A stretch of 62,278 bases of DNA from the NCBI GenBank assembly GCA_003614675.1, contig ML002237.1, positions 1 through 62,278 of the forward strand. The letters run 5' to 3'. Source of the DNA: Dimargaris cristalligena (taxonomy: Eukaryota). The stretch's first letter is position 1, and each line of letters begins with the position of its first letter. The notes under the pieces are model-generated. The model saw only the letters and a program-made list of their open reading frames with translations. It was not told the origin of the DNA and made no database searches. This document shows, piece after piece, positions 1 through 62,278 of the stretch. The translations under genes and the position numbers were made by a program.

Positions 1-3000
1 ACCCCAAGGATCACCCAAGTAAACCACTGTTTCCCAATAATTGCTGCTCATCTTGCCAATGCATATGGAAAAGTGAATCAATTAGGCCAATCCAACATTG
101 TATTATTGGATTTCTAAAGTTCCAGTTAACCTATTGATGAGGTAACCAGCGTAACGCACCCCTCCAGACCTGGTTTGGTCAATCTATAGAACGGGCGGGT
201 AAACAATTACGGATAAATTAAGTGCAACCCCAATAAGATACCCAACCTCAGAAGTAGAGCAGCGCAAGGGGAAGATCCTATCTTACATGGGAATCGGTGA
301 TGGTGGCGGCCCATATACCCGAATCAAGCAATGGCACATCCCTAGAGTTGAACCATCGGGATATCTTCCCTGAAGGTGGCCGCTCTATTATTAATTCTGG
401 TGAAGGAATGCTGATTGCCCAAACTGAACTGACGGGTACTGCCATGATTAAAATGAACGCTATGGACATGTAAGTGAAATGAGTATGGATTCAATAGTCG
501 GAATAAGCAGAAGTTGAAGGTGATCAATATGCTACCGAAAGGCAATCTAACACGATTTGCGCCCCCCCCCCCCTCATCCCACACACTGACACCCGTATAA
601 TTAAATGAGGTGATATCCAGATTCAGTATGGAAATATATGGCCTACAATTGTACAGACTAAACAGCGACTGGATGGAGGACTTTTGAAACACCGTACGGA
701 GGACTAGCCCCATCTTTCCTCGATCTAATAATGGATAAACACCCGTATAATACATAACCACTGTCCTATATTTAGAGGCAGAGTTGATAGTGCGGGCGGA
801 TGGTAGTTTACATTACACGAGCAGCATAGGGATAGCCCCATTGAGACATCAGATCCAATATAGCACCGGCGCCATGCGGGAGAGCTCTATGAAAGGGCAT
901 TGCTTAGATGCTGAGCCCGAAGTTTAGCGCGGCTGGGCAAGGTAATCGCCCGTTGTTTGAACGTGGTTAGACTAACTTTACTCAGCGCCTTTCTTACACT
1001 GTGGTCCGGAGGCCCACTACCATCAACGCCGCCTTCTTTTAGACATTCTTCCACCGACCAACCGTGAAACCCACCCCCTTTACACATGAACGCCCACTTC
1101 TAACAGCTTTTTCCCATATCCATAGACCTGTCATGGGCCCAGGGTACTTCACCAAGGGAATCCAGAATGGTGTGTATAGGTGAGTGTGAATGGATGGATG
1201 TCAGGACCCTTCCCCACCCGCCGGTCATCTACCCTCGACTGGCGGTAAGTTATTATTGGGGAAGGAGAAGGGGGGAGGGGGTATTACGCTGTACTTGTCA
1301 GGTAAATCCTATTTTCCGCCCATTGCCTTTTTCGGTCCGCAAGGCGTCAAAAGTATACACACAACGCTGTACTCTCGTTGATTAGTGTAACGTTCAGTGG
1401 AGTGTTCCAAGCCCTACTTGAACTCTACCCAACTCTTCATCCACTAACTAAAATTACCTGATGATATTGATCTAAATCGATCATTGGTGGTTTCGAATGA
1501 CTATATACCTTACCAATCTGTTTTTGCGAGGGTCAAGAAATTGGTCGGGAAAGAGTTTGCCATTTGCTACATGGGAAAGCGTTCCTTAATTGGAGTCCGA
1601 AGATAGGCGACCTATTGGAGGGAAGGCGGAGAGCAGATTAGAGTACTGCGGCCCACAAGGTTCTGCTTAATCAGGGTGATCGACTAAACCCAGTGGACTT
1701 TTTTGACCAACGGGCGATCGGGACAGAGGCCTAACATATATGCCAATGGGCTTACAGCCGAACCGCTGGCGACTACCGAAAGCAGTATACATAATATCAC
1801 AAATAGTAGCAAGATGGACCAAGGGGGCAGTGGTCCCTTCAGTACCATTTCCCCAGTCAATCCGACAGCTCATCCACTCATGGCTAACTGGTATAGTGGA
1901 TGGGTCCGTGTTTATTACAGTAGGTGTGCTCTAACACCACCCCACCCCGCAGTGAGCCCCCTCGGGATAATATAGTACATACTGAGGGAGGTGACTTTGA
2001 AGGCCCGTCTATAGTTTTATCAGGTTATACCACACTCTAACTGCGCTGACTGTGAAGTAGACTACTCGTCGGGCTCCGTTGGCGTCTATTTTATTGATCG
2101 GTGACTCGACAGTGGTCCAGTGTAGCCGGCCTAGTGAACCCTAAATGAGCGATCACTCCCGCAATTTACCATCTCCACTCCGCCCCCGGCCGCCCATTGA
2201 AGGGTAGTAGAGCCGCTGTTAGATACACCTAAGCCCAATCTGGAATATTAAACGACTGTCCCTCCCTCACCCCGCTCCTTCGTTCACTCGTCTATACACC
2301 CTTAACAGGTGGACTGCCTAACCACCTATTGTGCCGAAACCGATCAGCAGGGCAAGGATGAGTGTACGTTTAGTAATTTGGCATGCCAAATATTAAATAA
2401 AAAAAGGAATAAAAATGGGATCGCCCTGATATCGTGTATGGAGCAGTTTGGAAGCGAAATGGCATTGGCATTGGGAAATGGGGAATAACCTGGCACCAGC
2501 GCCCAGTGGATACTACCCAGGAATACAGGTGTGGTCTTCGGCCTGGGAACTTAGAACCAATAGGGTTATAGCGACCCCGTTTTATCACATCTGAGTAGCG
2601 GGACAGGCTCGGGGTGTGTGACCCCAAGAACCAACCCTCTGCTTCGTGGTGGTGGGCTGACGCTACCAGTTAATAGCACCACTATGCCCCACCGCATTAT
2701 AAGTTCCTGGGCATCCAATGTATTGCACCCCCCCCCCCAACGACCAGCTGCTGATATGCCAATTACACTTGTCATACGGTTTCCAGCCTATAAATAATTT
2801 TTGGAGTTGGCTTAAAGGATATCCAGAACAAAACCTAGCCTTTATTCCCATAAAGGGGTTGGATGAGAAGACAGGGACCATTAATCTAAAATAGGGTGAA
2901 GGTAACAAGGGGGAAAAACAAGATACCCTAGAGTAACGCAAAAATGGGGATACGAAGGTAGAGTAGCCGCCCCCACATTCAATGCGCTCCGGATTAACCG

Positions 3001-6000
3001 AGCTACGACACAACTAATATATTAGGTTGGTATAATAAGTCATTGAACACTGGATCGTTGGATCGTCCCAGTGAACAGAAAGGCATTCAAACCAGGTTTT
3101 ATTCTCGATAGAAATGGGATGGGGAGCCTGAAGTCATGACCATAGCCAAGTTACCAATGGGCTCAGATCAATTAGGAGGGCGTGTGGGGAGGGGGCAGGG
3201 CGGGGGAAGAGGGGGGGTCGCGTGCATTAAAGTGAAGTACATTACAACAATCGGAGTGGGGGGGATAAACCATACCTCCACGCGCGAGGCTAGCCTAGTA
3301 TTCGAGAACAACCTAATTCATCGTCACCGCTTTTTACCAGTACAGCGCACCGTGTCCAGTGCGAGATTCTGTAAATAATCGACAAGACTAACATGATAGT
3401 CACGTCGCATCGTAGTCGATGACGAACCCTGGTTTTTCACGCATGGAAGGTATTAACTAATGGACCGAGAACATGGTCGGTGATTGTCGAGAGAATGGTC
3501 CATCATAAAGAATTGACAGTGGCCATTGCGGGGGGAGGGAGTCAATTAGAGAACAGCGGTCGCTAAGCTTCGACAGGTTTTTACATGGCGGCCCTGCGTA
3601 AGCCATTGGCTTGAGCTCATCAATTTACATTTAGGACCTCCGCAATGATCGTCCCTCTACTAAATTTTCCACCGATTTAGTGCCATCTATTAATCATTTT
3701 TCGTATTTCATGATTCATAGTGGCTTTAACATAAATTATAGGGCTACTTTCAGGGGGAAATTGAACAGTGAAATATCGAGTGGCCTTCCCATGCCCCCCG
3801 CTCGAGAAGTAGTTCGGCTACTCCAATCCGGTCTAATGACGGCTCCTCACCCATAAATATTTCCTTAACCATGTCTGGTGGATTGGCCGGTGATTAGGGC
3901 ACGGATCATGACCCATCCAAGAAGAAAATATATCTAAAAACGATCCGAATATAATCTAAGGGAAAATGGACGAGTGGACCAGGGGTGGGGGAGGGGGAAA
4001 GGAGGTGGACGAAGGGGAGAATGGATGAATTCTCCCCGAAACTGTCGGAAGCTGGTTAATGGCGTCACGGGATCGACTTGAGAAGCACGCTTCAGGTCGA
4101 AAACGGTACTTATGTAAAGCTCAATCCATTTGGCCCCAAGGGAGAGAGAGAGATGGTTATCATTCAAGATCGTAGGGGTGGTTAATGAGCAGGAGAAGGA
4201 TCGGCCCCGCATAGGAGAAGTTCCTGAAGCATCCCGTTGAGAAACTTAGCCAAGGGGAAGAGTGGGAAAGGAGGTTTAAAAGGAGAACTGCGTCAATGAT
4301 ACTCAGGAGGCAAAGAAAGCAATGGCGAGGGAGAGAGAGCTAGAAGACACGCCAGCAAGGTGCCCCTCCCCCCACTAACCACCAACAAAGTGGGAGGATA
4401 GCCCAGGAGAAATGGCAGACTGTGTGAGGAGGAGGTGGGGGAGGCTGGTCTGGAATCGAGAGTACACTTAATCAGCTCATCAACCCCAGGATTACTGCCC
4501 TTGGACCCCCCCCTTCCGTTAGTGGATATTCCCGCCGGTAGGCTCGCAAATGAAGCCGAGTGAGAATTGGAGGATTAAGTGCGGGCCAAGATAATAAAAT
4601 AAAGGGATCAGGGAGATGCGATCGACCGTGGCTTGGCCCGCAATTAGACCAATTATATTGATTCCTTCCTAAAACAAGAAAACCAACCCACACATGGCGG
4701 TGGGGGGAGTTGACCTGTTTTTAATAGATGATATTCACTCGACTCAGTAGGCCTACTTTGCAGAGCAAGTTGGCTGAACAGTAGAATGCATTGGGTGGTT
4801 AAAGGAGGCAAAATGGAGGTAGAGAGAGAGAAAGAAGATAAGGGGAGGGGAGGGAGGCAGTGTCCTATGGCGGAAAATGGGGGGAAGTTGGCGGGATGAG
4901 CCGACCGACCAACCGGTTGGCCGGAAAAACTGGCTTATTCATAAAATAGTAGGGCGGCTGGCTATACGATGCGTTTCTCCGAACACAATGCGGAAAATAG
5001 CCATCCCAACAGCTAGCTTAATGTCATTGGATAGGCAAATGAGGATAACTCCACCCCATTCCCCCTATTGGTCTTTGGCAAATCCCCGAAGATTCGGCTC
5101 CCCACCACCACGAATAGCCGCCTTTTTTCGCTCTTCGGCGAGCCCGAGCCACCGCTTTTGGGTCACCGAAGCCCGGGACATTCCTACAGCTGCGGGGCCA
5201 CGGAAAACCAATGAATTGGCCCCCCAGGCCCTTCGTGGGGCCCAATACGAATACCACATATAATTATAGCACGGATTGGGAGACCTGAGGAATAAAATAA
5301 TGGACCGGTGCCACGTCAACCATGCCGACCCAAGGAAGAAGGGGGGAGAAGAGAGAGAGAGGGCTAACTAGGAGAGATGTGTATGTGACTGTGTGAGGAG
5401 AGGAGGGGGGAGAATCGGAGGAGAGGAAAAGGAAGGAGGGGGGAGTGGGATAGGAACGGGGAGAAGCGGGCAGCGATTTAACCCAAGACCATGTAGGGAT
5501 AAAACTAATCGCTGTGCAGGGTAGTCTCAACAGCAGCAAAACCTGAAGACTGGAACTCACCCTCGCTGCCTCTCTGTCCGCCTCCCTCTTTATTTCTCAG
5601 ATATGGAGGGGGGAATGACATCGCTCTGCGCATTGCACAGCTAAGCAAGGGGGCACTCCTCTATTGATTTTCTTGGGTCAGTACCTGACTTCTTTCACTT
5701 CCTTTCCCTAACGGATAGGTGTAAGGCCAACTGCGTCCATATCAATACGGGCTGCTGAATGGTGCTGCATACTGCAACGCGCCATGTGCAACACTAGTAA
5801 GGTACAAATAACCAGGAGGGGAAGTTGTGAAATGTGGGCAGTGTTTGATGAACGATGAGTAGATGCAGGCGTGGTTGTGAATTCGTTCGACCGAATAGGA
5901 GGGCCAACGAGGGTATATCTATGGTTATAAATGGGGAATAGGGTGGGGAAATAAGGAGCTGTCCTTCTCCTCCTCCTCCTCCGGTCGCTCCTACGCCAAC

Positions 6001-8068
6001 TAGCGGGTAAATGATGGGAGAGGGCAAGGGGGGAGATGAATACGACTGTCTTCCTGGGGACATGATTTTTGACGAGCCCTGTCCAAATGAATTGAATTTG
6101 AACGGGTGAAGAGGGGTAAGATTAAACACCGAATCGCAAGGGCAAGGGGGGAGAGCATCGCCATGCACGTGCTAACTGGTTAGTTGTTCTTGAGGGTGTG
6201 TATCGCGGTTCCAAGGGATTCGATAATAAGATCCCAGAGAAAACGCGAGGGTAAGGAATGCAGGAGGAGGTGGAGGATGAGATGGCTCCATACAGTATTA
6301 GGGTAAAAATAGGAGAAGGCAACAGTCCTCGATTACCAACGAAGGCTACTGTGGTTTTTTGACAAGTAATAACCGATGCGGCACATTAACTAGCTGCCCT
6401 ACCGAGTAGTAACCGGTTCGTATTTGCGCGACTGAGGAGCCTACTCCCCCCCCCCCACACACACACAATCCCCAACTTGGCTTCTCCCCCTCCCCTCCCT
6501 CCTCCTTTGGTTCTACCTGGCTTCACCCTCCCCCATTATGAGTTGGTGTACACCGGTGGTCCAGAGTTCCCCAAAAACTGGTATACTGCTAAAGGATTAT
6601 CCTGTGTTTGAGATGAGGATTGCCCCGACCGGCTCAATGCGTCGGAGTGAAGGGGATCAAAGCCCCCCTCCTCTACTCAGAGCCATCGGATAGATAGAAT
6701 AACAATAATAGTAAGAATAGTCGAAAAATAATAATAATAACCAAAATAACAATACTAGAGTACGGGCCAACTCTACGGACCCCGGAGAGTGGAGGGGCGG
6801 GCTTATACACAGAGAACATCGCTAGATAAATAAGGGTTTGGATTGACGCCAAAATTGGGCAAGGCTGGTCTAAATTTATGGCGAAAAACCCCGCCATACT
6901 TCATGGCACCCAAGTATACGTCGTTTTCCGGTTCCCACTCCCGTTGGTCGCCCTCAATTTTAATATACAGCCATTGCCGACGTATTCTTTATTCAATATA
7001 TACCGTGATATTTTAATGAACCCTGAATTAGCCCTGGTGAGGAGGATATTCCCTATACTTCGCCTTGTTTCCATCTCTGGGCATTGGGAAGACCTTATTG
7101 AGAACACCCAACAATCAACGGGATCCCAGCGGCGGCATCAGCAGGAGGAGGATGAAGAGGGGGATGAAGAGGGGGAATGGAAAAAATCCGCCGTAGCCCT
7201 CCTCCACATATCTCTTTTGGGACCGGGTGATGGGCGCGCGAGTGACCGATGCTCATCGACCGAAACCATAACGGAAGACAATTATCGTGTATTTATATAT
7301 ACACATATATATAAATGGATAATGGGTTGGGGTTAGAGAGAAGTATTTATCATTCGCCTCAACGATCCGAATACCTTACAAAGAAAAATGCATGGACGTT
7401 TGCCAAAGACGATGTACTTAAGCATGGGTTTAGAGAACCACCTGTAAACATCAAATAATGGGATTTTGGGTATTCCGAATGGATGAACGGGCCATGAAAG
7501 AACCTCTCCCACCTCCCATCCCCCATTGATTAGCCCCAAGCCGCACGCGCACCTGTGCACATCGGCTAGTGGAGTGTGCGCAAGGAAGGAACGAAACGAC
7601 CTAAATCAGGTAGTAGAATCGGAGCGAGGGACCGGCGCCTCCCCCCTCGAGCATTCGGCCTGCGCCATGGGCCTATATGGTCCGCCCCTCTCTTCAGGTA
7701 TATCCGAAGGTCGGTTGGCTTTAATCGGTGGCTCGGATAGGTCTAATAGGAGGGGAAGGTGGAGGTGGTGGTGGGGGCGGTTCGGAATAGGATTCATCGA
7801 ACCCCAGTCAATGATGGGCCAAATTGCCCTTCTAAATGTCAGTAGTACCTATATAACCCCTTCGGTGGTAGTCAAGTGGGCGGAAGGAATTCATGTAGGC
7901 GAGGGGGGGGGTGGTCAGTGGGGTGAAAAGCACTCCTCCGCTTCGCACCGACATTGTATACTTGATTAAACCAGGCATCTGGGCGAATGGCCTATAGGTA
8001 GGCCGGAGGGATGATGGGCGGGTGACAATAACCATGCAAACAGTCGATACTAAGATTAGGTGATTTTA

Positions 8069-8159
8069 TGTGTGTGTGTGTGTGTGTGTGTGTATGAGGG
8101 AGGGGGAGGGGGAGGGGAGGATTCTGGGGGGGGGGGGGGAAATTGGGGGGGGGGGGAGG
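8069..8159 (+). repeat. (TG)n microsatellite followed by poly-G tracts
   Basis: (TG) about x12, then GGGAGGGGGAGGGGGAGGGGAGG and two runs of more than 10 G. Confidence 0.85.
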
Positions 8160-8980
8160 TTTAGTTTTTTCGGGTTAGATTTTCGGGGAGTACACAGCTG
8201 TAAAGTGTGTCATATCCCTCACCCCTTCCCTTCCTTTTAATCCCTTCCCACCAACCCTTTTCCCTGACTTGGGGGAGGGCGCTTCCTTTGAAAAAATTCT
8301 CACTTTCATTTAGGCCGCAGATGACTATATCGGCATGATTAGTATTAGTGCTATTATTATTAATAATGGCATTGCGATAACCTCCGCTGGTTAATTAACG
8401 GGTATGTAACTGGCCTCTGCACTTGGCGGGGGTGATTATGATGCCCCGGCATTATTTAGCCCCTCCCCCCTTTTTTCCCACTCATCCATTCTCTCCGCTA
8501 CCCTATTTTGCTCATACTAATGGGCACCACCCTCATCTTACGCGCACCCCTTGGGCCCGACCGAGTGACACAAACGTGCCCCGCACCTCCATAACCAAGA
8601 GAGGCAAGGTGGAAAATGAGGGAAAATAGGGAGAGCGGGATAGGGGAGAATGGAGTAAAAAAACCAATAACCGTAAGGAGGGAGAGGGGGAGAGAAAGGA
8701 AAAGCGCGACAAAGGGCCCGGGTGGTATCAGTGAACATAGGACAAGAGGGATAGAGAGGGACCCGGGGTCCCATTTTGAGGTACGCCGCTACCTCTCTTC
8801 CGAATTGACGTGTGTAGGGCACTGTTATACATACACAGGCATGTACATCTTTATACAGGCCCTACTACCCGTAGTGAGGGAGGGAGGCCACCCCCCACCC
8901 TCACACACCACCCCTCCTCTTCACTCTCCCTAGTTTAAGCAAGCTGCCTCCGCCAAGTAGGACGAGGGGTTTTCATTTTC

Positions 8981-8988
8981 TATATAAA
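8981..8988 (+). promoter_or_regulatory. Probable TATA box of the GATA factor gene
   Basis: TATATAAA followed by a pyrimidine-rich leader with no ATG from 9016 to 9642. Confidence 0.6.
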
Positions 8989-9642
8989 CCACCGGCCCGG
9001 CCCGTCTATTCCATGGTCTGTACTTTTTCGCTTCATATCTAGGTTGCACTTGCTCATCTTAAAACAGCTTGACTGTGCGTTGCTCGCCATTTTTTTATAA
9101 CCATTTCTAAATTTATAAAGCCCTTGCTTCTTTCTCACTCACTCACTCTATCCCTGACTCTCTCTTTCTATTTTAATTGTCTGTCGTCCCTACCGTTAAT
9201 TTATTACCGAACTTTACAAGTCAACTGCTCCGTGTGACATCCCCCACACACCATCTCCACTAGTCTTCGTCTCCCGCTGGCTGGTCTCATTGACCAACCC
9301 ATTTGCGGATTCCATAGTGTGCGAGCCCCTGCTCGATCTACCTGTTCCGTCCTCTCTATATCACCGCCCATTTGTCTGTGTGTGTGTGTGTGTGACTCCT
9401 TCACCCAACTCGCATCTGACCTGCACAGTGCTGCTGCTACTGTCAAGCATTGGGCTATTTCCTCTGTTATTCACTCCCACATCCACCGACACGGTTTATT
9501 GGATTCAGATTCTCAATCTCCCTCTCCACTTCGAGTTAATAATCCCCGTGCTTTTTTACATTTCGCGTCCAATCAACACCAGTGTTGGCTAAATTTACCT
9601 TGGTAGTATAGCCCGAAACCATATATCTCTCCATTGTTTACC

Positions 9643-10671
9643 ATGGCCACCCAATACATGCCGATGCCCCGAATCTCGCCCCCGGCCCGGGCACCCGTGG
9701 CCCTGCCTAGCATCAAGGAACTAAGCCAGCGCGGCATTCTGCCTCCGCTTGCGACGACCACCCTGGCCCATGCATCAACAACCCCACTACCATCATCATC
9801 AACATCATCATCCCCCCAAACCTACTCGCTTCCTTCGGGTTCGCGCCCGGCTTGGTCTGCCTCCTCCCCTTCGTCATCGCCCTTATCCCGTTCATCCCCG
9901 ACGTCGCCCCAGCCCTGTTACGGCCTGTATACCCCCCCTACCTCGCCCCCGGCGACCGTGGCGCTGGGCGGTGGTCCCGCCCGCCCGGTGCACCATGCGC
10001 ACAGCCAGTCCCACCCCCATTTATCCCTGGGGCGCCGCCAATCTGCCTGGCCCTACCCCCTCCCTCAGCCCCGCCAGCACCAGCACCCGCACCCACATCA
10101 GCACCAACAGCTGCCCCTGAATCACGTTTCGGGCCTGGTGGATTCGACCGCAGTCCTTAGATACGGCCCTCCCCCCGCCGTGGCCATGAATGCCGCTTCC
10201 ACCGCCACCGCTGGCACTACCCCTTACTGGCATCATCGGAAGATGGCCCTCCCCACGACGACGACGGGTCCTATGATGGTCGGTGTTGGTTGTGGCCCGA
10301 CCGGGCCCTCGCCCCGGGCCACGGCGGCTCACCTGATGCGCAAATGCACTCACTGTCAGACCACCACCACCCGGGCCTGGCGCCCCGGCCCAAAGGGCAG
10401 TGCCACCTTGTGCGATCGCTGTGGTAAGAAGTACAAGCGCAAACTGGCGCACTATGGCCGGTCCGCCAGTCCGGTGGCTGACAGTCCCCCCTCCACCCGC
10501 AGTTGCCACGGCCCGCATTCTTCCCCCGTTTCCGCCCATTGTACCAGCAACATCAGCAGCAGCCCCGAGTTTTCCTCCGTCTCTTCCTTGGCCAGTGACG
10601 ACCACTCCCCGCCCCCATCTGAGCCCACCTCGACACACCACCACCAGCTTTTCCTCCAACTTCTCAACTAA
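9643..10671 (+). CDS. GATA-type zinc-finger transcription factor (C-x2-C-x18-C-x2-C), intronless
   Basis: ATG in ACCATGG context at 9643; the ORF-track start at 9634 is a TTG. Contains CTHCQTTTTRAWRPGPKGSATLCDRCGKKYKRK, an N-terminal LPSIKEL motif and Pro/Ser/His-rich low-complexity flanks. Codon usage is GC3-rich. Confidence 0.9.
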   Translation: MATQYMPMPRISPPARAPVALPSIKELSQRGILPPLATTTLAHASTTPLPSSSTSSSPQTYSLPSGSRPAWSASSPSSSPLSRSSPTSPQPCYGLYTPPTSPPATVALGGGPARPVHHAHSQSHPHLSLGRRQSAWPYPLPQPRQHQHPHPHQHQQLPLNHVSGLVDSTAVLRYGPPPAVAMNAASTATAGTTPYWHHRKMALPTTTTGPMMVGVGCGPTGPSPRATAAHLMRKCTHCQTTTTRAWRPGPKGSATLCDRCGKKYKRKLAHYGRSASPVADSPPSTRSCHGPHSSPVSAHCTSNISSSPEFSSVSSLASDDHSPPPSEPTSTHHHQLFLQLLN

Positions 10672-13199
10672 AGCGCCCCCTACTACTGTTCTCTCTCTAT
10701 CTTCTTCGCCGCCCCTCATCTCATAACCGTGTTACTCTGCTCCAACTACTCCCTCCTATATCCTTGCCCCTCCCTCCCCCCCCTACACTTTAATTTCAAT
10801 CGACCTCGACCGCCTTTTCTTCAACGTGGACCCCTTTTTCTTTGGAGGCCCGATACTACGGCTCCTCTCTAATCCTCTCTATAGACTGTCATATTAGGGC
10901 CACGTCTAATGCCCTGTGTACTTTTAATATCGAAACTCTATAATAATAGATTTATTTTTTCCCCTTTTGTTCTGGAGACCCTTGCTACACTATTATTTTC
11001 GCTCCATATATTAATTACATTGCCATATCACGCGTGCGCGACCTTCGACTCCATATTTTTCCCTTTTGCCTGTATACACACACACACACCTACTATAATA
11101 CCCCCCTACTTTTATAGTCCCCTCGCAAGTGTAAAAGTGGAAGAGACCCTCTCCCACTGGTTATTTTATACCCACCCACCCCCGCTCTCTGCTACTTACT
11201 ACCCTATTGATAGATTATGTACATCTATTACTGCTTCCTCCTCTTTACTTCTTCCCCCAGCCACTCCATTAGACACGCCTATAATCGCACATAATAATTG
11301 CTTAGAAACAAAAAAATTACCTACTCCTTCTCCCCCCCTTCAACCCATGTACTACGACCAATAAATCCCCCATCACACTTTACACCGAGACCACCCTTCT
11401 TTAGTGACATAATCATTCGAGTGAGCAAGCCTCCGAATCCCGAGCGGTGACCATTTTTTTTGAATTCACTCATACCCCCCCCCTTCCCCCACACTAGTTT
11501 AGTCTACTACCCGCGCCATCGCATAACCATTCAATAGGTCGAGAATAGAGCACCCCTCATCCGTTCGGGATTCCAGTCGTTATCACTATGAGAGAGTTGC
11601 CACCGCCTCCACAATGCGGACCCGACTGCTCAATTAAGCGCCCACTCACCGCACCCGGATTTATCTTTCGACAACTATACTGTGTATCTTGGTCGATTGA
11701 TGACATTGATCGCCGGGCGATGCCTAGAGTACTCTCCCCCCTCACTTCTTCGTGTTCCTTATTATATACACCCCGCCCCTCCTAATATCGAATACCATAC
11801 TCTATATAACACCTTATTTGGGGAGGGGGAAGTACATCCTATACCCGCCTTTGCTTCTTCCTTGCTTCTGCGAGAGAGTTGAACAGCTGACTGGGAGAGT
11901 GTATGCCTCACTGAATGACCCAACACGCCCTGATTACAGTCGACTGGGCCACAGTGGGTGTGGGTGTGGGTGTGTGGCATGATCGAATCTAAAAAAAGGA
12001 CTGGTTCCGGTGTGTATGTATGTATGTGGGTGAGTGTGTGTGCTCGACTATGTGGAGGGGCCGGGGTTTCTGGGGATTGGGTTAGCCACATTAGTTCCTC
12101 GGCTGGATACTGGAATCCCTAAAATGAAGTGTACGGATTATTAGCTAAGCGATTCGCTTTTTTAATACAACCTCCTCCCACACATACCCCTTATCCCTCT
12201 ATCATTATTACGTATTTACGTTATTCTTCAAAAAGCGAGAATGGTTTGGGTAATTGCTCCGACGGGTGTATGAAGCGACCTCATAGGGTGAAGCGGGGTG
12301 GATCAGTAGATGAGGCTATTTCCAGAGAGATCACCCACCAGCTATGACCACCATCACTTCAAAGAATTTCATGCTAGTACTATTATTATTTAAAAAGGCA
12401 TCAACCCCACTCATTACACGACCAGGCTTAACCATCCCCATGTGCTCATGTCAAAACATGAGTAGCACGGTTCAGTATGCTGAGTTACACCAAGAACCGC
12501 CAAGGTTACCCCAAACGACCATTTCCCCATACCGGCACTCCCTATTCAATACAGGTCTTCTCTAACGGGACCCTCCGCGCCCGCACGCATCGGGCGTGTG
12601 GCACTTTTGAATGGAGCATAAAACGGTAAATGGATATAGAAGGGGTAGGACAAGTAATGCACCGGGGCGGCGCTTGACACCTCTTTCCCCTCCCCTTTTC
12701 TCTCCCTTGTTCCATTCTACTCCACCCCCCTCTCTGACCTTTCCTTCCACAGGACTATCCGCAATGAATGTATGAGTGGTGGTGCTACATACCTATGGCC
12801 TCCGTATACTATACTCCCATTGCCCACTGAACTGGCGGTAGGCCACCAGTCAGGTTGGTGTACCCACCCAATGGGTAGCCATAAAGGGGGTATGGGAATG
12901 AAGAGAGTGAAATGTCCCAGGGGAGGGGAGGAGGTAACTGGTCATCTACTTTTTAAAAATACGCAGCGGGCGGTGGGCTAAGCGTGACGAGTGAATCGGT
13001 TGAATAAAAAGGGGAGGGAAGTGAAAGGTCATTAGGGTAAAAAAGGTGCAATAACGCCAGATTCGGGATAATAGGGGAGGGGGGGGAGAGCTGTGACCGA
13101 CGGCTAGTCACCCCACTGACCGGCTTGTTCTCGCATAGACGATGCAGTACCATGTACCATGACATCGACCCGCCCTGCACTAGCGACCCCATGGCGACC

Positions 13200-13281
13200 G
13201 GGACATATCTACTGGGGATTGAGGCAGGACCTGGCCTGGGGGGACATATCTACTGGGGATTGGGGCAGGACCTGGCCTGGG
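13200..13281. repeat. 41-bp tandem duplication, 2 copies, 1 mismatch
   Basis: GGGACATATCTACTGGGGATTG(A/G)GGCAGGACCTGGCCTGGG at 13200-13240 and 13241-13281. Confidence 0.95.
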
Positions 13282-15758
13282 GATGAGTTATCATCGCCCC
13301 TGGGGGGGTTCGAAATGTTGGTGAAGAAGCGGATTTAGCACCTAAATGGTGATTGCGGACATTCGCTGAGGTACTATATTTTTAAATCTTCTGAGGTGCG
13401 GCATCCGTGGCTATAGTCTCCCAAGGTTTAACCAAACCGACTGAATGGACATCAATAGTTTACAACAGACAGACAGACCCACGGGCGGCTTGGTTCCGAG
13501 TGATTGGTATCCCTGTGGCTCGGTAGATAGTGGTTCGTCCCTCTTCTTCTATTTTTTTATATATGGTTTTCTAATCACCGCCCCCCCTTTTACCAGTAAC
13601 CCTAATGATTACTACCCGGTGGCTATGCCGTTTAAAAAAGTCGGAGAATGAGTACGGATTAATGAAAGACCACCACGCGCCTAGGTAGATCCTAGTTAAT
13701 CGACAATGGCCCGCCAGTGGATCCCCCACCGTGAACATAAAAATAATAATAGAAATAAACTGACATCCCTCCCAACAAACTCCCGGTATATAGTGCAGAA
13801 ACGTAACGTCCCAAGCAAATAGGCCGACCGGCCCCCATTGCAGCAAAAGCGATTTTACGAGGTGAGAAAAAAAGGGTAAATGAATACTCCATTTTGATTA
13901 ATATAGACTACAAAGCACGGTGTTTACTCACATGAGACGCCGCCGCCGATTTACCTCGCAAATGCACTCGTGGTTTTTTATTATTATTTCATTTACATTT
14001 ATTTTTTGCATTTTTACCCAGTGCATAATAAAAAGGCATACTTAAGCTTGGTGTTGGATTTTTCCGGGTGCCGCCGCCCGAACAGGCACGTAAATGAACA
14101 ATAGTTGGTGGGAGGGCGGTACTGGTGGATAGGAGATGGAAATAGAACTGGTAAATAGAGAGTGGGTAAAAGGAGAGGGGGGGAGTGTCGCCTGACCCTC
14201 CCAACCAGAATGCTTAATTAAACCATTGCCGTTCGTGAAGGTGGTGCGCCGCCGTTTCCAGTTACCGTTTGGTCACGGATTGGCCTGGGTTTGCCCACAT
14301 GCCCACCCCCTCCTCCTCCGTTCCATTTGTCCTTCCCATCGCCCTTTGCCCAGTTAATGGCCTTTTCATTATATTAAAAGGACATATAAGTACTAATATA
14401 AAACCGGTGTCGACTTGTGTGGTCATGACCCATTCCTTCAGCGTGGAAAAGGGGTAGGGGTGTGGCGAGATTCGGGGCAACCGCATGGCTGCCCTCCTGG
14501 CCACCATTTAATAAACGGACAGCAGTACGGTGAGGTGTTCAATAGTGAGCAAGACCAGCGGGGAGGAGGGGGGTGGGATAGGGCGGCGAGGTGGATGTAT
14601 CTTAGTGTATGGGGATGGCTAACAGAATCAAAGGGGGGAGTTAGTATAATTTGGGATCTGTTGGGTTTTGGCCCCACTTACATCCGTTTGGGAAGGTGGT
14701 GCCTGTATCCCTTTGCCCCTCCTCCCTTCACTGTTCTTGCTTCGCCCCGTTGGAATGGGCCTGGGGAGAGGATCTACTACTATGTAGCACCTCCGATGCC
14801 AGTCCCTGGCAAGGATGCATCTAAGTTTGGGCGACGTGCGCCAACTGAGTTCCAGGACTACCATGTAAGGCATTTTAATTTTAACCCGCGTCGGTATTTT
14901 ATGACTCTCATTTTAGGCACTATGTATAAGGTGTGAATCCATTCCCTCCTTTTCTCCTCTTTGACCTTGACTTTTCCCAAGAACGAAAATGTGATTGGTA
15001 AAGTTCTTTAAGTGGCTGCTGGGTTGGAAATTGACCGAACGCCCGTGTGTGTCCTATCCGGCCCTAGGGCTGAAAATCCATAGGGGCGGCGCACCTATGG
15101 GGTGTGAAAAACGTGCCTTTAGTATGGACGCTGCCTTCCGGAACCCGCCGCCTCTTGTGAGGTGAGAAGGAGACGGAGGCTGGTGGTGGTAGGCACACGC
15201 AGTGTGATCAACTCCGCCAGGACAGCTTGTTAGGCCCATGACCAAGAGGGGAGGATATCCCAACCACGCACCAGTCGTTATCGGATGTCCTAGGAGTGGT
15301 GGTGGTGGTTCTGAAGCAAGTACAAGAGAATGAGTGACAGGAAGCACTGTGGGGAGAACACTATATAGCTCGGATGGTAGTAGTAGTAGTAGTAGTAGGG
15401 GGATTTTCCGTGCGGCTGGTTTAGGTTGGAATTACCATAGTAAGCGCTCTCCCCCTCTTCAAACTTCCTTTCCCTTATCGTGTTTATTCCGTGGACTTCG
15501 AGTTATTTGTATTGTTCTTCTACTTACCACCATTACCCTTCTCGACTACCGTTTTTGACTCTTGCGTGGACCTTGCCGTATACGCACTCCATTTAACGTT
15601 AGTAATTTACGTCGGTTGAAACACAGCCCCACTTCCCGTGACTTTTGGTTGCATTTCCATACCCAACAGACTGCCTCTTTCCCGGTTGATTCCCCTCACC
15701 CCCCCCCTGTTAACACCCACACTCTCCCCCCGCTCGGCATTCGAAACCACTGACCACC

Positions 15759-16022
15759 ATGGGCCTTATTACCAAGCTGAAGAAGTCGTTCTTCTTCACC
15801 CAGATGGAGGTGGGTAAATACACCAAGCGCCGCACCAGTACCATGCCGGAATACGATTCCAAGAGCCGTGATTTCTACGAAAAGAACTATGTCGACGGGA
15901 ACTACATCCACCACCGTCCCGACTCGGCCCACAGCCACGACCATGGTCAGACCATGTCTCGTTCTCCGAGTCGCTCCAAATCCTATTCGATACGCTGCAG
16001 CGAAACCTACAATATGTCGTAA
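15759..16022 (+). CDS. Small conserved fungal protein of unknown function (87 aa)
   Basis: ACCATGG start, strong C/G third-position bias, and CTATATAG at about 15361 upstream. The MGLITKLK...KYTKRR...YVDGNY pattern resembles an uncharacterised small fungal protein family (recalled, not searched). Confidence 0.8.
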   Translation: MGLITKLKKSFFFTQMEVGKYTKRRTSTMPEYDSKSRDFYEKNYVDGNYIHHRPDSAHSHDHGQTMSRSPSRSKSYSIRCSETYNMS

Positions 16023-19000
16023 TTCAATCACGGACGGACCCAAACCCTCTACGCAATATTAGTAGTAGTACTCTAGTCGTCGTTTATTCCTAGCTAATTA
16101 CGCCTATTATTCACCACTTATCCTTGACTAATTATTAATAGATGATTTCTTTTTTGGACTAGTCACACCCTCCCTCCTTGCTTTTATTTACCCCCAACCT
16201 GCATCAGGCCAGGCCCTTGTGTGTTACCATCACCGAGCTGTGCGCTTGCCACCTTTTTGGAGGCGCGTACTCCACCCACTCGACTGTTCGGTAGTTTACC
16301 TTTCCCGACCTCCTATTTCCATAACTTTCCTTTTAATTTGCCTTGTTACGCTTTCCAGAAACCCTAATCTACTTTATCATTCAGTATCGGTTTATCCAGT
16401 GGACCCCTCCGGACGACAATGCCCCCGGAAGCCAGGTCATCTGCTGAACACTCCTCCCACCACTACCACCACCACTCTCACTACCTCGTATTTCCATTGA
16501 TTATTCTAATCATTATCCCACCTGTTAGGCAACTTGATAACGCTGGCTCATCGGTACGCCTTGGATAAGATTTACTTGCAACCGATTGTTTGTTTCATGA
16601 GGCATTTCAGGTCCTCATTTTGTTTTTGTTTTTTAAACTTACATTTTTGTTCGTAAATTGGATCCCCCGGTGCCCCGTCTATTTTGGTAGTTGGGTGTGA
16701 TCCAGGGGCCCCTGGAGCGATCACCTTATTCGCGTTTCAATAACGTTTAATTTCGGAATAATCTCTCTTTAATGAATGACTCTACCTGGCTCCAAGGGGT
16801 ATTGTTGCTCTTTCTTATTCCATATCTCATAATTCAATAACCATAAATTTTGATTATCCACCCATGGTAATATATTGGAAGACCATGGAGGCTGGCCGCG
16901 CGGACAAATGATCCCTCCCCCGCCCATCCATGCACATGCATAATAGGGCCACAATAGCCCCAATACATCTCACCCTCGGCCCCTTATCAGGCACCCTGAC
17001 GCTTAATGTACACGCACCCACGCCCACATACACGGATGCACATTTGGTTCATGAGGGGCCTAACAATGGATGCGAAACTGTCGGCTAGGGCATCCGGTTT
17101 GGTGCTACTGCCATCCATTTATTTAGTAAGACACGCACCTCGGTCTGCCTAATCTTTAGCATCACGTGAGTGAAATCAAGGTGTTCTTCAATGGATTTGG
17201 GGTTCCTAAGCACCTAATTATATAAAGCAGTGGATGAAATATCTGTATCTCATTTCCAGCCTGACAAACCATTGGATATGGTCACTTCGGGCCGGATAGA
17301 AGTGATATGGCCGTTAACGATTTACTCCTAGGTGCAATAGAACCCCTAAGCTAGGCTTGCGGTATATCCATTAGATTCAACTTATTTGCCTGGTACAGGC
17401 TGGCGGCATAAAGCCCTACTACTTTATGGTTCGATATGGTATCATAAATAATAAAGCTGTGGACTACTGGGAAGTGGCCTGACCCTGGTTGAAGAGGTCG
17501 CGTCATTGGGGTATATATCTGAAATAACAGCTCATCTCTTTCGGCACAGGTGGGTGGGGGTGATATTGGGTAAGCCATATATTTTGATTGGACGGAAAAC
17601 ATGCCCCTTACTTGACCACTGGCAAGGCCTTGTCATGTCAGGGGCCAAAAGAACGCGGCGAGCCTTGTGGCTAGGAATACAAGCTGGTTCGCATTAATCA
17701 TTGGCCAAGCAAGCACCAATGCTGTCTTTGAGAGGGTGGTAATTCCTACAATCCCATTTACCAGGCCAAGTGGTATATGATTGAATCCTAGTCTTTATTG
17801 TAAACGAAGGAAATAAGCGGGACATTAGACATTTTTCTCAAATAATAGTCAAATATAATACTGGGAAGTGCCAATAAAAGAGAAACTATCGGCCTGACAC
17901 GGTCCTAAAGGTACTCACTCAGTGGCAAGGGTACATTGAACAATGAATGAATCGGGCACTACGTATAATCCACCAGTAGATTATTGCACAACATCACTTA
18001 GTAGCTTTCACCGGAAACTAAAGGCTATAAAACTTAGTAGCTGCCTTCATGCGGTTTCCGCGTCTGCCTACGTTCACACTCAGTGTCGACCTTCTTTTAC
18101 CCGCCCGCCTACTCACTTTCCGAATTATGCCCTCGAACAGCGGGACTGAGGTATTATATAATTCCTTTCCACCAGGTCCCAGAGCGCCGCTAACCCAGAA
18201 AGGCTAGAGAGATGAACCAGGGTCACATATTAATTATCCTCACTTGCCCCTTCTTTCCTCGCCGAACAAGCTACCGTTGGAGAAGGTTACAAACAGTGGT
18301 GAACCGATATCGGAATACCGCAGGATTAAGTAAGATGAAGGCAGTCAGATTAGTACTAAGGCGACTCAGTTAAACAGGTAGGAAATGAAATGCAACCGAA
18401 TATTACTCGTCAAAAAAACCCCATCATTCTTATGACTAAACCTATTTCGGAGTCTGGGGCTTGACGTTATTAATTAGGCTATTGTGACCAGGAAGTGCTA
18501 CCAACGATGATGATTGGGCCACCCTGAGTAGCTGAATTCCGAAGATCGCTTGATAAGTTATTCTCCGCGAGTGAAAAAATGTTCGACTTCCCGATCTAAC
18601 AACCCATCGGAGGAGCCAACTTACAAGCCGATGAAAGATACCCAAAGTGGGAGAACCATGTCAGGGGCAGTTAGCGCCATCAGGTGAATAACTTGCCCTC
18701 CAAAAGGTTGCTACTGTAATGCGTAATATACATTAGGATTCACGCCGGAATCTAGTTTTAAATTGGCAACTTATATCTGCGGAAGAGACGCCATTTTCCC
18801 CCGTGACCCCGACCCGGAACTATTTCTACTGGCCCCAATGGTTCGTCCTGTTAGTCCATTTTATTTTTATTTTTGGAGAAAATAATAATAATAAAGTGGA
18901 TTTGTCATTATCGAATTATACCGTAGGAAGTACTAATACAACCCATGTAGTCCAGAGCGCAACCGCCCAGGGGCAATCCAGGCCGGGTGCCAATACTCCC

Positions 19001-22000
19001 AACCACATTCCAATTACTACATGTCCTAAATTAATAATGGCCCCACGCCCCTTGTCTATCCGCCAGAAAGGTGCAAAATCCAGATGGTGAAATGAAGGGA
19101 ATTCCAGTGGGCGCGGAATCTCTGGTAGTTCAAATTGTTATTAACAGCCGTGGATGTACTATCAATTAGAAAACCAAAAACCCTGATACGCTACGCAATT
19201 GCTTATCACCGCCAGTTTAGATTAGAAGCCTCGATTAGAGACACCGGTCCAAGTGAGCCTAGGATTGTTAGTAACTAAAATTTATGAGCCGAACCGGCAT
19301 AAAGTTTAGCCCTGTTTGGATTGGTTTTATAAATATAAATATATATATCTATACGGGGATATACTTTTACTGCTTTTTTATATACAAAAGTGGGAATCAG
19401 GGATGATCCAGGGGAAGGTATTTGGGTCCCCTAGTGGGGGGCTAGTGAGTGATCCATGAACGGAGCAAGTAAGATAGTAGTATTCATTTCTACTCAGGTG
19501 TATGGATCTTGGTTCAGCTAAACGATTTTTCATTGGTATAGGTGTATCCTTTCCTTAGCTGCGCCAATATTGACAATAGCATTGGGATTTCCCTACTCTT
19601 CGCCCATCTCAGGGAACCCACCATCCAGTTATTCCTAGATTTTTAGCAGTAAACAACAGCAGTGCATTCGAAAAAACTTAATCAGCCACGTACGAGGGTT
19701 GGTCATTTACGTCACTTCGGATGTGCATTATAAGCTATTCTATGCTCATTTTAAATATCGCTATAGTTTAAAATCCAATCTACACAACCGCAGATACTGT
19801 GTGACATGTATATTAATTTTAGGTTATCTGTCATACCTGGTGGCTGCGTAGTTCAAACTGCTGCAGCCCACTCATCCCCCCCACCATTACCAGTACATAC
19901 CCGGATGCCTCTTGACGCCCAATGACGAAATAAACGCCTCATATATTGGCCAGGCTAGACATAATGATTGATTCTATTCACCAGAATATAGGCATATATT
20001 ATCGATACAAATCCAATAGCCCAGTAATTAAGCTTATTTAGACGCATTTTAGATGAAAAATCTCTACGATTAAATTGCCTCTTTCTGGTGTCTATTGTGG
20101 TGTGGCACCCAAGCATACTACTAATCGTTGCAAGACTGATCCAATTAAGGTATAAATCAATCAACAGCGGTCTAATTATTACTCTAAGGCCACGCATAGC
20201 ATTTTTTGTTGTCCTCTAATTACCTGACATTCTTCCCCGTATTCTATGGTATAGACTAGCCTGCATACTGTGGACTTAAATTAATAAGGTCCGTTGGGAG
20301 GAAAGGTCGATATAGGGTTATTTTGTGGGTGTGTTTAACCCATTGACCCACTTAAGCCTTATGGGGATGACGATTAATATGTGCGTGCACATAAATGTAC
20401 ACAAAGTAGCTTAAAAATAAGCATTGAACCACCGGGAAGTGGGTAAAGTAGGGTCGCGGCGTTTGACATGTGCCGCTATACTTTTTGACCTCGATCGGGC
20501 TGGACTTAGGGCCCCTGGAAATGTTGTCGAATTCAGCTGACTCTCTAGATCCATAGGAGGGCGAGAGCTATATATTTCTCTATATCTGGGATACGGACCC
20601 GGTAAGGGCGGGAGACTATCCTTCGCAAGGGATCCCCATTTTTTTTTACATTCCTATGGTTAATAATTACCGGGTATTTGTATATACATGCCTCGTCTTA
20701 CCCTGGTATCGCCCGGGTCAACGGATTCCGTCGATGGAAATAGTCCCAACGGGGAACTGCGGTTTCGGTCCCATTAGAGAGAGAGAGAGGCCAGGTCTTG
20801 GCGGTCGGGTGTGCATAGCGCATGAGTATTTACGTATAAACGATTAATACCCGCTGACTTTGAATGAAACCCGAGACTACCAGGAACATACTCGTAATTT
20901 CCTCCGAATAATAGTGGGAGGGTTTGGGGTCTTACTATAATATACGGACCCGCTATTTTATGCTATACACACCTCATTGGCCATATATTTAGTGACCCTA
21001 CTGCCCGCCATATCCGGTACTTTTTTAATTTTGGGGTTTTTTCCCTTTATTTACCCGTGCATACCTTGTCCTGCGCCTTTGTTAATCCAATACTAAATTG
21101 ACATAACTCAAAATCCAACTCGCTGACATAAATACCAATTATAAGACCATCCTACCCACTGTCCTCTCTCCGCCACAATTGTAGGCGAGTTATCCCAGAA
21201 TCGACCGACTCATTCAATTCAACGTTGCACTCCGCTCTATTACAGGTAGGCTACTTTATAGATTACATTATAACCCGCAGTTTTAAAGTATGTTTGTGAG
21301 TATCAGACTTTTACTTTTGCATCCATTATAGCATTGCAGTGCTGTAGATGGTGACGCTAAGTGGGTCGTCAACTATTATTTTAGTTCCAAAAGTATCAAT
21401 TTGGACCTAGATGTACATTGCCCGCAGTTAGTTTGGTAATACGTGGACTCCCACCACATACATGTATAGGCCGCCTCCCTTAGTCGGAAGGGAAAATAGT
21501 GGCAATATACACTGCTTAAGAAATGACGAGGGGTGGGAAGAGAAGCATGCCGCACTTCGGGTGGCCTCGTATGCCTCTCTCCGCCAGACTTGGTTGTCTG
21601 CTGCGGGGAAATTGATATATATATGTATTTGAATTCCAGTGTAGATTCATTTATGCTGGTGAGGAATGAGTGCAACCTCATTTGGGGGTTCTTCTCCTTC
21701 CCGCTTATACTCTAAAAGACCTGTTCGACCGTTATTGAGTAGAGAAGGGAGGTGTTGTGGGGGAATGTGGGGTCGGCCGGTGGGCAGGTCCATGGTATAC
21801 TGTATGTGTGTGGTCGAAATGAAGAATATGCCCCCCTCCCTCATTTTCGGACCAGTGGCTCGGTGGGACCTACCTTTTTTATTTTCCACAGTGCATTTCC
21901 ATCTCTGATGTCGATGATGGAACCTGGGGTGTGCTCATCACACACCCTAGTTGGGCCGATATCGGCGGGTCTCCCCCCATCACATTGGACTGCAGTTGCT

Positions 22001-24828
22001 TGTGGCGTTCTACAGCACAGCACAGCACCGCACAGGATATCTATTTTTATTTTATTCGTCTCATCATAGCGACGAGATGGGCCCCGCACTGGGTGGAATG
22101 TTGTGGACTGCTCATTTATAAATACGTCGGTGGCACCCACTCCGTCCCCACACCATTTTACCCTATCACTCGTGCAATGCTGGCCCCGGTGCTTCATCCT
22201 GCAGGTTGCCACACCTCATCTGATTTAACACACACATATATATGGATATATAGATATAGATAGATATTGACGGGTGCATTATTTTACTACTATACATTCA
22301 TACAATCATTGCCATTTTTGACCCTTCCTACCCCAAATCACATATTCATACGGTATGGCTATCTTGATGATTTATCCAATTCGGATGTTTGGGGTGGCCC
22401 GCCTGTTCAACTTATTTGGCTTAAATCACCACTGGACCATCCGCCCAATATTATGAAAGGACAATTTGTAACTAACACTATCTCACTCTATTGTCTAATG
22501 CACACCTCTTCCTAATACATTGGTATGGCCCGTCGTACCATTAGGGATTTTCAGTCTTACTCGCAGCGTGACTCACTCGACCAGTTTCACCGATACCATT
22601 ATTATATGAGTCGAAAACATTAGGTGAGTACATTTAATCTATTCCTTCGGCTAGCGGATAAAGGGTATACAGGGGAGTGATAGGACTGTAGAAATGATCG
22701 GCCGATACTGGTCCGATGGCCCAATTTTAAGTGGGCTACATTAGTGTACAATCGAGCCGTGACGCGGGGGGGGGAGGGCTGGTCTCCACGTTCTATTGCT
22801 TCCAATTTCACAGTAGTGTCCGGAATTTATACCATTTCCCAGCGAGATCAGAAAGAAATAACCCAGAAACCCGGACCCCTCTGGCTCACTTCCTGGGTTG
22901 GTCCTTTCAACTAAGGGGCCATACCAGCGGCTTTTACTCCTCTCTCTCTCTCTCTCTCGTTCTCTCCCACACACACATATACACACTCTCGCGGCCCCTT
23001 CCTTTGCCCGTTACTGATGCCCAATCGCCGGTTCAATAGTCTCCAACCTAGGCCTTGTGACTCTTCCATCGGCGATGCCTTGAATCATTCGCCCGAAAGC
23101 GCAGATAGGCTAGCTAGATTTCATTACAAACGGTGGGATTAATCCTGAACCAAGTGATGGCCTCTCTAGCCGACCTTACGTGGTCCAAGAGGAGGGGGAG
23201 GGCAGAGTACAAAGGACATGTGTAAACAAACTAGTTGCCCATTGCAGCTGACGGGCCTTCCCTTTACTAGCCCACTCCCGATTTATCCCTTTAGCAATAC
23301 GGGGAGCGGTAATTGAAACTCATTTTTGACTTCCATTTCATTTTGGGGGCCTGGCATTTAGGGATCGTTCCAAGTAGGGCTTATTCATTTGGAAGAAAAC
23401 TTCGTCATGAAATCCGATGACCCCTTGACGTAACTTGTTTTTTTTTCCGGCACTTCCACCGTGTTTAGTTACCAGTCACAGCCTTTACACTAGTGCCCTT
23501 CGACGACCACCTTCTTCTCTACCGCGATTCACTCGCGCGTCTCTATCACTCAGTCCCATCCTCTCTACCCGTAATCAGTTGCCTCTATACAGCTTGGATT
23601 GGGCTAGTGATTATAGCGGTATTTCCTAATTCATTAGGCCGTTGACATTTGCTTAGTAACTAATTCGAATACATTCCGATACTCACTACCTTTCTCTGAA
23701 CTATTTGTCTTTACCCTTTATCCGCCGACCCCCTCTACCCCAATTGCATCAGCGACCCCTTATTATTAAGTATATAATCAACCGTTGCTCGTCGGAGTCC
23801 ATAATTGGACTAGCCTTCCACTAACTTGAACTCGAACTTCGAAAAAGAATACGTACTCCCCCTCCCCTATTGACAGCTAAACACGTATCAATCTTTTCTG
23901 CCTCGCCCTACTTCACTCGTGTCCCATTTATTGAATTATTGAAGTGCTCAGCGATTGGCTGCCTAGTTCTCGTCCTTGACCGTAAGTTCCATCGCCCAAC
24001 CAGGCCATCCATAGGCATTTCCTTATATGTTATTGAACGGGTGATGTGACTGAGGGGTCCTAATTTCCGATGGGCCCCAAAGATCGGCCGCATTGGGGGC
24101 GTTGAGAGTATTAAATCCAGGCGTGGCTTTATTAACGTCAGGGAGGGCGCCCTTGCTTCGGACGCACGTCCATCACATTATTCGGCGTGAAGCAGGACGA
24201 GATGTGGAATGCCCTCTCCCCTCCCTTCCCTTCCCCATAGGGTATAATAACTTCCCTCTACCTAACATTCCTAACGTGCCATTCCAACGTGGGCTATAGG
24301 TTAAATACCCTTGGCCCGCGTACCCCCTCCATTCAGTAAACCCGTCCTAACTATAAGGACCCCCCTCCTAACCTGAGACTAACGTTTTACGATGACTCTA
24401 TCTGAACTGCATATTTTTAAACCTAATTGGCAACCGTTTCATTCAATACCATTTACAACTGGTGTGTGGACTCCACGACCAATACATCGCCCATTCTATT
24501 AATCCGGTGCTGGCCTGTCTATCCCGTATCACTTACATAATAATTTATGTATCGGCTGATCTCTCCGCCGTCTCTCGCCCTTTACCCCATTTTTGGGTTA
24601 CTTGGCGGTGCAATTGGGTGCAATGTTTCTCCCCCCTCCTCCATTCATTTCCGTGGTGTGTGGCGGACTACATTTACGCGATTCATTCCCGTCTGCACGT
24701 GTCCCCTGACTGCCATGACCACCAATCTGCCGACCGGTTCGTTACATATCTCTAACCCCCATTCCATCCACTTTCGTGCATCATTCGCCATATTTTGGTT
24801 TTCACTCATTATTCATCTCTCCCGTTCT

Positions 24829-24844
24829 TCTCTACCTCTACCTC

Positions 24845-24887
<43 letters not shown>
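24829..24887 (+). repeat. (CTCTAC)n + (CT)n microsatellite in the leader/promoter of the C2H2 factor
   Basis: About 20 CT units preceded by CTCTAC repeats, read directly. Confidence 0.9.
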
Positions 24888-24892
<5 letters not shown>

Positions 24893-25790
24893 TCTCCGCG
24901 TCTCACTAATTCAACCATATATGATCAATCGTGCCTTGACCACTCACAAAAAATCTGATAACTATCTGGATGGGTGGCGATTAACAACCCTGCCTTCTCT
25001 ATCTTTCCGTTTTTTCTTTCACCCTTTCTTTCGTTTTAATTCCGTTTCGTGGCTCGCACATCACTTGTAATACAATTTCATCTGTCGCATGGCTGGATGG
25101 ACGTGACTTGTTACCACAACTATCATGCACGTTTGATATCGATAACCCTTCATATTGTTTGATACATTATTGTTATTATTGTTACCTGCTTGTACATGTG
25201 CTTTTTGATATTATTATTAATAATTTCATAGCTACCCCAAAAATCGCTTTATTTGGAATAGGCCAGTCGTTTTCCTTTCTCTTTTTGTATTTATCCTTAA
25301 CTTGGTTTCTACACGATTTCGCACTTAAGTGATATCTTACCTATTTTTATTTATTTTATTTGGTTGTTGACTTGTAACATAGTATTTCATTTTTGATCAG
25401 TTGCTGCTTACTTATTGCCGTCCGCTGACTGCACCACAACTACTTTCATACATCATTAAGGTCATCTTGCACAGTTTAACTTACATCTTGACCATTGTAG
25501 ATAGTACCTATTAATTCTATCACGTCGGAAAGTACAGCTGAAATTTCCCACCTATCTTATTTTCACTCGTCTGGTTTAGTTAACCCTCATATTTTTCCGC
25601 CTTAATCCATAACTCACCCGACGAGCGCGACCCACACGATCACACAAAACTGGTTAGCATCCCGCATATTGCCCAATACCCTACTTAAGGCACTCTAAGC
25701 TCCTAGACATTCCGGCCAAAAGACCGCGGCTACCTCCTCCATTTTTTTTATTTTAATTTTTTTAAAAAAATTAGAAAGCCCCCAAATAAT

Positions 25791-27074
25791 ATGGCCCCCG
25801 ACGGTTTCGCAGAAGGCTACTCTGATTTGCAAATCAACTTTGACCCCAACGAAAATTTTGTCATTGACGGACTAGGTCAACAATGGCTGCTAAATTCCTC
25901 CGGGCTAGACCAGCAGCATCGGTCCCCCTCATCGCCTATTTCACCAACCCATCCCGACTTTTTCCAAAATGCGCAACGGATGGGGTCATCATTTCATAAT
26001 ACCGACCACGGCAACGGGAGTCATAATAGCAGTTATCCGAACGGACACGCCACTTCCAGTGGTGGTGACAGTAATGGGGCGCTCGTTCCCTACACCGGTC
26101 ACGGCGGCCATCCAAATAATCATTCCTTCGGTAATCTAGCCGCCGCCGCCGCTGGAGGACTCATTAAGCACGAACCCGGGAGTCACGCGGCCTTCCCGTC
26201 CGCCCTGGGGTCAGCGGGAAACTCCATGTATATGGGCTACGGCCACCACTCGGTGGGATCCAATGGGGCGTTGACTGCACATCATTCAGCGGCGGCGGCT
26301 AACCTGCTGGGGCATGTACCCGGCTCGAATGGGCATGAGTACAGTAATTATTGTTATGTGAATGCCGATTCGTACGATGGGGGGGCGGCCGCAGCAGCAG
26401 CCGCCGCCGCCGCCGCGGTCGGGGTCCGTTCGTTTTTATCATCCGACCATCACCACCACCACCACCAACATCAGCATCACCATCAGCAACAGCAACAACA
26501 GGGCCACCATTCATCACAGCCATCAACGCCCAGTAATCCCGTTCACCCCAGTTCTCTGCCACCTAACTCAACGGGGCTAGGATCGGGTCACGATTACAGC
26601 GGGTCTACCCCTGGGGCGAGCGGGAACCAACATCACCCGTCGGCCTACCACGCCATGACCCACTACCACCCCCACTCGCACGGCCACGGTCATGGGGGCC
26701 AGTTCCACCCCCTGGGCGACCCCAACTCCCATTATAATGGACACGGGCTTCCGATGGCTTTAAGTCCCAATCTGCCGCCCCCATCCCCCACCGCCTTTAT
26801 GGGACACGGCTATCCCGGCGGCGCAGGAGCGGGTTTTCTGGCGGGCCACGGTCCCATCGGCATGACGTATGCCTCCTACCACGACCGCCCATATCCTTGC
26901 ACGGAATCGGGTTGCGAGCTGCGGTTTGTAAGGTCCTCCCACGTCAAACGCCATGTCGATACGGTTCACCGCCACCTTCGTCCCTACCAGTGCAAATACG
27001 GCGGTTGTGGTAAATACTTCTCAAGAAGTGATAATCTGAAACAACATGAAAAGACCCACCAGCGGTCGCCATAA
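25791..27074 (+). CDS. C2H2 zinc-finger transcription factor with two C-terminal fingers, Msn2/Msn4/Seb1-like (STRE-binding type)
   Basis: YPCTESGCELRFVRSSHVKRHVDTVH-RHLRPYQCKYGGCGKYFSRSDNLKQHEKTH. The recognition helices RSSHVKRH/RSDNLKQH match the Msn2-type RSEHLKRH/RSDNLSQH. Poly-Ala, poly-His and poly-Gln tracts are present. Confidence 0.9.
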   Translation: MAPDGFAEGYSDLQINFDPNENFVIDGLGQQWLLNSSGLDQQHRSPSSPISPTHPDFFQNAQRMGSSFHNTDHGNGSHNSSYPNGHATSSGGDSNGALVPYTGHGGHPNNHSFGNLAAAAAGGLIKHEPGSHAAFPSALGSAGNSMYMGYGHHSVGSNGALTAHHSAAAANLLGHVPGSNGHEYSNYCYVNADSYDGGAAAAAAAAAAAVGVRSFLSSDHHHHHHQHQHHHQQQQQQGHHSSQPSTPSNPVHPSSLPPNSTGLGSGHDYSGSTPGASGNQHHPSAYHAMTHYHPHSHGHGHGGQFHPLGDPNSHYNGHGLPMALSPNLPPPSPTAFMGHGYPGGAGAGFLAGHGPIGMTYASYHDRPYPCTESGCELRFVRSSHVKRHVDTVHRHLRPYQCKYGGCGKYFSRSDNLKQHEKTHQRSP

Positions 27075-28916
27075 TGCCCCGGATTCGGCCTTTGCTCCTA
27101 CCCCCCCTTCTCCCTTCTTCTTTTCATACCAAGCCCATATTAGTAGTGAATGTTTTTATTCCGGCGTTGGTGAATCATCATTTTCATTTGTTTTCAGTTA
27201 TCATATTGGTTACAAACCCTTTATAACCTAACCCGTTTTTTCCGACTATTTTAGCCCTTGGCAAGTACCTTTCCTGGTTGCCCCTTTTTTCTTATATTTT
27301 AATGCAATGTCTATAACCTGTTTCCCCGGCTTATCTTTTCTGTTGTCGATACCCGACTTGCACGCATGATGTTTGTCAATGCATATCATCATTAATCTCA
27401 CCCTATACTACATACCATCATACCTTTTATCAACCTCCTTTGTCGATTAGTGCACTTCCCTTCTTTTGCTTCTAACATATATAATCTATATATATATTTA
27501 TACCTATACATATACCCCAATGTCCATTTTAAATCCTAGCACTCCCTAATTAGTATATCCCTAATTTTATGCCCCTATTTCCTTTGCAACTACTTCTATT
27601 TAACTTGTTTCTTATTCCTGTTACTAATTAGACCCCGACATTATATCACCCCCTAATTTTGAGTCTGTAAAGAATCGGGCTTCTTTATTCATCCAAAGTG
27701 TGGATCTTCTATCCGACGGCACATGTAGATATACCTCTAATCTTGGCTCCTATCTTTTCTAATAAATAGTTTTTATAATTACAGAGCCAATTAAGCCAAG
27801 CCAGTGTATTTTTTGATTACTGCATTCCAAAATGTTTCTCTAAGGAGCTACAGAGGTTGATACATATACGACTCCCCGGAAAGGTCGAATACCACAGTAA
27901 TTGATGCCATGTATATGTAGTTTAATAGTACTGGAGAATCGAAATGGATGCATATCGGCAGAAGGCCGAATAGTGAGCAGGGTACAGGGCTTAATGAAGA
28001 TTATCTCATTGCAGCAATTGTACCTCCAGTAGATTCCTCTATTTAGTGAACTCGATTATACCCCTCAAGTTCCTAATCACTGCGACTGCGCTTATAACCT
28101 TTTATGGCGATGAATCCATACTGCCTTTTCAGCATCAGTGGCCCTTTTATAGAGCCCATAGTTAACGAAACTGTTGGCATTTACCTATGACTAACCCGTT
28201 TCTATATATTTTCGGAGTACTTGGGAGGTCAGTAATCATCTTCCACGTCGGATCCCCCGCCGGAAAAATATTATCTCGGTTTTAAAGTGCAGGGGTCCTG
28301 TATCAACGCTTCTGGTGTCCAAATAAAGTCACATTAATATAACCAAAACTAGCTGCAGATTGCCATGTCCCAAATTAACCATAAATTAAGCCCCTTAGTA
28401 GATCCCCGCCCTTATTTATCTGGAAATTTCAATGGTGACTTTTGTTTATACGACCAAGCAAAATTGTAGTTTTTATGTATATATATCTCTGTTTGGTGAT
28501 AATAGTGAGATAGTGTGGCATTGTAATAAGTAAAACACGTATAGTAGCTACGCAATATATCGTAGGCGTGTGAACATTAGACAACTTGAAAAAAATATAT
28601 GGAATGACCTCAAACCAACCTCAAGTAGGAAATATAAGCACAAAGGGAATAGCTTGATGGCGTAGTAATAATTTCGATATAAGAAATCCGCTACGTGTGC
28701 GGAAGAAGTAAACCGCAAATGATAAGTGAGCGGTTGGAAGGAGAGTGCCGCGAATTTTGACTTCAAAATACTCCAGGGGTTTCGGCCTCGCGCATCAAGC
28801 TAGTTATAAACATTTATATATTTTTTATAGGTGGTGTGAATATCCTCGGGAGTGGTGGAATATGTAATGGGAAATGCCTGCCAGTCAATTCCATCCTGTT
28901 GACGCTATGGAACCGG

Positions 28917-30778
<1,862 letters not shown>

Positions 30779-33699
30779 GTTGGTGGATGAAGAAGAAGAG
30801 GGGGGAAGTTGGGTGGAAATAAGAGCTTCAATAGAACTTGTGTGTTTCAGAACTATAGAAGGGCCGACGGGGTTTTTAGGGAGTGAGAGAGCGAGGAAAA
30901 AAGAGGGAGAGAGTGAGAGCTGACTAACTGTGGCGAGTGGTGTGGCGTACCAGAGGGTTTCGTGCTAGCGTACTGGGGCGAAAGGTTAAAAAGGAGCGAT
31001 GATGATGAAGAAGCGAGTCACAATGATGGGAAGTAGGGCGGGGAGGAAGGACGGGGCCGGCGGTATTTATAAGCCATTAGTAATTCGGGACAGCCTGAGG
31101 TGTACGTGTTTTTTCGCGGCCCAAGATGTATATTTTTTTCTGGGGTGTAACCCCATGACTGGGTCTAGGGCGGCGTTAACTGGCGGAATCCCAATTTCCT
31201 TGTCCTACCTCGTTAGCTGTGATAAAAGGCCAAGGGGAAACGACGATCAATGCGACCCGCATATTATATTTTGAAGGCATATCAACACTGGGCAGCGTCC
31301 TCTTCCCACCCATTGGCCGAGTCGAATAACCTCCTTATAGTAACCGCGGCCTGCACCTCCTTCTGCCCATCTCCACTGTGGAAGAGACTTGGGTGATGCG
31401 ATTCCCGTTGTTTGTCCTGAAGAAGTTATATGGCTTATTGTCCCATTCCAACCTAAAGCGGAGAAGTAAAGGAGGAGAGAGTGGGGGAATGCACAGTATT
31501 CTTGTTTTATTGGCAAGAGCGAATAAAACCCTCCTCCCCTCATTTCCCGCTCTCCCGGCTATGTAGTGTCCACACACACACTACACCGTGGTCGGGCCCA
31601 GTCAGCAACTGTGATTAACCTGCCGGACGTCAGGATCCACCCAGTCACGACGGCCCACGGCTAATTACTTATTACTAAAAGATGGAAAACGAAATCGTAA
31701 GTTGGTGAACCCACTGCATGGACGATTGGCTGTGGCGGGGGGCCAATCCTCGAAGGTGCAGGTCGCACGCTAGGCCACAGTACCCCCCCCCCTCGCCCAT
31801 CCGCTGTTCGTATTGGGATACTGGTCCAACCATACTTCTAGAGACGTTGCCGCTTATGAAAAAGGTTGGGGGGGTGACCTCTACTCTTTCGCCTCCTCCT
31901 CTACCCATTATTACCCCACATAGCCTTCATCAGTCGTGACCATGTCTTTGACCTAATCAGTAGAGGTACTCGAGACAACAACCCAAGGGCTGTGGGAGGT
32001 ACGTTGCCTAGACTGGGCTGTAAATAGTTCAGTGAAGAGCAATACCGCCTGTTCTTAATTGGGCTATTCTGGTGGCCCTTTGCCAGTTAGGAAGGATTCT
32101 TTTTCCAATTTGGGATATATGAAAAATCTATTTTGGAATCCTATGCACTTTCGACAGACCTCGTCTAGAGAAACTAGGGAAATCGACTAGCGTTGGTGTG
32201 TCATTTGGCTAAGGCACAGAATAATTCTAGTGGGCCATAGTGAGGGCGTCACTAACCCTTACGGAAGTGCACAAACTACCTACCAACCAACCCCTTGCCC
32301 TTCCAATACCACCATTACCAGCCCCGAACGTACTCGGAACTGACTCATCATTAAAGGTATGTCACGCCAGAGTTTACCTTTATCCATTCAGCTAGCCAAT
32401 GCACTCCCTCTCCCCTTTTCCTCACCCGTCGGCCAACGTTTCCGGCTTTCCTCTCATTTCTCTCCCTAGCCCATTAAATGGGTTGCGAGTCGGGTGATCA
32501 GCTTTTGCCGAGCCCCTTACTTCTAAAGAGCTGACAGGCTAGACTAGCCAATAGATCTTGGGCTGATACCGATATCGATGACGGCAGCTATCCTATGGGG
32601 GGAACACCCGCAGCCAACAATGAATGGAAGCGAATTACGTGCCTGCTATTCCCTTTTTATCCCATAATAGCCGAACCAGTCCTTCGATAATCGCGGGAGC
32701 TAGTTATGCTCCGAACCAGAACTACCTCCCACATAAAAAATTGCCCATCCATGAACTAGAGCCACCCACCCACCAGGCTAAACACCAAATACCATTCATT
32801 GCCCCTTAATTATGGGCACCAGCTAATGTAAATTAGGGTCGAACAACAACAAGTCCTAAAAAAAATATGCCAATTTGTGGGACATTAAACACTACTGTGA
32901 AACCCCTGAGCAGCCTTGATATTGGCTGTACTACCACTAGCCTGCTCAAAGTCCTCCACCACAATTGCCAATTTTGGCATGAATGGAGTACCCCTGAGAT
33001 TTAAGGTGGATAAAGAAGAGGGGCGGTCACCACGCCTGTTACGGCTATGCCAATTATAGAGGGGTTTATTGAAGATCAGCAGTGCTCGACCCGCCGCCAC
33101 CCGGGTACTTAAAGCTCGGGTGCTTGTAAAATAAACACCATCCATATCTTCAATCAAACAACGGCACATGTATCAATCTATCCGCTTATTGATATCACTA
33201 GTGTCAGTATTCGTTCCAAGTGATGGACTAGATATCGTTGCACTTCCCTCGAAATGTGACCATAAAACTATAAAGCCAATCAAATTTAGCTGCAGTACGA
33301 GGGTGTAAACTACATTCCTTTTGATTGGAGTAAGATGGGGAATCTAAAAACGTATCAAACTAATCGCACATTATTGCGTTTGGGGTGGGGTATAGGGCTG
33401 TATGGAGTTCTAATGGGGAGAGACTGGGTCTTGGTCTAATTTACTTCACGGCTCCTCTCTTTCATCCACTTTTATTTCGGATTTCGGATTGCCTAACGTG
33501 TGATGGACAACTCATCAACTGGCTTGGCGCTTTAGTACAGTTATTCTTATAGCCACCGAGTTCGAGGGCTGGTATTGGGCCCCAATAACATAGGGAAATA
33601 CGCCTAGTATAAAAGAATCTTACCAACTCTCATGACCTAGAGGCGCCCGCTGAGCCCAGGGTAATGATAAACATAAGATTAAATCTTTCCGAAACTTGG

Positions 33700-35550
33700 C
33701 CCTTTTCCGGAAACCCGGTGGATAAACTCATATATTGTTAAAAGCCTACGCCATATAGGTTTCTATAAATGGCCACACTCCAATGCCGCAGCCCATGGAC
33801 TGTCAATAGGCTAAAGAACCCCGCCACCATGTGGGTAGTTTCGTATACCATAACAATAACGAACCGGGAGTCGCCACCGAGGAAACCACTGATAATATGT
33901 ACCCTCAATAAGATATAAGTTCCGCTATGCTCTGTCCCCTCTAAATCCCGAATAGTAGCTTCAACTCTTCCAACTGAAATCGCCTCACCATCAATACCAT
34001 TTTAATATAGCATGTTTTACTCGTCCGAGATTGTGACAGCCGAAAAGCACGGTTTGGCCCTAATCTGGTAAGATCAATGTCTGATATCTATCACACTCTT
34101 CCCGCTTGTTATCACCTCCCTTCTTTGGTGATGCTGGCTAGCCCAACAGCGACTTCGGACCACGCTGATAAGGGAATAGAGGTGCCGTACTCTTAGTGAC
34201 AGGGGGACCGAGATTGACTACAGTCTCCCCAGACCGTTAACCGGTACGAATACACTCAGCTGAAATTATATTACCTAATATTGATAGGCTTGCGGCGACT
34301 GTAGGGACCAAGATCTATTCACGACGACTCTCCAAAAAGGAAATTCACCATGTCAATATTGTTAGAGTGTGGTAAGTCTAGTATCTAAGCGGCAATATAC
34401 CCATAGACATCCCCCTTTTTGATACATGGACTGATTTTCCTGTATTTCTATTGGTTATTTTAAATTATTCGCGCTTGAGATCGGGATAATTTTAAAAGGG
34501 CTTCTAACCTAGATTATTGTTACTATTATTATTCACTTTCATTCACAATTCCTCAAATACTAACAGCGAATATTTGGGCCAGCCTCCACATCCATTTGCG
34601 CTCAGACTACTATCCCACCTGGTGGCTGGGATATCCCGCGTATATCAACAACAGATCTCCTACTACATGAGTAAGCAGATTTGGCCTACTAGGAGCATGC
34701 TCTCTAAAGCAATAACACTATAGCTTCTCTCATAATAATGATGTCTAAGTAGTCCATCTACCTGATGATAAAAATTTACTAAATACCCACAGCTTTGTAT
34801 TGTGCTATATATCCTCCTGTAAATGAATATACATGTATATATTAGCGGACGTCAACTCCATTTGGACCCAAATCCGGTATAGAAATCATTGGGTTCACCT
34901 AGGCGAACATATCAATTTATCGTGTGAATCCAGCAGGTAATACTATAGTTATATTTTTTGATAACGGTCTATCAAAATTGTTTCAGTTTCAAGGTAAAAA
35001 TCTAGAGGTTTGGAAGCTATAGGCATTTATTTTGTATTAATGGCATAAATCACTATTACCAGATTCGATACAATTACTTTGGAAGACTGCATCGGGTTAA
35101 GTACTATCACTGAAGATCAAATAGCTACGGGTGAAAGTGTAAGTCCTTACTTACACATAATTAGTCACTAATCTCAATCAGCGTACTGCCTGATAAAGTA
35201 TTATTGGCGTTTGTGGGGTTAACACATTGAACCATGTCTACTTAAAATTGCCATTACTTTATACACTACCTATGGGAAACCAGCTTAAATATTTTATGAA
35301 GGGCTATGAGTTGGCGGATGGGATACACGGGCCACACCTGCACAAATTGGATGACGATTTAGGTAGGTCGACAATGCATACTGACCTTTATAGAGGTTGC
35401 TCTATAAAACACAAGTATAGCTGCTCCAACAGAGTTTTCTATTATGCTAATTTAGTGCGTAATGGATACCACTCTCGATCATACGTCCTTCACTACCAAA
35501 CTAGATCTACCCACCATGTCATTTGGCCCAACGTTGGAATGTTTTGACGA
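33700..35550 (+). pseudogene. Possible second, more degraded multi-exon gene remnant
   Basis: Regularly spaced GTAAGT/GTAAGC/GTAATA donors (about 34372, 34671, 34937, 35139) separated by short AT-rich intron-like stretches and broken reading frames. Confidence 0.2.
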
Positions 35551-35741
35551 CATTTCCCTTAACCTGAACCACTCGGACATTTCGCTCGAATTAGACATCC
35601 TTTCAGACGGGGATCAAAAGTGGGTATATATACCATAGAGTATCAAAAATTCGTGTACATATCTCTGAACCGGCTCTTAAATAAATACCTAAAACCCCGG
35701 GTACTTCTTCTGAACTTGATTTTAGAAACTTTTCTACCTGA

Positions 35742-38517
35742 TTGCTTAAGGCGTATTATATTATCATTGTGTGTGCCTCCACCCAATGCCTTTCAATATC
35801 TAGCTTGACTTTTGAGGAGGCGTTCCCACTCCCCAGTGATCACGAGACAGTACCCGACGACCAGCGAGTCGGCCAACGAACCACACCCTTTGTTCACCGG
35901 ATCGCGTCCGCCCCGGTCGTTCCACCGAAACAACCCATTACCTCCAAACCATTAACTCGTGCGGAAACCTACCTTGAGTCGTCTCGAAATCCGTCCTTGG
36001 AGTTGCCCGAATCCCATTCGGACGAAGTCGATACCACGGGCCCATGGCATAGGTTAGTCAGTCGAAATTCAGCCTCGGTAGCAACTGTCCATTCTTTGGC
36101 GCTGGAGGCGGCCGGGCGACCTTCATTAGGTGGGATTTTAAGTGAAGATGTCCACTTGTCTCATTGTCGTAAGCGTCAGCCCAACTGGATGGATGAAACG
36201 ACCGAATGTCCCCCAACGGCGTGGTTTAAAGATCAAATAGAGTATCTGGGCTATATGAAAAAGCGCTGTCAGAATATAAGTAAAAGAGTAAGTACAGTTA
36301 CCCAATGATGGGGGCTACTTTATTATCATTATTCAGTGTACAGGACATTATAGAAGTACAGTTTGGATCTAATGATATACACTGTGGTCGTACAGTTCTA
36401 CTATCCAAATACAATACATACATTCTAGATAAAATTGATGGACATATCCCAAAAAGCCTCCAATCTACTTTATCGACGGTTAGGGCAAAGTAAGCCAAAT
36501 CACTTAAAGCATTGCCTTAGAATGTAATGTAGTGGTTATGCCGATCCGACATCACCGTGGACCCGATGAAATACCGAATTGCACTTTCTAATCAACGCAC
36601 CTCTTCTAACTGTTTCTCGGTGGTTTTTTTTATATCAATATTTTAGGGAAATTGAACCTGAGTCGAATATATAGTCATCGATTCCCCTTTAATGAGCGCC
36701 CGGCAGATGGTAAGTATACGATAAACTACCCTAAATAGGATGTTTAGCGGATTGCCATCTTACACCGTATTAAGTAGCTTTGTCAAATCCGGCGAGTACT
36801 AAAAACTAGCGTTTTGTTTTTAATGCAATAGCCTTGGTAGATCAGCTCATATACCAGTCATCTAGTATAGGAATCGATGATCATTTTAGTACCCATACAC
36901 TAGAAGACCCACAGAGCGAGTTTCCTCGAGTAAGTTATTTACTAGATTTTAGGCGGTTCGCCATGATATATACAGTTGACTGACTCTGATTTAGTCTATT
37001 TAAAAAAGTCAATACCAATCCCAGTCACTTAGCCAAATGAGCATGCACTTTTATATGGTGTATCTACACCTGATAACAATACGAATTGTAAATGAAACTT
37101 AGTACGAAGACCCAGAAGATGCCCGAGCTGCTGAATCCGAGGTCGACTCTTTCCACGAATGGGATCGCCCAATACCCCCGTGGAGTACAAGCACCCACCG
37201 CACCACGGGTAAGTCCGCTTGGCGGTGCTTATTTATATGCATGGTATATTTATGGGCCTCCCATGTCAAACTGGTGAACTTCGGAGCAATCTGCCCACCA
37301 ATCACTAATGTTCTACGTTTTAATACACCGGGCAACTGGTGTGTTTATTAACCCTTACGGACACTATTGTTCGTTTAATCCTATGGGACAGATCGACTGT
37401 CAGGTCGCTCCTCGCTAGCCAATGTTAATTTTCGATATGAGAGTTTGGGTATGACACGTCCAAGTCAGCTAACGTAAGTGATATATTTAGGCAGGAGGGT
37501 AGCTAAAGTGATCCCATCTCCGACAAGAAGCTTTAAACCGAATGAAACGCCCATTGTCTAATCATCAATTATTTCAACATAAATACATATATATAAAACT
37601 TACCATGTTACTTTTGTGTTTGCTTATATTAGTCCAACGGGAAGCTGGGGCCGAAACATGGTTACAGCGGAAAGGTTTTCAGAAGGCGGTGCGAGTCGAT
37701 CAAATGAGTTTATAATTCGTCCCACCAGTCCAATTATCGGTAAGAATTTACACCAATAATCCTAGCCACAGCCAGGTCACGACAGGCTTTTCACAGTGCG
37801 CCTCTTTCCAGACCAAACTCTTTAATTACCCGGATAGCCAAGGATGATAAGCCCTTAGCAACTAATAAAACCACAAACCTACTGTATATTACGCCACGCT
37901 ACCTAGAGGAGGTTGTGGAGGACGGCCTGAATGCTCAGGCACAGCCCCCCCAACCTACATTGACAGAACCCCCAAAACTATACTGCCTGAATTCGGACTG
38001 CCTGGACTTTTTACTGTAAGTAACCAAACAGATTTATCTACCTTCGTTATAAAAGTACTTGGATAGCTAAGGGCATCCCGATCTGAGGTCGGGTGGACTC
38101 TAATTTTCACACCACTTTGACTGGCACATACTATACCCCAGATTCACAAAGGAACACCTGATGGCTGGTCAAGAAAACCAATGCACTTTCCAAGATGTGG
38201 TTCCGCCCAAATCCCTTAACCGGGCGATTGCCAGTCAAGCGTTCTTCAACGTACTAGGTAGGCAATACTTTTAGACCAGGTTTGTGGACTCGGCCTTGGA
38301 ATATGACTTGTTTGACATCAACCAACCCATACAGCCTGTCTCTCTCATTCGCCCACCACACTATCACAATCCCACCTTAAATCTTCTAAAATATCTGTTA
38401 AATTCTACAATCTACGTATCTTGAACTTCATATTTTATAGGGCTAGCCTCAGCGGATTATTTGCGCGTGGCCCAAGAAGTGCCCATGGGAGAAATTCGCC
38501 TCTCCCTATCTAACTAG
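35742..38517 (+). pseudogene. Decayed multi-exon gene, probably a lineage-specific secreted protein
   Basis: Signal-peptide-like start LKAYYIIIVCASTQCLS, but it begins ATTGCTTAAG with no ATG. Donors occur at 36288, 36490, 36710, 36930, 37209, 38016 and 38258, with acceptors. Some junctions are phase-compatible (36287>36344, 36709>36841, 38257>38441, ending TAG at 38515-38517); others need frameshifts or cross stops. Confidence 0.45.
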
Positions 38518-38796
38518 ACGCCCATGTCGAACCCGTCCAACTCAATATTTCTCCTCGCACCCATTACGAACGGCCGATTTGACAATATATAATAATACGT
38601 TCTTCCTCAGATATACATACCCCGCCTTATACTACAATTTATCCCGAATCTACTAAATATGTGTACCCCCGTAATCTATTGTGAATGAGGGGTCGGTATT
38701 AGACCACATGCCTTATTCCACCCCAGCTCATTTTTATAACCATCTCGACACAGAATCAAGAGAGACCTGCAAACTATTGTAAACCCAGGTATCAGA

Positions 38797-39823
38797 TCAA
38801 AGAATCCGACAGGCGGCGGACTTGGCCTGCGACTCGTCGGCCCCCAGTGCCTCCACCGACCGAATGACTAATGAAAAGGGCCCATACTGAACATTAAAGT
38901 ACGAGGCCATCATGAAGTCCAGGGCATAGATAGTACTTTGATTCAGCAGCCGGTTGACGACTTGGGGAAGGGTATCATCCTGTCGCACCACCCACTGGGA
39001 ATTCGGACTGTCGGTGCGTTTGACCAGAGCAGCGTGTTGGGCCAGGTCCCGGTTCGGGTCATTGGGGGTAGGTTCACCAAGCGGGCGGCCGCGGTAATAA
39101 GGCTTGAAATCACTTAGAGGCGCATCGATGATATAGAAGCTCTCAACGGATCCTAGGGCAGGGGCAGGATTAGTCATAGCTGGTTGGGCCGGTTGGGAAT
39201 CAGCGGAAGGTGGGGGGACCCGGAAAATGTATTTGAATTCAATGTCACTTTGGCGACGGCCGTCCGGTTGAGTCGCACGGACCCCGTCGTGCAAATTAAT
39301 GGCGTATAATTTACTTTGGTGAGCCGCATCATCAGTCGAGGAGGTAGGGAGGTGGGGGTCCCGGTCGAGAGTGATGCGCAAAGCCACTACGCCGGTGAAA
39401 TTGAGGGGTTGGGCCTCCAGGTGGTTAGTCCGCTGCGAAGCGAATCCGGCACCGCCTAGAGTCGTGGTGTCCAGGTTGCCATGGAACCGAACAGCACGCC
39501 CGTCATCTACGGCAGTCAAATAGCTCTGACTCTGACCCCCACGGACTCTATACAGGAGGATTACGATACCCGCAAAAATAGCCCAAATCCATCACCGCAA
39601 GAGGTGCATAATAACCAAAATTAGTAACAAAACGTCAGTGTGGGTTAGGATTACACGGGTGACCTATTCTAAATAATAAAAACGGGGTGCACTTGGGTGG
39701 TTTAACTTACCTGTCGTCCACAGCACTGAACTTGGAAGTGTCCCAGGGCTGGTTGCCTCCGAAAATATGGAACATGATATTGAAGGCGACGAAACAGGCT
39801 TTGAGCGAATACGAAGGCGCCAT
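38797..39823 (-). CDS. CIA30 (complex I intermediate-associated protein 30) domain protein; exons 39823 (or 39775)-39711 and 39547-38797
   Basis: Splicing GACAG|GTAAGT..TATAG|A gives the family motif AVDDRVRGGQSQSYL. This is followed by FHGNLDTTTLGGAGFASQR, FKPYYRGR and SYFNVQYGPFSLVIRSV. Two in-frame ATGs are possible (39823, 39775). Confidence 0.88.
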
Positions 39824-40944
39824 GCTTAGTGTAAGGGAGTGGGGAAGGTATACAAGAGAGGAGAGAGAAGAGGAAAAATCAAAAGCAGATTCCTACTAAC
39901 GCAGACTTATTTATCAAACGTAAATAGGAAATAGATGGACACCGCTGGAGGTCACAGGCGGTAGAAGTTCATTATATAGAAGCTAGAGGAGACCTGGGAC
40001 GCAACAGCGGGGAATATGCAAAGTGCAAGGGTTTTACACATCAGAATATGAAACCTGTTGGGCCCGATGCCCATTGCAAGTAGGACAGCCCCCCCACCCA
40101 CCTGCCTTTCATTACCCCCGTTCACTAGAGTAGGCCACTGAGTACATCGAAATAGTCCCTAGAAAACCCCGATCGCCGATGATGCCGCACGGCAGGGCAT
40201 GCGAATAAAACAATACACCCAAGGGACTGTGCCAGAATCGCGACCAATCTTTCTTTCATTTCCCCTTGTTGGTGTAGGATGGGTATGCACTGTTCACCTA
40301 CAGAATACCACCTATCTACCTAAATATGGTGAATCGTCTGAATGGCGGGGTAGAACACCTTGATTGTGAACAGATAATTTAGCTAATTTAGGCAAATGTC
40401 TGTAAAGGAAGTTCCACGAATAAAGGCGTTAAAAACGACTATCTACTTTCTGTAACTCGGCAGTTGGTCGATAAGTAAGACCCATTTGAAGCAGCAGCTA
40501 ATATTCACCAATGAACCCCACACTGTAAGAGTGTAGTATTCTGCAACAACACCATCCCTGCGAGCACCATTAATTTCGGAAATACGGATAGTATCTACTC
40601 GCACAGCGCTTGTCGATTACTAATTTACGTCGGCTTTCATAAATCCTCAGCAGGTGCAAATACTGCGGCGAGTCATCAACAAACGAAACTGTCTCAAGTA
40701 GTTCAATAATGCCTGCTTTAAAGAGGCCAACTAAAGCATTATATTTACCCACTGTAAAACAATACTTAGGCAAACAGCTCACTGGCCGTGGTGATCAAAA
40801 TAGGTTGGAGATTGTCAAACCGATAGGTGTTGGTTTTATTTAATAGGCAGCAAGTATAAGAGATAAATGCCCAGAGTAAACAAGGTACAAATGTAGAGCA
40901 GCAGTGCGTTCGGACGAGGAAAGTTATGGCAAACCGCTTTAAAA

Positions 40945-41709
40945 TTAATCCTTGATCTTCTTGGTACCGCGCAGCAGACCAGTACGTCTGGCGGCAATAA
41001 GACCGACCTTCTGACCAGCGCACAGGTTGCGGGCGACAGTCGAGGCGTGACCAATGTGCTGGTGGTTACCACCACCATGGGGATGGTCGACGGGGTTCAT
41101 AGCCACACCACGAGTCTTGGGCCAGCTGTTGCGCTTGACGCGGTACTTGTGGAAGGCACGACCGGCCTTCAACAGAGGCTTGTCGATACGACCACCACCG
41201 GCGATGATACCAATGGTAGCACGGCACTTGGAGTTGAGGACCTTCTTGGAGCCGGAGGGCAGCTTGATACGGGTCTTGTTATCGTCGGGGTTGTGACCAA
41301 TGACGGTGGCGTAGTTGCCAGAGGTACGGGCCAGGGAACCGCGGTCACCGGGCTTCTCCTCGATGTTGCAAATGATGGTACCTTCGGGCAGAGTACCCAC
41401 GGGCAGGACGTTACCGATGGTAAGGTTGGCCTTTTGACCGCAGTACACGAACTGACCAGTGTGCATACCTTCAGTGGCAATGAAGGTTTCGGTGTCACGC
41501 TGGAACCGGTACATGTTACGGAATTGCACCTTGGCCAAAGGGGCACCACGGCCGGGGTCGTGGATAATTTCCTTCACGACACCACGAATGTAGCCGTTGC
41601 GTTCGGCGAAGTCGAGAGAGCGGAGCTTGGCGGCACCCTTGCGGAGGCGGGTAACGGCCTTGAAGATGCTACCCTTACCTTTTCTTTGAGCTCTGATGAC
41701 GCGACCCAT
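40945..41709 (-). CDS. RPL2: 60S ribosomal protein uL2 (yeast L2 / mammalian L8)
   Basis: [23 protein letters not shown] and [21 protein letters not shown]; strongly biased codon usage. Confidence 0.99.
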
Positions 41710-41720
41710 GGCTATTAGAC

Positions 41721-42129
41721 CTGAATGTAAGGCCGAGGAGTGAATGTGGAAGGGGAAATGCCAAGGTAAGTGAAAATAGGGAGCGAGGTAGATTAGTCGG
41801 CAGATTCACTAGAGATGGGTTTCCAAAACGATGAGGTCGAGGGTCATATAGTCTCGCTCGAGGCATGGTTAGGTTCGCCCGTTCGACGGTTGGAGTTGGG
41901 GTGGTTTCGATGGGGAGGGGGAAGTCTCGGATGGATGGGTAGTATGGTTCGTGTTCAATCGGCCGTACGGGGAGACGGATGGATGGATGGATGGATAAGC
42001 AGCAATGGTGGCGCTTCGGCTATAATCGATGTCTCGAGTGCAATTCGTTATGTCGTCGGATGGTATGCGGGCGTGACAGGATGGGGCGGGGCGGCGACGA
42101 ATATACGGTGGAATGACGGCAGCACATAC
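41721..42129 (-). other. 5'-UTR intron of RPL2 (409 nt)
   Basis: Donor AAG|GTATGT at 42129 and acceptor TTCAG| at 41721, 11 nt before the ATG. Branch-like GACTAAT at about 41798-41792, with no AG between it and the acceptor. Confidence 0.8.
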
Positions 42130-43474
42130 CTTTTTGATCCTACGGTTTCGAAACGGGGTAAGGAGTAACGAATAAATCAGGATTGAAGAGGGAGCTTCAC
42201 CGCGGCCCGCCGGTTTGGTGTGTGTTTTATAATTCTAGTCATTACTCCTTTCCTATTTCCTTTGGGCGATATATAGGCCATTTGGTGGACACTTATTGCG
42301 CTCCCCCATAGCAACTATGGGTGGGTGGGACAATCGGTGGGATAAAATATGGGCCCATAGGGCTCAAGCCCTGGCTTACATTGGTTTAACCCATTTTTTC
42401 TAAATACCAGCAGCCATGTTGCACTAGTGGAGTTGGCTGGCTCCCCTAGTGGTTTAGCCTAACATGGATAGACTGTCAATATCATTGAAACCAGCCCCAG
42501 ACTCATTTAGTCCATGGCCACTCTATATTGGACCTCGACGATGTGACTCTCTATTTACCTCTGGCCCGATCTTCGTTAATCCGGGCAGGCCCATTTTCTA
42601 GAGATTCCCATTTAGCCAACTCAACTTTTTTAATAGAAGTCGCCCAGTGTATTACTCTATCCATACTGGCTGGCCATTTTATAGCACCAGGGACATATTT
42701 AGCCACAATTATGTCTAGTGCACCCACCAACCTCCGCAACTTTTCCTTCGACCCATCCGTTACAGTACTTTTGGCTTTAGCCTCTACCAGACAGGCTGTA
42801 CTATCAAATAAGGCCAATTTATGATGTAGCATAAATTCGTCACATTCCCGACTACACTGATATAATACGGTATCGCCAACCAAGCACTTTAGTCATTAAA
42901 AAGGCGTGACTAATATTGGGACAGTGGGTAAGCCAGTATTCGCTGTAGACGAACTGGCACTCCTGAATACCCTACTAATCCCACATATCTCTCCATACTT
43001 CTACCACCAACTAACATCGAAAGGTGGATTGATATTCGCTAGATTATCAGCGTACGCTTATAACGATGCTATTGCATTGAAAATCTACAGACCACTGTAC
43101 TTCTACAGTGGCGTTGAGCAACTGTAAAAGATAAATTTACGCGACAGGCAGCACAAACCGGCCGATTTCAAACAATAAACTTAAATAGAACCCATAGGTT
43201 ACTAACAACAACTGCATACAAGATTTAGGTATAATATCGCCTCATTATTGATGAACTGTTTAAATTTGGGACTTCTATGTAAAAATCCAATTAAACAGTC
43301 GTAGGAATAGAAAATTAGAGATAGCATACTCTATTGAAGCGCAATTAGCGACAGCGCCACATAGTATTTCCATTACCTGTCACGCGATCGTAGACGAAAG
43401 GGGGCAAATACCCATTTCGCTCATTAGTCACGTAATATATATTTAATAAAAGCATGCTTGATGTGGTCTTTTTC

Positions 43475-43593
43475 AGTTGTGGCCATATGTAAGCGTTAGC
43501 ACCGTATCCCGTTAGATCTGCGAAGTTAAGTGCTTATCAGCCAATTTAGTACTGAGGTGGGTGACCACTTGGGAATAGTTGGTGCTACAACTT
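43475..43593 (+). rRNA. 5S ribosomal RNA, solitary copy
   Basis: AGTTGTGGCCATA...GCACCGTATCCCGTTAGATCTGCGAAGTTAAG...TTAGTACTGAGGTGGGTGACCACTTGGGAATAGTTGGTGCTACAACT, about 119 nt. The 5' AGTTGTGGC pairs with the 3' GCTACAACT. It is followed by T-runs (Pol III terminator) and preceded by an AT-rich TATA-like stretch at about -40 to -25. Confidence 0.93.
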
Positions 43594-43609
43594 CTTATTT
43601 TTATTTTTT
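43594..43609 (+). terminator. RNA polymerase III oligo-T terminator of the 5S gene
   Basis: CTTATTTTTATTTTTT immediately 3' of the 5S sequence. Confidence 0.7.
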
Positions 43610-44874
43610 CAATGGCTGCATATCGATGAATATTCGACGACAAGTGGGCGCTTTCGGTTTGATGTACCCGACAAAGAGGTTGGCTAGGGTTTTTTAAGTA
43701 TAATAGTAGTTTTCTCAAACTCGGGAAAATGCAACTACCACATTAGCTGCGCCCAGCAAAATGACCAAGGCTGCGAGTGTGGATGTGGTATTATACTGCA
43801 CTTCCTTCTATATTTTATTATCTGATTTGACGATAACAGAGCGTACCTCTCAGCGAAGTGAGATTATGTACAAATTATTTTTGGTTGGGAATACTGACAT
43901 CCACATACCCTTACTAGATGGGTGGAGCGGGGTTGGGGGTTAGCTCCGGTAAGCTGGGCTGAAATAGATCAATTCGCTAAGGTTTTGATTATGATGGAGG
44001 AGTGCAGTCCCCCCCCACTCATTTTCCCGCTCATCGTCGCATTATTAACTTTGTACTATGAGGTGAGGGGATGGAAGGTTGGGCTCAATCACATTCTAAC
44101 AATGCTTCTCCCTCCGCCCGGGAGAGGGTCCCTCTTTGTTGACCATCCTATACAACAGCAAGTTGGTTTGTGATCAATATAGGGGATAGGGCCTTTAGCC
44201 TTGCATTGCTCCAATTGCCACACCTTCCCCTTAGACTCGCCCATTGGCCATAGCGCCCCAGCCCGTTTATCTAACCCTTGCTCATGGGGGACCCGTGAAA
44301 TCTACCTCTCATTACCACCCGCCCCCTGTACAAAGGCATAATCATCTGGGAGCCGACCTTGTATCGAGTTTTCAATAAACGAGTTGGCGACGCAGGTGAT
44401 ACTAGCAACCCTAGTTATATAGTAAATTGAGGGAGCATAGCAAAGGGTTGCTGCTCTACAGGATTTAATGGACCGGTAAAAGAAACGAGACCAAGGAAGG
44501 GTACGGAGATGGACTGGTATGTAAAGGGAAAGAAATACGAGTGGTGCCATTATGTGTTTTTGAGCAATGTTAGTTAGCGCTACCTCCCCCCCCCCTTCTG
44601 CTCCCCAATAATATGCCCCATATCCCGAGTATAAATACGCCGACCTGTCCCCCCGTTCTCTAAATATCATCCCTCAACGCTTCTACATTTTATTTCAAAC
44701 TATTTACTTGCTAAAGCACCGCTGCGTTAATTAATCTGCATTGTATTTTATTTTTAAAAATAGAACTCAAGTTAATTGACCGCCGCTTTGCTCGATTTAT
44801 TTAACTTTTAATTATATCATTAGTCCAGCTCCCACCAACCAACCCCCTCCTTTGCGCACGTTACATTATCCAGC

Positions 44875-45096
44875 ATGGTGGCCTTGCTGAAATTCGCAAT
44901 GGTTTTAACTGTCTCTCTTGCTGTCCTCTCGGCCAAAGTGGACGCTTCTATCCCTTTGATTCTCCACAGACGTCTAAGTGATGCAGCATTCGTTCCAAAT
45001 GCGTTCCAGATGGCTAGCGGTTTGGCCTCGGCTCAATTTGGTATGACAGCTTCTCCAGAAGGATTCGACCAGAGTGGTGTCGTCAAGGCTAAATGA
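44875..45096 (+). CDS. Small secreted protein / peptide precursor (73 aa)
   Basis: Classical signal peptide MVALLKFAMVLTVSLAVLSAKVDA followed by a dibasic HRR site. TATAAATA at about 44630 and CAGCATGG start context. Confidence 0.72.
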   Translation: MVALLKFAMVLTVSLAVLSAKVDASIPLILHRRLSDAAFVPNAFQMASGLASAQFGMTASPEGFDQSGVVKAK

Positions 45097-45922
45097 AGAT
45101 CTGTCATTCCTACACATTTACTTTTTTTATTTATTGTATTTATCCATCCACTGCATTCCCTCCCAAACACCGCATTATTATTATTATTTTATTCCGGGCT
45201 GACCCGGTACAGTTAACTTTGACCATTTTGACTCACGCGATATAGGTCATACCGTCAATTAGCACTAGTAGGTTTAGTTAATATTCAATTTCAAGTTTCC
45301 GAGTGCTCTACCAGACTGTAATATCGGACAATTTTCTACCCACTGCGCATTCGTTGAATTATCTGGTTCGTTTTCCCGTGCTTGCATTGTTACCCCAGTC
45401 TTTTTCGGGTAGGTCCCCAATAAGACCCCTTTTATTTTTTCTGTTATCAATAAAATACGCCTTTCGAACACTCGGCTAGCCTTGTAAAAAGCGACTCAGA
45501 GGGGGCTTCACTTGGTAAATTAATTGTTATCAGGGCTAGTCTTTTACTCCCTCTCCCCCTTCAACCAAACAACCCACCAGTTGAAGTAGGAAGAGTGCAG
45601 GGGGCTGTGGGTGAATAAGCTGTACCACATTGTAAAATATTTTCCCATTCCTATGTAGGCTGAAGTATGGTTATAAGTGAAATTATCTTTTATATATTTT
45701 CTGCTTTAAACCACTTGGAAAAAAAAAGAGCGCCGAAAAATTGAGGCAAGTAAAGTGAAGAAGTAAGTGGCCAGCCCACAGTAACTAGGGCACATTGGAT
45801 TTCTCTGACTTACTTTAATTTTCTAACTTCTGCCCCCCTGTCAACGCATTCACCTGCCATTACACTCTGCATTAACCCTCGTCTGAGCGAGCCTCCATTT
45901 ATTTTTATCCACTTCGCCCATA

Positions 45923-46996
45923 ATGCTTAAGCGCGTAAACAAAGGCTACGCTGAACATTACGGCGAGAAACCCCAAAAGGTCCAGCGGCGTAACGAGGAT
46001 TCGGACGACTCCGATAGCGATCTGGACAGCGACCGAGACATCAACTCCGATGACTCGGACTACGACGAGGAGAAGGAGCGCGAAGTCCTCAATTACATGC
46101 AGGCTAAAATAGCCGAAATGAGTGACGTCAGCGACAGCGAAAACGGGGATAGCGACGGCGACGTTGATACCGATAATCACCCACGGGCTTCCTCTAAATC
46201 TAAAAATCTCTTGACCGCCCCGGCCTCCAAGAACGAACCGGAGGAGAGTGCGGAAGATAGCGGTAGCGACGACCCCGATGCGGAGCCGATTCTGCAGTAC
46301 CGGTGCGCCCTCTGCCCCGAGAAGACCATTGGTAATGTCAAGGATGCCGAAACGCACGTCAAGGGTCGCATGCACGCGAAACGACTGGCCCGATTCTTGA
46401 AGGAAAATGGGCCGCCGGCGGAAAATGGTAGCAAGAAGACTGAAGCGGCTCCGGCAAATAAGGCCCAGGAAACCCCGAAAGATGCTGGTAACGCTAACGG
46501 GGATGGGAATGATAGCGTTGCTAGTACTGGTACTGATGATATTGCTGATGCTGATGCTAGTACCCAAGTGCCTGCCACTGAGGCAGTCCCAACGACAACG
46601 GTCGCCGAACAAGTTCCGGAAACGGATGAAGCCGCGATGGAGACCAACGACAACCAGCTACCAGTAGCCGAAAACCCCCCGAAGAAGGCCAAGCGCGACC
46701 AGGTGCCAGTAGCCGAAAAACTCCCAAAGAAGACCAAACGCGACCAGGTGCTGCCAGCAACCGTCAAAGACACCTCAGCAAAGGATGGTACCCCTGTTCC
46801 CCACCGGGAGTCGGCCAAAAAAGCGAAATCCAAGTCGGATACCACTGGAGTCGACCGGTCGTCAGTAGCCAAAAAGGCGAAACAAAAGGAACGCACCGCC
46901 GAACCGACTCGGCCATTAATGGCCCAAAACCTCCCGAAGAAGGAGGCTGGCTTTGACCGGTCGGCGTCTCTCAAAAAGACGACCCCCAAGGTCTAA
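45923..46996 (+). CDS. Uncharacterised nuclear/nucleolar protein with an acidic N-terminus, one C2H2 (U1/matrin-like) zinc finger and a Lys-rich tail
   Basis: CALCPEKTIGNVKDAETHVKGRMHAKR finger, D/S/E-rich tract and NLS-like PPKKAKR/LPKKTKR 15-aa repeats. Confidence 0.8.
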   Translation: MLKRVNKGYAEHYGEKPQKVQRRNEDSDDSDSDLDSDRDINSDDSDYDEEKEREVLNYMQAKIAEMSDVSDSENGDSDGDVDTDNHPRASSKSKNLLTAPASKNEPEESAEDSGSDDPDAEPILQYRCALCPEKTIGNVKDAETHVKGRMHAKRLARFLKENGPPAENGSKKTEAAPANKAQETPKDAGNANGDGNDSVASTGTDDIADADASTQVPATEAVPTTTVAEQVPETDEAAMETNDNQLPVAENPPKKAKRDQVPVAEKLPKKTKRDQVLPATVKDTSAKDGTPVPHRESAKKAKSKSDTTGVDRSSVAKKAKQKERTAEPTRPLMAQNLPKKEAGFDRSASLKKTTPKV

Positions 46997-47921
46997 AAAG
47001 GGGGGTGGATCGGTTTACTAACCATCAAGGTGGGGTGATACTACCGGTAATATTCCGCCTGACTCTAGCTCAGCGTGATCATTTCATTCACTGTGCCACC
47101 TCGTTTATCATATCTACTATACTGATTGGGAAGGCTGCACTTTCTTATAACCGAGAAATCTCTTGATGCGGCATGGCCTGCTTTACACTAATAAACTAAA
47201 TAAACGACGCCTACAGTTTCTGGAGAGTTGGGTGATCTTCATTGTTTAAAACGCGGCGTGTGGACTTGAGGGAAGATACCCCCGTTTAGTTTAAAGTGGG
47301 CTCGTTTATTTTGCGGAACCGGGCAAGTACTTACTTATTTACTAGTTTTTGGTTGGAGGGTGGTGATGTTCCTGAGGGAGATTCTTCCTGGGCCGGAAAC
47401 CCCCCACAATCCTGTTGGGGAAAAACAAAAAGTGTTCCCGTGATGTGGAAGGCACAGACGAGTGCGTGCGTGGTCTTGGCTATTGTTAGTGGGTGGATTT
47501 CCATAGTGAATACGTCAGACAAATGGGGAAGGCTTGGCATTGGCATGCTGTAACTATTATTCCCCCCTACTGCAAACTCCTCCGTCCACACTCGACAAAA
47601 AAGGACCTTCTCCCTCTCTTCCTATCATAGCCCAATAGATAATAGCGGACAAATGAATATACATATATATATATATATCGGCCAGTTTATTATATATATA
47701 ATATATATACTTCCGGGTTTCTTTATTCAGGTCTTTTTTCCTATTATTTCGTTTTTGGTGCCGTTATATTGACTTGTTCTCTATACCTCGCGTGTTGTTG
47801 TGTATCACCACCACCTCCCCTGTCACAAGTTTATCTACTGCTTATCCCATACTCTCTCTCTGCTTCTCATCCCAAACCCACTTTCCATCTACTACTTTCT
47901 ATTACTGTCACTCTCATAGCC

Positions 47922-49475
47922 ATGTTCAACCGTTTCACCAATTTTGTGGAGGAGCAGGCCGGTCGCTTCAGCGGCAATTCCGACGACGATAAGGAGCGCG
48001 CTCCCTACGGCGGTGGCTATCAGCAATCGTCCCAGTACCCCGGTCAACAGGGCGGTAGCTACGGTGGCCAGTACCCTTCTTCCCCATACCAGAACCAAGG
48101 AGGCGGCGGCTACCCTGGCCAGCAGGGTGGTGGCTACGGCGGTGGCGAGGGTGGCGGTTATCCCAACCAGTATCCCCCTCAGCATGGTGGAGGCGGTCCG
48201 TACGGCCAGCATAATGCCTACCCCGGCCAATACGGCGGCGGGGGTGGTGGCGACATGAACTTCCAGGGTGGCGGACACTATCCCCCTCCTCCCAACCAGG
48301 GGTTCGGTGGAATGGGGGGCTACCCCGGCCAACAGGGCGGTGGTAACTACGGCCCCGGTGCCCATGTTGACCAACAGGGCCATCAGGTGTACCAACCCCA
48401 TGATTCCCAGGCCTACAACAACCCCCCACCGCCCCAGGGGCCCGGTCCCCACGGGATGCACATTGCCCCACCCGGCAGTCAGTTCTACGCGGATCCCAAC
48501 CAGAGCGGCAACGGAGGCATGTACTCCCAGGAAATCGGCGGCTACCAGATGTCGCTGTCCAACTGTCGGGGGCGCAAGAAGGCTCTGTTCATTGGTATCA
48601 ACTACTTCAACACCGACGCCGAGCTGAAGGGTTGTATCAACGACGTCAAGAACATCTCGTCGTTCCTCATTGAGCGCAAGGGCTTCAAACAGAGTGACTG
48701 TGTGTTCTTGACCGACGACCAGCAGGACCCCAAGTTCATCCCCACCTACGCCAATATCCAGGCCGCCTGTAACTGGCTGGTCAAGGGCGCCAACCCCGGC
48801 GATTCCCTCTTTGTGCATTACTCGGGCCACGGGGGGACCCAAAAGGACACCAACGGGGATGAGGCCGACGGCTTTGACGAAACTATCCTGCCGATTGACT
48901 ACAAAGAGGCGGGCCAAATCCCCGACGACTTGCTCAACGAGTGGTTGGTCCAACCCCTCCCCCAGGGTGTCCGTTTGACCGCGGTTTTCGACTCGTGCCA
49001 CAGCGGGACCGTGCTCGACCTGCCTTATACTTACAACTGCGACGGGTCCATCCAGGTCATCACCTCCGATAACCGCAAGGAAGCCGCCATGACCCTCCTC
49101 AACGCCGGCATGAGCTTCCAACAGGGTGACTCCATGAAGGCCCTCCAGGGTCTGGTGCAGGGCTTTAAAATGTTCACCTCGGGCGGCCAGGCCAACGAAG
49201 CCGACAAGCTCACCAAGGAAACCAAGGGTACCACAGCTGATGTGGTCATGTTCTCCGGCTGTCGGGATGACCAAACCTCGGCCGACGCCCAGATTAATAA
49301 CCAGGCCACCGGGGCCATGAGCCACGCCCTCATTGAAGTACTCACCAATTCGCAGAGCCTCGTGTATACCGAATTACTCTTCTCGATTCGGGATATTCTC
49401 AAGTCCAAATACAAGCAAATTCCCCAAATGTCCACTGGTCGTCCCATGGATATGAACACCGAGTTTATCATCTAA
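47922..49475 (+). CDS. MCA1: Type I metacaspase with a Gly/Tyr/Gln/Pro-rich prodomain, intronless
   Basis: KKALFIGINY, LKGCINDV, catalytic HYSGHG and DSCHSG, FSGCRDDQTSADA, QIPQMS. The real ATG is at 47922 (GCCATG); the ORF-track TTG start is upstream UTR. Confidence 0.97.
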   Translation: MFNRFTNFVEEQAGRFSGNSDDDKERAPYGGGYQQSSQYPGQQGGSYGGQYPSSPYQNQGGGGYPGQQGGGYGGGEGGGYPNQYPPQHGGGGPYGQHNAYPGQYGGGGGGDMNFQGGGHYPPPPNQGFGGMGGYPGQQGGGNYGPGAHVDQQGHQVYQPHDSQAYNNPPPPQGPGPHGMHIAPPGSQFYADPNQSGNGGMYSQEIGGYQMSLSNCRGRKKALFIGINYFNTDAELKGCINDVKNISSFLIERKGFKQSDCVFLTDDQQDPKFIPTYANIQAACNWLVKGANPGDSLFVHYSGHGGTQKDTNGDEADGFDETILPIDYKEAGQIPDDLLNEWLVQPLPQGVRLTAVFDSCHSGTVLDLPYTYNCDGSIQVITSDNRKEAAMTLLNAGMSFQQGDSMKALQGLVQGFKMFTSGGQANEADKLTKETKGTTADVVMFSGCRDDQTSADAQINNQATGAMSHALIEVLTNSQSLVYTELLFSIRDILKSKYKQIPQMSTGRPMDMNTEFII

Positions 49476-50226
49476 GCCGCCGGTGGCGGTGGATTGGTCT
49501 TCCGTTATATATCTCTGACGGAGAATATTACGCTCTACTATATATACACATTCATTATGCGCACACAGTATCATTTTGTTCAGTGACCGGTACACGTGTT
49601 CGCCCAGACTCTTCCTTCCTCCTCCTCCATGTATACGATGGATATGTTCCTTTTCGTTGGTTCTGTTCACCGTATTTTGGTCTCACCTAAATGTACATAA
49701 GGGAGTAGTAATATTAAATATGTGTTTCCCCTCTTCCTCTATCTCCTCCCTGACTGCTTTCTATTTTTTATTATTATACTCTACTCTTCACCCCTCCCCC
49801 CTTTCATTCGCCTTCATCCTGATAGTCCGAGCTCGCGTTATTTTTTTGACCTACTCCATGGAATAAAGCTACATCTTTATTTACATTTAAAGGGTAAATA
49901 GATTTCAGAGTCATCAACATATGCATATATATATATATATATATATAGATAGATAGATAAGAAGTGTGTTACAAAAAAATAATACCGGGCCATTAGTATG
50001 TGCAAAAACAAGCAAACAAGAAGAGGTAAGACGTCCTAAAAACAAATGAAGTTATTCAGATATACAATAAAAAAAAGGAAGGAAGGGGGGCAATAGATTG
50101 GGGGAGATGGCGTTTACTATATCACACATACAACACCCATATTTATATTGCATTTTGTAAGGGAAGAGTCATTAGTAGAAGTTGCGGTAATAAACCGCGG
50201 GGTGATGAGGGGGGGGGGAATTCAAT

Positions 50227-51648
50227 TTAAAAGACGGTAGAAGTGGGACGGGGACGGCACTTCTTCTTGGTGGGGGCCGGGACTATCGGGGCCATATTGG
50301 CCGGGTCCGATTCCATGGTGGGAATCACCACTGGGGCCAAGTTTTCGGTAGGGATAGGGGTCACTTCCTCGTTCATGGGCTCCGGGTCCGTCGTCGGGGT
50401 AGTGTCAAAGTTAGCAGGCTCGTCCACCGGGGCCAGCATAGGCGCAATGGTTTCCTCGGCAGCGGGCATGAGGCTGGTTTCGGTAGAAGTAGTAGTAGTC
50501 GTTGTGTCTTCTTCAGGAACCATAGCGGCCACGGCGGGGACAGTGGTGTCATCGGTGGTAGTGGCAGCGGCGGGCTGTTCATCAACGGTGGTTTGGGGGG
50601 CACACTTGGACTGGGCTTCGCAGTCTTCATTTTCGGGAACCATGGCGGCAATGGGGACGACGGCCGCTTCCGTGGCAGCCGGCTCTTCAACGGTCGAGAA
50701 GCTGGTTTCGGTAAGAGTAGAAGTCGTCGTCGTCGTCGTTTCTTCTTCTTCAGGTACCATCATCGCGGCGGCAGCGGGGTCTTCGTCCACGGTGGTTTGG
50801 GGGGCACACTTGGACTGGGTTTCGCAGTCTTCATTTTCGGGAACCATGGCGGCAATGGGGACGACGGCCGCATCCGTGGCAGCAGGTTCATCCGAAGAAG
50901 TGGAAGTGGTGGTAGTCTCGCTATCGCCAGCCGCCAAAGCAGCGGCCACCGGAATCGCCGCTACCGCCGCCGGGGCCAAATTCGAACCCTCGTCGGAGGT
51001 AGTTTCTTCCGTCAAGTAAGCGCCCGTGGCCGTAGGGGCCAGGGCAATGGGATCCAACGAAGTGGTTTCGGTATTCAAATTACCCACGGGCACCACGACT
51101 GGAATGGGGATAATGGCATTGCTTTCGCTAGTAGGCGTGGCGGTGGAAGTGGAGGTATCGGTGGCGACCAAGTCAGCGGCAGTAGTGGTCGAGGTGGTGG
51201 TGGTGGTGGACGAAGATTCAGCACCGCCCAAGTTAGCCAAGCCCAACCCTACAGCGGCACCCAGTGCGGCGGGAATAGCCACATTAGAGCTTTCCGTTTC
51301 CGTAGGGGCGGCCGAGCTCACATTGGTGGTTTCGGTAGCGGCAGCTAAAGCGGCGGCACTGGCGGAAGAAGCACTTTCGGAGGCTGCCAAGGCAGCGGCG
51401 GAGGCACTTTCCTCGTCGGCCTGGGCCTTTTCGCCCTTTTCCTTGAAGTATTTGACCGCTTGGTAGCCCAAGGCGCCGATGGCGCCACCCGCGAGGATCG
51501 TTTTCAAACCCCGCTTATCCAACTGGCCCTGCTGTTCGGTGGCGGAGGGGGGTTGGGTCCGGGTGGGAGTGGGCACGGGGTGACTAAAAGTACCACTGGC
51601 GCTTAGTAGAAGCGCGGTTAGAAAAGGAACGGTTAATTTTTGATGCAT
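50227..51648 (-). CDS. Secreted Thr/Ala/Glu/Pro-rich mucin-like protein with a Kex2 site and an internal repeat
   Basis: Signal peptide MHQKLTVPFLTALLLSASGTFS, LDKR dibasic site and two copies of EPAAT(D/E)AAVVPIAAMVPENEDCE(T/A)QSKCAPQTTVDE. TATAAATA on the minus strand at about 52039-52046. Confidence 0.88.
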   Translation of the reverse strand: MHQKLTVPFLTALLLSASGTFSHPVPTPTRTQPPSATEQQGQLDKRGLKTILAGGAIGALGYQAVKYFKEKGEKAQADEESASAAALAASESASSASAAALAAATETTNVSSAAPTETESSNVAIPAALGAAVGLGLANLGGAESSSTTTTTSTTTAADLVATDTSTSTATPTSESNAIIPIPVVVPVGNLNTETTSLDPIALAPTATGAYLTEETTSDEGSNLAPAAVAAIPVAAALAAGDSETTTTSTSSDEPAATDAAVVPIAAMVPENEDCETQSKCAPQTTVDEDPAAAAMMVPEEEETTTTTTSTLTETSFSTVEEPAATEAAVVPIAAMVPENEDCEAQSKCAPQTTVDEQPAAATTTDDTTVPAVAAMVPEEDTTTTTTSTETSLMPAAEETIAPMLAPVDEPANFDTTPTTDPEPMNEEVTPIPTENLAPVVIPTMESDPANMAPIVPAPTKKKCRPRPTSTVF

Positions 51649-54600
51649 GGTTGTGTATACAAGCCCAGTTAGGGGGAGATGTTAGTAGAAGGTAGGGTAA
51701 ATGAACTTAAACGAAAGTGATAGTGTGGGGAGAACTAATCAAGCAGAGTTAGTTGGCGAGCTATAAATAGTGGACTGAATGGGGGTAAATATCGTACAAT
51801 ATCGAATTGTTAATACATAAACCAATGAATTTTATAAATGTATATGGAGAAGCAAAGCGACGGAGACAAGGGTGCCAAAAGCAAACTTATACGCGGGTGT
51901 TAAGCGAGGCGAGAGGGGTAGAATGGAAAGCAGGAACGAAGGGAAGTTCTCGAGCTAAAGTGCTGAGGTAGGAGAGAGCGAGGGAGGATACGCTAATGGG
52001 CAATGAGTCGGCAGTAGAGAGGGACGCGTCCGGCGGGGTATTTATATGTTTAGGGTCGACGATATCCTCAGCCCAAAAGTTCGGCATAGACAAAGAAGTG
52101 ACTTGCAACCATCAAAGCGCCTCCGCCCTCCCCCGTCCAGCCCGGGCTCCTTTCTTCCGCCGAGGTACCTTGCCTATTGGGTGGCTCTCCCCCTCTCCAC
52201 CTGTGCGCTCTATTGCCATTATAGTTCAGGCCTTTCCTTTAGTTTACAATAGCAGTAACCGATTTTCCGTTCGGCTTCTCCCTTTTTAATTTTTTCCTTT
52301 TATATTTGGATATTTTAACATATATATATATATATATATAGAGAAGTGTGCACCGTGCCCTCTACTCGACATGTGGTCCCGCTAAAAAGGGGGCGCGGTT
52401 TACTAAGTGGTAGACAACAGCAGTAGGCCTGTGTTCATGATTACATTCCTCGTCCAATACCTTTAACGCCCCACTAACCCTCCCTTATCCCCCCCTTCTT
52501 CACTTTTGCCCGGGCTGCCCTCCCCCTGCTGTACTAGTAGGTAGTAAAGGAGGGTAAGTTAGACAAGAAGGCCAAGAGGGGTTAACTAAATAAAAATCCA
52601 TGAATGCCTAGCACAAGGGCCATTCGACCTAAGCAACTCGAAGTTGCAGTGTACATTCTATTAATAGCATTGGTGGCGATTAGGGTTGAAAAAATAGGGA
52701 GGCAGAGCGAAAGAAAGGGGGAACTATGAAAAGGAGAAGGGAAAAGGAGGGAAGACTTGGCCCTTGCCGCGTGAGCGGACTCCATTGGTCCGATAAGGCA
52801 GGCCGCCTGAACTCAGGATTGAATACCGAATTCTCGGTTGACGCCTCCATCGACTCTTTCCCCCCTTTTGTATATTGCTATATTTTTGAAAGCCATTCCA
52901 CTGTCTTAATCGCCGAGTCTTTAGGCAGTTTCTTTCCTGCATTTCCCGTTCCGTTGGCATAATTATTAATCCGGGCTCTACTGATATAGCGGTATTTTTA
53001 TATACAATTATATATCCAACCATGCGGATTTCTCATTTTCGCCTCTTTTTCCCCCCAGGCTTGCTTATTCAGAGTCCAGTGGGAGTCGATGGTGCGCATA
53101 ACCGCCGATATACCGGAACTGCTGATGTAAAATAAAAGCAATGCCTCTAGGTGTATAGGTTATAGTAGTAGGTGTCCGAATTCCGCACATACAAACCCCC
53201 GGCCTATTATACTGCTATCGGGCATATCTAGTTTCACAACCGGGATGATTGAGCAATCTCCCCTACATTGGAGGCCCGCAATACAGGAAATCGCGCCATT
53301 AGCATTATTCGCTCTCTACGTGTGCTACCGTAGCATTGCCTATTCCACGCCCACTCTCCCCCTTATCGCTGGCCGGACTAACGGGAGATAACCCCTCTAC
53401 AAGACCAGTCGTAATAGATGAGGACTGGTGTACTAAAATACTTATAATAACTTTCATTTATTGTACCGACACGTACTATTGGTATTTTATTTATGAGTGG
53501 AGAGAGGGTGTTCAAAATAGGCTAAAAGATGCACAATTGACGACCACTCATAAACGGTATGTGAAGAAGGTGGGGGAGGGGATTTAAGAGGAGGATGGAG
53601 GTCTCAATGCGGCCCTCTTTCTTTCATGTGCCCACCTGCCTTTATTATGGGCAATGTCAATGGCTCTATGAGGTCTATTACCTATTTCCATCATTTCTCG
53701 TATCCAGCCCCAAACTCCAAAGGCACCATTGGGGACGAAAAATGGATGTGTGGTTGAAATACAATAGCTATAATCCCCAAGAGAGGCCCAGCCCGGCCAT
53801 ATAACGAAAACCTCGTTGGGTGAAACTACTATTATTGATTTAAGGCGAGCTTACAGCCTGCTTCCCCGCTGGCATGGCCATTAAAATTGCATTCCGTTAT
53901 GTCGAATCCCACCCATACACACATGAACACACACGCGGCCCTCGGATGGCTATAATGAAGATGTGGGGCCCTTGGAGCAAGACTGTCAACCACTAGAAGG
54001 TCGTGAGACAACGAAGACCCAGGTCGGTTTGATTTGTCTAGTCCAGTCCAGTCCTCTCCTATACCTATCCATAACTCTATTTCCGCATTCCTCAAAAATA
54101 TCTCAGTGAAAGTAGTGTTAGCAGTGAGAGTAGTTGGACAAACCCACAGATATGAGGGTGAATGCCCGTGGAGAGATACCTCCTCTCCTGCATAGTCATT
54201 ATTATATCTACCACCTGCTTATCCCTTTGGATATTAGTTGGTGACAATCCTGCCAACGCAAACATAGGATATGGTAGGATACCTATAGGCTAGGTTAGAG
54301 TAAAGTAAAGGGGGAGGACACATGCCTGGCCGATATCAGGAATATCGGTATTACCAATACAGGCCTCGACAAGCGGATGGACAAGAGACCCAAGAAACAA
54401 AGCTATTCAATTCAAAATGAATCACTCCCTACAAAAAAGCGGCTAATAGTGGGTAGGAGGGATTGGCCATTGAGTTCCGGAGAAAGGGGTGATGGGTAAG
54501 GTTTGGTATGAAAGTGCCCCTCCCCCCTCATTCAACAAGGCTCATTTGTCAGCAGCACTATGTTAGATTTGGAGCAAGTGGCTATGGCCTAGCCGTATGA

Positions 54601-55378
54601 TGGAGGAGAAGGATAAGGTATGTCTTATCCCCATCTCCATCTCCACCTATCTTTGGTATTAAAGATTAATGCAGGAATAGTTATGCCAAATGACTGTTTA
54701 GTAGAGTCGGCTTCTTAAATTACGCTTCCGGGAGTTCCCCCAAGCTCCGACAATTAACATCAAGTACATATTAGCTCTTATTGACGGAGGATAAAAGCCA
54801 GCTTGCCATGTTGACCTTGGCACTCTATTTTGGGGGCGACATGTCTCTCTTCCATTCCCTATCCTTGTACGTTGAGACAGCGTGGGGTTCCACATATGAT
54901 TCCAGAATGGACCACATGTCCGTGCCACGAAGGACTGGCCATACCCACCTGCCTTCCCCTGCTACGTTGCCAAGATCCTTTATTGCGGACGGAGTTGGAA
55001 AGAAGCTAACCTGGTAGGTGAGATGACATACACCAAAGAGGAACGTGAAGGGTAGGGATGGTCTTGTCAAACCAGCGAGCACCTATTATTTTCGGATTCC
55101 TTTATCAAACTATCCCCTCCCCTTCTCCCACTTTACATAGTATCATGCATTTATATAATATCACTTCATTGCGTCGGGTTTCTTCCTAACATTCTAATGT
55201 CCGACTAAATTACAGCCCAAATTCACCTAGGCCCTTTCGATAGGGGGCTGTGGTTAACCATCCTTCCCCGTCAGAGCAGATGTATCGATATTTTAAATGC
55301 CTAAGGTCGGTAGATTATTAGTCCACCAATTCGCAGTCTACAACTATGCAGACCGGACCAATATTTCCCCACCACGTA

Positions 55379-55664
55379 CATATGGGTGAAATTCGGCCCA
55401 ACTGTATAAGCGTTTAAATGGTAGGCATATGGGGAAATATGCGGGAGATTCATTATTAACCAATAATATTTACCTCATCCAACGGATTTTATGTTATACA
55501 GCCTGGTTGAATCTTTCCCATATGGATGAATTTCAGCCCAGCTATATAAGGGTTTGCATTATATGTGTATGGGAGAATATATGGGAAATTTATTTTTAAC
55601 TAGTAATATTGGCCTAATCTAATGGATTTTTCGTTATACAGCTTGGATGAACTTCTCCCATATA
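55379..55664. mobile_element. Two tandem 140-bp-period MITE-like units with degenerate ~31-bp terminal inverted repeats
   Basis: Unit 1 starts CATATGGGTGAAATTCGGCCCAACTGTATAA and ends TTATACAGCCTGGTTGAATCTTTCCCATATG. Unit 2 starts at the shared CATATG (55519) and ends TTATACAGCTTGGATGAACTTCTCCCATATA. The interiors of the two units align. Confidence 0.65.
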
Positions 55665-56149
55665 CTTTCGCTAGTAATAGTCATTCAAATCGAGCCACAA
55701 TAGTAAGTTGCAGTGACTTTATCGTACAAAAATAATATACAGAAATGTGTCAGCGGCGAAAAATAAATATAGGAATGTAATGTGAAATGCAAATAAACGT
55801 GAACATGAAAATGCCGATATAAAGCAAAGTGCATGAATAATGTAGATAGTACAAATGAGAGGGGGTACTTTTTTTTACGGTAAAACCAAAAATCTAAACA
55901 ATGGACTGGCAAATGGCAACCAACAGCCAATTATAATTACCTCATGTATTCGTGAGGGGGGATGGAGAGAGGTATGTTTGCCCGCACCTGGGCATATCCA
56001 AATCCGAATCATCGAATAGGGGCGCAATCGCCAAGCTTAACGCCCGGACAGCAGCAGCACAGGCTAAGCAAAACAAAGGAAAGGGAGTGAAAGGATGTGG
56101 TTATTGGCAGCCAATCGCCCTCTATTCAAGCTTACCCCCCCCTAACTCT

Positions 56150-57742
56150 TTACACGGCTCGGAAATCCTGGCGCACGTCGGGCGGCAAACTAGCCATTCC
56201 GTACCGCCGAATATGCTGGGGTGTCCGGGGCTGCAACGAGACCGCATTCAGTCCTTCATTGTCGGGTTTATAGCGGGCGTGGATCGTGGATAACAGGGAA
56301 ATCATGCAACCCAAGGCCACGATCAGGTTCCAAATGAATCCCCAAAAGTCAAGGTAGCAGATCCCACGCGGAATGTGGGGTTGGAGGGACCGCAACACGG
56401 GTAACATGAGGACACAGGAACCACTGATGACCAAGAAACTGGGGGACGGTTGGGCCTCGCGGTAGACCCAGCAACTGCGGACGGTGAGGGCTAGGAGTGG
56501 GATGGTGAGAATGTACATGAGGAAGGTGATGAGAATGGCCACCGCCATGACAGCGGTTTGCCGCCGCGCGGTCACGATGAGGTCGGCGGACGAATCGCGG
56601 GTTTCAAACGTGGGGTGTTGGGTTTGTGAGCCAAAAGGCGGGGGGTCTGCGAAAGGGTCGAGGGCCTGGTCGCTATCGTAGGGAACCACCCGAAACGTGT
56701 GTCCGACCATATGGACACTCGGGAAAACGAGGAGGGTGGGTATCCGCTCGCCTTTGGTCCGTGTCGTCGTACTACTACTAGTAGTAGTCTGATTATTATT
56801 ATTATCCTTTCCCGCCGTTGTCCCATTCACTACTACCTCTCGGCTAAAACTAAAGGACAATTTAATCTCGAACCGGTCAAAAGGGTAAAATACGGCTTTT
56901 CCGGCCATGATGGGCAGGGCCAGTTCGGCCGGTCGCAGGCGCGTTTGGGCCGGCATAGTATAGGTTTCGTGGTAATAATCGACCAAAAGGTCCGAATACA
57001 ACAGTCCCCGCTCGTCCGTCAAATTGGCCCCGGTGGTCATGCGGGGTTCCAAAAGGACCCGCATTGTCTGTTGATCGACGCTGAATTCCAGGACCCGGAA
57101 GTTGACCACCACTCCTTCAAACGGCTTCTGGGTGGAATGGGGAGGGGTCGTATTGGCGGATTGGAGGTTATGGGGGATGGTTGTTGATAATAAGGTAGCC
57201 GTTGTGGCCGTGGTGGTAGCCGTAACACTGGGGGGAAGCACTCGTTGACCGTCGTAAATCAAGAATGACGGGGGTCGATTGTCACCCCAGTGGTTGTACA
57301 GCAAGAAAAAACTGGTGGGTACGATGGTCAGCCACACGAGCATGAGGGCACATATCCACATGATGGCACGAACCAGCATGTACCGCCGCCAGGCCCGGAC
57401 TTTCTGCTGCACCAGTTGCTGGATGGATTGGCTGCGGCGGAGCTGGAGCGGTTCCCCACCAATACGGCCAAGTATGGCCGATGCCGACCCCCCGCTGCTG
57501 CTACTGGACTTTCCGGTGGTGGTCCCCCCCAGCAGACCCCGGCCCGGGGCGGAATTGGCGGCCGTACTATGCGGGGAATGGTCCGGGAGAATGGGGGCGT
57601 CGGGACCCGAAGCAATCTCCTCATGCAGGGTACTCGACGGTGAATGGTCAAAGGTGTAGGAAGTGCCCGTCGGGGCTGTGGAGGAGCGGGCCATGGGGGT
57701 ACCGGAGTTCCCCAGGCGGGTAAACATGAGTTTTCTAAGCAT
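56150..57742 (-). CDS. DUF4436-like membrane protein (1 N-terminal + 3 C-terminal TM helices, beta-rich ectodomain with YPFD)
   Basis: 530-aa intronless ORF. TM AIMWICALMLVWLTIVPTSFFLLY, the FYPFDRF motif and three hydrophobic segments after TARRQ with LPVLRSLQPHIP and LDFWGFIWN, which fit my recollection of DUF4436. Confidence 0.75.
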   Translation of the reverse strand: MLRKLMFTRLGNSGTPMARSSTAPTGTSYTFDHSPSSTLHEEIASGPDAPILPDHSPHSTAANSAPGRGLLGGTTTGKSSSSSGGSASAILGRIGGEPLQLRRSQSIQQLVQQKVRAWRRYMLVRAIMWICALMLVWLTIVPTSFFLLYNHWGDNRPPSFLIYDGQRVLPPSVTATTTATTATLLSTTIPHNLQSANTTPPHSTQKPFEGVVVNFRVLEFSVDQQTMRVLLEPRMTTGANLTDERGLLYSDLLVDYYHETYTMPAQTRLRPAELALPIMAGKAVFYPFDRFEIKLSFSFSREVVVNGTTAGKDNNNNQTTTSSSTTTRTKGERIPTLLVFPSVHMVGHTFRVVPYDSDQALDPFADPPPFGSQTQHPTFETRDSSADLIVTARRQTAVMAVAILITFLMYILTIPLLALTVRSCWVYREAQPSPSFLVISGSCVLMLPVLRSLQPHIPRGICYLDFWGFIWNLIVALGCMISLLSTIHARYKPDNEGLNAVSLQPRTPQHIRRYGMASLPPDVRQDFRAV

Positions 57743-57792
57743 ACCCAGTCACCAGAATGCGGCACTAAGCTAAGAAACCTGAACGGATGGTG

Positions 57793-57793
57793 G

Positions 57794-57822
<29 letters not shown>
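57793..57822. repeat. (TG)n microsatellite in the leader of the DUF4436-like gene
   Basis: Read directly from the sequence. Confidence 0.85.
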
Positions 57823-57824
<2 letters not shown>

Positions 57825-58443
57825 GAGGGAGGGAGTGGAATGGGAGACTGCAAGGGAAGACCCTTAGGAAAGGGAAGCGAGTATTCACGGTAGAAAAAAT
57901 TTAGAGCACAAGTTAATGATACTGGGCAGACAGATAGACAGAAAACTCCGAAATAATCGAGATGATTACTGGAGAGAGAGATGTATTTATACAAGAAAAG
58001 GGTAGAAAAGGCGAAGCGGGCTCTAATCAACAGAAGATGCAATAAACAGAGCACTTCGAAGAGTAATATATATCATGGAAAGGTAAGAAACGGTAGCTCA
58101 ACACTGGGGTTTATGGTTAAGATGGGCGGAGGAATATGTGGATATATAACATAGCCGTAATTTAGGGAACCAGTGTCGTGTTCGTTGTTAACGGTGGCGA
58201 TAATGACTCGTTAAAGAAGAGTGAAGGTACATTAAATAAACCTGTCGCGTAAAGCACACTTTAGTGATTTTTGGAGGGAATGTGTGGAGCATTGGGGCCC
58301 AACGGCCGAGAGGGACCTACGTAGTATATAAACTCCAAGAAAGTGGGGCCGGTGCGTTATAAAGGGTATCCTTACGGATTATACTCGGCGTCGTCGTCCT
58401 TTTCCCCGCACTAATAATGCCCGAATTTAATATAGAGGGCCCT

Positions 58444-58489
58444 AGAGAGAAAGAGAGAGAGAGAGAGAGAGTGTGTGTGTGTGTGTGTG
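58444..58489. repeat. Compound (AG)n(TG)n microsatellite
   Basis: Read directly from the sequence. Confidence 0.9.
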
Positions 58490-60322
58490 CGTGCTTCTTC
58501 TGGTCGGAGGATTCGCGGGGGCGGGGGAGGAGTGGGGCGAGGGTGCGGGGATACGCACCCTCCACCCAATCTTTGTTAGCCCTGGAAATGCCCGTAATTT
58601 GGGCCATTTAAATCCCCGGAAAAAGGTTATTCCTCTGCAGTTCAATAGCACCTGGACTAATCGTGCCACTGGGCGGAATTGCTCTCGCTCGCAATCGAAC
58701 ACAGAGGGAGGGAGAGGGAACAGGGGCCGTGTGGAGAAGACGAATAATGAAGGGGACGGTCACACTCACCTCACCCGCTCTCTCTCTCTTACTCACTCGC
58801 ACTTATTCCTTCTTTTCGTCCCGATTACAACGGGTGCCCCAGGTCAAATTTAGATGCCGATCAATCAACTCGGGGCCCCTAATAATATATTAGACGAGCG
58901 CAAGAGTTGGCCAATGGGGGTCACTAACCGTTTCTGACTATAGAACGATTACTACTCTTCTTTCCCCTATATATTTCGTCAAGAGACCTCTCGCCTATCT
59001 AAATGCTCGCTTTTTAGGTTACCGTATATCCAACCAACCGTCTCAGCTCACCCAATATCCGTAAAAATAGCATAGCTCATACATACAGCAGGGTGGTGCA
59101 AGTAATAGACGAATAATAATCTAATCATTCTTACTGTAAATATAACAATGGGAATGAGGATCGGTGGTTGGCCATGTCTTTGTCTTTTCTCCATACAGTA
59201 CAAACCCTCTCCTTCTCGTACTCTCTCTTGTTCTCTCTCTATTCTTCACAATACATTGTACTTCAACACCCTCCCCTCCCCAATTTTACTTCGCCGTCAT
59301 ATTCGAATAAACATTAGGCGAAGGCCATGGGACAGAGGGTCGGTTTGAAGTCTATCAGCATCGGCATGTCCTGCTCTAATCACATAGTGAATCCCCCGAC
59401 TGGCATTAATGCAAAGATCCTGGTTAGGTTATTTCCTCCCAATTGATAAGCATTGGCGGCCATCTCAAAATAATCTCCAGTATCGGGCCTTTTATCTTGA
59501 AAACCAATTGCCATGATAGGCTAAACTATCCAACCGGTATTTCAAGCGTGAGGGTGCGGTTAAACAGCGGCCATTTTCTGTTGCATCCCATCTTCTTGAA
59601 CTATGCGTTTGGAGTGTTCTTTAAAACATAGTAGCTAGAATAGAAAACTACCCGGCATTTGCTTCTCTTGAGCTTTAACCCACCACTGCACGAAGACGGT
59701 GTAATCGAGAAGACCAAAAGCTGGACTATTGGTTTTCGGTGATGAGAATACCCTATAACGAATTAAAAGATGGTAGGGATAGAGTGTTATGCATAAAGAA
59801 GGCAGGGGGGGGTGGCCGCGAAATTCCCAATCATGTGCCCTGCCTTATCCGATGAAAGTAAAGACGTTTCAGCTTTAAGATGGCCAATAATTCTTGGCGT
59901 AAATCTCTAAAGGGTTAGTTGGCTGCGAAGATTCAGTGGAGCAGGTGCTAATATATAAACCTGGCCAAATGGGAAAATAATAGGCCTTTAAAAATAGAAT
60001 CTAAGCTAGACCGGCAACTAGGCATTTTTAAGGGCAGTTGTTATCATAGACAACCTCGCCCAGAAAAAGATCACAAGATACCAGTTCCGACTAGACATCA
60101 CCATGTTAAAGAAATCTGGCCCATTCTAAAATTCCCCACTCCCGATGTCTCAAAAATGCGGGTAGTATATAAAATAGCCCAAATTTATAAAACACCACTA
60201 GACTGGTAAATGAATTTAATAATATATCAGGACAGATATAGAGGTAATAATGGTTAACCAAAAATACAAACTCACAATAAAAAACAATCAGTGACCGTTT
60301 TCCCATTGGCCCAAATGGAGTG

Positions 60323-62131
60323 TTAAAAGTTGGATTCATTCAAAGACGACCCGCTCATGGCGAATAGTAATGAGTCGTTGTCTTCCATGTCTGGTGTAAT
60401 CACAACATTATGGGTGGGCTGGGAGGAGGTCTTTCGGTGGCCTTCCGTCAATCGACCGTTGGTTGTCGCAGAGGGATAGGGTGAGTCCAGGGTGTAGCCA
60501 CGGAGGGCCGAAACCAAGGGAGTAGGTCCGTATAGAGGGCCGGGGGATCCACCCCCACTGGAGGGATGAAACCCCGCAATGGATTGCCCGACGGTCACGG
60601 ACTGGTGCTGAACCGTGGCAATGGGTGAAGCGGTGGGATGGGGGCCAAATTTGGGGGGAGCGGAGGGTAGTTCAGCTTTGAACTGGTGGTAGTTGGGTGA
60701 GCCCGGGGGGTCAGAGAGTGAAAAACGACCATGAGCTGTGCCATAAGAAGGGATATTGGTGGCGGTGGTGTTGGCTGGATAGGGTGCGATATTGGGCTTG
60801 GGCGACGAGGGGTTGTTCCCTTTATTGCCCCCGCGGGACCAGTAGCCGTTACTTCGGCTGGGTATTGGTGCTGGAACACGACTGCGGGTATCCGCCTCGT
60901 CCTGGCTATCGGCCTCATCATCTTCTTCCTCGCCCTCGGTCTCCTCATGCGAGTGTACATGAGTAGGTGCAAGTGGGCGCGACCTGAACCGTCGAATTCC
61001 ATTATCGCCTTGCGCGATGCTTCCAGCTCGATTACGATTAGCACTATTGGGTTTGTAGTACAGTTGAGCGGTTGGGTGGATAGGTACACTAGCCGCTTTA
61101 AAAATATCTCCTTTTCCATTACCGCTTTTGCCAGATTCAACAATTTCTTTGGCGCCCTGGCCCTGTTGGTCGGCTGGGTTGACAAATGGGGAAGTTGGCT
61201 CGCGTGGGGAGTGCGAGTACAACGCACGGGTAGACTGTTCCGAAGGTGACCGAGTCGTCGGCACTGCGAGCGGGGGGCCGCCACCTACATTCAAAGCGAT
61301 GGAATCCGCCATGAAATTGTACGATTGGCGAAGGCGCCGAAAATGGCCAAGGTCACCACCACTTCCAACAGTGGTGGCACTGGGACCCGTTGCTGGCTGT
61401 GCCATTCTTGACGGACCAGCTGGACCAATCGAGGCGGGGGATTGATGCACCACCTGATTAGGGGAAGGGTCGCCCCTCTCAACCAGTGGCTGGTGGGGTG
61501 GATCCATGCGACGACGGGTGGCTATACTCGTCGGTGGTTTGACAGTCCCCGCTTTGGGCAGCCGAAGCGGAGTTTGGGAGTCGAGAATGCGCTGAAATTC
61601 GGCAGTATCCTGGTCGAAGGAGTCCATTTCCCAGGGGGGGATAGAGTCCCGCCCCAGGGATACTCGGCGAGAGGGGAGTTGTGGGTGGTGCTGTAAACTA
61701 GGGTTACTGTCGTTTGCGGGCGGCGCATTGAGGCTCATATCAGAGATACTTTCGGCGCAATCACTGAGGAGTGACTGTCGGCGTTGGTTGGTCACAGTCC
61801 CCGCCCGGGGATAACCTGTGGCCGTTACACCGCCGCCACCGCCACTGACCCCACCACCGCTTCCGGACGCTGACCCTTGGGAAGTACTGGGTCGGGCCAG
61901 GATGGGCGATACGGGGGAATGAGGGTCTCGGATACCCTCAGTTGACATGGTGTTAGATTGACGGTACCGATGGGCGAACGAGGAGGATAGACGGGGTGGG
62001 CTTCCCGCCACAGACTCCGACCCCAGGGGGTTGGACCGCGAGGCGACTGTGGCCGAGGACTGGGGCCTTGTTACTGGGTTAGTGAGGCCAGTGGGGTCCC
62101 CCCCAGAGGAAGTTGAGTAATTGGCAGATGT
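60323..62131 (-). CDS. ATG13: Autophagy-related protein 13, 3' exon (disordered C-terminal region); the HORMA-domain exons presumably lie beyond the window end
   Basis: The fungal Atg13 motifs appear in order: RLSSSFAHR (Atg17-binding-like), DTAEFQRILDSQTPL (MIM-N-like), LGHFRRLRQSYNFMADSI (MIM-C-like) and terminal DNDSLLFAMS. The frame is open to 62131. The exact acceptor is unresolved. Confidence 0.78.
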   Translation of the reverse strand, partial: TSANYSTSSGGDPTGLTNPVTRPQSSATVASRSNPLGSESVAGSPPRLSSSFAHRYRQSNTMSTEGIRDPHSPVSPILARPSTSQGSASGSGGGVSGGGGGVTATGYPRAGTVTNQRRQSLLSDCAESISDMSLNAPPANDSNPSLQHHPQLPSRRVSLGRDSIPPWEMDSFDQDTAEFQRILDSQTPLRLPKAGTVKPPTSIATRRRMDPPHQPLVERGDPSPNQVVHQSPASIGPAGPSRMAQPATGPSATTVGSGGDLGHFRRLRQSYNFMADSIALNVGGGPPLAVPTTRSPSEQSTRALYSHSPREPTSPFVNPADQQGQGAKEIVESGKSGNGKGDIFKAASVPIHPTAQLYYKPNSANRNRAGSIAQGDNGIRRFRSRPLAPTHVHSHEETEGEEEDDEADSQDEADTRSRVPAPIPSRSNGYWSRGGNKGNNPSSPKPNIAPYPANTTATNIPSYGTAHGRFSLSDPPGSPNYHQFKAELPSAPPKFGPHPTASPIATVQHQSVTVGQSIAGFHPSSGGGSPGPLYGPTPLVSALRGYTLDSPYPSATTNGRLTEGHRKTSSQPTHNVVITPDMEDNDSLLFAMSGSSLNESNF

Positions 62132-62278
62132 TTAAAAGACTAAAGAACTAAACTCCGGCTAAATAAAAGGATTAGACTCATTTGTATAACCAAAACAAAA
62201 GGAAAGACAAGGGTCTTCGAATTATATCATTGGTTAAATATGGTAAACCATTCGTTGGTATTACCAAAACAATAGGCA

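Follow-up and report, generated by a model that had tools for sequence, protein, structure and literature searches.

The question raised by this locus is whether a fungal open reading frame (ORF) encodes a relative of the pLGICs, or pentameric ligand-gated ion channels. An earlier note on the window, the whole stretch of 62,278 nt analysed here, had described the product as a Cys-less pLGIC-like protein related to the DUF4436 family and took the superfamily to be generally considered absent from fungi, the latter in agreement with a published inventory of pLGICs (PMC4795631), which reports none in that kingdom. We have found that DUF4436, including the eukaryotic member encoded here, is best explained as a very divergent branch of the Pro-loop/pLGIC superfamily, a reading to which we give a probability of roughly 0.7. 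Remote homology between DUF4436 and the pLGICs is in itself very probable, while a putative function as gated channels has somewhat less than an even chance. In text searches of the literature this link was not found in print; no mention of PF14494 or IPR027948 was found, and DUF4436 was named in one table row only, for Aspergillus flavus.

Open reading frame and predicted topology

The ORF listing gives one ORF, running from ATG to stop, at 56150..57742 of the minus strand. It encodes 530 aa plus stop in a single exon and lies exactly where the earlier note had placed it. A 525-aa database protein begins at its residue 6, and tblastn found no second copy within the window. All seven peptide strings quoted from the translation were located by string search, in the order stated (7/7): GVVVNF...LLEP at aa 210-233, FYPFDRFEIKLSFS at aa 285-298 (window 56890-56849, as originally positioned), ADLIVTARR at aa 386-394, the M1 string at aa 397-419, the M2 string at aa 435-455, HIPRGICYLD at aa 456-465 and the M3 string at aa 466-484.

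Kyte–Doolittle hydropathy of the 530-aa ORF with a 19-aa window peaks at aa 123-141 (2.33), 401-419 (2.58), 435-453 (1.77) and 469-487 (2.07). No hydrophobic segment is seen by this measure C-terminal of aa 487, giving a 1 + 3 arrangement of helices that ends in ~40 aa of polar tail. Cys is found at five positions (131, 424, 443, 462 and 479), all outside the ectodomain, so that the description as Cys-less holds. The N-terminal helix, TM0, is predicted from the sequence to be of signal-anchor type with an in-to-out orientation. The net charge is +4 over the 15 aa preceding it and +3 over the C-terminal tail, and the four N-x-S/T sequons (N197, an N-x-T in the linker, and N240, N306 and N317 in the ectodomain) all fall within aa 197-317; this charge distribution and the sequon positions fit a predicted topology with the N-terminus in, the ectodomain out and the C-terminus in. 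The features are collected in Table 1.

Table 1 Predicted features of the 530-aa ORF and their positions in the window
Feature	Residues (aa)	Window position	Strand	Remarks
Low-complexity Ser/Thr/Gly/Pro-rich N-terminus	1-115	57398..57742	-	Predicted cytoplasmic; outside folded model
TM0, N-terminal hydrophobic helix	123-141	57320..57376	-	Peak 2.33; modelled helix, pLDDT 84-94
Linker from TM0 to beta-sandwich, Thr/Ser/Pro-rich	142-207	57122..57319	-	Mostly low confidence
Ectodomain beta-sandwich	208-394	56561..57121	-	Two low-complexity insertions; no Cys
YPFD, equivalent of Pro-loop (beta6-beta7) tip	286-289	56876..56887	-	Conservation and alignment to pLGICs
Pre-M1 Arg	394	56561..56563	-	Conservation and alignment to bacterial pLGICs
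M1-like helix	397-419	56486..56554	-	Hydropathy and model; lacks pLGIC M1 Pro at aligned position
M2-like helix	434-452	56387..56443	-	Model helix 325-343; contains Pro 448 and Arg 451
M2-M3 loop equivalent	453-462	56357..56386	-	Pro 455, Pro 458; family motif QPGxP
M3-like helix	463-489	56276..56356	-	Model helix 354-380; begins with Asp 465
Polar basic C-terminal tail	490-530	56153..56275	-	Predicted cytoplasmic; no M4-like segment

Membership of the DUF4436 family

The ORF matches Pfam DUF4436 (PF14494) with E 2.7e-5 over profile positions 149-247 of 255, and its score of 24.1 bits exceeds the curated gathering cut-off of 23.2. As it also has all the positions that are invariant in the family, the link proposed earlier holds good and, judged by its sequence, the ORF is a genuine if borderline-scoring member. 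It is longer than a typical DUF4436 protein (530 aa versus about 300-370 aa), the excess residing in the low-complexity N-terminus of 115 aa, in a stalk rich in Thr and in the two ectodomain insertions of low complexity. Its M2 block, MLPVLRSLQPHIP, is less canonical than the LFALPALRNxQPGxP of the family, which accounts for the borderline Pfam score. Shared with the family are the 1 + 3 helices, the near-invariant YPFD and Arg, LPxLRxxQPxxP and the Asp. The ORF is a divergent, insertion-rich example, and compact homologues exist.

Among 1.84 billion representatives, 82 relatives were found at E <= 1e-3, the best non-self match having E 2.5e-94; PF14494 was matched by 60 of the 61 relatives aligned, at best with E 9.7e-45. 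The closest named homologues are from Dimargaritales fungi. Named relatives come from Dimargaris, Tieghemiomyces, Ramicandelaber, Calcarisporiella, Sorochytrium, Basidiobolus, Conidiobolus, Neoconidiobolus, Mortierella-type genera, Batrachochytrium and Entomophthora, and the homologues fall in Kickxellomycotina, Mucoromycota, the Mortierella-type group, Entomophthoromycotina, Blastocladiomycota and Chytridiomycota; Basidiomycota members appear in the Atlas structure search. Atlas also assigns PF30641 and PF30642 to parts of DUF4436 models. The family, which is uncharacterised, is spread through fungi, some algae and many bacteria. One scan with a 5-row bacterial query alignment confirmed 273 bacterial loci, in a sample skewed to Acidobacteriota-like sequences and containing no Actinomycetota.

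Conservation was counted over 114 family members. At the Pro-loop motif, Y/F and P are each found in 114/114 and D in 109/114, with E in a further four; the pre-M1 position is R in 110/114. At the end of M2, P448 is kept in 100/114 and R451 in 113/114, in the M2-M3 loop P455 in 112/114 and P458 in 110/114, and the Asp at the start of M3 (D465) in 113/114. The ORF carries Y286, P287, D289, R394, P448, R451, P455, P458 and D465, each kept in 100-114 of the 114. The most conserved block of the family consists of the M2 end (consensus LFALPALRN), the M2-M3 loop and the M3 start, together with YPFD and the pre-M1 Arg. The commonest arrangement, found in 72/114, is one hydrophobic segment before the Pro-loop and three after it.

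Fold of the predicted models

AlphaFold2 models were obtained for the whole protein (pLDDT 79.6, pTM 0.71) and for the ectodomain on its own (pLDDT 83.8, pTM 0.74); pLDDT is 40-69 over residues 41-100 of the former, the region linking TM0 to the sandwich. Foldseek searches of the PDB, which the earlier note had proposed as a check, gave a divided answer. With the whole model, 500 or more matches reached E <= 1e-3; all of those listed were pLGICs, headed by the glycine receptor 9pky_E (E 2.9e-7), with low TM-scores of 0.24-0.33 and rmsd of about 10-18. For the ectodomain alone there was no match at E <= 1e-3; the best reached 8.6e-3 (TM 0.31), with the growth-hormone receptor among the entries. 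Independently of these searches, neighbours in the Atlas structure search include glycine-receptor and acetylcholine-receptor clusters (TM 0.44 and 0.35).

An unbiased VIA-align search of 48,161 representative chains, made with no Foldseek prefilter, placed the ZAC channel (8wge_A) at rank 1 for the whole model, with Z 9.7 and 226 residues aligned at an rmsd of 5.1; a Z of 9.7 with an rmsd of about 5 is rated middling by VIA-align itself. Three-helix bundles score Z 8.2-9.3 on the membrane part alone, and among the best 50 of the 48,161 chains only the 20 pLGIC entries align at least 195 residues over both domains. For the ectodomain alone, ranks 1-26 of the 48,161 are all pLGIC ectodomains (Z 9.4-6.2), the acetylcholine-binding proteins following at Z 5.7-5.9. 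The predicted models have, with moderate scores, the order of the pLGIC fold, an ectodomain beta-sandwich and then an M1-M3 bundle. Sequence identity to metazoan Cys-loop receptors in the structural alignments is 7-14%. A two-copy complex prediction for aa 115-504, run without controls, scored 0.01 against a mark of 0.32, an outcome that speaks neither way on oligomerisation.

Sequence comparison with pLGICs

When the PDB was searched with the DUF4436 profile (hmmsearch), the only pLGIC subgroup matched at a significant E was that of the octopus CRT1-type receptors (E 1.4e-4 and 9.9e-5). The aligned stretch begins at YPFD, which falls on the YPFD of octopus CRT1, takes in the pre-M1 Arg and extends into M1. 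The pLGICs are reached by family profiles only; phmmer with the single ORF sequence gave no PDB match at E <= 10. Profile–profile alignment (hhalign) of the family with 15 genome-derived bacterial pLGICs gave a probability of 81.8% and E 1.1e-5 over 141 columns, and 88.9% and E 2.4e-6 over 147 columns with an 84-row family alignment. Ten controls, two reversed and eight column-shuffled, scored 10.8-20.2 versus 50.2, with probabilities of at most 0.5%. Coverage by hhalign, at a probability below 90%, takes in the latter half of the ectodomain and continues no further than the beginning of M3. YPFD is placed on the FPFD of the bacterial pLGICs, R394 on their pre-M1 Arg and P458 on their M2-M3 Pro.

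In Pfam, DUF4436 alone was matched by the ORF at E <= 10, with no match to the Neur_chan models, and PF02931 (Neur_chan_LBD) and PF02932 (Neur_chan_memb) are absent among the 25 families listed, of the 53 matched, for 61 relatives.

Superfamily hallmarks kept and lost

Of the seven positions conserved across the superfamily in Table 1 of PMC4795631, DUF4436 keeps four. The table gives 100% for the P and 93% for the D of the Pro-loop, 94% for the pre-M1 Arg, which is the salt-bridge partner of the Pro-loop Asp in pLGICs, and 88% for the M2-M3 loop Pro. In the ORF the [F/Y]PxD motif is YPFD at aa 286-289, the pre-M1 Arg is R394, and P455 and P458 are both part of the loop that joins C-terminal helices two and three in the model. 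These three hallmarks, singled out in the earlier note, are near-invariant in the 114 family members and align with their pLGIC counterparts.

The 14' Pro of M1, given as 77% in the same table and responsible for the M1 kink, is absent; the aligned residue is Thr 406 in the ORF and mostly Met in the family, and no more than 4/114 members have a Pro at any position of the M1 window. At the beta9 aromatic position of the ectodomain core (W 71%, F/Y 27% in the table) the corresponding column, in a low-confidence region of the hhalign alignment, is aromatic in 55/114 (F 28, Y 17, W 10), mostly aliphatic in the rest, and His 348 in the ORF. There is no M4 after M3 in the ORF, no hydrophobic segment being present past aa 487. 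The Asp at the start of M3, which had been counted among the superfamily hallmarks, does not qualify as one: it is near-invariant in DUF4436 and, in the literature consulted, typical (D 26') only of metazoan anionic channels.

The N-terminal helix and the place of M4

The layout of one helix before the ectodomain and three after it had been likened to a circular permutation, with TM0 functionally replacing M4 and packed on M1 and M3 at the lipid-facing site. TM0 is a conserved feature of DUF4436 as judged from the sequences, a hydrophobic segment preceding the Pro-loop in 105/114 members by crude hydropathy; like M4, it is oriented in-to-out by the charge and sequon distribution, and the model, of pTM 0.71, shows it as a confident helix. 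On the other side, TM0 is joined to the first strand by a long linker of low confidence in the model, and a hydrophobic start segment is also present in 13 of the 18 canonical bacterial pLGICs examined. Since bacterial pLGICs start with such a segment too, a retained signal anchor explains TM0 without any M4-like role. No permutation is then needed, an uncleaved anchor together with loss of M4 accounting for the layout, and the substitution of M4 by TM0 is a tentative proposal with the odds leaning against it. TM0 probably arose from the signal peptide of canonical pLGICs, left uncleaved, and may or may not fill the lipid-facing position.

Phylogeny and gene neighbourhood

A FastTree phylogeny of 114 rows and 298 columns, rooted at the midpoint, includes 54 bacterial and 15 fungus-labelled rows. 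The ORF clusters with Tieghemiomyces and Dimargaris proteins (support 99), apart from all 54 bacterial rows, and there is no sign in this tree of recent horizontal transfer from bacteria; the earlier note had proposed a phylogeny as a test of horizontal transfer. Fourteen of the 15 fungus-labelled rows lie on one side without bacterial rows, although the support for this split is only 82; the bacterial side takes in one Entomophthora row and the algal row. With many long branches, the deep relations are unsure. No conserved partner gene was found among the 106 ORFs flanking 53 bacterial DUF4436 loci, and the neighbourhood hence gives no operon-based hint of function; the commonest flanking family, SIS, occurs in 7/106 and parts of MacB/FtsX/HlyD-type pumps in 2/106 each.

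Discussion

On the predicted models, an extracytoplasmic beta-sandwich followed by three helices corresponding to M1, M2 and M3 is shown computationally, as is, by sequence comparison, the correspondence of the near-invariant YPFD-type motif, the pre-M1 Arg and the M2-M3 Pro to the ectodomain-membrane coupling residues of pLGICs. The proposal that DUF4436 proteins are divergent pLGIC relatives thus stands as regards the fold, the profile–profile comparison and the motif set, which agree, and falls short in the missing M4, M1 Pro and Neur_chan match. That the resemblance is convergent or an artefact of modelling, DUF4436 being an unrelated membrane protein of the single-pass-plus-three-helix kind with a generic beta-sandwich and a YPFD by chance, draws some strength from the same missing match, from the middling Z and low TM scores and from the failure of the ectodomain alone to reach E <= 1e-3 in Foldseek, with growth-hormone receptor, C2 and FN3 sandwiches just below. 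All of the structural evidence, moreover, comes from AlphaFold2 models, possibly biased to known folds. We nevertheless regard this explanation as highly improbable. Comparisons made on sequence alone give E values from 1e-4 down to 2e-6, and their controls are clean; YPFD, the pre-M1 Arg and the loop Pro come to lie on the corresponding pLGIC residues with order and spacing unchanged; and pLGICs hold ectodomain ranks 1-26 of 48,161 and are the sole two-domain matches among the best 50 listed for the whole model.

If the homology is accepted, what the protein does is a separate matter. The peak of conservation at the M2 end, M2-M3 loop and M3 start, together with YPFD and the pre-M1 Arg, suggests that the working principle of the pLGICs is most likely retained. 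The ectodomain would then respond to a ligand, to pH or to an ion, and the change would be relayed through the conserved interface to M2, so as to open or close a pore in an oligomeric, probably pentameric, ring. The specific form of this idea, that DUF4436 proteins are working pentameric gated channels on the 1 + 3 plan with the N-terminal anchor in the lipid-facing role of M4, we consider unlikely. Pore-lining helices do not usually have a conserved Pro at mid-helix or an invariant Arg close to the outer end, as M2 does here, and both count against the pLGIC reading itself. They also favour a homologue that does not conduct and serves instead as a receptor, sensor or scaffold anchored in the membrane, or as a protein of the cell surface: with the Pro kept in 100/114 and the Arg in 113/114, conservation extends over the whole of LFALPALRN and is not confined to one face of the helix, which suggests tight packing and not a pore filled with water. 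The loss of M4 and of the Pro that kinks M1 points the same way, as do the ORF's long Thr/Ser/Asn-rich insertions, which are probably glycosylated and of a kind typical for surface proteins of fungi, and the lack of conserved partners suggesting transport among the bacterial neighbours. The missing operon partners would, however, equally suit a self-contained channel, and the best-kept residues are the set coupling ectodomain to membrane, which looks purposeless without a gated membrane domain; a non-conducting role, too, seems to us rather doubtful.

Should DUF4436 be accepted as a branch of the pLGICs, fungi would cease to be an exception. The minimal unit of the superfamily would be the sandwich plus M1-M3, M4 being dispensable in nature, a large unannotated family would gain a testable mechanism, and fungal biology a candidate fast extracellular sensor. 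Were the proteins working 1 + 3 channels, Pro-loop receptors would be present in fungi, from chytrids to Dikarya, and in many bacteria of the soil, as a third architectural class next to the Cys-loop and the Cys-less four-helix channels, and would sense an extracellular small molecule, pH or a metal.

Comparison with known channels

Octopus CRT1 (8eis/9e6b) is the only solved type of protein reached by the DUF4436 profile at a significant E, in an alignment of ~95 residues covering beta7-beta10 at low identity, which carries no implication on ligands. The cephalopod chemotactile receptors are animal pentamers derived from nicotinic receptors and, unlike the ORF, have four helices. In both unbiased searches ZAC (8wge) is the top structural match, at Z 9.7 with the whole model and at 9.4 with the ectodomain. 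Compared with the metazoan Cys-loop receptors (GABA-A, GlyR, nAChR, GluCl), the ORF lacks the Cys-loop cysteines, the M3-M4 cytoplasmic domain and M4, whereas its M3-start Asp recalls the D 26' of the metazoan anionic channels.

From the prokaryotic pLGICs (GLIC, ELIC, sTeLIC and DeCLIC; PF02931 + PF02932) the ORF differs in having no M1 Pro and no Neur_chan HMM match, and in its N-terminal membrane anchor; it also has no M4, whereas four hydrophobic segments follow the ectodomain in 15 of the 18 bacterial pLGICs examined. A canonical pLGIC gene and a DUF4436 gene coexist in one Burkholderiales genome. By VIA-align the whole model compares with GLIC at Z 8.9, sTeLIC at 8.6, DeCLIC at 8.5 and ELIC at 8.2, and the ectodomain with sTeLIC at 8.3, ELIC at 7.3 and GLIC at 6.9. 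What the ORF and the prokaryotic channels have in common is a Cys-less Pro-loop and the domain order from beta-sandwich to M1-M3.

Sequence and predicted topology of the fungal protein

Hydropathy analysis of the window protein gives four peaks, at residues 123-141, 401-419, 435-453 and 469-487, and no hydrophobic segment C-terminal of residue 487. All seven peptide strings listed in the earlier note occur in it in the order claimed, with FYPFDRFEIKLSFS at exactly 56890-56849. The ectodomain is indeed Cys-less, the five Cys residues (131, 424, 443, 462 and 479) all lying in or beside helices. Residues 1-115 are of low complexity, and the stretch from the first helix to the first confident strand is, from sequence and model, rich in Thr, Ser and Pro. 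The four N-x-S/T sequons all fall within residues 197-317, and the net charge is +4 in the 15 residues preceding the first helix and +3 in the C-terminal tail; sequon positions and charge distribution fit a predicted topology in which the ectodomain faces outward and both termini lie inside. The gene is present only once in the window.

Three other open reading frames were characterised (Table). The caspase-domain protein, with an N-terminal half rich in Gln, Gly, Tyr and Pro, has by sequence the layout of a fungal metacaspase. The 473-residue protein, perhaps secreted or located in the wall, carries a long internal duplication, the stretch starting AAVVPIAAMVPENEDCE being present twice; neither it nor the 541-residue protein has a Pfam match.

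Table. Features of the window (nucleotide positions) and conserved positions of DUF4436 (residues of the window protein)
Feature	Position	Strand	Observation
DUF4436 protein, 530 aa	56150-57742	-	single unbroken ATG-to-stop frame
517-aa ORF	47922-49475	+	Peptidase_C14 caspase domain, aa 218-505, E 2.5e-40
473-aa ORF	50227-51648	-	Ser/Thr/Ala/Glu-rich, hydrophobic N-terminal start
541-aa ORF	60323-61948	-	low-complexity, Ser/Pro/Gly-rich
(GT)16.5	57793-57825		microsatellite just upstream of DUF4436 ORF start
(AG)14	58444-58471		microsatellite further upstream
(GT)11.5	58471-58493		directly adjoins (AG)14
Y/F	aa 286		kept in 114/114
P	aa 287		kept in 114/114
D	aa 289		D in 109/114, E in 4
R	aa 394		kept in 110/114
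P	aa 448		kept in 100/114
R	aa 451		kept in 113/114
P	aa 455		kept in 112/114
P	aa 458		kept in 110/114
D	aa 465		kept in 113/114

The DUF4436 family and the origin of the fungal gene

The window protein's score against Pfam DUF4436 narrowly clears the threshold (24.1 bits against a curated cut-off of 23.2, E 2.7e-5), and no other Pfam entry matches at E <= 10. Out of 7919 candidates, a word-indexed search retained three proteins at E <= 1e-3: a database copy of the window protein that begins at its residue 6, and two from Tieghemiomyces parasiticus that are 40-41% identical to it. At the same threshold, 82 proteins emerged from an exhaustive search through 1.84 billion representatives (4 at <= 1e-10, 2 at <= 1e-30). 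DUF4436 is matched by 60 of the 61 aligned relatives, and we read the window protein as a divergent fungal member of the family, rich in insertions.

Twenty representatives were looked up by name: 12 bear fungal names (Dimargaris, Ramicandelaber, two Calcarisporiella, Sorochytrium, Basidiobolus, Conidiobolus, two Neoconidiobolus, Dissophora with other Mortierella-type genera, Batrachochytrium and Entomophthora), one bears a green-algal name (Edaphochlamys) and seven are nameless. Clusters in Atlas, a structure-cluster resource, are commonest in Chytridiomycota, Basidiomycota, Mucoromycota, Actinomycetota, Pseudomonadota and Acidobacteriota. Atlas tags portions of DUF4436 models PF30641 or PF30642, both missing from the Pfam version used; the family may have been split or renamed in newer releases. 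A bacterial genome scan with a five-row subset as query confirmed 273 of 365 candidate stretches as DUF4436, and the 80 loci kept are mainly from Acidobacteriota, Burkholderiales-type bacteria and Verrucomicrobiota, with one cyanobacterial, one Chloroflexota and a few from other groups. Some eukaryotic members are about twice the usual length (771 aa in Edaphochlamys debaryana, P0006; 676 aa in Gryganskiella, P0088); P0006 was matched in four stretches in the representative search, which suggests fused or duplicated forms.

In a midpoint-rooted FastTree tree (114 rows, 298 columns) the window protein clusters with Tieghemiomyces and Dimargaris proteins with a support of 99. One side of the tree holds 14 of the 15 fungus-labelled rows together with 31 rows that carry no label, and is free of bacterial rows; all 54 of these are on the opposite side, where the algal row and a single Entomophthora row also fall. 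Support for the basal split is just 82, and long branches are numerous. Horizontal transfer had been raised in the earlier note; in this tree, whose bacterial sample is without Actinomycetota, nothing points to the D. cristalligena gene having been acquired recently from bacteria.

Probable relationship to pentameric ligand-gated ion channels

As a single sequence the window protein has no match in the PDB. The family profile does reach octopus chemotactile receptors, with E-values of 1.4e-4 and 1.6e-4 and an alignment running from YPFD through the pre-M1 Arg into M1, and a broader 84-row profile gives 9.9e-5 and 1.0e-4; no other pLGIC in the PDB is significant with the DUF4436 profile. Canonical bacterial pLGICs were gathered through PF02931 genome searches, being present in 1 of 3 DUF4436-bearing genomes and in 16 of 301 genomes of one phylum, and 15 of the 18 recovered proteins were aligned, three near-duplicates or truncated frames being excluded. 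Against this alignment hhalign gives DUF4436 a probability of 81.8% (E 1.1e-5, 141 columns), or 88.9% (E 2.4e-6, 147 columns) with the 84-row alignment. Two reversed and eight column-shuffled controls score 10.8-20.2, compared with 50.2, at probabilities of 0.5% or less. The alignment pairs YPFD with FPFD, R394 with the pre-M1 Arg and P458 with the M2-M3 loop Pro.

An AlphaFold2 model of residues 110-530 from a 61-row alignment (mean pLDDT 79.6, pTM 0.71) has a beta-sandwich between one long N-terminal helix and a set of three further long helices. Foldseek returned at least 500 PDB matches to it at E <= 1e-3, and all matches listed are pLGICs; the best is the glycine receptor GlyR (9pky_E, E 2.9e-7), and TM-scores are low (0.24-0.33). 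On re-alignment, 551 of 999 Foldseek chains reach Z >= 8 (best 9.7; rmsd 4.4-6.0 over 199-226 residues). A Foldseek-independent search of 48,161 representatives places the zinc-activated channel at the top (Z 9.7, rmsd 5.1, 226 residues); among its best 50 rows, the 20 pLGICs are the sole rows aligning at least 195 residues across both domains, and the other 30 are helical proteins (Z 8.2-9.3, at most 121 residues), most aligning 75-99 residues on the three-helix part.

With the ectodomain alone (residues 200-396; pLDDT 83.8, pTM 0.74), ranks 1-26 of the 48,161 are all pLGIC ectodomains (Z 9.4-6.2, 114-133 residues), an unrelated chain first appears at rank 27, and AChBPs come lower, at Z 5.7-5.9. 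Counting against the kinship, Foldseek finds no match to this model at E <= 1e-3; its best is a nicotinic beta3 ectodomain (E 8.6e-3, TM 0.31), and growth-hormone receptor is among the top rows.

Seven superfamily-conserved positions are given in Table 1 of a pLGIC inventory (PMC4795631). Five are present in DUF4436, as the earlier note had proposed for several of them: three in beta6-beta7 (F/Y, P and D), one just before M1 (Arg) and one in the M2-M3 loop (Pro). The beta9 aromatic is only partly kept (55 of 114 members; His in the window protein), and the M1 14' Pro is missing, any Pro in M1 occurring in just 4 of 114. These counts cover 61 members from the representative search and 53 bacterial ORFs. 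The longest conserved block, LFALPALRNxQPGxPxxGxxxDxxGFFWN, begins in the final part of the second C-terminal helix, spans the loop after it and runs into the beginning of the third. In our view DUF4436 is probably a distant branch of the Pro-loop receptor superfamily that lacks M4; we put the probability at roughly 0.8.

Possible function

The best-conserved part of DUF4436 is the interface coupling ectodomain to membrane, which makes a pLGIC-like mechanism most likely: a change in the ectodomain would pass through the Pro-loop, pre-M1 Arg and M2-M3 loop to M2 within an oligomeric ring. That the family forms a gated channel is a tentative proposal, to which we give rather less than even odds. 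M2 has a Pro in its middle and a near-invariant Arg close to its outer end, which would be unusual in a helix lining a pore. To a receptor or scaffold that conducts no ions we give somewhat lower odds than to a gated channel. Among 53 bacterial loci no conserved partner gene lies beside DUF4436; of 106 flanking ORFs, 7 have SIS domains, and MacB, FtsX and HlyD pump parts occur twice each. In Verrucomicrobiota loci (L059-L075), at about 4850-5650, an ORF of ~210-225 aa on the same strand is met repeatedly, starting 28-207 bases after the DUF4436 gene. In the literature searched, 'DUF4436' appears in a single paper, for an Aspergillus flavus gene in a table of genes relatively higher-expressed in a poor biocontrol strain.

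Comparison with canonical receptors

Literature searches found no published link between DUF4436 and pLGICs, and the inventory (PMC4795631) reports no pLGIC detected in fungi. The points of interest are the fungal occurrence and the plan of 1 + 3 helices. By a crude hydropathy count, a hydrophobic segment precedes the YPFD motif in 105 of 114 members, and 72 have exactly one before and three after it.

In solved pLGICs M4 is a peripheral, lipid-facing helix, and some prokaryotic channels tolerate its truncation. The earlier note had the N-terminal helix of the window protein replace M4 by something like a circular permutation; this helix is conserved across the family, has the inside-to-outside direction of M4 and might sit at the M4 site, and the permutation is unnecessary. 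A cyanobacterial pLGIC-like subgroup (L091-L098) matches just the second half of Neur_chan_LBD (positions ~98-216, E 1e-4 to 1e-6), with YPLD in place of FPFD; it retains four C-terminal helices and is therefore a divergent canonical group. A Burkholderiales MAG (L022 and L081) carries a DUF4436 gene alongside a canonical pLGIC gene (Neur_chan_LBD E 9.6e-18), so the two coexist and are not mere alternatives. Whereas 15 of 18 canonical bacterial pLGICs have four hydrophobic segments after the ectodomain, M4 is absent from the DUF4436 layout; 13 of the 18 also start with a hydrophobic segment, and the simplest origin of the N-terminal helix would be a signal peptide retained as an uncleaved anchor, together with loss of M4.
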